DNA of 56,246 nt, counting the filler, from Dirinaria sp. TL-2023a (taxonomy: Eukaryota): assembly GCA_051941275.1 (NCBI GenBank). It is 2 parts of 2 records of this genome, joined end to end, with 100 filler letters (N's around TTAATTAATTAA, not from the genome) between each part and the next. Parts side by side here need not be neighbours in the genome. Positions count along the whole stretch, not along the records: positions 1 to 28,094 come from JAVEBF010000129.1; 1 more part is not named here. One strand, 5' to 3'. A program made the position numbers and the translations under genes. Positions 1 to 56,246 of this stretch are shown here, piece by piece. Position 1 is the first letter of the stretch, and every line of letters begins with the position of its first letter. Under the pieces are notes generated by a model. It was not told where the DNA came from. It was given only the letters and a program-made list of their open reading frames with translations, and ran no database searches.

Positions 1-215
1 GGATGTTCAGAAGCAGGAGTTGGATTTGGTGTTAAGGTAGAGTACGGGTACGTGGTTACTTCTGCACATGGGACTAACTATTTATTATTACCAGGGGGCT
101 TGCCTACACTAATGGCTACACCGGAGGTTACCTATGCAGCCGCAGGCGCATTGCATGAATCACGTGACAGCATACCACCGCGGTACTGATATGCTGCCCG
201 GTTCCGATATCTGAA

Positions 216-1502
216 TCAAAAGAACACCACCTTCAGCCTGCGATTCCGGCTCATCACATCATCGGTCCCCGTCCCACCTTTGATATACGCCTTCTTTTGC
301 CCGACCTCCTGCTCCTCCCACGCCGCCGCATGCTCGTTCGGCCCCGCCATCCAGTTCCCCATCGTGCTCGCCAGACACTTGATCCCGTCCTGCCTCTTGA
401 CAACCGCCTTCTCAGGCGCGTGGGTCAAGATATCCTTCTCGAAGCCGCCGACGACGACAGCGCGGTGGATGCTGCTGTCGTTGTCTGTGGAGGCAATGGT
501 GGCTGCGCCATCGCATCCCTGCTCCAACGAGACATCCCCGTGCGCGGCATGGTCGTTGCTCGCGTCGAGCTGGAACTCGACCCACGTCGCGGGAAGGAGT
601 GTGCCGCGCTGGACTCTGCCCTTGAAAGTGGGCGGGAGCTCCACGAACGCCGATGCGCGCGGGGCCAGATGGACGGATTTGAGCGGGTGGTCGAAGTTCG
701 CGCCTGCGGTCCCGTTGCCGTTCCAGTAGTTGTCGTAGAAGAAGTACGTGCCCGGTTTCTCGCTTTCGTTGTGCAGGTCGATGCCTGGCCCTGAGGGGTG
801 CTCCTGCTCCTCGTCGGGCTTGTTGTGCGGGACGAACGCGGCCGTGTGTTCCACCATCCTGACACGCCCGAGTGAGGGCAGGACGCGCTGCGCCGTGTGG
901 GCGGGCTGCTCGTCCGGCACGGCGTCCTGGTCGGAGTAGGTGATGACGAGGTTCTTGGTCCCGTGCGCGGCGCTGCTTTGGGCGTTGTCCTGCGCGTTGC
1001 CGGGACTCCCGCCCCATGCGCCGACGCCGATGTACGTTTTCCCATCGGCGAAACTGCGAATGAAGTGCTCCAGTTTGGGGTGATCCTTGATGGGTCCGAT
1101 GCGTTCGACGTGGCCTTTCTCGTCCGTGAACACGCTCCCCTTGAGTTCGTCTTTGGTGCTTTGACTCGCTTTGTCCCAGGCGGCACGCAGGTGTTGCATG
1201 AACAGAGGGTCGCCTTTGCGAGTTGAAGGGTCCCCTTGTTGCTGGATGGTGAGGTTGCCGCCGGCGCCCACAATGTTGGAGATGTCGATGAAATCGTTAC
1301 CGCCGAAGCCGTCAAAGGTGGCTTCAGCCTGCTCACCTTCGTGACCGTCGTGGATGGCTATGATCGCGCCAGAGGATTTGTCAGGACCGTGGAGCGTAGA
1401 GGTAGCGTGAGGCTTCACTGTGATGTCGAGGTCGTGATTCCACCCATGGACCTCGAAGGCTTGGGGATGGTCAGATTTGTTGTGAATGAAGATCTCAGGC
1501 AT
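216..1502 (-). CDS. Uncharacterised 428-aa two-domain protein with thaumatin/Bys1-like motifs and no signal peptide
   Basis: Intronless GC-rich ORF. The likely ATG is at 1502 (MPEIFIHNKS), downstream of a TATAAG-like box near 1551-1556. Two related halves carry EQAEATF..DFIDISNIVG and TWVEFQL..HGDVSLEQGCDG, echoing the thaumatin E-F-T..D-[VI]-S..G motif. The fold call is inference. Confidence 0.75.
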   Translation of the reverse strand: MPEIFIHNKSDHPQAFEVHGWNHDLDITVKPHATSTLHGPDKSSGAIIAIHDGHEGEQAEATFDGFGGNDFIDISNIVGAGGNLTIQQQGDPSTRKGDPLFMQHLRAAWDKASQSTKDELKGSVFTDEKGHVERIGPIKDHPKLEHFIRSFADGKTYIGVGAWGGSPGNAQDNAQSSAAHGTKNLVITYSDQDAVPDEQPAHTAQRVLPSLGRVRMVEHTAAFVPHNKPDEEQEHPSGPGIDLHNESEKPGTYFFYDNYWNGNGTAGANFDHPLKSVHLAPRASAFVELPPTFKGRVQRGTLLPATWVEFQLDASNDHAAHGDVSLEQGCDGAATIASTDNDSSIHRAVVVGGFEKDILTHAPEKAVVKRQDGIKCLASTMGNWMAGPNEHAAAWEEQEVGQKKAYIKGGTGTDDVMSRNRRLKVVFF

Positions 1503-2537
1503 TTTAGCGATTCGGTAAAGGACAAAGGGATAGGATGGTCTTAGAGGGGTACTTATACGAAATAAGAAGCTGGATTGATTGTTATGCAGGTCTATGATGT
1601 AGAAAGTGATAGCTATGAGGTCTTGGGGGATAGGAGACTGTTTATATACCACTGTTCGCTCGAAGGAATCTTTGATTTCTATATTTCTTGTGTGCCATAC
1701 TGGAGGCTAGGCTCACTGGGGGTGTCTCCACCTAGGTGGATCAATCGCTGGACGTTGCGCAGTATGTTGGCAGTGGAACTTTTGAGTCGTAACATGGTCA
1801 TGGGACAAAGTCCTTTAGGTCTTGAAGCTTAGCCTGAAAGCGCTCCTGCTCGCCAAAAGCCAATCCTTGTTAGAAGCTGTGCCGTAATTCGAGCCATATT
1901 AGGCGAGAGGGAAGTCGTCGTCAATTGCAGCGCCCACGCTATAACACGGGGGTTTTTTTTGGAGAGCGCCATCCTTTGCTGGGTATGCGCTGCGACGTTA
2001 TACATTAGGACCTACCAGATTGACTGTAAGCACTCAGGCCCAGCTATTTGAAGCTCCACAAGGCTGTGTCTATGAAATCAGTCCTGTGGAAGCAGTCCAA
2101 GGATTGCGCCTATGGCATGCACACGTGGCTGAGGCTGAAAGCGTTAAAAAAGAGGTTGTGGAGTGTCGGTCGATCCTGTAGGATCTTTTCTGAAACGGGT
2201 ATGATTGCGACCTACAATTCCATAAGTCTCCATAAGTCCTAGGCAACAGAGTGTTTGATAAGACTGCAATAGCAAAGGTGGAGAAGTACAATTCATGATC
2301 TGGATGCATGCGTTACGCGGCATTTTGGCAGTATATTGTGGCGACTATGAAACCTCTGAGAAATAAAATAGAGAATTCTATCAAAATTACGATATAAGCT
2401 AAAACTCTAGTAGTAACCTGCGCGTGATACGGATCTATCAAAAAGAGGGTAAGAGAGTATGATGTAGACAGAACACCGCGAGTCTGATCTGAAAGTCATG
2501 CAAGCAATGAGAGTGCTGCGCAAACTTTCTCTCCCCT

Positions 2538-3354
2538 CTACTGTTTCATAGGTACTTCGTGCATCAACTTTTCCATCAGTTGGGTAAAATGACCGTCCGG
2601 CTTCATCAATTGAGCTTCCGGGCTGACGAAAGTGTCTGCCACGCTACGCATGCAGCCGAAGAACCCATACTCGAAGATCCAAGGTGTTTCGTCCATCCAG
2701 TTGCAAAGGTTGGCGGTGAATTCCTCAACATCATGCTGATCACGCGAAATGGAAGCAATCTCGGTGACCATGACGTGGTGCTTTGGGTGCTTGTTGTGCA
2801 TCGACTCGATATACTCAATGGCCCCCTTGCTGTCAGTCCCGTAGTAATGGAGGCCAAGGAAGTTAGGTGGATGATCTGACACTCGATTCATAAAGTTGGT
2901 GATCCATTCCTGACCTTGGGGATCACTAGCGCAAGAAGGGCTGGCCAATTTCTTGCCCTTGAGCTGTCTCAACGGAAGCATCTGCTTGTGCCATATTTCT
3001 GCTGCGTGCTGTGGGGTGATGCCGGCGCGCTCGGGCTCATTAAAGAAGAGAATGATGTCTTCTTTGGTGTTCTCGATGTTTTGCCAATCACCACCGGATA
3101 GCTGGGCTTCCAGGCGAACCATTGGGCGGAATGGAGCACGACCTTTAAGTTCGGGTGGCACCCAAGTATTCCAGTTGCAGACGGATGATATAGGACCTTG
3201 AAAGTCTACGTTATCCATTGCCCACGGAACGCCGGCATGGCCTGGGCCGTCGCTATTCGTCCAGTCTAGGAGGTAGTAGGTCAGAGATCAGCCTCATCAT
3301 TTGATACCCTGGTTTCTACCTACCCCAGAGCAGACACCTCTTGTTAACAACCAT
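2538..3354 (-). CDS. Glycoside hydrolase family 128 (Glyco_hydro_cc/Asl1-like beta-1,3-glucanase), leaderless
   Basis: Exon 1 is 3354-3324 (MVVNKRCLLW), the GT-AG intron is 3323-3266, and exon 2 is 3265-2538. Motifs FFNEPE (acid/base), GLHYYG and VMVTEIA (nucleophile) are present. Confidence 0.85.
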
Positions 3355-5039
3355 TCTGAAAGGTCTGAGACTTGGCGTAGGCAGTTGATAAGATCGTCTA
3401 GTTGTACGACTTGGCTTTGCGAGGTAAGAAAACTCAAATGCAATGAAATTTAGCGTTATATAGAATCGTTCCTCGAAAATGGTGGATCCACGTGGCTGAC
3501 CACAGTATTTATTGCTATGACACCAAGTAGCGCTGTGGAGTAGATGTCAGTCGCAAATCCCTTTCAGCCGCGTCGTGGGCTGTGAGGCAAAGGGTTACAC
3601 GGCCGCAGCCATGGAAATGGACAACCTCGAATCCATGTGCGCCTCTTTTTTTAGTCTGAAACACAGGTCGTTTGCCCAAATCTCGGCCCAGAGGCGATGT
3701 TCTATGGCTAAAATTTTGATGCTCGGGTAACGAGTGCCCACCTTCAGTCTTATCGCCGATCAGACTGCTAGATAGGCGAGATAGCCTGGCAGCCTGAGTG
3801 AACCGGGCCGCAGTAGTGGGTGTTCACCCAAACATATTGGGAGTTATCCACCCACCTGTATTTTTGCTCGACCACTCCCATTCTATCTCCACTGCAATCA
3901 TTCACGCACCTCCTCTTACAAGATCACTTCAAATGCGACAGACGGGTCAGCAGACATAAATCCTACATAACATGCCGCGTGTCCATCAGCTTTGCTGACG
4001 TCCAGCAGACCAATCCTCGTCCATCTCTTTGCACAGTGCAGGAACGGGTTCGCAGGCACCAAGCGCTATGCCAGCTCATGACTAAACAGATGCTCCTAAA
4101 CGCTCTCGCTGTAGTGGGTCTCTCATCACATTCTAGCCACGTTTCGCTCAAAAAGCGGCGCAGTGACCGGCAAGGGATTGCTCCGCGCCAGTGACGCGTT
4201 GTCCTCCAACAAGACTTTTCGTGCTTCCGTATATGGAGATCGTCATTTGTGCCTCTTAAAGCAGCTCATTCCCGGCTCTTTCAGGTTTGAGCAGTAGTCG
4301 AGTACCTTGCGAGAAGGATGCCGTGAGAGTGGGGCGAGTAACTATCGGTCGTAGGCAGCAATTGTGGAGCTGTGGAGAAGCAAAATACCTCGCGGCTTAG
4401 AGAAGTATTAGGGCGGCTAATGGCGATTCGGAGTAGTGGATACTTGGATTAAGATTGCTTCGATCCATGAGAAGTCACTGTGTACTGTAAATAGCTGTGA
4501 TTCAGTGCTGAAGCCGTGGGTCTAGGACCAGAGGAGGATGGCGCACGACAGGCTGGCAAGATGCCATGGAAACTGCAGTAGCCGCATATCAAAGAAGCTC
4601 ATCCAGGATGAATGTGAGTGAAGTACCTTAGGAGAGAAGGTGGAAGGTCGAAACAGCAACGAAAAAGGCAGCAGCAGCCTTCTTGCTTAGTCAGCAGCTC
4701 CAGCCAATCACAGCTCACTTAATCACGCGTAGTAATCGAGCGTCATTTGCAACTCCTCCTAATCATTCTCTAATGCCAAATATCCACTCATGGCCTTCCT
4801 GTGACTTCGGCATAGGGTGAAATTCTCTCTATCATTTATCTCCTGGGATAGTCTCTCCCATACAAGATTCGTAATGGAGTACTGCAAATTGCGTGCTTAG
4901 AGCTCCTCCGGCAACTTCCTACGCCATGAGAAGCTAGCATGTGTAGAAGCACAAGTCAACTTCTTCCAGACTAAGCTAGGTAGACACCCATCCCCTCCTC
5001 AGTCCCACCTCTCTTCTAACCGTCTTACCTTTCCTTGCT

Positions 5040-6425
5040 TCAAGAGTCGAGGCTTTGCACCTCCGTAAGTCCCTCCTTGGTGGCCGCCTTCTGCGGGTTA
5101 GCGGCATCGCTTCCTTCGGAAATACTATCCTTCGGAGACCCCGAAGCGGTCTCATCTGTGGTCTTCTTGGCTTTCATAAGAGGCCAATGCCCGGTCTTTT
5201 CGTTGTATCTCATGGCTAGGAAGGTGATCATGACGGCAATCCAATATACGTTGTACGATATCACAGACCCGTAGGTTGCCGAGTTCTGCCAGCCGAAGAG
5301 AGCGTTGAAAATGCCCCAACCCCCGCCGCCACCGATCTCAGGATTACAGCACTTGACAAGAGTTAGTCATCCGTCAAGGGCGAAAGAGAGGGGGAATATG
5401 CTAACGTTGACATGCCAGACGCTCTTGCGAATATCGTAGGACCCAGGACCGGAACCGGTTTCGGCCGCATCGCCGCCAATGATTTTGCTCCACTATATTA
5501 TATCAACATAGGTTCTCTTGCGTATGACGTCTGTACTCACCTTATGCATCTCGAAATCCCAGACGGCTCTGGAGAAGAGGCCCGCTGCCACCAAATATAA
5601 GAAGCAGGTGGACACTATCAAGAATATTTGTATCGAGGCGAAGTTTCCGCCTCTGCAGTCACGTCAGCTATGAAAAGCATGATCGGAAAGCCCTTTTTCT
5701 TACTTGTAGATGAGGTATCCAATGAGGCAGCCGCAGGCAATGCCCAGGACGACGGGAAGAGGGAAAGAGCTCGCAGGAAGACCCAAGCTTATTCCGCCGA
5801 TGAAGACCACCGCTTCCAGGCCCTCACGAAGTACCGTGATGAAGGGGAGAACGAACATGGCATACTTCTCGCACCACAGCTTGAAGCGGCCTTTCGTGCT
5901 TTTGCCTTTAGCGCTGTCCTTGGCTTCGATGGATCGGGCGAGCTTGACACGCCACTTATCCTGAAGCTTGGAGACCCGGAGCAAGGCAGCTCCCATGATG
6001 GTGATGACAATCGAGGCAAACAGCCCGAAGCTCCCCTCCCAGATATCTTCGGTGTTGGCCCAGTGGTCATGGCCTAGGCTGTAGAAAGCCCCGATAAATC
6101 CGGCACCGATGCAGATACAGATCGCGAGCCCCACGATGGTTCCCCACCAGACCTACAGAGATGTTCGTTAAGCAAAGCGACGAGAGGATTCCCATGTTCG
6201 GGACACTTACCTGGCGGACCAGTTTCTTGTGGGTTGCGCCACCATCATGATTGCCGAGAGTCTGCTTCAAGAAGGCGAGGAGTACTGAGACGATAATGCT
6301 GGTTTCCAAAGTCTCGCGGAAACAGATGAAGAAGACTATAGTACCATTAGCAGGGCAGATCTCAGCGACTGTCGCCAGGCCTGGACCTCACCGGGCACCG
6401 CGAAGACGTCCGTTGCAGCAACCAT
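5040..6425 (-). CDS. FTR1: High-affinity iron permease
   Basis: Multi-exon gene. The N-terminus reads [36 protein letters not shown], and a second REGLE motif follows ([16 protein letters not shown]). It has the [20 protein letters not shown]-terminal region and a stop at 5040-5042. Confidence 0.95.
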
Positions 6426-6546
6426 CTTGCTTATGGCTATCAGAAGCACCTGCGATTGTCGCCGACCGCCTGAATGGGAGTCTTGAAGGCTGGAATATTT
6501 CCTCAAGTCGTACCTCAGGATTATTCGATGATGGGAGGGAAAGATT

Positions 6547-7453
6547 TTATCAGATTTGATTGATAAGGGCAGGTTCTCTGCCGACTTTATCAGATCCGGG
6601 ATTTAGAGGGCGGATGGACCCACCAACGCACTAAGGATTTTCCCAGGAAGACTTACCGAGAAAAATCGACAGTCTTGTTTTTTGGAAACGTCTGTCTCGA
6701 CACGGGCAGTTGCAGGATGCAGGACTCTTTGGTCTCCCGATGTCGGCAGATGAGCAAGAATGCGAGGGTGCGACGAGCGGAAGTGAACGGCCTCGGCTAA
6801 AGTTGGCTGAGCCAAGTCTTGTCATCCCACTCCCCTCGCTCGCTTGCCGGCTTCACTCTTCGGCGCCGTCTTGGCATTTTCTTGCTTTCAGGTCAGGATC
6901 GAACACAGCCATGGCAGACTCTTCCTCAGCGATCAACACCCTTTGATCAATTCCATTACAGCATCCAAAAGCCTTGGTTGGGAGGATTCCACTCGACCCG
7001 TCTTCTCCAGCGACGATCAGACGGCTTGGACGTCGCTACACAGGGTGGCAAAGCATCATCAAATCCCTGGCTCGAGTCTCACTTGTCAAGCCCATCGTCA
7101 GACTGCACTCGCTAGCTACACTTGGCTCCGCGGGCACCGGCATTGCTGGTCGTGATCGCAGACATCTGATTAGTCGGCCACCCACCTCCTCAATAATCAG
7201 ATCCTTCCGGACGTTTGGATCAACGTGGGGAGGAAAACTTTGTTCTCCACTTCACGCCCGTTCGAGATCTCCGTGAGGCCGTGGTCGCTTAGAAAACCTC
7301 GATCAGGCCATTGTCCGCTGCACTGCAACCCAAAGCACCGATCCCGTCCCCCGGCACCCGGCATTGCATGGTGCAGAACGCATCGGAGCATCCCAGGGAG
7401 CACGAGGTCAAATTAGAGTAACCAAATTCTTTTCTCCGCCCATCTTATCAGAT
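6547..7453. promoter_or_regulatory. Iron-responsive GATA-factor (SreA/Urbs1/Sre1-type) sites in the FTR1-FET3 bidirectional promoter
   Basis: TTATCAGAT (reverse complement ATCTGATAA, matching ATCWGATAA) occurs at 6547-6555, 6587-6595 and 7445-7453. One-mismatch copies ATCTGATTA at 7164-7172 and TAATCAGAT at 7194-7202 form an inverted pair. Confidence 0.8.
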
Positions 7454-7588
7454 CCCAAGATAATTTCTCTCCCCCACTGCCTTGTCGCCATCGTCGCCGA
7501 AAAGGGGCTTCACCGTCGAGGTAGAGATACCTCGTAGCATTGACCGTCGAGCGTTTAACAGCTGACTCGGCTCGTTCACGAACGCAAG

Positions 7589-9557
7589 ATGTTCACGTCT
7601 CTCAAGATGTCTTTTGGCGCGGCCATCGTCCTTCTGGCGTATACGGCCATTGCTGCCACGGTCACCTTCGATTTCAACATCACCTGGGTCAATGCCAGCC
7701 CCGACGGCTTCGAGCGCCCGGTCATCGGCATCAACGGGCAATGGCCGATACCTCAGATGAACGTTAACAAAGGAGACCGTCTTGTCGTCAATGTAGTGAA
7801 CCAACTAGGAAACCAGAGCACGAGCCTTCATTGGCATGGTTTGTACATGAACGGCAGCACCCACATGGATGGATCAGTGAGTGCCAGCCAGTGTGCCATT
7901 CCGCCCGGTGCCTCTTTTACGTATGATTTCAAGGTAAACATCCTTTCCCATCTTTTTCGAGTGGATTGATGCTCATTTGACAGGTCGAGCAACCTGGCAC
8001 GTACTGGTATCATTCTCACGATGACGCCCAATATCCAGATGGGCTTCGCGGACCACTGATCGTGCACGACCCAGACTCCCCTTATAAGGGCAAATACGAC
8101 GAAGAAATCGTTCTCACGCTCTCGGACTGGTATCACGATGAGATGCCGGGTCTACTCAAGTTTTTCATCAGCTACGCTAATCCTACAGGCGCCGAGCCGG
8201 TGCCTGACTCGGCACTCATGAACGAGACGCAAAACCTGACCGTGTCTGTCGAGCCTGGCAAGACATACATGTTTCGGATCATTAACATCGGCGCCTTTGC
8301 TGGGCAATATCTGTGGTTCGAAAACCACACGATGCAAATCGTCGAAGTGGATGGGATTTACACTGAGGCTGCTGATGCCGAAATGATTTATGTCACCGCC
8401 GCTCAGCGCTACAGTGTCCTTATCGCGATGAAAAACGATTCGTCCTCGAACTACGCGTTCGTCGGCAGCATGGACCAGGTGCGTATTGAATCTCTCGCAG
8501 GAGTCTGCCCTGACTTTTCTTAGGATCTTTTCGATACTGTTCCGGATACCCTCAATCCTAACGTCACAGGCTGGCTCACTTACGACGCATCCAAGCCTAT
8601 GCCTGCAGCTGCAATAATCGACGAATTCGATCCGTTCGATGATTTCACCCTCGTGCCAACGGATGGCGAGCGCTTGTTCGACCATGTGGATTATTCCTTC
8701 AATCTTGACGTAAAGATGGACAATCTTGGTGACGGAGCCAATTAGTAAGATTTCGTCTTGCACAGCAACCGTACGAACACCTTCTGACAAAAACCCAGCG
8801 CCTTCTTTAACAACGCAACCTACGTCGGCCCCTCTACCCCGAGCCTCTACACCGCTCTCTCAACCACCGACACCGCCCTCATCCCCTACATCTACGGCCC
8901 GAACACGAACGCCTACGTTCTGCAGAAGAACCAAATCGTCGAGATCGTCCTTAACAACAACGATGCCGGCAAGCACCCTTTTCATCTCCACGGCCACAAC
9001 TTTCAAGCTATCGTCCGCTCCGCCGAAAGCGCAGGGAACTACGTCGGCAATGAGACCTTCCCTGCGGTCCCCATGCGGCGGGACACCTTCATGGTCCGGC
9101 CAAATGGGAACATCGTGCTTCGCTTCCGCGCCGATAATCCCGGGGTGTGGCTCTTCCATTGCCACATCGAGTGGCATATTGCGTCGGGTCTCGTGGCGAC
9201 GATGATCGAAGCGCCGATCGAGTTGCAGCAGTCCGGGTTGACAATCCCGCAACAGCACCTGGAATCTTGTGACCAGCAACGCATCCCCACGACCGGGAAC
9301 GCGGCGGGGAAGACCAAGGACCTGTTCGATCTCAAGGGGGTCAATGTCAGCCCCAAGCCTTTGCCGAGCGGCTTCGAAGCCAAGGGGATCGTGGCCTTGG
9401 TGTTTAGCTGTGTGGCGGCTTTTGCAGGCATGGCCGTGATTTCGTGGTAAGTATCCCTTTCAAGCTTGCCAAAAGGCTGCAGAGGTAATAATTGCTCGCT
9501 AGGTACGGCGCCGGCGAAATTGGGAAGAAGGAACCTGCTGGTGCGCCGAGGCAGTAG
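7589..9557 (+). CDS. FET3: Multicopper ferroxidase
   Basis: Five exons and a signal peptide. Copper motifs are [18 protein letters not shown] and [10 protein letters not shown], with the NPTGAEPVP ferroxidase motif and a C-terminal TM helix ([21 protein letters not shown]). The last exon is 9503-9557 (TAG). It is divergent from FTR1. Confidence 0.95.
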
Positions 9558-12166
9558 CACTGTTGCTATGGAAGGCCGAGGCACCAAATGGAAGGTGGGT
9601 TTGGGCTTTGCGCTAGACCTCGATTCCCAGCTGTTTTCTTCCGTGTTGCGGAATATCAAGTATGCTTAAGGAGGTCTCTTAGGTGATACTGAAATATGAT
9701 TACCCTTTTGCTCCATGCTTTAGACTAAACAACTCTGCCCTTTTAAAGCCTTGGAACAGACCTCGTGATAAAAGGCGCACGCTCAAAGCAGGTATGCCAG
9801 GTAAGGAAAAAAACAAAGTTAAGAAGCCCGCGAATTTCAGCGCCGGAGCTGCTTGCACACACACACTACACCACTGATCTGCCCCTCTTACCGTACTTTT
9901 CTCTTCTTACTATGCTCTTCCAATCCAAGCACAATAGAAAGCTATGGCAATCCTCCTTTCCAACCCCCGACAGCATCACAGGAAACATGTTCTAAAAACA
10001 TGGCATCATAACTCAAGCCTAGCAACCAATTGGAGCCCATTCACTGCCTTGAGAAACCAAATATCGGTTAAGTGCCCATCGCCTCGAGTGAATATCTCAT
10101 TCTCAGTTTTTCTCATCAGCGAGATATCTTTGTTCAGAATAGAGGTCATAATTTCTCTAAAAAGATGTATCCAAAGTAGCAACGAGTCCAAGAACGACTG
10201 ATCAGCAGCGGATAAGGATATTATCAGCCTTGATGATTTGATCCTTGATGACGATGGAAGCTGTTCAGGGGAATAATTCTGGCTAACAAGCTCTTCGCAT
10301 CTGATTTCCAGTGCTATATGTGTGCGCGGCAGGTGACTTTACTTCTCTGCTTGGCATACCTTTCATCGACAGGCAATGTATCTCTGGCTTTAAATCTATC
10401 AGGGAGTACTGTCCGCGAGAGAAAAGGGAGTCTCATGTAAGAAATACTCTTACGAGTGCTGAGAGCATTGAAGCTGGAAAAGTCTTTCAATTTTTGCTGG
10501 AAGAAATGCAAGGGAGAATTTGACGTCTGATATTCTTTATTCCGAGGAGACGAATTTGGAAAAAAAAGCTCTATTAAGAATACCGTACAGTATCGAATTA
10601 GGTATGCAGAAGAATCGTCGTACAACTTTGCACTGAACGACATTACGAGTCACGGCGAATTTACATTCGCTTGCATATAAACCATCTCATTCTCGCTGAT
10701 TGTGAGCGTAAATATTCAGAACATATCCAAGCCGAAAGCTCTCTTTTCGAAAAGCTCATTTCGATCGCGAATAACATATCATCGCGCACACATCAGCTAG
10801 ACTGCATCAACCCCATCCTCCATAAAAGCTCCGTATGCACATCGATCGCATTAGCTAATAATCTCTGCCTCCAGCCTATAGAACACTTAGTACTACAAAT
10901 TATATTATTCAAGACGCCGATGATGAGTATGAAAATCGTGCCAAGTGGTTAACTAAATTAGGTAGCGGAGCAGTCCGTGGCTTTTGATGGACAGCCTCGC
11001 AACCGGATTGTATTTCTAGCGTGGGATGATAGCTAGGAGCGATCGATGATTGTTTTAGTAGCTAGTTTCTTGGTCAGGGGGTTCGGCAAATGGGACCCGC
11101 TTTTTGTTCGCAATTCGAGTACTTCCACGGAACCTTTCGAGCTAGGACCCCGTCAGTCTGTACAAACGATCTGTGCGGCTGGAAAGACAGTATTAGCTCT
11201 ATTTAGTCAGAGGAGTTATTTGGGAGTGGCAATGATGATCGTCGTTATAGGTTCTTGACCTAAGGCTCGCTGTCTGAATGGACAAGCCTAGATGGATGGA
11301 TGGAGTAGATCTTGACTCGCTTCTAGGCAGTTGCTTTGGGTTGTGTCATTGAGTCTTGTCTGAACTCATCCGACATGAATGGACCAGGGCTAGAGCAGTC
11401 TCTAATAAGTCCCTGCTTTGGGATATTGCTGGGGGATCATGTACAGCTCTGGTAGAAGAAATGAGGGATTAGTCGTTAAAGATTGCATTCCTATCCAAGT
11501 ATGGGATCGGTGCTCGATCTAGATCAAGCGGATAATAGGGCATTCTCAACTTATCTCGTGTGGGGGTGGAAGAGATCAGAGCACGTAAGAAAAGACACTG
11601 TATCCTCGCAACGCCAGCCATCAACGACTTTCTGATTTTATCAGACAGCAACAACCTTGCATTTTGCTCCAAAAGGGGGCCTCGCAGTCGCTGGATGATT
11701 ATTGCTGTGGTTGTTGGTTTATTTTGTCCGACAGATTTGACAACAATCAAAGGGATCTATCGTACATAGAGAACGATAATATCCGCGGTGGACCTCACAT
11801 ATGTCCTATACTTCAATAAGACTAGGCGCTTATTTCTATGTCGTCATCGAAGGTTCGAAGTTAGAAAATCGATCCCGTGAAATTTGCAGAACGTCGGACA
11901 TCTGCTGGGTTCTAATGCAATGTGCACGCCGCCACTGAGTACGACATGTATAACCCATGCATTGAGAATACTGCTTCACGTAGAGGAGTCGTCATGGACA
12001 AAGCGCTGGAGGAAACAGTCGAGGAAGCATTCGCAATTCGTTCTGGATCGAGACCGCTTCTTTCCTCTCATCTCTATTTTCCAGCGCTCTGGAAATCCGG
12101 CTGACAATTGATTATTAGCCGGGATTAGAATGATTGGCCAAGTTAAAACGACCAGGAGACCAGCAT

Positions 12167-12252
12167 ATTTTATACCGCATAATCATAGCATTAGCCGCTG
12201 ACCCACATGCTAAGATGCCCTATGTCCCCAAAAGGAGAGCGCCTGATGTTTG
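12167..12252 (+). repeat. Short dispersed direct repeat, copy 1 (homologous to 16763-16842)
   Basis: attttataccgcataatcatagc matches attctatatcgcataatcatagc at 21/23. aaaaggagagcgcctgatgtttg matches aaaagaaaagcgtctgatatttg at 19/23, with all differences transitions. Confidence 0.75.
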
Positions 12253-13469
12253 GCACCAACGTGGTCAAATGTAGACATTTTGGTAGGGTGAAAATACTCC
12301 CTGTAACCCTTGTATAACCCTGACAAGAAAGTACGGTGCCTTTAGGTGAACCAAAAGTAGGTAAATATCGCCGAGGGTGCGTTTATCTGAAACACCTCAG
12401 CCACCGCCAGATCTTCACCGCAGACCACCATCACGCGTTTGTATTCGGCGGCTCCTGCATCATGCATGGATTCAGCCTTGATTTGGTTGCTTTCATGCAA
12501 AGGAATGACGCGAATCAGCAGCTGCAGACCAGCATTGACAAGGGCGATCTCAGCCGCGGTGGGTGCTTCGAGAGATAAATCCTTTGAAATTGAAGGACTA
12601 TGGCACATTTGGAAAGCCTAGGGTGCAGATGTCTCATGTTCCTCTTGCAGCTTTGCGTTACAGAAGAGTCGTACAGCAGCTGAGACTCAAATTAACGATA
12701 TGAGGCCCTCCAATTGTGTCGGCTTTTCTAACCCAAGCGAGTTCTCGACTGGTTAGGGGAGCTCTTCTAGAAGTCGTCTGTCCCTTTTCCCTTGTGTCCA
12801 AAGTCTGTTTTTCTAGCTCCTGGTATCCCTAACTAAGCTTTCGTTTCAAGTCGTGATGTAAACTAGGTTGTGATTCGAGAACATGCAGTCTATCACTCAC
12901 TGTCTGTGCTTTTTCATCTCGGTTACCTCGACAACGAAACGAAAAGATTTTAAGAGTACACTGGACGCATGCTTCAATCCTATCATGCCGGAGCCTCTTG
13001 CTGCCTGATGTTGGATGAGCCTTCTTTACTTTTTGCGGCAGTCGAATCGTTTGAGCGATCTTACATTCATAGATGGTAGACTAACAACGGTACGATCCGC
13101 TGTCCGCGGCGAGGCTGTCAGCTAATGTGGCTGCGAAACCCAATTGCTTGGGAGGGCGACTTCGCCGCCTCTAAGCTTAGCTTTTGATCGTAGAGGCTGC
13201 TGTTTCAGGATACGAGCGAGGAGAGCTAAGAATGGAGTGCCTTGTGTAACAGCCACAAGCAATATAAGATCCTGAGCTTTTGATGGCACGGCGAGGGAGA
13301 TAGTTGATCATGACTGCACCACGAGAAGCACAGGAAAACAAGATACCCCACTGCTAGCATCAAAGCATAACGCAATCACGCCGTACGAACCCTCCCATCC
13401 CCCGAGCAAAATCAGTTGATCGTTCGAGCGTACAACAATCGGCACGACCTCGAACTTCCACCTCTTACG

Positions 13470-15197
13470 ATGTCGCCAACGCAGCCTAAGACGCTGCGGA
13501 GTCCGCCTACTCTGAGCCAAGTCCTCGAAAACTTGGAGCAAGAGAAGTTCTTGTGCCTCGGCCATCCTCTCCCTAATTGTCACAACTGCAAAGAGTTGCC
13601 GGACTATGATCGCGAGTGGGCTAGAGAAAGTGTACAGAAAGCGCTCGATATCATTTCTGCGGGAACCTCTGAACGCTCTCCCTCAAGTCATGATTTGACA
13701 ACCCTTTTGAGAAGTATTGCCACAAATCTCTGTTGCACGAACCATCAAGAGGCAAGCTTTGATGAGGACTTTGCCAATTACTGGATGAGTATGGACAAGT
13801 TGAAGAGTATACTGAGGTCTCATAGCTGGCATTTGCCCATGGGAGAGTGGCGCTGCTTAGGCTCTTCAACTTCAAATCCTTGCTGTGGCCTGAGAAAAAA
13901 GTGGAGCCCATCCGAACGCGATGACGTCTTTCGTACGCTGAACATGATTGCTGTTGCTGCAGACTCCGAGCCCAATGCACTAGAAGAACTTTTGAATCAC
14001 CTTGTGGAATTCTGGACATGTCGCAAACATCGCGCAAACAAACACACGATTCATGCTGACCTCCTGAAGACCTTCAATTCTTCCTCTTCGACGAGAAGGC
14101 ATAGAGAGATCACAGGCGCAGATATCTCACCAAGGAGATCCACATCAATTTCGTCGGACAGTGAAAGGCGCTCGAGAAGCAATTCAGTCCAGAGTGTCTC
14201 TAGCTCTCTGACTTCTGTAGACCAAAGCGGCGATGGCGATGATGAAGATGAGAGTATCCTGGATGAGGATGACGGACGAGATCCAGGCAGTCCATGCTCT
14301 CAAAGAGGGCGTAGCATTGCACAGCCAACCAGCCATGCGCAAGTGATCATTGAAGAGCCTCACCCTTCGTCAATCCATCCTTCGATTGAAGTTTCAGCGA
14401 CACCAAGGCGGCCGGCACCGCTTGCGAGCTCAACGAGTGCCCATCAGATCCAAATGACAGCATCAGATGCCAGCCTTAGCGTTGACGATCGTCATCAACG
14501 CTCAGCTTCCCAGGCCGCCGCTTCAGCGAACAATTCAGTTCCTAGAAGCGAGCCTATTACCTTTCTGCCCTTCCACGCCCTCAAGCAAAGCTTCGGAGCT
14601 ATAGCCCAATCAGTCTTCTCCCTGGTCCAAAAACCAATCACAGTATCCGAAAGCCCAAGCCCGAACTCAACAGACGGCTACATTTATATCTTCCAATCGC
14701 CCGACTACCCAAAATATATTAAAATCGGTCGAACCACACAAAGAATCGACGAACGCCGTAACCAGATATCTGGCTGCAAGAACCTACCCAAGCTTCAATT
14801 GAAAAGCGAACTTTGCTATGGCAAAGTCAGCAACCTCGCTAGGTTAGAAAACCTTATACACACAGATCTCGCCAATGAGCGCCGCTGCTTCAATTGCCCG
14901 TGCAAAAAGCCGAGGGGAAATCAACGATATGACTTGCGGCCTACTGATGCCAGGGATCACGAAAACAAAACCCGACATCGGGAATGGTTTGAGATGAGTG
15001 TGGACGAAGCGTGCCAGAGAATAGAACAATGGCGCAATTGGATGCGGCAGAATCCGTACGGCACTGACGGAAAGTTGAAAGAACATTTCCGACGGCGGAT
15101 CAGCTACTGCGAGCGGAGAGCCTCTGAGATGGACCGAGAAAATACCAATGACCAGCGGTGGAAAACATTCATGACTCCCTTTTACATGGATGACTGA
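13470..15197 (+). CDS. T5orf172/MUG113 (GIY-YIG-like nuclease) domain protein
   Basis: Intronless ORF with first ATG at 13470. The C-terminal domain reads GYIYIF..KYIKIGRT..IDERRNQ..C..RLENLIHTDL..CxC..HREWFE..IEQW. It has a Ser/acidic linker and a Cys/His-rich N-terminus. Confidence 0.85.
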   Translation: MSPTQPKTLRSPPTLSQVLENLEQEKFLCLGHPLPNCHNCKELPDYDREWARESVQKALDIISAGTSERSPSSHDLTTLLRSIATNLCCTNHQEASFDEDFANYWMSMDKLKSILRSHSWHLPMGEWRCLGSSTSNPCCGLRKKWSPSERDDVFRTLNMIAVAADSEPNALEELLNHLVEFWTCRKHRANKHTIHADLLKTFNSSSSTRRHREITGADISPRRSTSISSDSERRSRSNSVQSVSSSLTSVDQSGDGDDEDESILDEDDGRDPGSPCSQRGRSIAQPTSHAQVIIEEPHPSSIHPSIEVSATPRRPAPLASSTSAHQIQMTASDASLSVDDRHQRSASQAAASANNSVPRSEPITFLPFHALKQSFGAIAQSVFSLVQKPITVSESPSPNSTDGYIYIFQSPDYPKYIKIGRTTQRIDERRNQISGCKNLPKLQLKSELCYGKVSNLARLENLIHTDLANERRCFNCPCKKPRGNQRYDLRPTDARDHENKTRHREWFEMSVDEACQRIEQWRNWMRQNPYGTDGKLKEHFRRRISYCERRASEMDRENTNDQRWKTFMTPFYMDD

Positions 15198-15663
15198 GCT
15201 TGAGGTTTGGCATGTGCTTTGGCCTTCGCACTGCATAGTACAGACTCATCGGATTGGAATGCTTCCTTGTGGGTGACAGAGCTGGCGCATTCACGGTAAA
15301 TTTCTGTTTTGGGGAAGAGATTTCTCCCTGGCGCAAAAGACATGACGTCCGAGATGGTGATTATGGAATTGGGTAGAAGCTTTCTTTGATGTTATGAGCC
15401 ATGGAGCTTAGGAGGTAATCACAGTGGGCAAGATGGACTCCCCTTTGAGGATTATAGAGATGGCGCTTTCATTTTATACTTTGTCGTTTTCTTATGTTGC
15501 CAGTCCGTCTATTTTGATTCAATTGTCTTCCTTCTTTTGAGTTGATGGTCTATAGCAAAAAATATCTCTGGTGTTACATGAAGGATATTTACCTAGCTAA
15601 ACTTATCTAGACTTGGCTGACGTTATCAGCAGCACTGGACTCAGATTCAAAGTTGCATTTTTT

Positions 15664-16492
15664 TCAAAATTTTGTCTTCTTTAACCCAAGCTGGAGACTC
15701 AGAGCAGTTTCACCAGTTTTCTTGTCGAGTAAAACGAATGACTCAATGTCCCCGTGAGTGATTCCTAGTAGCGCTCTAGGGCGAGAACCGGTTACCGCGA
15801 CCAGCAAGAGGAAAATGACAGCCTGCACTCGCCGACTTTCATGTGAGCAAGAGTTGATGTTCGTCACGCAGTGACATCGAAGAATCTCTAAGAAGTCTTC
15901 AGCGTCCAATAAGTGTTTTTCTGTCTCGTTGTGATCCAAGACATGCTCTTTTGCTAAGAGTCCGACGATGAGTCGATTCATTTTAGCAGCATTCGATATT
16001 CTTGCGCTGAAAGCAGTCTACCTCATATACCTTATTCAACATCAGAGGCTGATTCTTCTTTCCTTGTACTTGATGTAAACTTGGCTAAACTGATGCCAAT
16101 ATGTGGTTACAGAAGTGACTTTTCGCACAGTAAACTCGTTGCACAGTCAGTGAAAGAAGTTGTTGATCCTACTGGCAGAAGACATCTTCAAAGTATGGTG
16201 CGAGTCAATTATTACAATAGTGCAGTACCTGAAAAAGTGTTGCCGTGAGTAGAACGACTCAAAGAACGCAAAGAGAAGAGCTCTCAACGTACTCCCTCCA
16301 TAGATCTTCCATCCCATTCATCTGTGATTCAGTGAGGTCCTCATACAAGCCTGTAGCCCAACGCTTCTTATGCACTGACTCGTATGACCGGTTGTAGTAT
16401 TCGCGTGCAGATCCATGTTTCTTCGCGATCGAGGAACGAGCTGTAGCGAAGGCCGCTAGAGGTACACAACGGGGGATTTTGCGACGAATCAT
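15664..16492 (-). pseudogene. Decayed, 3'-truncated DUF3435 tyrosine recombinase (Starship 'captain')
   Basis: Fragments read RINNFFH*LCNEFTVRKVTSVTTYWHQFSQVYIKYK and ESRRVQAVIFLLLVAVTGSRPRALLGITHGDIESFVLLD, typical of the DUF3435 N-terminal half with the first catalytic Arg. There is an in-frame TGA at 16147-16149 and a frameshift near 16045. No HxxR..Y C-terminal half is visible. Confidence 0.8.
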
Positions 16493-16494
16493 TT

Positions 16495-16762
16495 TGTCAG
16501 ATTTAGGAGGTGTTTATGAGGTGAATTGAATCCATGTATGTGTATTTGTATGTGTGTGTTTCAATTATCTAACATCGAAAAGAAAAAGAGCATTTTGTGG
16601 AATTATTACATATTCAATATTACTATTACTCGAGAACTGTCTATTATCACTCGAGAATTCTCGTCTCAGTCATTCTAATCGCTTTCGTCAAACTATACTT
16701 GACATTTTCTTAGTGGTGGTGAGTTTTCGATCTATTCGATTTTCGATTTGTTCGGTTTTACA
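16495..16762 (-). mobile_element. Ty1/copia solo LTR (RIP-mutated) inserted immediately upstream of the captain ATG
   Basis: On the minus strand it reads TGTAAAACCG...CTAAATCTGACA, the same termini as the LTR at 54076-54406. It is also homologous to 19063-19270. The TSD is imperfect (attt[t]/attct). Confidence 0.8.
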
Positions 16763-17200
16763 ATTCTATATCGCATAATCATAGCGATTAATTCACGTAT
16801 TAAAATCATCTATGATCTTAAAAGAAAAGCGTCTGATATTTGATTTTGACGACTAATTCTAGCTCCGCATTTAACATACGACGATTTCTTAAATTAAAAA
16901 CAAAAAAAAGCAATCATTCGACGCGAGATTTTGAAATTGAACTTTTTTTTATCTTTGAAGATATGAAACGCATCAATCAAAAGAGAGATTGAAATGTTGA
17001 AAAAAAAAAAAGATTTTGAAAATTATCGACAATAATTTCGACATTGAAGTAAATCGAGTACGTATATTAATACTAATGTTCGAGTTACATTGCTCGACTG
17101 TGTACTTGAGGTCTCTTCAATTCTATCTTTACTCATTCTCAGATCATATTTGTCATCGTTCAGAAGGGAGTGTCTATAAAACTACAGCGATCTGGGGGTA
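16763..17200. repeat. AT-rich RIP-like tract upstream of the captain, including copy 2 of the 12167 repeat (16763-16842); possible Starship left arm
   Basis: The tract is AT-rich and carries transition-mutated homology to 12167-12252. The AT-rich character fades near a GTAA (TTAC on the minus strand) at 17198-17201. Confidence 0.5.
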
Positions 17201-17573
17201 ACAGTAGCCAGGTGGAGCTACCTCTCGAGACTGAAGTCCTGAATGACCCCAGTGTTATTGCCATCACTGCAGATCAGATGAATGGCAATTGCTATATTTA
17301 GACGCCGTCTCGATCGTTGACGAACGGCGATTGCAAGCTTTTGACTTCCTCAAGGCAACAGAGTCAGTTGCAGTCAACAATTTAGTATTACTGGAGGATC
17401 TGACGCCTCCGGCCGTACAGCTGTCCCGAGACCTACAACAACCATATCTTCTGCCAACGAGGCTCCATTCCGCCTTGATAGACCCTTCCCGCCAAGATTG
17501 GAACGGAGTCTATCAACCAAAGCCTTAGTAAATGCAACCGCCAACATCATGCATCTTATTAGCGAGATGCCGC

Positions 17574-18286
17574 TCAGGACGACTTGTAAGCCGTGAAGAC
17601 AAAATTATCAAACCCCAAAGCCGTCGTCGCTGGTAGCGTGGTAGCCTCCAAGATGGTAAGCGTGATATCGCTCAGCCCCGAAAAAGTCTCGACGGGAAAT
17701 GAGACTGGTAGATATCTTGCCGGCAGCGTTGTGCCTAGATTATAGTCGATTTCCTGGACACTGGTGACCCCTGTCTTCGCGTTGACGCCGGAAACCTGAA
17801 TGCGACAGGCGGACGGCGCCGGCACAGGCGAGTTGGTCTGTATCACGCACGAGATGAAGAAGGATTTCAGATCGAAGGAATATGTGTCGGAGTTATTGTA
17901 AGTGGCGGAGATCCGAGCTCCTCCACCAGTCGTCAGCTGAGCCGTGAGGTCGGCTGCAAGGACGTTGGGCACAGAAGGGGTGACGAGCACGGGCTGCGAC
18001 TGAGGGCCCGGTGTAATCACGTTGAAGCCGGTGTACCCGAGGCCTTTGTAGACTGAGATGGGCTCCAGACCTAAGCTTTGTGGAAGGTCGTCGTACTATT
18101 TGGACAAGGTAAGCGTGATTAAGTGGTTGTGTAGTCGACTTGATGGAAGTGTCTGTTCGCAATGGCAAAATACAGAAGGGTTGTACGAACATTAGCCACG
18201 ACGTTAGATGGTGTCGGTTTCTTGGGAGATGTCGGAACCCCAAGCACTGGGAGCGCGAGGGCAGCAGCCAGTAGAACCACCCGCAT
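17574..18286 (-). CDS. Secreted protein of unknown function, about 205 aa
   Basis: Signal peptide MRVVLLAAALALPVLG. Exon 1 is 18286-18191, the intron is 18190-18096 (GT..AG), and exon 2 is 18095-17574, continuing in frame as YDDLPQ..YKGLGYTGF..FDLKSFFISC..C..FDN. Confidence 0.8.
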
Positions 18287-19062
18287 GATGGACAATCTCT
18301 GCTTCGATTGCACAGTGGTCAGCGGAAAAGCAGCTCGTAAGGAGTGAAAGAGACAGATTAAAGGCTTACGAGGACCAAAGATGTTGCAGAAAGAATCTTT
18401 ACTCAGTGCGCGACCGCGACGAGTGTATACACTTGGAGTCCAGAAAAATTTGACTATCACGAGACAGAATCATCTCTCTTTTATACAGCCACAGCTTTGC
18501 CACCACTCCCTTCCACTGTCGTCTTTCTGATCAAATGATTGCTGAGAGGGCCTATCAAAGCCATCTCGGAGGATCACCGCAGACCAGTCAAGGTGGATTT
18601 TTATTTTGCCACATTGACCACTATAGAATGTCAGACTGAGCATACCCAATTAAAGGCAAACCCGAGCTAATCCGCCAAAAAAAAAAACATGTCTGTTGGA
18701 TATACAGACGTCAAAAAATAAAATGCCACAATTTGAGAGTTGCAAGATCGGTCCAGATCTTGTTTGATCCAAATTCCTTGTTCTTCAGTATCTGCTTAAG
18801 CAGAGAGACGCGGACCGAAGACAGTCTTATCGGTCTTGGATAGCAGATCAGAGATGTCGCGCAGAGATTATAAGAAACGCTGACGGTCATGCCAGAAGGA
18901 TTCAAGATCGCGGGATGGCAACATCAATCTCCGCGCCCAGTCCGCGATCAAAGAAGATCAAACGTCTTTTCAGTTCTTTCAACCTCTTATGGCCCTAGCC
19001 AGTTCGGATCGGAGCTAGGTGCTTGACCTTAACCAGAATTTCCATCGAGAACCATGGTCTTC

Positions 19063-19270
19063 TGTCGGATTTAGGGGGTGAATTGAACCTATGTATGTGT
19101 ATTCGTATGTGTGTCATCAATTGCCTAACATCTAGAAGAAAGAACATTTGTGGGTACTAAATATCCAAAATCAATACTACCCGGAGACAACTATCTCAAA
19201 GAGTCTAACCGCTTTCGTCAAACTATACTTGGCATTTTCTTAGCGGTGGTGGCGTTATTACAGTCTTACA
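19063..19270 (-). mobile_element. Ty1/copia solo LTR with a perfect 5-bp TSD
   Basis: TG...CA ends, with TCTTC on both sides (19058-19062 and 19271-19275). It shares gctttcgtcaaactatactt..cattttcttag with the 16495 LTR. Confidence 0.88.
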
Positions 19271-19518
19271 TCTTCCCCTCCCAACCCTTGCGTATACTCA
19301 GACATCTTATGATCAGTCATGAAGCGGGTGGCTCGACACGGAGCACTTACAATGTAGGGCGACCCATGTATTCGTACGCAATAACAGTGACTTGTCGATA
19401 TTATATGTGAGCAATTCTCCGTAAACTTTTAATTTACGAAAACAGAGTACTCTACACCACCCTCACGTGAATGCAAACCGAGCTCTGTAAGTTATAACGA
19501 TACTAGAAGAATTCTTTC

Positions 19519-20160
19519 TCATGTCCTTCGAAGCTGGTACGCTGTTGTTCTTATACGATCTTGTTCTCCATCTTTGTGATATGCACTGAAGACTTCGGAG
19601 AGGACCATCGCATCGTAATGTTTCAAGTTGAATGGTGTCTTCGTGAGGTCCACACCCGAGTTGAAATCCAACCTTGCGAACTCTCCGGTTTCAATATCGT
19701 GGTTTGGTACGAAAGGATCGTGAGTCTGAACCACTTGTATTTGTATAGCTTGGGCAAGAAGCGCGAGATCTGGTCGTTTCTGAGATGCTGCAGGACCTGA
19801 CGTACGAAAACAACATCTCCAGCCGGCAGCACCTCGGTGACTAGATCCAAGATCCGGAAGTCGACATCTTGACTCGCATAGATAAGGCGATTGTAATTAA
19901 TGACGTTGGGAACAATATCGCAAGCAATATAGCGGTCCGTCGCATTCCGAATCTGCTTCCCAACGTTGAAATCCCCACATCCGAGATCGACCGCATATGT
20001 AGGCGTCACCAAATTGTCCGCAATGAGTATTCACACAGCTGATATGTATGGGTCCACAGCCTGTGCATTATGCGAACCCGGACCCGAGAAGGGCGCATTA
20101 GTAAGGCTTTTGCCCCACAAATGGCGCTCGTAGATGTCGGAAAAGATCCTCGACGTGGTG
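19519..20160 (-). pseudogene. Class I SAM-dependent methyltransferase pseudogene, intronless and bacterial-like
   Basis: Motifs IFSDIYERHLWG..FSGPGSH, VDLGCGDFNVG, DVVFVRQVLQHL and PFNL are present. There is an in-frame TGA at 20031-20033, a frameshift near 19725 (KWFRLT / HDPFVPNHDI), and no in-frame start. Confidence 0.75.
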
Positions 20161-21196
20161 CTTTACCATTGTCAATAACTTATATGGACTCGAAAATGCT
20201 AGGATATGGGGACAAGCATACATAGCGTCTGGATCCTCGAACGGTGGAGTAGGAATGCTAGACAAATTTTAGTATGAAATGTTAAGATGTTAAATTGTTA
20301 TTCCACCTTTGGCTGCTGCATCGAGCAAAATGGAGCCTGCTCAGCGTCAGAATGATTTCAAAAGTCAAGGCGTGACGTAGATAAATCCGGATGAACATCA
20401 TAGTAATCTGAAAGCTGGAATGCTAATAGGTGCGGACTCTCATGTTAGTAACAGGAAATAATCCTATCTTTATGGACTTTTTTGGTCAGTCCCTTGCAGA
20501 TACCTTGATGCAGGATTCCAAACATTGCAGTCTTCACGATCGCCTTCGTGTGGTTGGATGCATGCAGTCACGCTCGCATCCTGCATATAGGAGCATCATT
20601 ACCTTACCCCTCTCAACAGCTTCTTGCATCGGAGATAAGAGTCACATGTGGCTTGGCCATTATGTAGTACAATTTGAATAGAGGCATGCCTAGGTAGAGC
20701 GGCGCAACAGCTCGTCACCGTGTAGCACGACTTGCGTCATGAACTCATGAATGGATAGCGATATCAGACAAAGCGAAAATTTGGTGGGCTCTTCGTAAGA
20801 TGCTAGAGTCGCAGCTGTGCAACGAGGCAATGCCAGGGATAATGAAAACCAATGGAGGATTCGATGATCAGCCCCGCTTTGAAAGATTAAACCTAGTTAT
20901 ATGGGAACACTGACATAGTCATGACACTAGATATTGTCGAATGTGAACGAATCGACGATGGATCTCTTGAACCTATGTTGTCGGTCGCAAATCAGCATCA
21001 ACCTGGATATTTTTAGCTCGGCTGGCAGCTTCGAGGCATACCGTAGAAAGCCTGTTCAGGTTTCATGCAGATACTTGAAAGTTCATTTTGGGACGAAGTA
21101 AATAAATGACTCGTGCAATAGGAACGAGCGTGTGTTGACATTGATAACAACTGAAGAACTTCAATGCTGTGAACGTATCGTGGGGCCTTGCAAAGT

Positions 21197-22289
21197 TCAA
21201 CTCCAGACCCTGCAGTGAAGCCACCTTGATAGGAAAATGGGCGTTCACAACATCCCCGCTGCCCTTAGAGTCTATCCCCGTTGTAGAATGGCTTTGTTCA
21301 CCTTTGATCAAGTTTGGCTCCTTCCTCATAAAACCTCAGATCGCTAGCCAACCTGATCCTGCCAAGCTTGTTACTATTTTGACCGCTCGCGTGTATCATC
21401 CACGGGCTGTGGAAAACAACATCTCCGGCCTCGTAGTTGGCGACCAACCACCTCTTCCCTAGTCCGCCCCCTTTCGCCCAAGTCTCTGCATTGTGGCTCA
21501 AGTGGCCCAGCTCGCCCATGTAACGGTTGAACGCGCTGACCCTCTCTTCTTTCGGCATGTCCTCCTTCTCCTGCTGGACTTCGAAGCGCTTTTCGATCCT
21601 CTCTCCAAGTTCGCACGAGTTTTCCAAATACATCAGCCCTCCGCCGTCTGCCGTGCAGTCTCCGATTGGCACCCACGCTGTCACAAACACGGGATCGCCC
21701 GCTCTCAGAAAGAACTGATCATAATGAATTCCGCTGGGGCATTTGCCTCCGGCACGTTGTGTCGAAGAAGGCCGCGCTTGAGCACGGCTTCCCGTTGCCA
21801 ACCAGTCAGCCGGCGCACCCAGTCGCACAAATCAGGGTGACGGAGAAAATCTTGATATTCTTTACTGGCGTGGATTTCGTCGAGGTTCTGCATGGCACTA
21901 TCTTGCGGAGTTGCTCCTAGACCCTGATGCGCGGTAGGGCCGAGGCGTGAATTGAAGATGCCTTCTCGTGGGCCCGTGTCCGGGGATAGAAGACCTGTCG
22001 GCGAGAGTGTCTGGAAGTATTGCTCGCGCAGATCAAAGACGTCTGAGCGAGGTATTACGTTCTTGATCCATACATAGCCATCACGAGAGTAGCGCGCGCG
22101 AATATCGGAAAGCGGGGTATCTTTGGACGTAGGAGTGAGCCAGTCGACCATCTCAGGGTCGATATGAGAGCCATGATTGGTTCGTTGGAGTGGTGCAGGC
22201 TGGTGTTGCTGGGCGGAGGAAGCGTAGGACAAGGAAGAGTTCAGTAGTGAGTGAGCAGTTTGAGAGGGTGGAAGCACTTGAGCGGCCAT
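21197..22289 (-). pseudogene. Phytanoyl-CoA dioxygenase (PhyH, 2OG-Fe(II)) family gene with a 1-bp frameshift (pseudogene or assembly error)
   Basis: Motifs RDGYVWIKNVIPR, GIHYDQFFLR (HxD), TAWVPIGD, GGLMYLE, GDVVFHSPWMIHAS and RLASDLRF are present. The frame changes at GTG CC GGA GGC near 21749-21752. The 3' end after the intron is uncertain. Confidence 0.8.
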
Positions 22290-22452
22290 GATTTTTATGC
22301 GGATGGGATCAATCTCTAGAATTCAAAGCTCGCAATGAAGCTACTCTAACGTTGCTTAAAGTAAGGTAACTTTACCTACATGTAGTCTTCTGCTACACCG
22401 CACAGGAGTTTGACGTAGTCCGGTAACCTCTGCACCCTTGCATCAGTGAGTG

Positions 22453-22543
22453 TTATCGAGCATCGAAATGAATAGACAGCATCGACAGATGTGAGAGGAG
22501 TGTGTTATCGGACTGCAGCATTATCTCAATACGCGCTCTTATC
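22453..22543 (-). promoter_or_regulatory. Cluster of four HGATAR sites (AreA/NIT2-like) in the PhyH-amidase divergent intergenic region
   Basis: TTATC occurs at 22453, 22505, 22521 and 22539, all in the same orientation within 91 bp. Confidence 0.45.
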
Positions 22544-23518
22544 GGTAACTAGGGGTGCCCTGGCAATTGCTATGATTGGCAGCTGGAACAAGGCAAGTGC
22601 GCGGCAAGTGCGCGGCCGCGGAAGGCGCTTCCTACGAGACTACTTAGGTTGTTTTCGACCCTTGTTCTTTCTCATTCGAGAAAGAGATGATCCTTGACGG
22701 AGCCCACAGTATCCGCCAGTATCCGCCGCAAGGTCATGATCACTGAGAGAAATTCGAGTATTCCATTCAGCTTAGCTTTGAAGTTGTTTTATTTTATGCG
22801 CTATGCCTAACGTGTCACTAGATAGATGAGGTAGTCGGACCGAACCCTGGCTGAGCCCTGATGCCGATGATTTCCAACACATTTTCAGAACGAAAGCGCA
22901 GTCACTCATCACCTCGGATCACTCAGTGTCTCAAGATGCACATCTTCTAATCGAAAGCGGCTGTAGTGTATGATCAGTCGCTTACCTAAGTAATGACTGT
23001 TCCGTTGCCGAAGTAGTTTGGCCTTCGTCATTTGTACGAAACTCAACAAAGAAGCGTAAGTTTTTACCTTATAACAAAGGAATTCCAACAAGACAGAGTC
23101 AATAATGATGCGCAGCTCTAACACGCGCAGTAGAGTACGCGATCGAGTGAATTGGTTCGTGGCCTAATACGCCCGAATATGTGTTTTCCTGTTTATTTCT
23201 TATGATCCCATATCATTTACGCGGAAGAACTGCATACAACGCAAGCTATGTCTGGTACTGGACGATTTATTTGACGATAGTCTTCGCTCCAAAGCCGCTT
23301 GCGCAGATATCTTCCGTAGGATGCTGAAGCTTTTGATGTCACGTCGCTTGGACATCTAGAATTTTTTGACCTCAGTCATCATATGGCATTTGCTGCTACT
23401 GCTAGACTCTACGATGTGTTCTTGAAACACTAGAGCAACATACTTACAGATTTTTTGTTGCGCGAAAAGACCCAGCCTAAGGCTCAATGCATAAGCAATA
23501 ATCCCAAGGACTCCACAA

Positions 23519-25592
23519 ATGGCTCCAAAGCAACAGAAGTCGTGGCAATCCGTTGCTGAAGAAGCTCAAAAATACCGGGATGCAACTCTTGATAAAGTTC
23601 AACTACCTGCGAAGGCTATCCATCAGCATACCCCAGATACTGCAATAGACTTTGTACGGTCAAGTCTATCGTCGCAGGAGGTTGATATCACTGAAAGCTC
23701 GGCCGAGAAGCTGCTGGAGCAACTGCGGAATGGCGTGTGGAGCGCGGTTTCTGTTACCAATGCCTTTCTCCGCCGGGCGAAACTGACTCAAAACCTGGTA
23801 TGTATTCTCCATCCTCAATCGTGTTGAGTTACCCGTCTAAAAAATTTCAAATGCTCTGTAAGCAGATATTTGTAATCTTTGGCACTCTGAGCATTTTTCA
23901 TTCATTGTTTTTGTGGTCAGACTCCTTCTCGGCTCTTTGCGGGTGCTGAAGGGGCATGAATCTATTTTTTCCCCCTTTCCCGGCATTGTTGTAGATGTTG
24001 AAGAAGATTCATGTTTTACACAGACAAATCAAACATCAGTCTCGAATTCTAACCTCTGCATCAGACAAATTGTGTAACCGAGCTGATCTCAGAAAGAGCG
24101 CTGGATCGTGCAGAATTTCTGGACAGTTACCTCAAGAAGCATGGAAAACCTATTGGCCCACTTCACGGACTTCCAATTAGTGTCAAGGAATCTATAGGTA
24201 TGGCGGGCCTTGGTCTCAACGCTGGCTACATCGCCTGGTGGGATAAGAAAACATCCGAAGACGCTCGTGTACTACAGATCCTGTATCGTGGGGGCGCGGT
24301 CTTCCATGCTCGAACCACGCAGCCTCAAACATTAATGCATCTTGAAACTGATAACAACCTCTTTGGGGTGACGGTCAGTCCTTTCAATACTAGACTCTCC
24401 GCGGGTGGGTCATCTGGAGGAGAGGGCGCCCTGGTGGGAGCTCGGGGAAGCTGTCTTGGCATCGGAACGGATGTCGGCGGTGAGCTTATACGTCGTGAAT
24501 CCGATATCATACTTTACTCATGAGTCCTAGGTAGCATCCGAAGCCCAGCCGCAAACAACGGCATCTACGGCCTCAAACCCACAGCCTTCCGCGTTCCGAC
24601 CGACGGCTGGTCCAGCATAGCACCAGGCGCCGACCCAATTCCTACCGTCATTGGACCCTTGAGCACCAGCCTTGAAGGCCTCAAGCTCTTTATGCAGACC
24701 ATTCTCTCAGCTCGACCATGGCTGCACGAGCCCGCATTACTCCCCATGCCCTGGAACACCACTTACCAAATCTCAGCCTCCCAGCCCATCAAGATCGGCA
24801 TCATCTGGCATGACGGTGTCGTGCAACCTCACCCGCCCATTACGCGTGCTCTCAAAACCGTGGCCTCGAAGCTAGCTTCGGTATCCAACGTCACTCTCGT
24901 GGACTGGGAACCCCACCTCCATGACGAAGCCTGGGCCATAATATCATCTCTCTACTTCCCCGACGGCGGCGCCGAAGAAGCCGCCACGCTGGCCGCTTCG
25001 GGCGAGCCTTGGCGTCCTTTGACGAAGTGGATCATCCATGAAAATCCCTGTGTCAAGAAGCTAAGCATGGAGGAGCTATGGTACTGGCTCGAAGAGCGCG
25101 AAGCCTACCGTAGCGAGTATGCCAAGGTGTGGAACGACACTGCGGACTCCGTGGACGAAGCCACAAGGGAGATGAGAAGGATGGTAGATGCGGTCTTGTG
25201 TCCTGTAGGGCCTGGCGTGGCGCCACGGCATAACACCGCGAAATATTGGGGGTATACCAGCCAGTGGAATTTACTGGATTATCCAGCAGTCAGCTTTCCG
25301 GTAACGAAGGTTGATAAGGAGCTGGATAAGGGCGAGAAGAGGGAAACCTTTTTGGGGGAAGCGGATCGAGAGAATTGGGATCTCTGTAAGACAAAAGCCT
25401 TTCCTTCCTTGAGCTTACAGAACATATACATCGGGGCATCAATGACTGACGAACGCAGGGGATCCAGATACCTTTGAGAAAATGCCCGTGTCTCTGCAAC
25501 TCGTGGGCCGAAGATTCGATGATGAGAAGATCCTTGCTATCCTGGAGTACATCTGTCAAGCCATTGGCTTGCCCTTCGTGGACTTCCCCTAA
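23519..25592 (+). CDS. Amidase signature family enzyme (acetamidase/FAAH-like)
   Basis: Four exons. Motifs are GPLHGLPISVKE (catalytic Lys), GGSSGGEG, GIGTDVGGSIRSPA (catalytic Ser), YTSQWNLLDYP and MPVSLQLVGRRFDDEK. The stop is at 25590-25592. Confidence 0.93.
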
Positions 25593-27294
25593 TAGAGACC
25601 ATGGATTTTTTTCGTGCTGGTTCAGGGATGTCTTCTTTCGAATGTGAGTTCATGATCTTTGAGATACAACAAATTCCCAGGGTTAGTATTCTCAAGCTTC
25701 AAGCCCTATTGTTGGTTTAGTTCAGTTTAGATACTCCCCTTAAAAAAGAAGAATATGCAAAAAACCTCACAATCCACCATGCGCTGCTTTATATTCAAGG
25801 CATATCTCCACTTATAGTCTATATTGTTACATTATTTGCGCCTCGCCGTTTTTAGAGACCCTTCCTTATCTCAACAAACTGAGCTAGGTAAGTCTCGTTC
25901 CCAGATCCACCATTAGTGGAGACATTTAGGTACCTTGACAACCTAATGACCATACACAGCCCCATCCCATCTTCCCCTGAAAAACCAAAATCGATATAAT
26001 ACCCCACATCTTATCACATATCCACCACCTCCCCCAATCCCGAACCCTATTTCTCCGCTTACCATCTCTATATTCCCGTTCCTAATAAAAGTCTTCTTCA
26101 ATTCGACGCAAACCAGATATCGACGCATAGTAAGGCAATCAATTAAACGCTCTGAGAAAACCCTTCCACCCCAAAGCTTGTGAAACAGATCCCTCCCCCT
26201 CTGAGCCGCATATACAGAAGAAGATTCTTAGAACTGGCGCTCAGAAAGAGGGGGGGGGAAAGGGAAAGGGATTTGGTGCCGGTGAGTTTTTATGGATTGT
26301 CTATGATGTTGGATGAATCCGGCTCTCGGTGACGCATTTGCGGAAAAAAAGAAATGAAGAAATAGAAGAGAGATGGCTTTGTATGTGTGCGCGGCGTTCG
26401 TGGATTTAACTAACTATTTGAAGGTATTTTTACTTCATTCCTGGATCGGGGGGGATGTGTTTCTCTTCGCTGGGACTTGGTAATGGGGTCTGTTGTATTT
26501 CAAACATGGTTTATCGATAGAGAGGGAAATTTGTGGGCCAATCATTTCTTTTTTTTTTTTTTTTTGTGAATTGAATTTGGGCCAGATAAAGTCCAATCGA
26601 CTTCCTTCTATCCCTTCCGAGGATGCTTTTCCGCCAAAAGTGTGGTGGACATGGAGTTAAAAATAAGTTCGCGAAGGGGGACTGCAGGAGCGAAAATATC
26701 CAGAGGAGTTTTCGGTGGATGTTAAATGACGTGGAAGGGTGGATGGATGGAATTGGTCCGTTTGGGGAGCGATTGTAGGAAATGGGTTGCTGTGATAGAT
26801 TGTGAAGAATTCAATTTGCTTCATAGGCTCAGAGACCTCGGTTCCTGTGTTTTTCGTTGAGAAAGATTGTTGAAATGTAGGAGGCATATTTCTTTGGATG
26901 TGTTCCACGTAGGTTTCGAATACACAGAAGAAGTACTCGTTGAGGCGTGTCATTCGGTCCCTTGATCTTAGAGATCGGTATTGTTGGTAAGTAGGCTCAA
27001 AATATCATCTGTGAAGGGATATTCGATGCAGAGTATGAGCGTTTGGTCATTGTACATAAGATTAAAATCCTAAACTCAAGACTGCAAGCTGACAGCTTAA
27101 GTGTTGTAACCTTGGTCTATTACTAGAGCAATGCTCGCCTTAACTTCAGACTGGGTATTCGAATGGGAGCTGGGTCGGGAATACCTGTATGCAGCCAGAA
27201 CTACTTGCGAAATTTGGTGCGTATATAGCATTTTGTTCATTCCGCACAATCTGAGATTAAAGCCCGAGCCTTCATTCGACCAACAGCTGAATTG

Positions 27295-28094
27295 TTAGCC
27301 ATCAGCTGCATAGGGACTCCGCCTTCTTAAGGCGGGGCCATAGTATTTCAAAAGAATGGTCGCCGGAATCCCAATGAATAGAGCAATGAATCCTAGTAGA
27401 CTATTGCCCCATCCAAAGCCCAGCTTCTCGTACCTGGCTTTTCTGGTCAGTGATAGATCGCTGGTGGTGACCTGATCTGGGCAACGAGAAGGTGATGTGT
27501 TCTGAAGCGAAGGTTGAGAAAAGTAGAAGGCAGAGCACTTACAGACTAGAGGCAGCTAGAGGAATTATCACGGCTACAACGCTTCTCAGGACAATAATCA
27601 CCGCCATGGCGCTCGCTACATATTTCTGATATGTGTCGATAATGTAGCCGATGACACAAAGCAATTCCAAAACTGTGCCAGCACCAAAAATAGCTGCACC
27701 TATATTACTGTACCATAGAGTCAGGAAAACAAGAATAGCTGCATAATGTTTTTGCAGCGATTTCTTCACGCTCTTTTTGGTTAGACAAAGACTTGGAGCT
27801 GCGGGAAGTAGGGGACATGAGTAGACAGAAACTTACGGCACAATCCAATGTATGCTGGATTTTGCACTCCATCCATACCAGAAAAGCCCCATCGGTACGA
27901 TCAAAGCTCCTAGAATAAGAACTGGGAGACGAAATTCAGGACTGCCCTGCCCACCGTTTTGATGGCTTAATTTGGTGAAATACGCATCAGCGAGACGTGT
28001 TCCGACCTGGGAGGCAACACCCATGCCGACGAATAACGATATATAGTTCAGGGATCCAATCGACACTGATTCCTTGTATGTGATTGTCCATACC
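27295..28094 (-). CDS. MFS transporter (DHA1-like), 3' part only, cut by the assembly gap
   Basis: Motifs GSLNYIS, PEFRLP, GLFWYGWS..IHWIVP, YIIDTY..ASAMA and YEKLGFGWGNSLLGF are present. The stop is at 27295-27297. Confidence 0.85.
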
Positions 28095-28194
28095 NNNNNN
28101 NNNNNNNNNNNNNNNNNNNNNNNNNNNNNNNNNNNNNNTTAATTAATTAANNNNNNNNNNNNNNNNNNNNNNNNNNNNNNNNNNNNNNNNNNNN
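28095..28194. other. Artificial scaffold linker N44-TTAATTAATTAA-N44 (stops in all six frames)
   Basis: Exactly 100 nt and symmetric, with a palindromic six-frame stop cassette between the N runs. Confidence 0.95.
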
Positions 28195-28500
28195 TTCCTA
28201 AACACTTTAGAATCATTTTTTAAAATTTTACTTCAATTCGATTTATCTCGTGTAAAATAAACATTCGAGTATATATTTCGATTTTTGATTGAACTCAATT
28301 CATTTGATTCTACGAAGTAGAGAAAAATAACTAAACAGATAACTAATATCAGTATTCGACGATAAATTCTATGTTCTCTCAAATGTGTGATTTTTGAAGT
28401 TCACGATTTTTTTAGATATAGAAACGTAAATTTTAAACGAGCTATCTGTGTCTCTACTACAGTATTTCGACACAACTGATAAAACGTCTCCGCTACAGAC
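28195..28500. repeat. AT-rich RIP-degraded repeat remnant at the contig end
   Basis: Very AT-rich and TCGA/TA-rich with no ORF, next to the gap. The family is not identifiable. Confidence 0.55.
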
Positions 28501-28902
28501 ATGATCAAATACGAGGATTCTCGTGCAGAAAATTACGTATATTATATTTCATCTCTGGAATGCTTTTATTCGTATTGTAAAAATACGGTCTCCATGCAAC
28601 GTGAATTAGTGATTGAGTGAGCTGCGAGATTCGGATTCGCATCCACACAAGCTGCGTTAGCTCCTGACCTGCAGATGCATCCGAGGAGGGAATACGATCT
28701 GCATGGATCGTAATGGACATCCTCGGAGCTCTCATGATACGTACTCGTGGGTCTAATGGAAAGCAATGACGTGATATGTCGGGCGAGTCTCCGTCGTGAT
28801 AGATCTCCATGGTAGTGTGGTATATAGTCCCCACGTCCCATCTCTTCTTCAAGTCTCCACACTCATATCTTACTTCTTTAAACAAAATTTACTTTCTTCA
28901 AC

Positions 28903-29931
28903 ATGGTACACGACGTGATTGACATGCACTCTCACTTCCTCCCCCCTGAATATGCCTTGGCCCTGGTGGAACATGGCATCCTGATGCCGGACGGCATGGC
29001 CGGCATCCCCGGATGGGACGTAGAGTCGCATCTGGCTTACATGGACACTGTCGGCGTCAAGAAGTCAATTCTCAGCCTCTCCTCACCAGGCACTCACCTC
29101 ACATTGGATATTACCCATACCAAGGCGCTAACGAGGGAGTCGAATGAATATGCAGCGAATCTGAAACGGGAACACCCTGACCGCTTTGGCTTCTTCGCTT
29201 CGCTGCCTCTGCCAGATATCGACGGTGCGATGGCCGAAATCAAGTATGCCCTAGACAACCTCAACCCCGATGGCTTCATTATCGAGTCAAATGCTCACGG
29301 TCACTACCTTGGGGACCCAAAGCTGCGCCGCGTCTTGGGGGCGCTCAACCGCCGCGGCGCGCTTGTTTTCATACATCCAACTTCCCCATGCCAGCTCTCC
29401 CCTCACCCTCCAGAGGATCAGACTTATGCGGAGAGGTATGCGGTTTCCTCGCCCCTGGCGCCTTACTACAGCGCGCCGATGTTCGAATTCTTCTTTGACA
29501 GCGCTCGCACCGCCATCGACCTCCTTGCCACGGGAACTGTTCTCCGCTTCGCGGACATCCGCTGGATCTTCACCCACTCTGGCTCCGTACTGCCTTTACT
29601 CATCGAGCGGATGTTCTTGTTCATGAAGCTACCGCATTTCGTCGGGACAGGACGAGACCCTCTTCCAATTACTGAGGAACAGGTCCTCAAGGCGTTTAAG
29701 GAGAAGTTCTGGTTTGACTTGGCAGGAGTACCGGTTCCGAGCTTGATTGATGCGTTGTTGAAGTTTACCGAGCCGGACAGGTTGTTGTTTGGCACTGATG
29801 TGCCTTGGACGCCTTGGGACCTCGCGAAGACTCTGCTTGTAGATCAAGAGGAGGGTCTGATTAAAGCTGTGGGAGAGGAAAACATGGATCTTATCAGTCA
29901 TAAGACGGCGGAAAAGCTTTTGTCACAGTAA
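28903..29931 (+). CDS. Amidohydrolase-2 family aromatic-acid decarboxylase (6-methylsalicylate/orsellinate decarboxylase-like)
   Basis: Intronless 342-aa ORF. Motifs are IDMHSH (HxH), SILSLSSPG, RFGFFASLPLP, VFIHPT, IFTHSG and RLLFGTDVPW. The substrate is inferred. Confidence 0.85.
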   Translation: MVHDVIDMHSHFLPPEYALALVEHGILMPDGMAGIPGWDVESHLAYMDTVGVKKSILSLSSPGTHLTLDITHTKALTRESNEYAANLKREHPDRFGFFASLPLPDIDGAMAEIKYALDNLNPDGFIIESNAHGHYLGDPKLRRVLGALNRRGALVFIHPTSPCQLSPHPPEDQTYAERYAVSSPLAPYYSAPMFEFFFDSARTAIDLLATGTVLRFADIRWIFTHSGSVLPLLIERMFLFMKLPHFVGTGRDPLPITEEQVLKAFKEKFWFDLAGVPVPSLIDALLKFTEPDRLLFGTDVPWTPWDLAKTLLVDQEEGLIKAVGEENMDLISHKTAEKLLSQ

Positions 29932-32131
29932 GGTAGCCAAATGGTCACTCAGACGACCTCCTGGTCGATGGAATTTTAAGCGTCTCTCTACAACTCGATT
30001 GTAGCCCAGTAAAGCGGTTTTTGTCTATCAGGTTAACGGCGAACGAGGCAATCTCTTCTGTTCTTTCGTTTCAACGCTAGAAACCACATACTCTGAAAAA
30101 GTCTTTTTTTAAACAAGTTGGCACAAAGTAAGGATTCTAGCTTATACAGGTACTTTTCATGCCAGCGGAGGCATGCGGTCATCACTACCGGCAGTCAATA
30201 CAACTCGGCTAGTTCTCTCGGTTTGCTTAAGCATGTAGAGGTTGGTCTTACCAGCGGCGTAAATCCGTAGAAAGCTTCTCAATAAAAGAAGAACCTTCGA
30301 TGAAGGCCTAGGAAAACACATCAAAAGTCAGAATTCTATCGATCCAATGGAGAGTAGCTAAGAACCCCACGGTAAGTGAACCCAGTACATAGGATCATCC
30401 CAGCATCATCTAAACGATCGAAAGACTTGTTCGGCTCCAGCAACGATCTTCCTCGCATGCGTGCATATCCCTTTTCGTAGGCTGCAGCTACGATCGCACC
30501 TATCACGTGTCGCACGCGTGTATTCTGATTGACTTTACAAACGCAAAGAAGAGGACTCGCCATCGTCTCTTAAATCATATCATACGATATAAAAGTTTCT
30601 TAGTCCAGTCGAGATCTTTTATCTGGTAGGAGGTTCTCGAGGAGAGAAACGGCCGATAGCCTGATTATGCACTATCAGCGTTATTGCGAAATCGGAGACT
30701 AAAAATTGGAATCGGTCCGTCGGATATGATAACCCTTCTCTGCGTAGTTGTACCGTCGTCTTGTTGTCACGAACAGCAGCGAGGACTCGCAGCTGCAAAG
30801 TCAGTTCGAAGCTCTTTAGAGTTGAGTGTTCGGTCACGCCCCGATGAGGCATGGCTTGTCTGATGCCAAATTAAAAGTGAATTTGAGGCAGATTTCCGGC
30901 TTCTTGATACGGAAACGAGGAAGCAAAAGCGACAGGATCAACGATAGAAGCATTCCAAGAACCTTCAAACTTCGTGATATGGGGCCCTGGCCCCATAGCA
31001 TTGTCATCGCATGCATAGCCACCGCATGCATAATGGAGTAATTCGTGTCGATCGACTGTTCGCTACTGCATACAACCTCCCGCCCCGAGTTACGAATTTA
31101 CAAGTCTATCAATAAAGCTTGAGTAGCATCTACAGTGTACACTTACATTTGATCAAGTCAGGTCATGAGCCAAGAAAGCCTTTATTGGAAGATAATCCGG
31201 AAAAGAAAATTTTCTAGTCACGAGCAGAGGTTGCTGCGTAGCTGGTAGTGGTATCTATTGACGAAGATTCTTGATGATCAAATTCTCGCCAAGCAGATGC
31301 AGATCTATTTGTTCGAGTTACACAGCATTATCGTACTGCGTGTAGAGATCTTGACGATGCGCGCGATCGAAACCATGTAGGTTCCCCGCTCAAGAAAACC
31401 AATTACCTTGCAGAGTGTGATCGTTCTACATTTTCGAAAATATGGGGCCGATAAGGATGATCTGCACATGGGATTGTGTTTTTCGTCAACCGGTTACTCT
31501 TGTCGATGCATCTGAACGAAGTTGGTTTTACGGATGTCCTTCGAGGAATAATTCCATGAAGCAGAGAATTTTCGATAATGAAAATAAGTGGGTGTACCAT
31601 TCAACAAAAAAGCTGCGCATTCCTTCATCTGCTGCGACTTATTTCTCGTGAACTCATCATACGTGATAAAAAGATCTTTTGCTGGGTCTCTGAGCCTCTC
31701 GTACTAGTGTAGATGTTGAACCGTGGGTGATCATAATCGTGACTTTCATCCCTCAAATAGTTATTTTCCTATCTCAGATAGTTACACGTAGCATGAATGC
31801 AACGCATTGATCAGATGCCTCATCTGCTGCTTCGACAGCGAAGCTGGTAGCTCACAGCACGTACAGTGCAATTAGTCAAGGCTCAGAAATCTGAGACCAG
31901 TGATTCTCGTTCGTTTGGGCGTGCAATAACCAATGACTTTCATCCACCCAAGCTGGAAATATCAGACTAAATCGAGTTTTGCAGTTAAATTTTCAACACC
32001 GTGTTCCAACAATGTGTCGCCCACTAGAAGGACTTATTACATGGTTCCAAAGCGGAGGGGCCTCGCTTTGAAAGCTCGACTTACGATGATTAGCGTGGTA
32101 AAGTCTGACAAGCCAATTCATGTTGGAAGCG

Positions 32132-33279
32132 TTATACGAGTATTAATGTTCCGTTCGAAACGCTCGAAGAGAGAACCGAACTATTGCTAATCAAATCAAT
32201 TCCTGGCAGCAGAGCGTCCGAGAAGGCCAAAGCACCTGAGCCTGCCGGATAGATTCTATCGCCCACCACCTTCGCCAAGTCGACAGCACACTCCACATCA
32301 TCTAGCTGTCTAAGATTGGCCCTCAAGCCCGTAATCATATCGCACATCATACCATAGGTAACTTGATACTTGGTCTCCCGCGGGGATCTGTGGGACCATG
32401 CTGCAACTTTCAATCCTTGGAGAGTATGTTGATACTCCTCGGATAAAGCGGTATCTTCGCCGTAATGCAAAATTTGATGTCTCACATCTGAATAAGCGTC
32501 AGTGAGGATAGCACTGATCGATGCTACCGACATCTGCCTCCTTCGACCATATTGCTGTATTGTCATGGCGGTGTCACGGATCTGGGCCTTGACCTGGGAA
32601 ACGCCCAGGGTGCTGTTTGTTGTCTTCTGAGAATTCAAACTTGTTCCATTGGACAAGGCCGAGTTCTCCACAAAACCGATAAGACCATTGCCCGCTTCCC
32701 TTGGCAGGCCCCCGATCACAGGCTCAAGAGCCACGCTACATTCTCGATCATTCAAGCGCATCAGATTTCTCTCCAGTCCAGTAATCATGTCAAACAGTGT
32801 ATCATAAGTCACTTTGTAATGCGTCTCTGAGACGTACTGCCAAGCTTCGATACGAAGTTCATCACGAACAAAATTGTAAGCCTCCACGAGCGGAGTATCA
32901 CCGCCGTGCTGAGCGATCAAGTTCAGAACATCTGCATTGGCACTCTCAAGGATCTGCGATACTGCTGCGTAGGGCATTTGTCTGGCATCATCTTCTACTC
33001 CGATCTCCAAGTGTGTGTTGCGGATGGTCGTGTGTATGGAGATTGAATTTGTGGAGCTATGTAAAACCTTAATTAACATGATCATATAAAAAACTAGCAA
33101 CGCTGACTTATAGGAGAGAAGATTTTTCAATAAACGTACCTTACTCCTGTTGAGGTGATCCCAGATGGTTGCGAAAGAGCGATTCCACTAGAAGGCGGTT
33201 GAAGGGGAGTCGAGATTGACCAATCGAAGAATATCAATAGCCCAAGCAGAGTTGAGGACAACACTTCACGAGGCTTCAT
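32132..33279 (-). CDS. Secreted protein with two tandem copies of an unknown domain of about 125 aa
   Basis: Exon 1 starts at ATG 33279 with a signal peptide (MKPREVLSSTLLGLLIFFDWSIS), followed by an intron ending at 33057 and exon 2 from 33056 to 32132. The internal repeat is IRxT..RQM..AW..ETxYxVTY..DMITGL..EC..AGxG. Confidence 0.8.
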
Positions 33280-34169
33280 GTCAGGACAGGCTGATCAAAG
33301 TTGATGTAATGGCTCCAAGAAAATTTGGCTTAATCCTTTTATAAAGTTCCTGGGAAGTGCTATCGGCATCTCAGTCGACCCCTCGTCGCAAGCGCAAATC
33401 GCGCGCTCATAGGTTATAAATTATACCGCTTTTGAAGCGACTAGAGAGGCGCCGATTATGCGCTCCGTTTTGTACCGTGTTTCTGCGCTTGGGTGGACTC
33501 TTGACGGCATCCTGGTTTCCTCCCATAATGACAAAACAGAATTTTCCATCGCCTAATGAGAAAGATCTTCAATTTAAGTTTCTATCGATTAACTAAATCA
33601 TACTGGTCTTTGACTAACTTTCAGCCAGTGAGCGAACACATTGGCTAAGGGTTAACTCGGTGGACCACCTATCCGTAATGTGGAAAAGCTGTTCCAGGAC
33701 TCACTGACTACTCTGTAAATCCGTAGCATTACATAGACTCGAGATTCATAGACTGATGGTACTGTTTGGAAAACTGATTTCAATTTGGGTGAATCAGTGT
33801 TTCTGACTGTAGCCATAGCGCTTCGGACTCCAAAGTTGAAACATAGTTAAGCCCTTAATTCGATCCCGAGTGCTCGACATGGTCGTGAAAACGGCTGTTC
33901 AGTATTGAACCATAGAAGCGACTCAAGCCGCTAAGACTTGAGAATTTGCTGTAGGTGTATTCGGGACAATCACCTGGGGCTGGAGAAAAATCGAAAAGGA
34001 AATTTATATTGTTGCAGAATGGAGGGGTATTCTGAAAGGGCAATGGTGGGCCTGGGAAGGCAGACAGGTCGTGCTGGAGCAAAGATCGAAACTTCCAAGT
34101 GAACCGTGCTCAATAATGCGTGACTAGATGGTAGAAAGGAGGATGAGAATGAATATGGGGGCAAGTATT

Positions 34170-34922
34170 TTAGGATAGACATGTTCCACAAGCTGGTAAC
34201 GTCATATTACTCCGATGAAGCACCACGAATGCAAAGCTTGCACTTCCGACTGTCAGATGCAAGACTGCGAACGAAGACCCTTTCTGCGCATAGCGATAGA
34301 AACCGTCCTGTTGAACTTCCTGATCAAGCACGAAGCTGAAAATGTCGACCAAGGATAGTTCCTTCCCACTGTCAATGGCGCAGGCGACCTATTTCCAGGG
34401 AAGTGTAAGGGCGGGATCGGAAACGGTTGGGACGAATTGGATTGCTTTTGCGAAGGAGGAATTGACAAGGTATGTCAGAACAGAGACATGGGAGCTGTTG
34501 ATGACGAGAGCATTAAAGAGAATAGAGTAGATCTTCTGTTGCTGTAGTCGCTCGATTAGAAGCAAGATCACTTAAGCGTTAAGGTGGCTTACTGCAAAAA
34601 GCACCTCGAATGCTTGCCTGACGGAGCGATCTCCGGGCTCTGTAGTGCTGGCACGCTATTTGCTGTTCTCTTGAGCTCAGTCAACAAGACGACCTCGAAA
34701 AGCTCATTGTCGAACCATGCTGACGCCAATAATTGGCTTCAGGCTTGTCGCAATTGCACTACTGAGCAGCTGAACTATAGCAGCGTGCTCTAGAGGTCTC
34801 TCGGCCTGTGTGGCTGGGCTGAAACTGGGAAAGCCATCTGATGAAGGAAATTGGAAGGGAGCGGCGGTGGCCCCGGCTACAGTGGCCGTGGCTATGAGAG
34901 AAAGGATTGGAAAGAAGGGCAC
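34170..34922 (-). pseudogene. Decayed ferritin-like (LsdA/Rds1-type 'late sexual development') secreted protein
   Basis: A signal peptide with GTG in place of ATG is followed by APFQFPSSDGFP. Fragments NELFEVVLLTEL, AIQFVPTVSD and DQEVQQDGFYRYAQ..LTV..FAF lie in different frames with stops. Confidence 0.55.
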
Positions 34923-35261
34923 AGTGTGAAGATAGTCGGTTGCTAGAGCCGGGTTGGCGTGGCTCGTATCAGATCAATAGATAGACGGAATAAGAATGAA
35001 GAGGTAAATGCAGTAAAGTCGAGCGAGTAGTGTCGCGAGTGTCTCGAGTCTGAGGAGTCAATCAACTGACGTCACTCTTTGAGGTGGTGCTACTTTTCTC
35101 CGAACGTGAAAAAAAGCCTTCCCTATCACTAATGTACTATCAGTCCATCTCTTCCTCGGCCGCACTTTTTCCGATCAATTGCATCAATTAATTCTTTTCT
35201 CTTCCCGCCACCATCTTTTCATAGGCGTAGTCAATTCCGTAGTTCATCGCTGGTGGTGCCG

Positions 35262-36312
35262 CTATGATGCTTACGAGGGTAGGTCCTTTCGAAAGGACGC
35301 GGATTGCCGCTGCTTCAACGCGTGTTCTCAGGATTACCCTCATCGCCCTCGAAGCAAGCTACACAGAACGGTTTGTCGCCTATGCGTTTAATGGCTTCGA
35401 GAGAATCGATCCGCTGGACGGGCACTTCTCGACCGCAACCGCGCTGGGAGGAGATATTCGCTTTCTGAGCCGCCCCGGGAGTACAACTTTGGGGTAGATA
35501 TATACAGACGCTGCAATAGAAGACAGCGAATGGCGGAGAAGCAAAGAGATGTTGCCATTCTACTTTGCTTGAAGAAGTTCCCTGGGAATGGACGCCAGAG
35601 ATAATCGAGCTTGACGAAGATTATCAGACTCTCGAGATTGGAGCCAAACTTGCCCGTGAAAATTATTTCGAGCGAGCGCGAGGGATTGAGCGGGAGATTG
35701 AGTCAAGCAGAAATTTCTGCAAGCAATTTCGCCTGCACGAAAGAGAGTGCGATGCCAAAAGACCCTGCGCACAGTGTAGAAAGGAGGATATGGAATTGAT
35801 TTTCATCAACATGCCTAAAGGCGAAGCGGAGAAGCAGCTGCAGCCCGGCGACAGCAGACCATCGTGGATGTTCGAACTTACCAGAGCAGAGCGTTCAGCT
35901 CTCATTGAGCTAGCGATGAAGTGGTCGCATGATGTTTCGCGGAGTTGGAGGACAGAATCGAGTTCTCTGTCAAATTGTCAAATATCCAAATACGTTTGAG
36001 ATGTTAGAGGAGCGGATCGGACATTTGAATGCCGTCGATGTGGCAAAGATGGAATAATGTTGCGTTTCAGGTCGTATCGTGGACCACATTACTTGGAGGC
36101 ACATGCCGATAGCCGAACTCAGAGAGACACCAGTATGCTACAACCTGTCTATCATGGTTGATAGTAATTACTTTGATCAGCATCATTTTACGAGCGCCTA
36201 TCAACCACTGCAATGGCGTCTCCACGAAATCAGCAAAGGCATTGACAGAGTGAGAGGCTGGAAGTTGATCAAGAGTGAACAAGGTCGTTGGACGACGATA
36301 GCAGCGAAGTGA
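35262..36312 (+). pseudogene. Degraded hypothetical gene with a Zn2Cys6-like remnant
   Basis: CKQFRLHERECDAKRPCAQCRKED resembles CxxCR..K.KCD..RPC..C with the second and sixth Cys lost. The frames are broken upstream of 35565. Confidence 0.35.
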
Positions 36313-38448
36313 AAAGCTGCCGGCTGGCCATCCCTTCTACCTTCCCTGGGAAACCGAAGAGAATAGGGGACCCAGGGAGATCCGCGATGGGCTTGCACCT
36401 CTGCGTGGTGCCAATGACGAGTACCCTTATCTTTATAAGGGGAAACTAGGACAAGCTCCTTGGCAACAGCGCTCGGAAACAACTTGACGGAGAACAGCCA
36501 CTTAGCTTTCGTCACTGTTGCAGAAGATATGTGAAGAAAAGCGCTCCGACTCAAATGGTGACGAGTCGAAGGAAAAGAAAAATGATCAGGCGAAAAAAGT
36601 ACAAGGCCCAAGTGATTGGGAGAACCAAAGGGATTGAAGGGATGCTTAAGACCCGGTTTCCTTGAGTAAGCGTCTGAGGAAACCATGATGAAAACTCTCC
36701 TGAGCATCATCGGCGCCCCTGGATGTATAATTCCCAGTTAGCATTTTAAGTATTTAACACGACGGACTTGCACGGTCTGTTCAATTTGTACAATGAATAT
36801 CGTTTACCTTGCCTTGAAACAACAGCTCTCAGCCCAAGAATCAGAAGGCCATTTTTTCTGCCGGGAAATCAAAATCTGTCGGAAACTCCCATCCCAAATG
36901 AGACCCTGGTCATTACAGATTCTCGGTGTTTGTACTATCAGCATCTCTCTAATCATTTCTTGAACGTGGAGCTCGATTTGATGATTCCGAAAATTGGCCT
37001 TCTGGTCGTCTTTCTGCAAAACTCACTGGCAGAGGAAGACTCTGACTTTGCGTCATTTAGGCATTTCATTTTTCGACTTTCTCATTCACGGGAAGTTCTT
37101 GAGTCCATAATACACCCACAGACTTGATGCCCCGCATATCCCGAATAGCAGCGGAAGTGGGCGGAAAGCATTTAAAAAAGGTCAAGAAGGTCGAAAAATA
37201 GTTCGATGCAAGGTTATGGTTACTTGCGCATAAAGCTCTGCTTAATCAGTTCGAGATTTGATAACCGTGGTATAAAATGATAAGGAGTGAAGATTGCACA
37301 GCTCGGCTAGATGGAAGTGTTAGGTGCCGAGGTCCAGAGCATCAGGTTTATCGATGTCACGTGGTGTGTGCATTTAAGGCCATTAATGCTACTGTTGCGC
37401 ATGTGAGCACGTGTGCATTTTCACCCGGAGGTCGCTCCGCATATTGTTGTGTGGCCTTGTCACCATGGCATTATCTCCCCAAATAGCACTTCCGATTCAC
37501 AGTTATCACTATGTGTGCTCCTTTCCAGTATGTATTCACTTCCCAATGCGATTTGGCAATGGTTTGGTGTTCTGTGTGGGACGAGTATACAAAGTATCTC
37601 CACCACTCTCTTCTGTTTACACATTTGCTTTGAAATCGTACTCGATATTGCATGACGACATGATTTTTCACCCTTCCAGCCAATTTATATATCAGCCAGT
37701 TAGGTAAATGGATTGGCGCTAGAGGCTGCAATTTTTTATGCTATGTAAGCTTTCTATATAGTCGCCAATGGCGCCGGCTAGAGGCGACGACCAAACCTCA
37801 CATGTGATTTTTGACAATAATAATGCTAGTCCCATGGGACATCGAAAGGTCTTCACCCTTTTTGGACGATTCATCATTGTGTCGTGGCCGCATGGTGGGC
37901 TCTCATCGCTCTCTTTAACTGTCCGGCACAATCGCTCCCGAGTTTCTCAATCATGATGCGATTCTGTTCCTCGAATCAGCGGGTAATCGCAAAAGCGGCT
38001 AATTAAGATTCGTAAGGTACAATCTTCCGTCTCGGAGACTTGCATGGTTGGTGCCGCATCTATGCACCTTCCAACACCTTCGCAAAGCACGCACATTGTA
38101 GATAGTCAATGGTATGGTCGTCCAATTCCAATATGCTGATTTCTGGCATGATATGGAACAGAAGGAGCTTGTAAGGCTTTGCTGGATTGAAGTCATTGGC
38201 TCATGGTCGCCTATAAGCAGTAAGGGGCTGCGCGCTTTGGGTAGGATTGTGGTTGCCTGGAAGCCTCGTTACAAACTTATCCGCTTCCAGGATTGTTCCA
38301 ATAAGCGATTACATCCTGATCTAACGTCGCTCCTAAGACAATTCTTTCCAGTCTTCGTTCCCAAGAGAATTAATATATTATTCTAAAGTGTCAGTGAATT
38401 GGCGACGAAGACCCCTACTTGTGCCTGGCAGTATCATCGGAGACTCAG

Positions 38449-39288
38449 ATGGCTTCCTACCGAAGTCATGCTCGACTCTTAGGCTCGTTGATAACAGTCG
38501 CTTCTAGCACGCTCTGCTACGCAGCTGTCGTCCAGCCCATCGCTTCAATCGTCCGTCATGAGAATTTGACATCTTTCGATCTGCCTACCAATGTTACCGC
38601 GGGCGACTATCACTGCACCAGGTCAAAGGACTGGATAAATCCTGCGTTCGAGCCAGTTGACTGTCAGTCCGTGATCGACAAGTTTCGAGATTACGAAGAG
38701 AAGCGACATGGACATGATGAATACGAGTTCCTCTTCAAAGGAGCACAGCCGGAGAGAAGTGATCTGAGGCTCCAAGTGCTGCCCCGACGATATAGGTCAA
38801 GTCAGTGCTTCATGTTTAAGCTGTCCCTTGTTCTGCAGTCCAAAACAGACGATTTCCAGCATCTAACGAAATAGACTCCTGCGTAATGACCCTGGTGATG
38901 TTGGCAGATCCAAGGCTTGTAAATGTAAGGCTACTCCTATCAGCTCATAGTCGAACCAGTCTCAGATATTTGGAGGTGGAGGGTCGCAGTGCTCTACCCA
39001 ACTATTACCCCAGAACCGACACCAGCTCTTATTACGACATCTGGAGTCAATCGCTCGTCTTGCTTGAAGGTTGTATGGCAAGCTTTAGCATTCCAGGAAT
39101 GATAACAACAGGTAAAGCTCCTGATGCAGATTCGAAAACTTACCGCCGTACGTGTTGTCGAGCTGCCGATGGCTGACATCAAATTAGGGCACAGACACAG
39201 CATTGGTGTTTTCATGATTGCTACCGGCTCCAAAATCGACAAACAGATTGCTCCAGGAGGTTTCCCGGATCTTATAACGACATCGTAG
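38449..39288 (+). CDS. Small secreted 4-Cys protein (effector-like, unknown family)
   Basis: Signal peptide, then C..W..DC..LP..SC..D.SSY.DIW..C..PG..IGVF. GT-AG introns are present, one internal junction is uncertain, and the stop is at 39286-39288. Confidence 0.72.
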
Positions 39289-41114
39289 CTTTTTCGGGCA
39301 AGGAGTAAGCATGTAAGATTGTCCTTGCGAGAGAAAAGAGCCAGTTCATGGCGTTCAGATCAGGACAATCAATGTAGAACCGAATCTACTTATTCGACGA
39401 TTCTTTTGACCCGTGTGATCACTCAGTGAGCGGTCCCGCTATCCGATTGACTGACCCTGTCGAACCGAGATATCGGATTCAAGTCGAGCCCAAGATGTGA
39501 ATTTGAATATATCTCGCAGTCAGTCTATTTAACGAGCTACATTCATCTCGCGCTTCGCTCATTTGACTCCGACTTCATTTACGAAGATAAGATAAGGTGT
39601 TTTCGATCCAAAAGTCCAACCCTATTCTAGCCCTACTATTGGAGACTTTGTAGACTCTCAGAGCCACAGGGTACCTTTCAAATGTCATCCACTCAATCAT
39701 TGATAATTGAGTGCTTTTGATGAACGGATGTGTTGGAAATTGATCCTTTTGATGGCACTGAGGATGGAATTGCCAGGAGGATTTGGCCCCTTAAAATCAA
39801 CATAAACATGCCAAGACGCTAGATTTAAGCGAAATCCCAACAGCATGCTCTTAGCAATTTGAGCTCCTGGATTCGTAGATATTAGAAATACTCGACGCAG
39901 TTGTTTTCTAATACGTATACTCAACGCAGCTCGGGATTCTATGCAAGAGTCATTGGAGTTAATCATTGATTGGAAACCTTCAATGACAGAAACCTACAGA
40001 CTGTCGCTATTCCCTGATATGAGCGCGACTATCTTCGAAATTCGAAACATGCATGTATGCCACGACAGGGATCATTATTAAGATGCCAGACTCATTACCG
40101 TCATCCTTGTTCTAAGCAAGGATCTAAACCTGCTAAGAAACTTCCTCGCACTGTTAGTTCATCGATTGACCAGAATTACATTCTAAAGTAAGATTAAGCG
40201 CGTTACGCCGATTGTGACCACGATGTCATTCAGCAACAGTAGCGGCCAACGATATTGGAGGCGGAAACACTCGATTCATGATCTTACGAGTGCTCACTCT
40301 AGTGAGCTCATCGTACATGCATCATATTAGACAGAAGGCGTCGTCCTGCCTCCGAACTTCAGTATTAAGTTGTCAACGATTCGTTTTGATCTCTTGCAGT
40401 GCACACAGACGCTTGTCCGACTGCATTATTAGGCCAGCAGCAGGAAAGAGTTCTGGAAAGATGATCAAGTACACGCAGTCTCTATGGTCAGAAGTCTATG
40501 TCAAATTTTACTTGTAAGTTACGAACGCTTCTCATGCCGCTTTTCAGGATCGTATGAGCGTAATCACGCTGATTAGCGCCATGCAAGTGTTTAGCTCTCT
40601 GTTCTATATCAGCATTACTGATGCTTGAGCGTGCAGCTGTCAGGCTCAACCTAAATTATTGTCCTATGTTGCGGCATCAGTAGCGGCTTCCTGATGCCAA
40701 TCAGTGTTTTGATGCACAGATGCCAGCCGCTGCGGCAAGGGTTTGTTGTTGTACGGTACGGAACACCCGTTCCGGAAGGACGATAAACCCCAAGTATTTC
40801 GTCCGCCTCATTGCTCTTTTTGAATCTAGGGATGCGAGTAGTAGAGCGCCGGTCCACGGAGAATCCATCCTTGATAGCTCACATTAGCCGCTGTGCCGAA
40901 ACGTGCTCAATTAAGGATGGCGCTCCAAGCTCAGAGAGTGGTAAACTTCTGGGGGATCCGTGTCAATCTTGTCGACTTATTTGATCGCCCACTGCCATGT
41001 ACAACATGGTACAATAACTGGTTTTTGGAGGAAACGCAGCGCTTTTGATCTTTTTTACCGCAAGCGTCAGAGATAGCGACCTTCTCTAGTCTTTACAACC
41101 TTCCTACTTCGCAG

Positions 41115-42588
41115 ATGGCTACCCAAGTCACCTACACCCTGACTTTTCCACCAACACCCGGACTCGATCCTCCCTCTGGCGTCGAATCAACCTTTCATCA
41201 GCCATATACTCTATTACCCTATGCCGAATTGACAATAGCACTATGCGCCATCATTACAACCTTCTTAATGGCAGCGCGCCTCTACGTTAAGATCCATATC
41301 GTGAAAAAGCTCCTATGGGAAGACTTCACTTGCATTCTTGGATGGGTAAGTCTGGTATCAAGGACGATGGAAAGCTGGGCCGAATACCATGCAATCAGTG
41401 TTGCGCCAGCTTTCACAAATTTGACTACATTCATACATGCTTTCAAGTCTAGCCAGCGAGGCATCTTGCTCAGATGTTAGTGCTATGACTGACGCTCATT
41501 ACACCTAGCTTGCCTGCCTGGTGTTTGTCGGTCTGAATTGGCAAGCTGAAATTTATGGGGAAGGGACACATCAAGGGAATCTCACTATCCAGAATGTTCA
41601 AAATTTCTCTCGGGCATATTCGATTATGTAATTTACTCAAAGTTTTGGCCATGGTCGCTGATTGATCAGCAGATTTCTGATATCGCCGATATGTTCGTCT
41701 GCATCGCATATGGTAATGTCAAAGTATCGATTCTGCTGCTCATTCTTCGTATCTTCCTTGTTGTCAAACGTAGCCGGATGTACTGGTCAGTCGCCGCTGG
41801 GATCTTCAATGAGACGACAAAAATGTTGATGAATGCTGTCCAGATTCACCGTGTTCTGGATTTTCGCCAATGCAAGCTATTACACAGCCGCCTTCTTCGT
41901 CAATATTTTCGCATGCGCACCTCGAACAAAGATATGGAAAACGGATACCCCTGAAACATGCTTGAACATCAAATTCTTATACATATCGTCTGCAGTTTTC
42001 AACCCAGTCTCCGATATTGCTATGCTCGTTGTTCCGATCATTACGGTCTGGCAACTGCAAATGTAAGTCAATTTCGAAGCGCAGTGTGTCAATCCCAGAA
42101 TCTCTGTCAATGCAGCGATCGGATTCAACAGAATGCCGCTAAGTCGTTTCTTCCCAATTGCTCGATGAGGGAGTTCTGATTTTATCCTTCACTCAGGAGC
42201 TCAAAACGTAAATCCGGGATAATTGTAATCTTTGGAACGGGCGCTTTCGCAACGATATTGGCATGTGTACGCATCTACTTTCAACTGAAGCTGCTTCACA
42301 CGAAGGGTGTTACGTCTGTGCATATGCAGACCGGAGTACTGGGGTATGTATTCTTCCACAATGATATTCTATGAATTATGACAGACTCATTCAACTTCCT
42401 GCAGATTTGCAGAAGTCGGCTGCGGCGTGATCTGCCCCTGCCTGCCTCTCCTCCCTCTCTTCTGGCACCACCTCACGAGCGTCGTTACCGCTAGCCGCGG
42501 CATCCATCTGGACGACATTAAGCAAACCAATCGAAGCATCCACGAATCCTACGACCCGAATAACTTGTCCAATGTTGGAACTGGATGA
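41115..42588 (+). CDS. PTH11-like (fungal rhodopsin-domain) 7-TM GPCR-like protein without CFEM
   Basis: Motifs PPSGVES, ARLYVK..WEDF, VKVSILLLILRIF, IFACAPRTKIW..C, NPVSDIAMLVVPI..VWQLQM..RK and EVGCGVICPCLP are present. Six exons; one donor appears to be GC. Confidence 0.82.
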
Positions 42589-44282
42589 AATTGGATGATG
42601 GAGGCATCGCGCCAATGCCGAACGTTCATGGCGTTGCCAGGATGCCGAGCGATGAGCAGGCCCTTGCGCATGCTGTTGCCAGCGTTTGATGGACCTCGTG
42701 GGTGGAAATTGTGGGCAAGATGGAGAGGGGGTGCCACTGATGGGTGAAGGGTAAACGAAATCGGAGACTGTACAAACAAGTGGCTGACAATGTTTTAGGG
42801 AGGGCAATGGATGACATAAGAAGAAGAGACAGGCCCCAAAAAGGGGTCTCCCCTGCTTGGCAAGTGGAACAGCACACAGTTTACGCAGTAGATTCACACT
42901 TAAAGTACAAAGAGCTTGCCATGGTTTGTATCGGGATCATCAGCAACCTTAAGATCATTCCCAGAATATGAACAAGTCAGAGGCAAAAAGACCAAAGTTT
43001 TTCAAAGCTTTCCCCCCTCTCTCAGATCTCACTAAGTCGTGGATTTTTTCTCTCTATTATATCCACACTACTAACTCTCAAATGCCCAATGCTGCTCGAC
43101 ACCTCTTCGTCCCCCGGAATACTAATGAACAGGACTCCAGGTAGAACGAATATGCGCCCCTCCGCTGCCTCGGCCGCGCAAACTAATCTTGTAGGTTTCG
43201 CTGAATCTTTTATCGAGATCAACAACTATCAATGAGAGCAGACGTCGAGATGAGTTGAAAATCGCGCTCTAGTCAACTTACCTAGTTAGTACTAATCAGA
43301 GTACATTAATTATGCAACTCGGTCTACGAAAGTTATACAGGGGTTCAAGGAGACCTCAGGAATCATTATGGCGTTCAATAGTTTCCAAAAGAAACTTTTG
43401 GCAAGCATATGGATTCGGCAGGTTCGTGGTTGCTTTCGCGATATCTGGCGCCAGCCATGATACAGTACGCTAATCAGCGACGTAATTCTTTGCCGGCAGC
43501 AAACAATGACACAGCACAATAATCAAAAAAAAAAAAAAATTCCCATTTGCATCCAGCATGAATGTCCTTCGCATCAAAGTACAGTTTCAAGACGGTTTTC
43601 TTTGTCTCGCCGAAGGGCGCTTGCCAGCATTGTTCTTCGAATTATCGGCAACGGATATTAGCTATATGTGGACCCGGTTACTCCTCTGCCATTTGTCAGT
43701 GCAGTCAGGTATCGCCCTGCTCTTCCTCAACATTACTTACAAAAATAGCTAAACCGAAATATCCTATGCATTAAGTCTGAGCCTCATTGCCTACAAGTTA
43801 TGACCAACAACCGATTTCCTCTTTCACATTCAAATTTTTACATCGACAATCCTTAGCTTGACCTCTTGAAGTAGCAAAGAGTAAGCTCAGCTAACCCTGA
43901 TATCGCGAGTTCTTTGTATGAAAAGCTATGAATTACTCAAAAGGTATAGAGATCACCATACTCTAAATAAGCGGGATGGCGTCGCTATCGTGTGATCTTC
44001 ACCAGAGATGCAGAACGTAACCGGACAATTTTAAACATGAAGCTGGAACCGGCGGAGACAATCTCCCGGTGGATCTGGTTTGTTACTTCAGTATGGACAG
44101 CACAATTGGTAAATGTAATCAGCAGACAGCCTCTTTCAGACCGTCCTATCCGTGAGAGGTTTTCGGTCATTGAAGATCAAAAGATCTGATCAACGCTGAT
44201 AAAAGGCATCTGGCTTGGCGATTGTGCCAATCTAAATGGAGCCGTGGGATTCTGAGTTGGATTCTCACATCGCTCTAGACAC

Positions 44283-44972
44283 TCATATCCGCTGAGGTTG
44301 TTCATGTGACGAACAGTGCCGCTTGCACGGAGGTTCGTCCCCGCTGCTGGTTCCGGCTTCTGAAGTGCCGCTTTCCACGGCCTCGGGTTCCCTCCATTCG
44401 CTATTTTCGTCCTCGCCAGCTAGAAGTCTCAATATTCCCAGGTTCATGCCGGCAGTCACACTAATCTCAGCCGCATCCTGTGAATCGACTGAAGTAACGC
44501 CTGGCGGTAAAATAGTGACCGAATACCCTGCAACGTAACCTCTTCTTGCTGCGCTGAGCATATTTTGAGCGAATATGGCAATGATTCGCCATGGCACGGG
44601 AACAGATTGAGCCGAGAGTGTCAAGCTCAAGGCGCCGAGCCGCAAAATCAAAGACGTGGGAGGATCCAGAGTCATCATACTCGAGATTGCTTTGTTGTAT
44701 ACTGCCTGATAGAACTGCTCTAAGGCGGCAGCCGATGGGCCTACGGGGACATAATTGGTGATGTCGCTTTCTGCTCTTAAATGTATGGTCCAACCTCCAG
44801 TCAGTGTTCGAGAGTAGAAGCAAAATGGGGACCAAGAACTTGATGCACCAGCGTTTACGACAGAGCTACTGCTCGGATCTGTAGGGCTGCAATCAGCGGG
44901 TAAGATTCCACGGCTGCAAACGATTAGAGCGACAATGACCGCAACTCGAAGCTCATGGCCGGAAAAGATCAT
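44283..44972 (-). CDS. Secreted protein of unknown function, 229 aa
   Basis: Single-exon ORF with a hydrophobic signal (LRVAVIVALIVCSRG), a coherent body (VPVGPSAAALEQFY..LGALSL..VPWRIIAIFAQNML..RGY) and an acidic tail. Confidence 0.72.
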   Translation of the reverse strand: MIFSGHELRVAVIVALIVCSRGILPADCSPTDPSSSSVVNAGASSSWSPFCFYSRTLTGGWTIHLRAESDITNYVPVGPSAAALEQFYQAVYNKAISSMMTLDPPTSLILRLGALSLTLSAQSVPVPWRIIAIFAQNMLSAARRGYVAGYSVTILPPGVTSVDSQDAAEISVTAGMNLGILRLLAGEDENSEWREPEAVESGTSEAGTSSGDEPPCKRHCSSHEQPQRI

Positions 44973-45792
44973 GTTCTTTCACCGACGTGACGGTTGTAAG
45001 ATGTCTTTCTATGAAAAAATGGCATTTCTGAAGCATTTTCGAACTTTGGAATCGATAAATGGCTGATTTCGTCATATCCTCATCCCCAGAGCTGTTGTCG
45101 CGTGTCGCTTCTGTATGAGGCTTTCGTGAATATGAAGAGTCGATTAGAGCGCTTCAGAGACTTAGGCTCAATCGACTTCTGGGTCTGAGCGCATCATGCT
45201 GAACTTATACTGCGCATGAGCTGTCACTGAAAGTCACAAGAGACCCACGCAGTAGCTCTTCTCATCTTGAGCTGCGATCACAACGCAGCCTACATCCTAT
45301 GTTGGGCCCACGGGCAAGTTCTGCGTGTAAGAACTTGAACAGCCTTAGATTCTTTACATCTTAGAATGAGAAGTCACAATATTACTGTGATGGCATCCGG
45401 AGCACTCTCGCGATGAATGGAATGCTCCGAATACTGGTCTTTGTTGAGCCCGCAATAGAAAGTCCGAAATAGCGACCTTCTGAGGGTTTGGGGATGGATA
45501 TACTGTCCAATTTCTGACTCCAGGCTTTTTGTTGTCGTTATCTCCTTGACGAATTTGACTCATAATTTTACATTCAAAATTCATTGACAACGCTGTAACA
45601 GCAGTTAGATAATCGCGAAGCCTTAAAGCGACATTGTGGAGTCTATCAGATCTCTAATGTGTTCACAGTTTTTTAAGAACCTTGGGCTACAAGTCACGAA
45701 TAGACTTGAGTCATTGTCAATTATCGCGACTCGAACGTAGGCATTTGAATATTGAGTATGATCTGTCGTCTATCTCAGAATGTGACACATAA

Positions 45793-46358
45793 TGTTAAGT
45801 TACTGTAGATCTGAAAAAACCTTCACCACCACTAACAAAATGCTCCCACTGCCGCTACACCACTCTTTCTCCCTAATTGCTACTCATTCTCGCGTGATTA
45901 TGCATTTCATCTTTTTGATGTCTCGAGCTTTAAAAGGTTATCGATCTTCTCTTGCTCTGACAGAGTGTGAGAGTTTCAAGCAACGATGATTTCAGGAGAT
46001 GACGATGAATTGTTTCATCACGAACGTGTCATCGTCAAATAAGCAAATAGTTAAAGCATATTGAGAGTTTACGATAAAATATTTTGACAGAGACATTGAT
46101 AGATGAAAAACAATAAGCGAGGATGGCGGCGTGAGCAGCAAAAGTGAAGGTGGTGTGTCAGCAAAGTAGGGTGGTGTGGCGATAGTGATTGCCCTGCCAA
46201 AATTGCCAAGTTATTTGACAAAAGTGATTAGACTGTAGATGAGTCAGCGGACTACGGGTATTATTCACTGCCCACAAAATTCTTCCTTTAATTTTAGGCA
46301 ATTGAGCACCAGTACACATATAGGTCCAATTTACGTCAAAAATCATCTAAATCTGACA
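45793..46358 (+). mobile_element. Ty1/copia relic: LTR-like fragment, PPT-like tract and 3' LTR (46156-46358)
   Basis: The LTR is bounded by TGTCAG...CTGACA and ends ctaaatctgaca like the other LTRs, preceded by the purine-rich gaaggtggtg. The sequence tcaccaccactaacaaaatg near 45823 resembles the 16495 LTR. Confidence 0.6.
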
Positions 46359-47075
46359 GTCATTGCGTACGTCGAATGTTCCATATTGCGCAGTCATCTA
46401 CAAGAGAAACATCATTCATTATTGATTCCATGGCCGGAAACTTAGACAGCCAACCGAGAGAGAGGAGCTGTAACTGGATGAAACCTGGCCAGGAGGCTGG
46501 AACATAGACCGTTGGTAATTTTGTTTATTCCAATATTTTTTTTGTGCCGCCGGGGCCGGGGCTAGAGAAGTTTAATAGAAGCAAGCACGTCCGACTCATC
46601 ATTGAAGTGTGTTATTGCTTCTCTATCAGGTTGCAGTCTCCACTTAAGTTCACTAAGGTAGGCTTCTTGGAAACGAAATACATGTCAGACCTTCGCCATT
46701 GAACTATAACATCTTACTAAGCTATTACAGCGACACAGCGCTACGCAGTCAAGTTCCATCCTGGCACCAAAGTTGCTCGTTATGTCGCTTCTTGGAAACG
46801 CAATGTCTGTTATCCAGATACAGCATCATTTCAAGACATAGGTGGCCGTGCTTTTCGGATTGGTCAATGTTTGATTTGCTCCTCTGCGCCCGACGACGGC
46901 GGATGATTGCGTAACCCATGGATGAGAAATATAGGAGGAATATGGCTATGCATTTCAATCTAGATGGTGGATACGATGGGTCCAGCTTGGCCACTAGAAA
47001 TGCAGAATCCGTCAAATCACTTGGCATGGTGATGAAGTCAGCTTTCTACGGTGAGACTCTCGACCACCGATCACA

Positions 47076-47822
47076 TCATGCAACATCCATCGCTAGAGCC
47101 CCGATTGTGTTCTCTTTCACCACCATCTCGTTTGCCCAGTTGAATCTCATCTGGCTGCCTCGTGGAAGAGCGAATACCGCGATTTCATCATTGACTGTTA
47201 TCCACCCGCTCCTGGGTGGAGATCCTTTCGGACACGCATTTAGCATGTCAGTACTGACGGCGAAAATATGTGGCCATGTAGATGGCGAGAACTTCTTGCT
47301 TTGCCTTGTGTCAAACGTGTGACTTTCATCAAGGGGGAAAGTGTGGGAATCGAAGTCCTTGACCATCCGAACTAGGAAAGTGCAATCACCTACAGGCTCA
47401 ATCCACGTCAGTCTCTATCTTAAAAATTACCTTTAATTTTTGTTCTTGCGGATACTGATGGTCAACTTATAGTTACTATACGATTGCTTACCGGTATCTG
47501 CATGGTTTGGTAGCCTCCACGGCCGAGGAATCGTTGGCGGCGGTCTATCGCTATTCGTACCGCTCCAGAAGACGTATGCGTTATCCTGGGGTACTCTGGC
47601 CCTTAACACATTCAACGCCTCCAAGCAATCTTGATAATTAATCTTGCCCCGCCAATCGGCCCAAATATCTTCTGATACACAGTATGCTCTAACTTTAGGA
47701 AGGGTCAAGACCGTCAGATTGAGAGAGGCTGGCTTCGCAGCTGTCGCGAAAGAAGCCGCACTTCCCAAAAGAGTGAGATCAACAAGCAAGAGCAGATAAA
47801 AAAGACTGCGATAAGTGCGCAT
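47076..47822 (-). CDS. Small secreted 4-Cys protein, same pattern as the 38449 gene
   Basis: Signal MRTYRSLFYLLLLVDLTLLGSAA. Exon 1 is 47822-47492, the intron is 47491-47390, and exon 2 is 47389-47076. Pattern C..W..DC..LP..GDC..STW.HI..C..GW..IAVF. Confidence 0.8.
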
Positions 47823-48609
47823 TGTGATTCGACAAGGCAAGAGATCACCGGACACGGTAGACGGCTTTCAATCAAAGCATCAAGGCGAGAGATTGATACA
47901 ATACATGATGCTCTCACGTCTGCTTCTGTAGTTGTGAGGTTCTCTTTCGCGACCAATTTCTAAGGACCGCTTTTATACATTACTTTCAAATAGAATAGGC
48001 TATTTGAAAGGCCGTTTCAAGCGAGCACGGGATGATGCCGGCAGATAAAACCTTGAATATTGAGGCAATGGCGCGGGTATCGTCGCCGCACGGGGTCGCA
48101 GGATTGTCAGTGATAAATTCGCTATCCATATTTGTGAACGCAGAAAGCATGTCTGGAGCAAACTTTCGAGAAATGAGCTGGCGCTCTGCAAATATAAATA
48201 CAGTCCTTTCGCTGATGCTCGTCTCCATACTCTATTCAAGGTAGTCTACGTGTCGCGGGTGGACATCTGAGCTCCTGCGCATAAGCGGATGGAAGGCGTG
48301 GGAGCTCTACTGGTCGGAAGACATGAGCGGCTAGATCCAGCCGTTGTAACCGATTATACGAGAAAAGATAAGTTCACCCCAAGAGTTGCTCAGGCTATTG
48401 TTACTGGTCAACATCCCGCCCTAGTCAAAGCCGGGTGGGATACCTGATTCAAGAAGGTCTGGTCTTCTTGTGTCACTGTACGCAGTAGCTCCTGACTTGC
48501 GATCTTGGATGAGAATCACAACTTTGGCTTTTCAAAGCAGACTGGCTATCGAATGCAGCTGAAGATCAAAAGTTCACAGCCTTGTCTGAGTGGTAACATC
48601 CTTTTTATT

Positions 48610-49712
48610 ATGTGGAGCTGTGTGGCATATCTTAGTCTACTGCCCATAGCAAGAGCGTTGGCTGTGCCCTCGTCCTCAATGTTGAATCTTTCATCGCTAA
48701 ACGATACCTTCACTGTTGTAGGCAATGTCAGGTAATAGTTCATGTTATACGGCAGTTCAAATGACTTACCCATGGCAGCACTCCCATCCATCTCGGGCTT
48801 CCACTAGCCCCAGGCACACAAACACTGAACCTTTTTAATGTTCTCTGGCACCAAGGAGACAGCATCCAGTCCACTGAAGCAGTTCATGTCTTCTATAACA
48901 TCTTCATTGCAATATTGGCCTGTTGGAGAACACCACTCGATCACCCTCTCGACCAGACTGTCGCAATTTCAACGCAACGTTATAACTTCATCAAGATCGC
49001 TTTAGTCCCAGGATCTACCAGGCTGGCCCACAGGTACTTCAAACCCACTGTCGCAGGTGCGCTTTTGTGGCGCACGCTGCATCTATGTCTGGACAAGGAG
49101 CCGGCTTGGTGGTCTGCTAGTTTGGTCACGAGGAGCCGGACGCCAGAAACCGTGGGGCTGGTCCGGACTGAAGCGCGTGTAACGAATTCGTCCGCGTCGA
49201 AAGTTGAGTCGGTTTCTCTAAGCACATCAGCGGCGAACGGAAACGAGGAAGATATTTTTACAGATTCAAGCAGGATTTCCAATATAACTTCGACACACGA
49301 TATCTCAGAGCAGATCAATTTCCTTGGCCCACTGGAGGTCGAAACCCCACGCGATAATTGGCTCAAAGCTTTTTTACTGTGGAGCTCGGAAATACTCACC
49401 GCCAAATCAGCGCCTACCGAAGTCATCATGACTGTCAGTCCTGACATAATTCGGCAGGTTCGATTTCCCATGGCCGTAGGCGATTTCAACCTTATCTTCC
49501 AAGCCAAAGCCGGAGATCGACTTGCAGCTTCCTCCCTGACCTACGATGAACTCTTTCGCGGGATGCAAGATATCCTCGGACTTGTTATAGCGACCTCACA
49601 GTATCAGCTGCTAGATGCCAAGATCTACAAGGACGGTTGGGAGGTTGCGACTTTTCGTGTCTTTTTTGAGCCGGGCCCAGACTCTAGTGGATCGAATGCT
49701 GCGATCGCGTAG
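48610..49712 (+). CDS. Secreted protein of unknown function, about 350 aa
   Basis: Signal MWSCVAYLSLLPIARALA. An intron at 48732-48778 joins in frame to the 48915 ORF. It is divergent from the 47822 gene. Confidence 0.75.
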
Positions 49713-50166
49713 TGATACAGCCTTTGCAAAATTTCGGAGAGTAATCCTTAGTTGCTTATGTCTCAGGGCCTAATCTCTCAGAGCAAGCCTTTAAAGCTGT
49801 CAGCAAGTTATAGATTATACACTAGACTGATGACATGTGAATTTGTATAGAAAAGAGGACCTTGTTTATGGATGATCCTATATGGAGTGTGAATTCAGTA
49901 AGGGCCAGCTTCTAAAGGGTCCCATGGTGACCACCAAGGGGATATAAAATGGAAATGCGAAAGCCATTCCTCCACTCTGGAGCAGCTACAGCCGTGACTT
50001 GAACATTGATATTTGCTAATAGAATCAGATCCTCGACCTTCCTCCACAGCGGACCCTTTAACGTGCTAGGAGACAATTCGCACAAATTAGGGCCTCACGA
50101 TGAGTTTGAGCGATATGTGCCTCCTGACTAGGCTAAGAAGCGCATCTTTAGAGAACGTTTATCTTG

Positions 50167-52097
50167 CTAACTCAGCTTGACGAGTTCGACTGGCGCGATA
50201 TAGAATGCTTTCGCCCCAGAATAGTAGTAAAGCACCGAAGCAAGCAGCACGCCGGAGAAGATGACAACGCTCCAGTTCATGGACTCGAGATCAGGATTTC
50301 TCATAGGAGGGAAGAATATCATGACGAACGCGAGGGCCAAGAACATCAGCGCCAGGACGTTGACAAGAAGACCCCATCTTCCCAGTGAAAAGTACTGGCC
50401 CCGCGACGGTTGTCTGCCCCGGATTCTCAACAGGGCCATCGATCCAATTGAACCCATGTATGAGCAGAGAAGGGCGACGGTTCCGAGGGCTATTAGTTGA
50501 TTGAACGCGATCGTCGATCCGAAACTGATTGATATGAGCAGGACGGAGATGACTGTGGTTGCAAGGATGGCGTTGGTAGGGATATCTCGGCCTGCATGAA
50601 CCTGATAATAATCAGCGGACCCTCCGAAACGTATGAGACATATCGACGTGCATGCGAAAACCACCTGTGGAATGGCACTCCTTGGTCACGGCTAAAAGAC
50701 CAAAGCTGACGAGAACCAGTAGCCATATTGCTCAGCGCGCCAGCAAACGTCAGTACAATCAGGATCGCAGTCATTGATGTTGCACCGCCGTTGGAGCGCG
50801 TGGCGTTGAAGAAGATCTTGGGAAGTCCTCCTTAGTACCAAAGCTTCGCCTTTGGTTGGTCTACTTACCTGGATGAACGGATAGCCCGTAGAGGAGGAAA
50901 GAACCTCATCCAGATTGCCAAGACAGAAACAAATAGTCACAAGCATGACGAAGCCCAAAACTGCGTTCGCTCCTACAGCTGCCAGCATGATTCTTGGGAT
51001 TGTTTTTGAAGCATCTCTTACTTCTTCACTTATGTGTGCAATCGCGTCCGGTCCGATGAGTGAGACAGTCGGGCTCAGAATGCCAACGAGCGTTGCTAGG
51101 CCTACATTATGCCAGTCTCCTCCATCATTGAACTTGGTGAAAACCTCAGTGGCCGATGAATGAGGAGAAAGCGACCAAACAGTAGTAGTGATAGCGACGA
51201 AACCAAAGACATGAAGCAGCAAGAGGACTCCTTCAATGGAAGGGAGACTCTTGGCAAGTACCGTATTAATGAAGAGAGATACGAAGACCAGGGCAATGGC
51301 TATCAGACTTCCGTGCCATCTTTCCGGCGTATAATCAGGATGGTTGAGAATCACCAGGCCTTGGATTTCCGTTCCGGCTAGATAGCAACCAGAGGCAGCA
51401 CCGGCTTGCCACCCAAGTACGCAAAGCCAACCTAGATCATATGTTCAAGTTCATTGGCGAGAGTACCGAAAGAAACACTTACCAGTCACATAGCTGAGGA
51501 GTTTTTGAGATTCGGGAGCAGCAAACTAGGTGGGGATTAGGAATATTCAATTCGCAATCATTCCCACCTACTTCAGAAACCCAATGATATTGTCCTCCCG
51601 CGGTTGGCGCACTTTTCTCACGACCTCATTAGCAAATCTTTTCAGGCGCAAAACCCCATTCCCGTACATTGATGCCATTTCCGCCATAGAAACAATTGCC
51701 ATTCCGAAACCCAGGAAGGTGAAGATATAGATATAGATGGCGCCCGCTGTGCCTCCGTTCGTCAGACCGAAGGTTGCTGTTCTGTTAAGCGCTAATTAGT
51801 CTGCAGATTACGAAAACCTCATCACGGAGAACAATACGCCAATTGAACCTCCCAAGAACTCATAAGTATCATGGAAAATGCAAAAGTAGAAAAGTGGCCG
51901 AACATCCGCTGAATTGATAAATCAGTAATGCTTTGTCCATAAAACCTTCCAGAGTATACCTGAAGAGATTGGTATTTCCCTAACCGATACATGTCGTTTC
52001 GGTCGAGCGTTGTACCACCTTTCAGCGCCGCCTGTTCCGGGACAGATACTTCCGCCTTCTCGGTACATTCTGCAAATGGATGCTTGAGAATAGTCAT
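50167..52097 (-). CDS. APC-superfamily amino acid/GABA/choline permease
   Basis: Multi-exon. Motifs are DMYRLGKYQ, SMAEMASMAPTAGGQYHWVSEFA, GWLCVLGWQ, HISEEVRDAS..PR, SRQLWSFSRDQGVPF and MNWSVVIF. Confidence 0.92.
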
Positions 52098-53011
52098 CTC
52101 TGCGACTGATGCTCAGGTAGCTCGTGAGTGATGAAAGAATAGAAAAAACCCAGCCTTTCTCCAAGAGAGATGAGAAATGCACGAATAGACACATGCAGCT
52201 TTAGCGGACGTTTAGACCCACGCACGCACCCGCATGAGGAAGAGCTTGCGAGATGTGTAATCGGACGCGAAGCATTAGTACGTTCCAAATGAAGGAAACA
52301 ATCCAAAAAGACAATGGATCACAATAATTTTCTATAGCTATCCCGTATGTATGCAATTGTCACGCTTTCCACAATTCCGTGAGTTGCAGGTAGTATCACA
52401 AAAAAATACCAGAAAAATTGCTGATGACTTCACCGCAATTTGTCACTCACTTTTATCGGGCTTGAGACAGTGTCTCATTGATTTCATGCGAGTGACGATA
52501 GATCCAATCCCGCTTGCTGGTTTGACAATCGCACTGACGCTGCAAACATATGCTACCAGGAAGGTCGTTCAGAAAAACGACGGCAGACGATTCGCAAGCA
52601 AGGATCATGGCTCGGTCTCAAGTGCATGTTGTCAAAACAGGCTCATTCGTGATTGGGTCTTCCGAGGAGGACGGCATTGTGGCACCTGGAGGATCGAGGG
52701 GCTGCAGGAGCATGGGCTCGAGGGCTCGCCTCATCTGAATCAACGCCTGAGGTAACTCGCTTGACATGCGTCTGCGAGGCAACTCTAACCGCCAGTACCC
52801 CACTCATAGCCACAAGTGCCGGTTATCAGCGTTGATTATGCATCCGAACGAGAGCGATCCAATGAGGAAGATTTCGTCGTTCTTGTGTACCATCATCTAT
52901 GCATTGGAGACGACCTGGAAAGCTTACAGTCAGAATGAATAATTAACACAATTCCCTAATATGGCGCTGTGGTGCACATAACCGATTCCGTGTACGCGGC
53001 CTGTGGGCTCA

Positions 53012-53794
53012 ATGGCGCTTCGTGCGGCGCGATTCCAAGATTTGGATGTCATTGCTAGCATGTTTGCTGAAGCTTTCTGGGACGAGATTGTTTTGGGTAA
53101 ATTGTTTCATCCATACCGCGCTGCGTTTCCACAAGACTACCGCCGATACTGGCGCCAAAAGGTCTCAGAGTGGTATTGGGACGTCCACCATCATCTCATT
53201 GTATATTGTATCCTCAACTCGAATGAGCGGGGTCATGAAGAGGAGACCTTGACCGGTGTCGCTGACTGGATGCGACTGGGTGAAGAAGCAGCCCAGGTTA
53301 GGAGAAGTTGCATAAGCCGCGTGCTTCGTAAGTGCTCGCCTGATTCATAGAGATTCAAGCTCCTAAGCTCTGATTTTGCCTTTTCAGGTAACATGATGAA
53401 GCATTTAATTGTACTTCGCAATAAGATAGCCTGCTATATCGGTCCAAATCGCGCTGCTGACCCTGCAATGTCCAATGCGAGTATCGTTATCTCCTCTCTC
53501 ATTAGCCATCATTGGTCAGGACAACGGAGTGTCGGATGGTATCTCAATTTCCTTGCTGTCTTGCCGGCGTATCAATGCAGAGGTTACGGCAGCAATCTCG
53601 TTTCCTGGGGGGTTGAACGAGCGCAGCAGGAGGGGGTCGCAGCGAGCGTCATTAGTGGCCAACGCAAAGACGATTTTTATAAGAGATGTGGATTTAATAT
53701 CGTCGTTGGGAATTCGACAGAAGGCGAAGGAAACCCTTTGAAGGATATAACCGACGGAGGCACCATTTTCTTCCGAGAGCCTGCTGCTCGATAA
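53012..53794 (+). CDS. GNAT-family N-acetyltransferase
   Basis: Two exons with an intron at about 53328-53387. Motifs AFWDE..HPYR, GVADW, PNRAADP, the acetyl-CoA motif WYLNFLAVLPAYQCRGYG and FYKRCGF are present. Confidence 0.88.
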
Positions 53795-54075
53795 GATATT
53801 GCATGAGTAGATTAACTGGTTCGACATTCCACTGTGAGAGGAGAAGTTAGTTGCAGGGACCATGAAAAGCTCTACACATGAGCGGCAATGGCGCCACAGA
53901 TGAACCTGGCGCCCGAGAAGTGACGCAGCATATTCCGGGAGCCATGTACAGTCCCGCTGTAGCTATTGTTGGCTTTCAATCTATATCTTTCAGGTAGTCG
54001 TTCTTATCCTTCCCTCACTTGATGGTGTGTTGAATAGCAATACCAGGCATAAAGTATACGTATAATATTGGGAGA

Positions 54076-56246
54076 TGTAAAACCGGGACCGGGTGGACCG
54101 GTTCGCCACCGAATGTGGAAAGTTGACGAAAACGGTTAGCCTCCGCAAGATGGCAGTCCTCGGAAACGCTAGTGCTCAGGTAATGGATAATAGATATAGG
54201 CAGTGGCCCGGATAGTATACATGGCAGTCCGCAGAATGACAGTCCGCGGATAGGTAAACCGCAGGACTCGGAGTAATAGTAATATCGGGTATATAGTAAC
54301 CCACAATTCCTCGCTTTTCTTATAGATGTTAGGCAATTAATCACACACATACAAACGGCCAAAACATAGATACAATTGACCTCACAAACACCTTCTAAAT
54401 CTGACAGTTATGAGCCCGAATGACGTTCAAATGCTGTCTACAATCACACTACACTTAAAGAGTACTGCATAGTTCAGTACTTCCTTGCTCACACGTATAT
54501 CATCTACACTATTTACATCATTGTTTACACATCAAGAGTACTGCACTTTCCGATACTACCTTACTCAAACGTACACTCACACCAGTGTTTACATCATACT
54601 GCACTACCTGCACTTTCTTCCCCCTACACGACTTGCATCTATCTCACCTATGATGTCAGAAACCAAAAGGGAAGTCAAATTGAGCTCCCAAAAGGATTGA
54701 GATGTCTGATTTGCCATAATTAGAGCAAAAGCTATTGAATATCAAATATGACCCCTCATCAACCCCGCAACAGTATCAAAGTCAATTGAGAGCATCAGAT
54801 CTATCGAGCCGATATTGAATGATATGCAGAGCGCCGACTTCAATGAAAAGAACATCCGCTATAATCATGCTCAGATCAGGTTCAAAAGAAATCTCAAAAC
54901 CTAAAAAAAAGAGAAAGAAGCAATGAGCAAAATGATAAACTACATATACGAAATCACTAGTTCGACAAATCTAATCTGCATTTAGAAGATTGAAGTGCAC
55001 TCTTGAAATGTGCTTCGCACATTGAAAGCACGTCTTGCTTCGTCAGACTCAGCAAGATCTCTGAAACTGAAAAACAAATACAAACGTCTTGTGAAAGGAT
55101 CGTCTAAACAAAATGCAGAGTTCTGACTTGATGAGTATCAAAAAGTCTACACCTTAGACAAAGAGTATAAAATCGAAGAATTTAGTAAAGGAAAAAGAGT
55201 CTATAAAGACTTTCTACGAGCAATACACGCAACGGCATCTGATTTCTTCGACGCGCATTGTGTTGTTCTGAAAACGATTGAGAACTACGATACAAAGTTG
55301 CATGAAGTCATGAAAGATTATAGACACTAGATGCGTCTGATGAATGTTTAAGAATTATCAATATCAAACTTCGTCTTTGTCGCAGATACTTCTATTGACA
55401 ATAACGCAGAGAGCAACGAAAACAACAACAACAAATCTACATTTCGAGATGAAAAACAATCTCTCATCTGCATTTGCGAATATAAACATTGATACTTCGA
55501 TTGTCACTATCTCAATGATGAGAAACGCTCTATCAATTGAAAGTCTAATGAGGGAACTCAGAAGAAGATTGATGATGTCATGAAGAATGAGAAGAAAAGA
55601 AAGCAGGTTGAAAGCAACATAGCAAGATCTAAAGAAATACAGACAAAGAAAGTCAAAATCTCTACATCTATCTCTGAGTCTGTCTCAACATCTGCTTCAA
55701 CATCAATCGAAAAAGCAGATGCATTTGCATCCTTTGCATTTGCAATCGAAATCGACGCGTCTCATACTTTGCAGTCCTCATGAATACTAGATCACGCGGC
55801 CAATTTGCACGTTGCAAACAAAGATATGAAGCACCGCTTCATTAAAGAAAAAGACGAGAACGAAGCGACGATGTTATCAGACAACGGACGTCTTGCAATA
55901 AAAGTCTATGACCACATCGATATTAACGTCAAAACATCTACAGAAGACAACATGATAACGTTGCTCAATGTTGCCTATGTATCTGACTTTATGATTAACA
56001 TAGTATCGAGAGATATTCTGAAAAAAAAAGGCGTATATCTTAACACTCGAACTCGGCATCTTATGAGAAATGAAGTCCTCATAATAATCGTTTCTAAGAT
56101 CGATGACTACTATGTACTGAAACATAATGCACTACATGAAGAGGTGACAGCAACTGCTCTTGCAACTAACTCAACATCAAGCACACGAACTCGCACTTTA
56201 AATGACTGGCATCGACTTCTTGCACATGCACACGATGAAGCGATAA
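54076..56246 (+). mobile_element. Ty1/copia LTR retrotransposon, 5' portion, RIP-inactivated, running off the window end
   Basis: The 5' LTR is 54076-54406 (TG..CA) and the PBS GTTATGAGCCC is at 54407-54417. The broken gag has a zinc knuckle CICEYKH*YFDC near 55469. The protease motif *ILDHAANLHV starts at 55781 (W to stop), and the GAG-pre-integrase motif WHRLLAH is near 56208. Confidence 0.92.

Follow-up and report, generated by a model that had tools for sequence, protein, structure and literature searches.

The closest described systems are the Starships, giant transposons whose captain gene encodes a tyrosine recombinase with a DUF3435 domain. A captain-first layout and a TTAC core are both described in the available text of the papers dealing with Starships and Hephaestus (PMC10104507, PMC11162782). 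Starships of lichen-forming fungi have also been described already: the available portion of one paper reports the element Tangerine and a survey of 1,508 tyrR genes, and finds captains to be abundant in lichen-associated genomes (PMC13486527). According to the same portion, Tangerine harbours RIP-affected repeats and has a putative degraded copy, and most captains of its family are without a core-binding domain (PMC13486527). The starfish paper, as far as its available text goes, adds that pseudogenes may be common among Starship recombinase genes (PMC11162782).

The locus considered here lies in a stretch of 56,246 nt from Dirinaria sp. TL-2023a, which was analysed as a whole and is called the window below. 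It very probably holds what is left of a Starship-type (DUF3435) captain gene for a tyrosine recombinase, a stump without function that has lost the outer homology on both sides. A DUF3435 relic of this kind is an expected by-product of Starship activity, an ordinary molecular fossil.

Identity and extent of the captain stump

A sequence-only reading of this DNA had placed a damaged minus-strand recombinase at 15664-16492, and the pseudogene is indeed real, a minus-strand tyrosine-recombinase relic at about 15650-16492. The piece 15664-16017 (-) matches PF11917 (DUF3435) with 31.4 bits (E 1.3e-7, profile positions 2-78 of 418), above the gathering cut-off of 25.8 bits, which is the match that reading had proposed to look for, and tblastn with relatives of 692 and 699 aa as queries covered 16492..15658. 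What has survived is only a stump, residues 1-238 of the 692-aa relatives (16492 to about 15650), i.e. about 240 of about 690 codons or about 35% of the gene, comprising exons 1-3 and two introns. The N-terminal region survives along with the first conserved box (GSRP), and a complete DUF3435 domain with its catalytic part is not there: in the relative P0005, DUF3435 spans residues 157-570, of which the window, matching residues 1-238 only, retains the beginning. No further piece of the captain after residue 238 was found by tblastn in all 56 kb, and the possibility that the rest of the gene lies beyond an insertion inside the window was rejected on that outcome. Because the rest of the catalytic domain is missing, the stump is predicted to be unable to recombine DNA.

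The outer homology breaks off on either side. Downstream, similarity to the family ends at about 15650-15669, in or near intron 3; a convergent gene with a T5orf172 domain has its stop codon about 450 bp further on. Upstream, the similarity extends 9 bp past the ATG, as far as an LTR-like repeat. When the whole window was compared by blastn with 607 kb of related loci, all 14 hits fell inside 15669-16502. The relatives themselves were found with phmmer (46 proteins), the two named ones coming from the lichen-forming fungi Letharia columbiana and Vezdaea aestivalis; a word-based protein search with the 117-aa relic piece against longer proteins returned nothing at E <= 0.001.

Gene structure and lesions

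Exon 1 (16293..16492, -) is open from an ATG at 16492-16490 to a GTACGT donor, and residues 1-65 of P0005 map to 16492-16289 by tblastn. Intron 1 (16229..16292, -; 64 nt, GTACGT...CAG) is a GT-AG intron whose position is conserved in 7/7 aligned relatives. Exon 2 (16022..16228, -), delimited by exon-intron alignment, contains a TGA at 16147-16149 that aligns with TGG in the relatives, as well as a 1-nt deletion near 16046. Intron 2 (15973..16021, -) is degenerate, with a GTAGAC donor and, where the relatives have their acceptor AG, a GA, so that the splice acceptor is lost. Exon 3 (15650..15972, -) holds the start of the DUF3435 domain, GSRP box included, and a second TGA at 15664-15666 (CGA in the relatives); past the breakpoint there is a faint K.Y...IFC similarity (about 15600-15545), which is not significant. 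Genuine damage amounts to two nonsense codons, a deletion of one nucleotide, the lost acceptor of intron 2 and a truncation after about 15650. The stop and frameshift damage reported earlier is real as regards the two TGA codons and the 1-nt deletion, whereas the supposed frameshift at 16229-16292 is the conserved intron 1, and the stop cluster near 16020-16035 lies at or in intron 2. In fungal pseudogenes, seeming frameshifts can be introns, and caution is warranted.

At the 577 alignment columns in which all 7 relatives agree, the window differs 125 times, with 66 C>T or G>A changes, 22 reverse transitions and 37 transversions. The relic has probably decayed by GC-to-AT-biased point mutation, with loss of both its neighbours.

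Full-length relatives in lichen metagenomes

The relatives, present in 43 metagenome loci, behave like Starships. The 5' end of their elements is sharply defined and lies 435-512 bp ahead of the captain ATG, which bears out the earlier statement that captains sit at Starship 5' ends, and a conserved 30-nt terminal motif is found at this end in 27/43 loci. These elements display 20 distinct 5' flanks (insertion junctions) in lichen metagenomes. The junctions often read TTAC, TTAAC or TTCAC, in agreement with the TTAC-type repeats that had been invoked; TTATT precedes 17/20 of them (and TTAGT one more), and the conserved family start TTAA(A/C)CTGGATC comes after. No inverted copy of the terminal motif occurs within 10 kb of the related captains. 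Elements with different flanks have at least 9.5-11 kb of cargo in common, including HET and NLR-like genes, and some copies have only about 2.8-4.9 kb around the recombinase gene in common. In one related captain (L029), five exon-sized frames are open. In these comparisons, the full-length relatives are the leading gene at the 5' terminus of mobile elements that carry cargo. The 30-nt motif makes this family a source of a candidate recombinase-binding site for studies of lichen Starships, and the family is perhaps a more useful by-product of this analysis than the relic.

Probable rearrangement of the flanks and a possible fragment arrival

The LTR-like repeat noticed upstream of the relic is present at about 16496-16762 (-), and the window holds two further copies. 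Copy 1 lies right next to the relic, 4-9 bp ahead of the ATG, contains tandem sub-repeats at 16724-16759 and shows no clean target-site duplication. Copy 2 (about 19062-19262) is flanked on both sides by GTCTT, a 5-bp duplication, and copy 3 (about 54267-54406) adjoins AT-rich DNA holding a Pol_BBD match of 25.8 bits, just under the 27-bit cut-off. Beyond copy 1, positions 16763..16851 (+) are a GC-to-AT-mutated duplicate of 12167-12261 (blastn E 1.6e-6), with 61 identities, 21 C>T or G>A changes and 3 reverse transitions in 95 aligned columns. This 90-bp duplication is direct, has its source 4.6 kb away and encloses, between its two copies, the T5orf172 gene together with the relic and the LTR-like repeat. 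Since copy 1 lacks a target-site duplication and the sequence on its far side is copied from 4.6 kb off, an LTR-associated rearrangement probably removed the original captain leader and the element end; the missing duplication could alternatively be due to point mutation.

A rival scenario is that no full element was ever here, and that a captain fragment came as a passenger of a segmental duplication or of an LTR-element-mediated event and was later fixed together with the T5orf172 gene. The abrupt homology at both ends, the coincidence of the 5' end with a repeat that lacks a target-site duplication, the direct duplication around the three features and the absence of cargo-like genes and element termini are all consistent with such an arrival. 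However, the fragment begins at the gene's own start region and has introns 1 and 2 in order, which deletion of a resident gene accounts for as easily, there is no other copy of the relic that could reveal a donor, and the duplication is short, its role being putative. A fragment arrival is unlikely in our estimation; the comparisons made are compatible both with it and with in-situ decay of a full element, and do not tell the two apart.

The intact neighbour

Next to the captain stump lies an intact T5orf172/MUG113-domain gene of 575 codons (13470..15197, +), convergent with the relic. Its frame is open, and it matches PF10544 (68.2 bits, cut-off 20, E 9.4e-19) and PF13455 (27.5 bits, cut-off 22.3). 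A homologue, P0065, is 83% identical, and another protein, P0001, matches the window by tblastn past the family breakpoint, down to 15592. For P0001 and for P0065 alike, the ENA contig has a listed length of 8791, and from this equality we infer that the two proteins are encoded on one contig, which looks like an orthologous locus of another genome with the same captain truncation and the same intact T5orf172 neighbour; given this apparent orthology, the relic would be old.

One could go further and picture the block from about 12.2 to 16.8 kb, in which the 90-bp duplication encloses the T5orf172 gene, the stump and the LTR-like repeat, as the last remnant of an ancient Starship. The T5orf172 protein, with its GIY-YIG-like nuclease domain, would then have been domesticated and kept by selection in two or more lichen-fungus lineages, even as the adjacent captain decayed. 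We consider this a long shot.

The missing leader and the proposed left boundary

The sequence-only reading had also proposed that a derelict giant Starship began near a minus-strand TTAC (17198-17201) and ran leftwards. On such a model the captain would be its first gene, with the T5orf172 gene and whatever lies further left as former cargo. Several observations are consistent with this. With 16496-16762 removed, about 440 bp separate the ATG from 17201, close to the spacing of 435-512 bp in the relatives; many related junctions carry the same TTAC, TTAAC or TTCAC; and the Hephaestus TTAC core is found in direct repeats in the available text of the corresponding papers (PMC11162782, PMC10104507). 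The AT-rich tract does fade near the TTAC as described, GC per 50 bp being 0.20-0.40 over 16500-17149 and rising to 0.46 and 0.54 at 17150-17249. Finally, a weak purine/pyrimidine match to the terminal motif, the best in the region with 5/30 mismatches at 17148 (-), falls roughly at the expected leader start if the repeat is taken out; the 1,200 positions searched should yield about 0.17 such matches by chance, and this one may be a real remnant.

The TTAC itself, however, is present at no more than chance frequency, with 155 on the minus strand over the 56,246 bases, or one in about 363 bp, and five of them within 16500-17700. That at 17198-17201 is not preceded by TTATT, and the next letters are CCCCAGATCG rather than TTAA(A/C)CTGGATC. 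The family terminus aligned locally over 17201 scores the same as the median of all window tiles, and no recognisable terminus stands at the proposed boundary. Searches of the window for the 30-nt motif that allowed up to 9 mismatches, or that tolerated transitions, did not find it. This absence is weaker evidence than it looks, since the window copy has diverged by about 28% from its closest relatives and the motif could have drifted past the 9-mismatch limit. The 440 bp cannot be equated with a captain leader either, as neither nhmmer nor purine/pyrimidine-coded or transition-tolerant alignment found homology to the relatives' leaders beyond 16501. Positions 16763-16851 duplicate 12167-12261 and not a leader, and the rest of the AT-rich tract (16852..17197) is without homology to captain leaders, related loci or other DNA in the window.

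Left of the stump, at 1-17 kb, no Starship auxiliary gene (DUF3723, patatin-like, NLR, HET or ferric-reductase) was revealed by Pfam scans, which covered open frames of 110 aa or more window-wide, plus those of 60-109 aa in the intervals 9.4-13.5 and 16.5-19.1 kb, and which spliced genes could escape; a typical FTR1 / multicopper-oxidase iron-uptake pair is found there instead. Related loci match the window nowhere outside the gene stump, and comparison of the T5orf172 gene and the right-flank frames with the 43 related loci gave no matches. As for possible target sites, no 5S rDNA, other RNA family or tRNA gene was detected in 9-21 kb, nor any tRNA gene window-wide. The stump reads leftwards and no element end can be located in the window, where the former element boundaries can no longer be made out; we regard the TTAC at 17198-17201 as a coincidence, and a derelict element starting there is highly improbable. 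A DUF3435 fragment with a nearby TTAC is insufficient for calling an element boundary.

Comparison with known systems

By itself, the relic carries little weight, as Starships of lichen-forming fungi have already been described in the available portion of PMC13486527. It resembles those in that its two named relatives come from lichen-forming fungi; it would differ from most captains of the Tangerine family, as characterized in that portion, in belonging to a family with a well-conserved N-terminal region, the sole part that survives in the window. The captain of the Starship Wallaby is a parallel of another kind since, according to the available text, it too has premature stop codons and was skipped by automated tools (PMC11162782). 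Wallaby nevertheless retains its element boundaries in that account, whereas the gene in the window is also truncated and no boundary was found.

The likeness to Starship captains such as HhpA of Hephaestus consists in the DUF3435 match of the relic and, for the relatives, in their place as first gene at a sharp 5' end, their shared cargo (HET, NLR-like) and their TTAC-like junctions. The stump in the window differs in being without catalytic domain, boundaries or recognisable cargo, and is comparable at the DUF3435 level.

Cryptons are recombinase-only DNA transposons of fungi. Like them, the family studied here encodes a tyrosine recombinase, and some related copies have nothing but the 2.8-4.9 kb segment in common. 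Unlike Cryptons, other related copies with different flanks have at least 9.5-11 kb of extra genes in common, and for this reason the relatives fit cargo carriers rather than Cryptons.

Identity and extent of the captain gene

On the minus strand at 15664-16513, three open pieces resemble a tyrosine recombinase, which the sequence-only reading had taken for a damaged DUF3435 captain. The family label proved correct, since the piece at 15664-16017 matches Pfam DUF3435 (PF11917) above the cut-off (31.4 bits against 25.8; E 1.3e-7), the match being confined to positions 2-78 of the 418 in the profile. Among 1.84 billion representative proteins, a full HMMER search returned 46 relatives at E <= 0.001, many of them short fragments. 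Two have names, one from Letharia columbiana and one from Vezdaea aestivalis (P0005, 692 aa, with its DUF3435 domain at residues 157-570), both lichen-forming fungi. When the whole window was searched by tblastn with P0005 and seven other relatives, 16492..15658 was the sole region matched, corresponding to residues 1-238 of 692, and nothing else scored better than E 0.5. The captain gene is therefore real, yet reduced to its first third, with the catalytic part missing from all 56 kb. What had been described as a damaged recombinase is indeed a pseudogene, but one that amounts to a one-third stump, and it adds another example to a type of relic already known.

Lesions and decay of the stump

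Seven related genomic copies were aligned with the stump to draw the exon-intron map. Intron 1 (16229-16292, minus strand, 64 nt, GTACGT...CAG) lies at the same position in 7/7 relatives, and the frameshift previously placed there is in fact this conserved intron. Genuine lesions on the same strand are a nonsense codon at 16147-16149 (TGA versus TGG in relatives), the loss of 1 nt near 16046, the loss of the acceptor at the ~15973 end of intron 2 (~16021-15973, with donor GTAGAC in the window), where the AG of relatives has become GA, and a second nonsense codon at 15664-15666 (TGA versus CGA). Beyond ~15650, where relatives have intron 3 and then exon 4, all family homology is gone, and a faint K.Y...IFC similarity past this breakpoint is not significant. 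Of 577 columns in which the seven relatives are unanimous, the window departs from them in 125, with 66 C>T or G>A changes, 22 reverse transitions and 37 transversions, and decay of the stump is thus GC-to-AT-biased. Because the affected C and G show no enrichment in CpA context, the label of classical RIP was not applied.

The 5' end of related elements

One scan of metagenome contigs provided 43 loci (607 kb) encoding relatives, the best of which share 70% protein and ~72% DNA identity with the stump. Within and between three subgroups, copies have a common, sharply defined 5' end, which lies 435-512 bp before the ATG, and a 30-nt motif sits 7-8 bp inside it. This motif is present in 27/43 loci (<= 7 mismatches), always on the coding strand, and no inverted copy was found within the flanks examined of the 43 loci. 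The 27 motif-bearing loci reduce to 20 distinct 5' flanks, and the element starts with TTATT at 17/20 junctions and with TTAGT at one more; TTAC, TTAAC or TTCAC often directly precedes a conserved TTAA(A/C)CTGGATC. The motif is a candidate recombinase-binding site for a lichen-associated Starship group. Many of the 20 junctions lie in AT-rich flanks. Across subfamilies (L001-L037, ~435-512 bp upstream of the captain ATG), the motif is conserved where coding DNA is only ~65% identical.

The proposed boundary at 17.2 kb

An AT-rich tract fading near 17.2 kb had been noticed upstream of the stump, and 50-bp bins bear this out, with a GC content of 0.20-0.40 over 16500-17149 followed by bins of 0.46 and 0.54. 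The minus-strand TTAC taken to mark the element boundary is present at 17198-17201. This tetranucleotide occurs 155 times on that strand of the window (~1 per 363 bp), five of them within 16500-17700. In a blastn comparison of the whole window with the 43 loci, all 14 hits fell inside 15669-16502. Five approaches were used to seek the family leader or terminus. With a profile built from eight leaders, only the 30 bases surrounding the ATG were recovered, and 16769-17260 gave no match; scores of plain pairwise alignments resembled those of shuffled sequence, scores of purine/pyrimidine-coded alignments resembled those of random window pieces, and transition-tolerant alignments were equalled by 2-33% of window tiles. 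The 30-nt terminal motif was not found in the window at <= 9 mismatches, although 28% divergence could carry it past such thresholds, nor with a C>T/G>A-tolerant pattern at 3 mismatches, and the family-terminus alignment over 17201 had the median score of all window tiles. The best purine/pyrimidine match to the motif near the proposed boundary (5/30 mismatches at 17148) is a lead, not evidence, with 16 such matches in ~112,000 positions and hence ~0.17 expected in the 1,200 searched. Nothing except a chance-level tetranucleotide and a GC change speaks for the 17.2-kb boundary. The sequence-only reading is partly upheld: its observation holds in part and its captain label is right, but what remains is a one-third stump, and beyond those two features its boundary is without support.

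Family homology ends 9 bp before the ATG, at an LTR-like repeat of ~267 bp (16496-16762) that adjoins the stump without a clean target duplication. The 89 bases directly after it (16763-16851) are a mutated copy of 12167-12261 (blastn E 1.6e-6), with 61/95 columns identical and 21 C>T or G>A changes versus 3 reverse changes in the right copy, so the supposed leader is, in its first stretch at least, something other than captain leader. An LTR-associated rearrangement may have removed the original leader and the element end. This direct duplication of ~90 bp, with copies 4.6 kb apart, brackets the neighbouring T5orf172 gene, the stump and the LTR-like repeat. A second repeat copy (~19062-19262, ~201 bp, GTCTT on both sides) is an apparent solo LTR related to the one beside the stump. 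A third (~54267-54406) adjoins AT-rich DNA with a match to the retrotransposon polyprotein domain Pol_BBD (55784-56245; 25.8 bits, just below the 27-bit cut-off), and 54267-56246 probably represents an LTR retrotransposon that has decayed and extends past the window end.

Neighbouring genes and age of the relic

Convergent with the stump is an intact T5orf172/MUG113-domain gene of 575 codons (13470-15197, plus strand), for which a word-based search with a limit of E <= 0.001 found only two other homologues, 83% and 46% identical. The closer one, P0065, lies on one ENA contig listed at 8791 bases; P0001, which was called as a gene from a similar pseudogene and aligns to the window beyond the family breakpoint, as far as 15592, likewise lies on one contig of 8791 bases. 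The two would appear to share a single contig, in which case a stump with the same truncation lies next to the same T5orf172 gene in another genome, and the relic would therefore predate the split of the two genomes.

Left of the T5orf172 gene, ~3.7 kb without a domain match are followed by a three-domain multicopper oxidase (7559-9447, plus strand) and a divergent FTR1 iron permease (5703-6152, minus strand), the usual high-affinity iron-uptake pair. Pfam scans of open frames, which may miss spliced genes, showed no Starship auxiliary genes left of the stump, and the T5orf172 gene and right-flank frames are absent from 43/43 related loci. No tRNA genes were found in the whole window, nor 5S rDNA or other RNA families in 9-21 kb. 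Elsewhere, a 351-aa open frame (32135-33187, minus strand) weakly matches the filamentous dsRNA virus capsid family PF25660 (E 5.5e-4), its 19.8 bits falling short of the 27-bit cut-off. Two runs of 44 N each (28095-28138 and 28151-28194), which look like a scaffold gap, lie directly beyond the 28,094-base contig to which the window's T5orf172 protein is assigned.

Cargo of related elements and likeness to Starships

Among related loci with different 5' flanks, L018, L022 and L027 have at least 9.5 kb in common (98-99.6% identical) and L023 and L025 at least 11 kb, the common part in either group reaching the end of the sequence analysed; other copies have just 2.8-4.9 kb in common. DNA downstream of the related captains encodes HET, DUF6606, DUF3638/DUF3645, NACHT-type plus WD40 and TPR plus DUF676 proteins, a P450 and a dynamin-like protein. 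In L033-L037, the TPR-repeat (NLR-like) gene that follows the captain contains tandem repeats with a ~123-bp period (~14455-15525 in L033).

Lichen-fungus Starships have already been published, 1,508 recombinase genes having been surveyed in 554 genomes (PMC13486527). As described in two other papers, captains lead the element, and the Hephaestus family has direct repeats with a TTAC core (PMC10104507, PMC11162782). The related loci match the Starship pattern, in which cargo varies behind a conserved captain that marks a defined 5' end.
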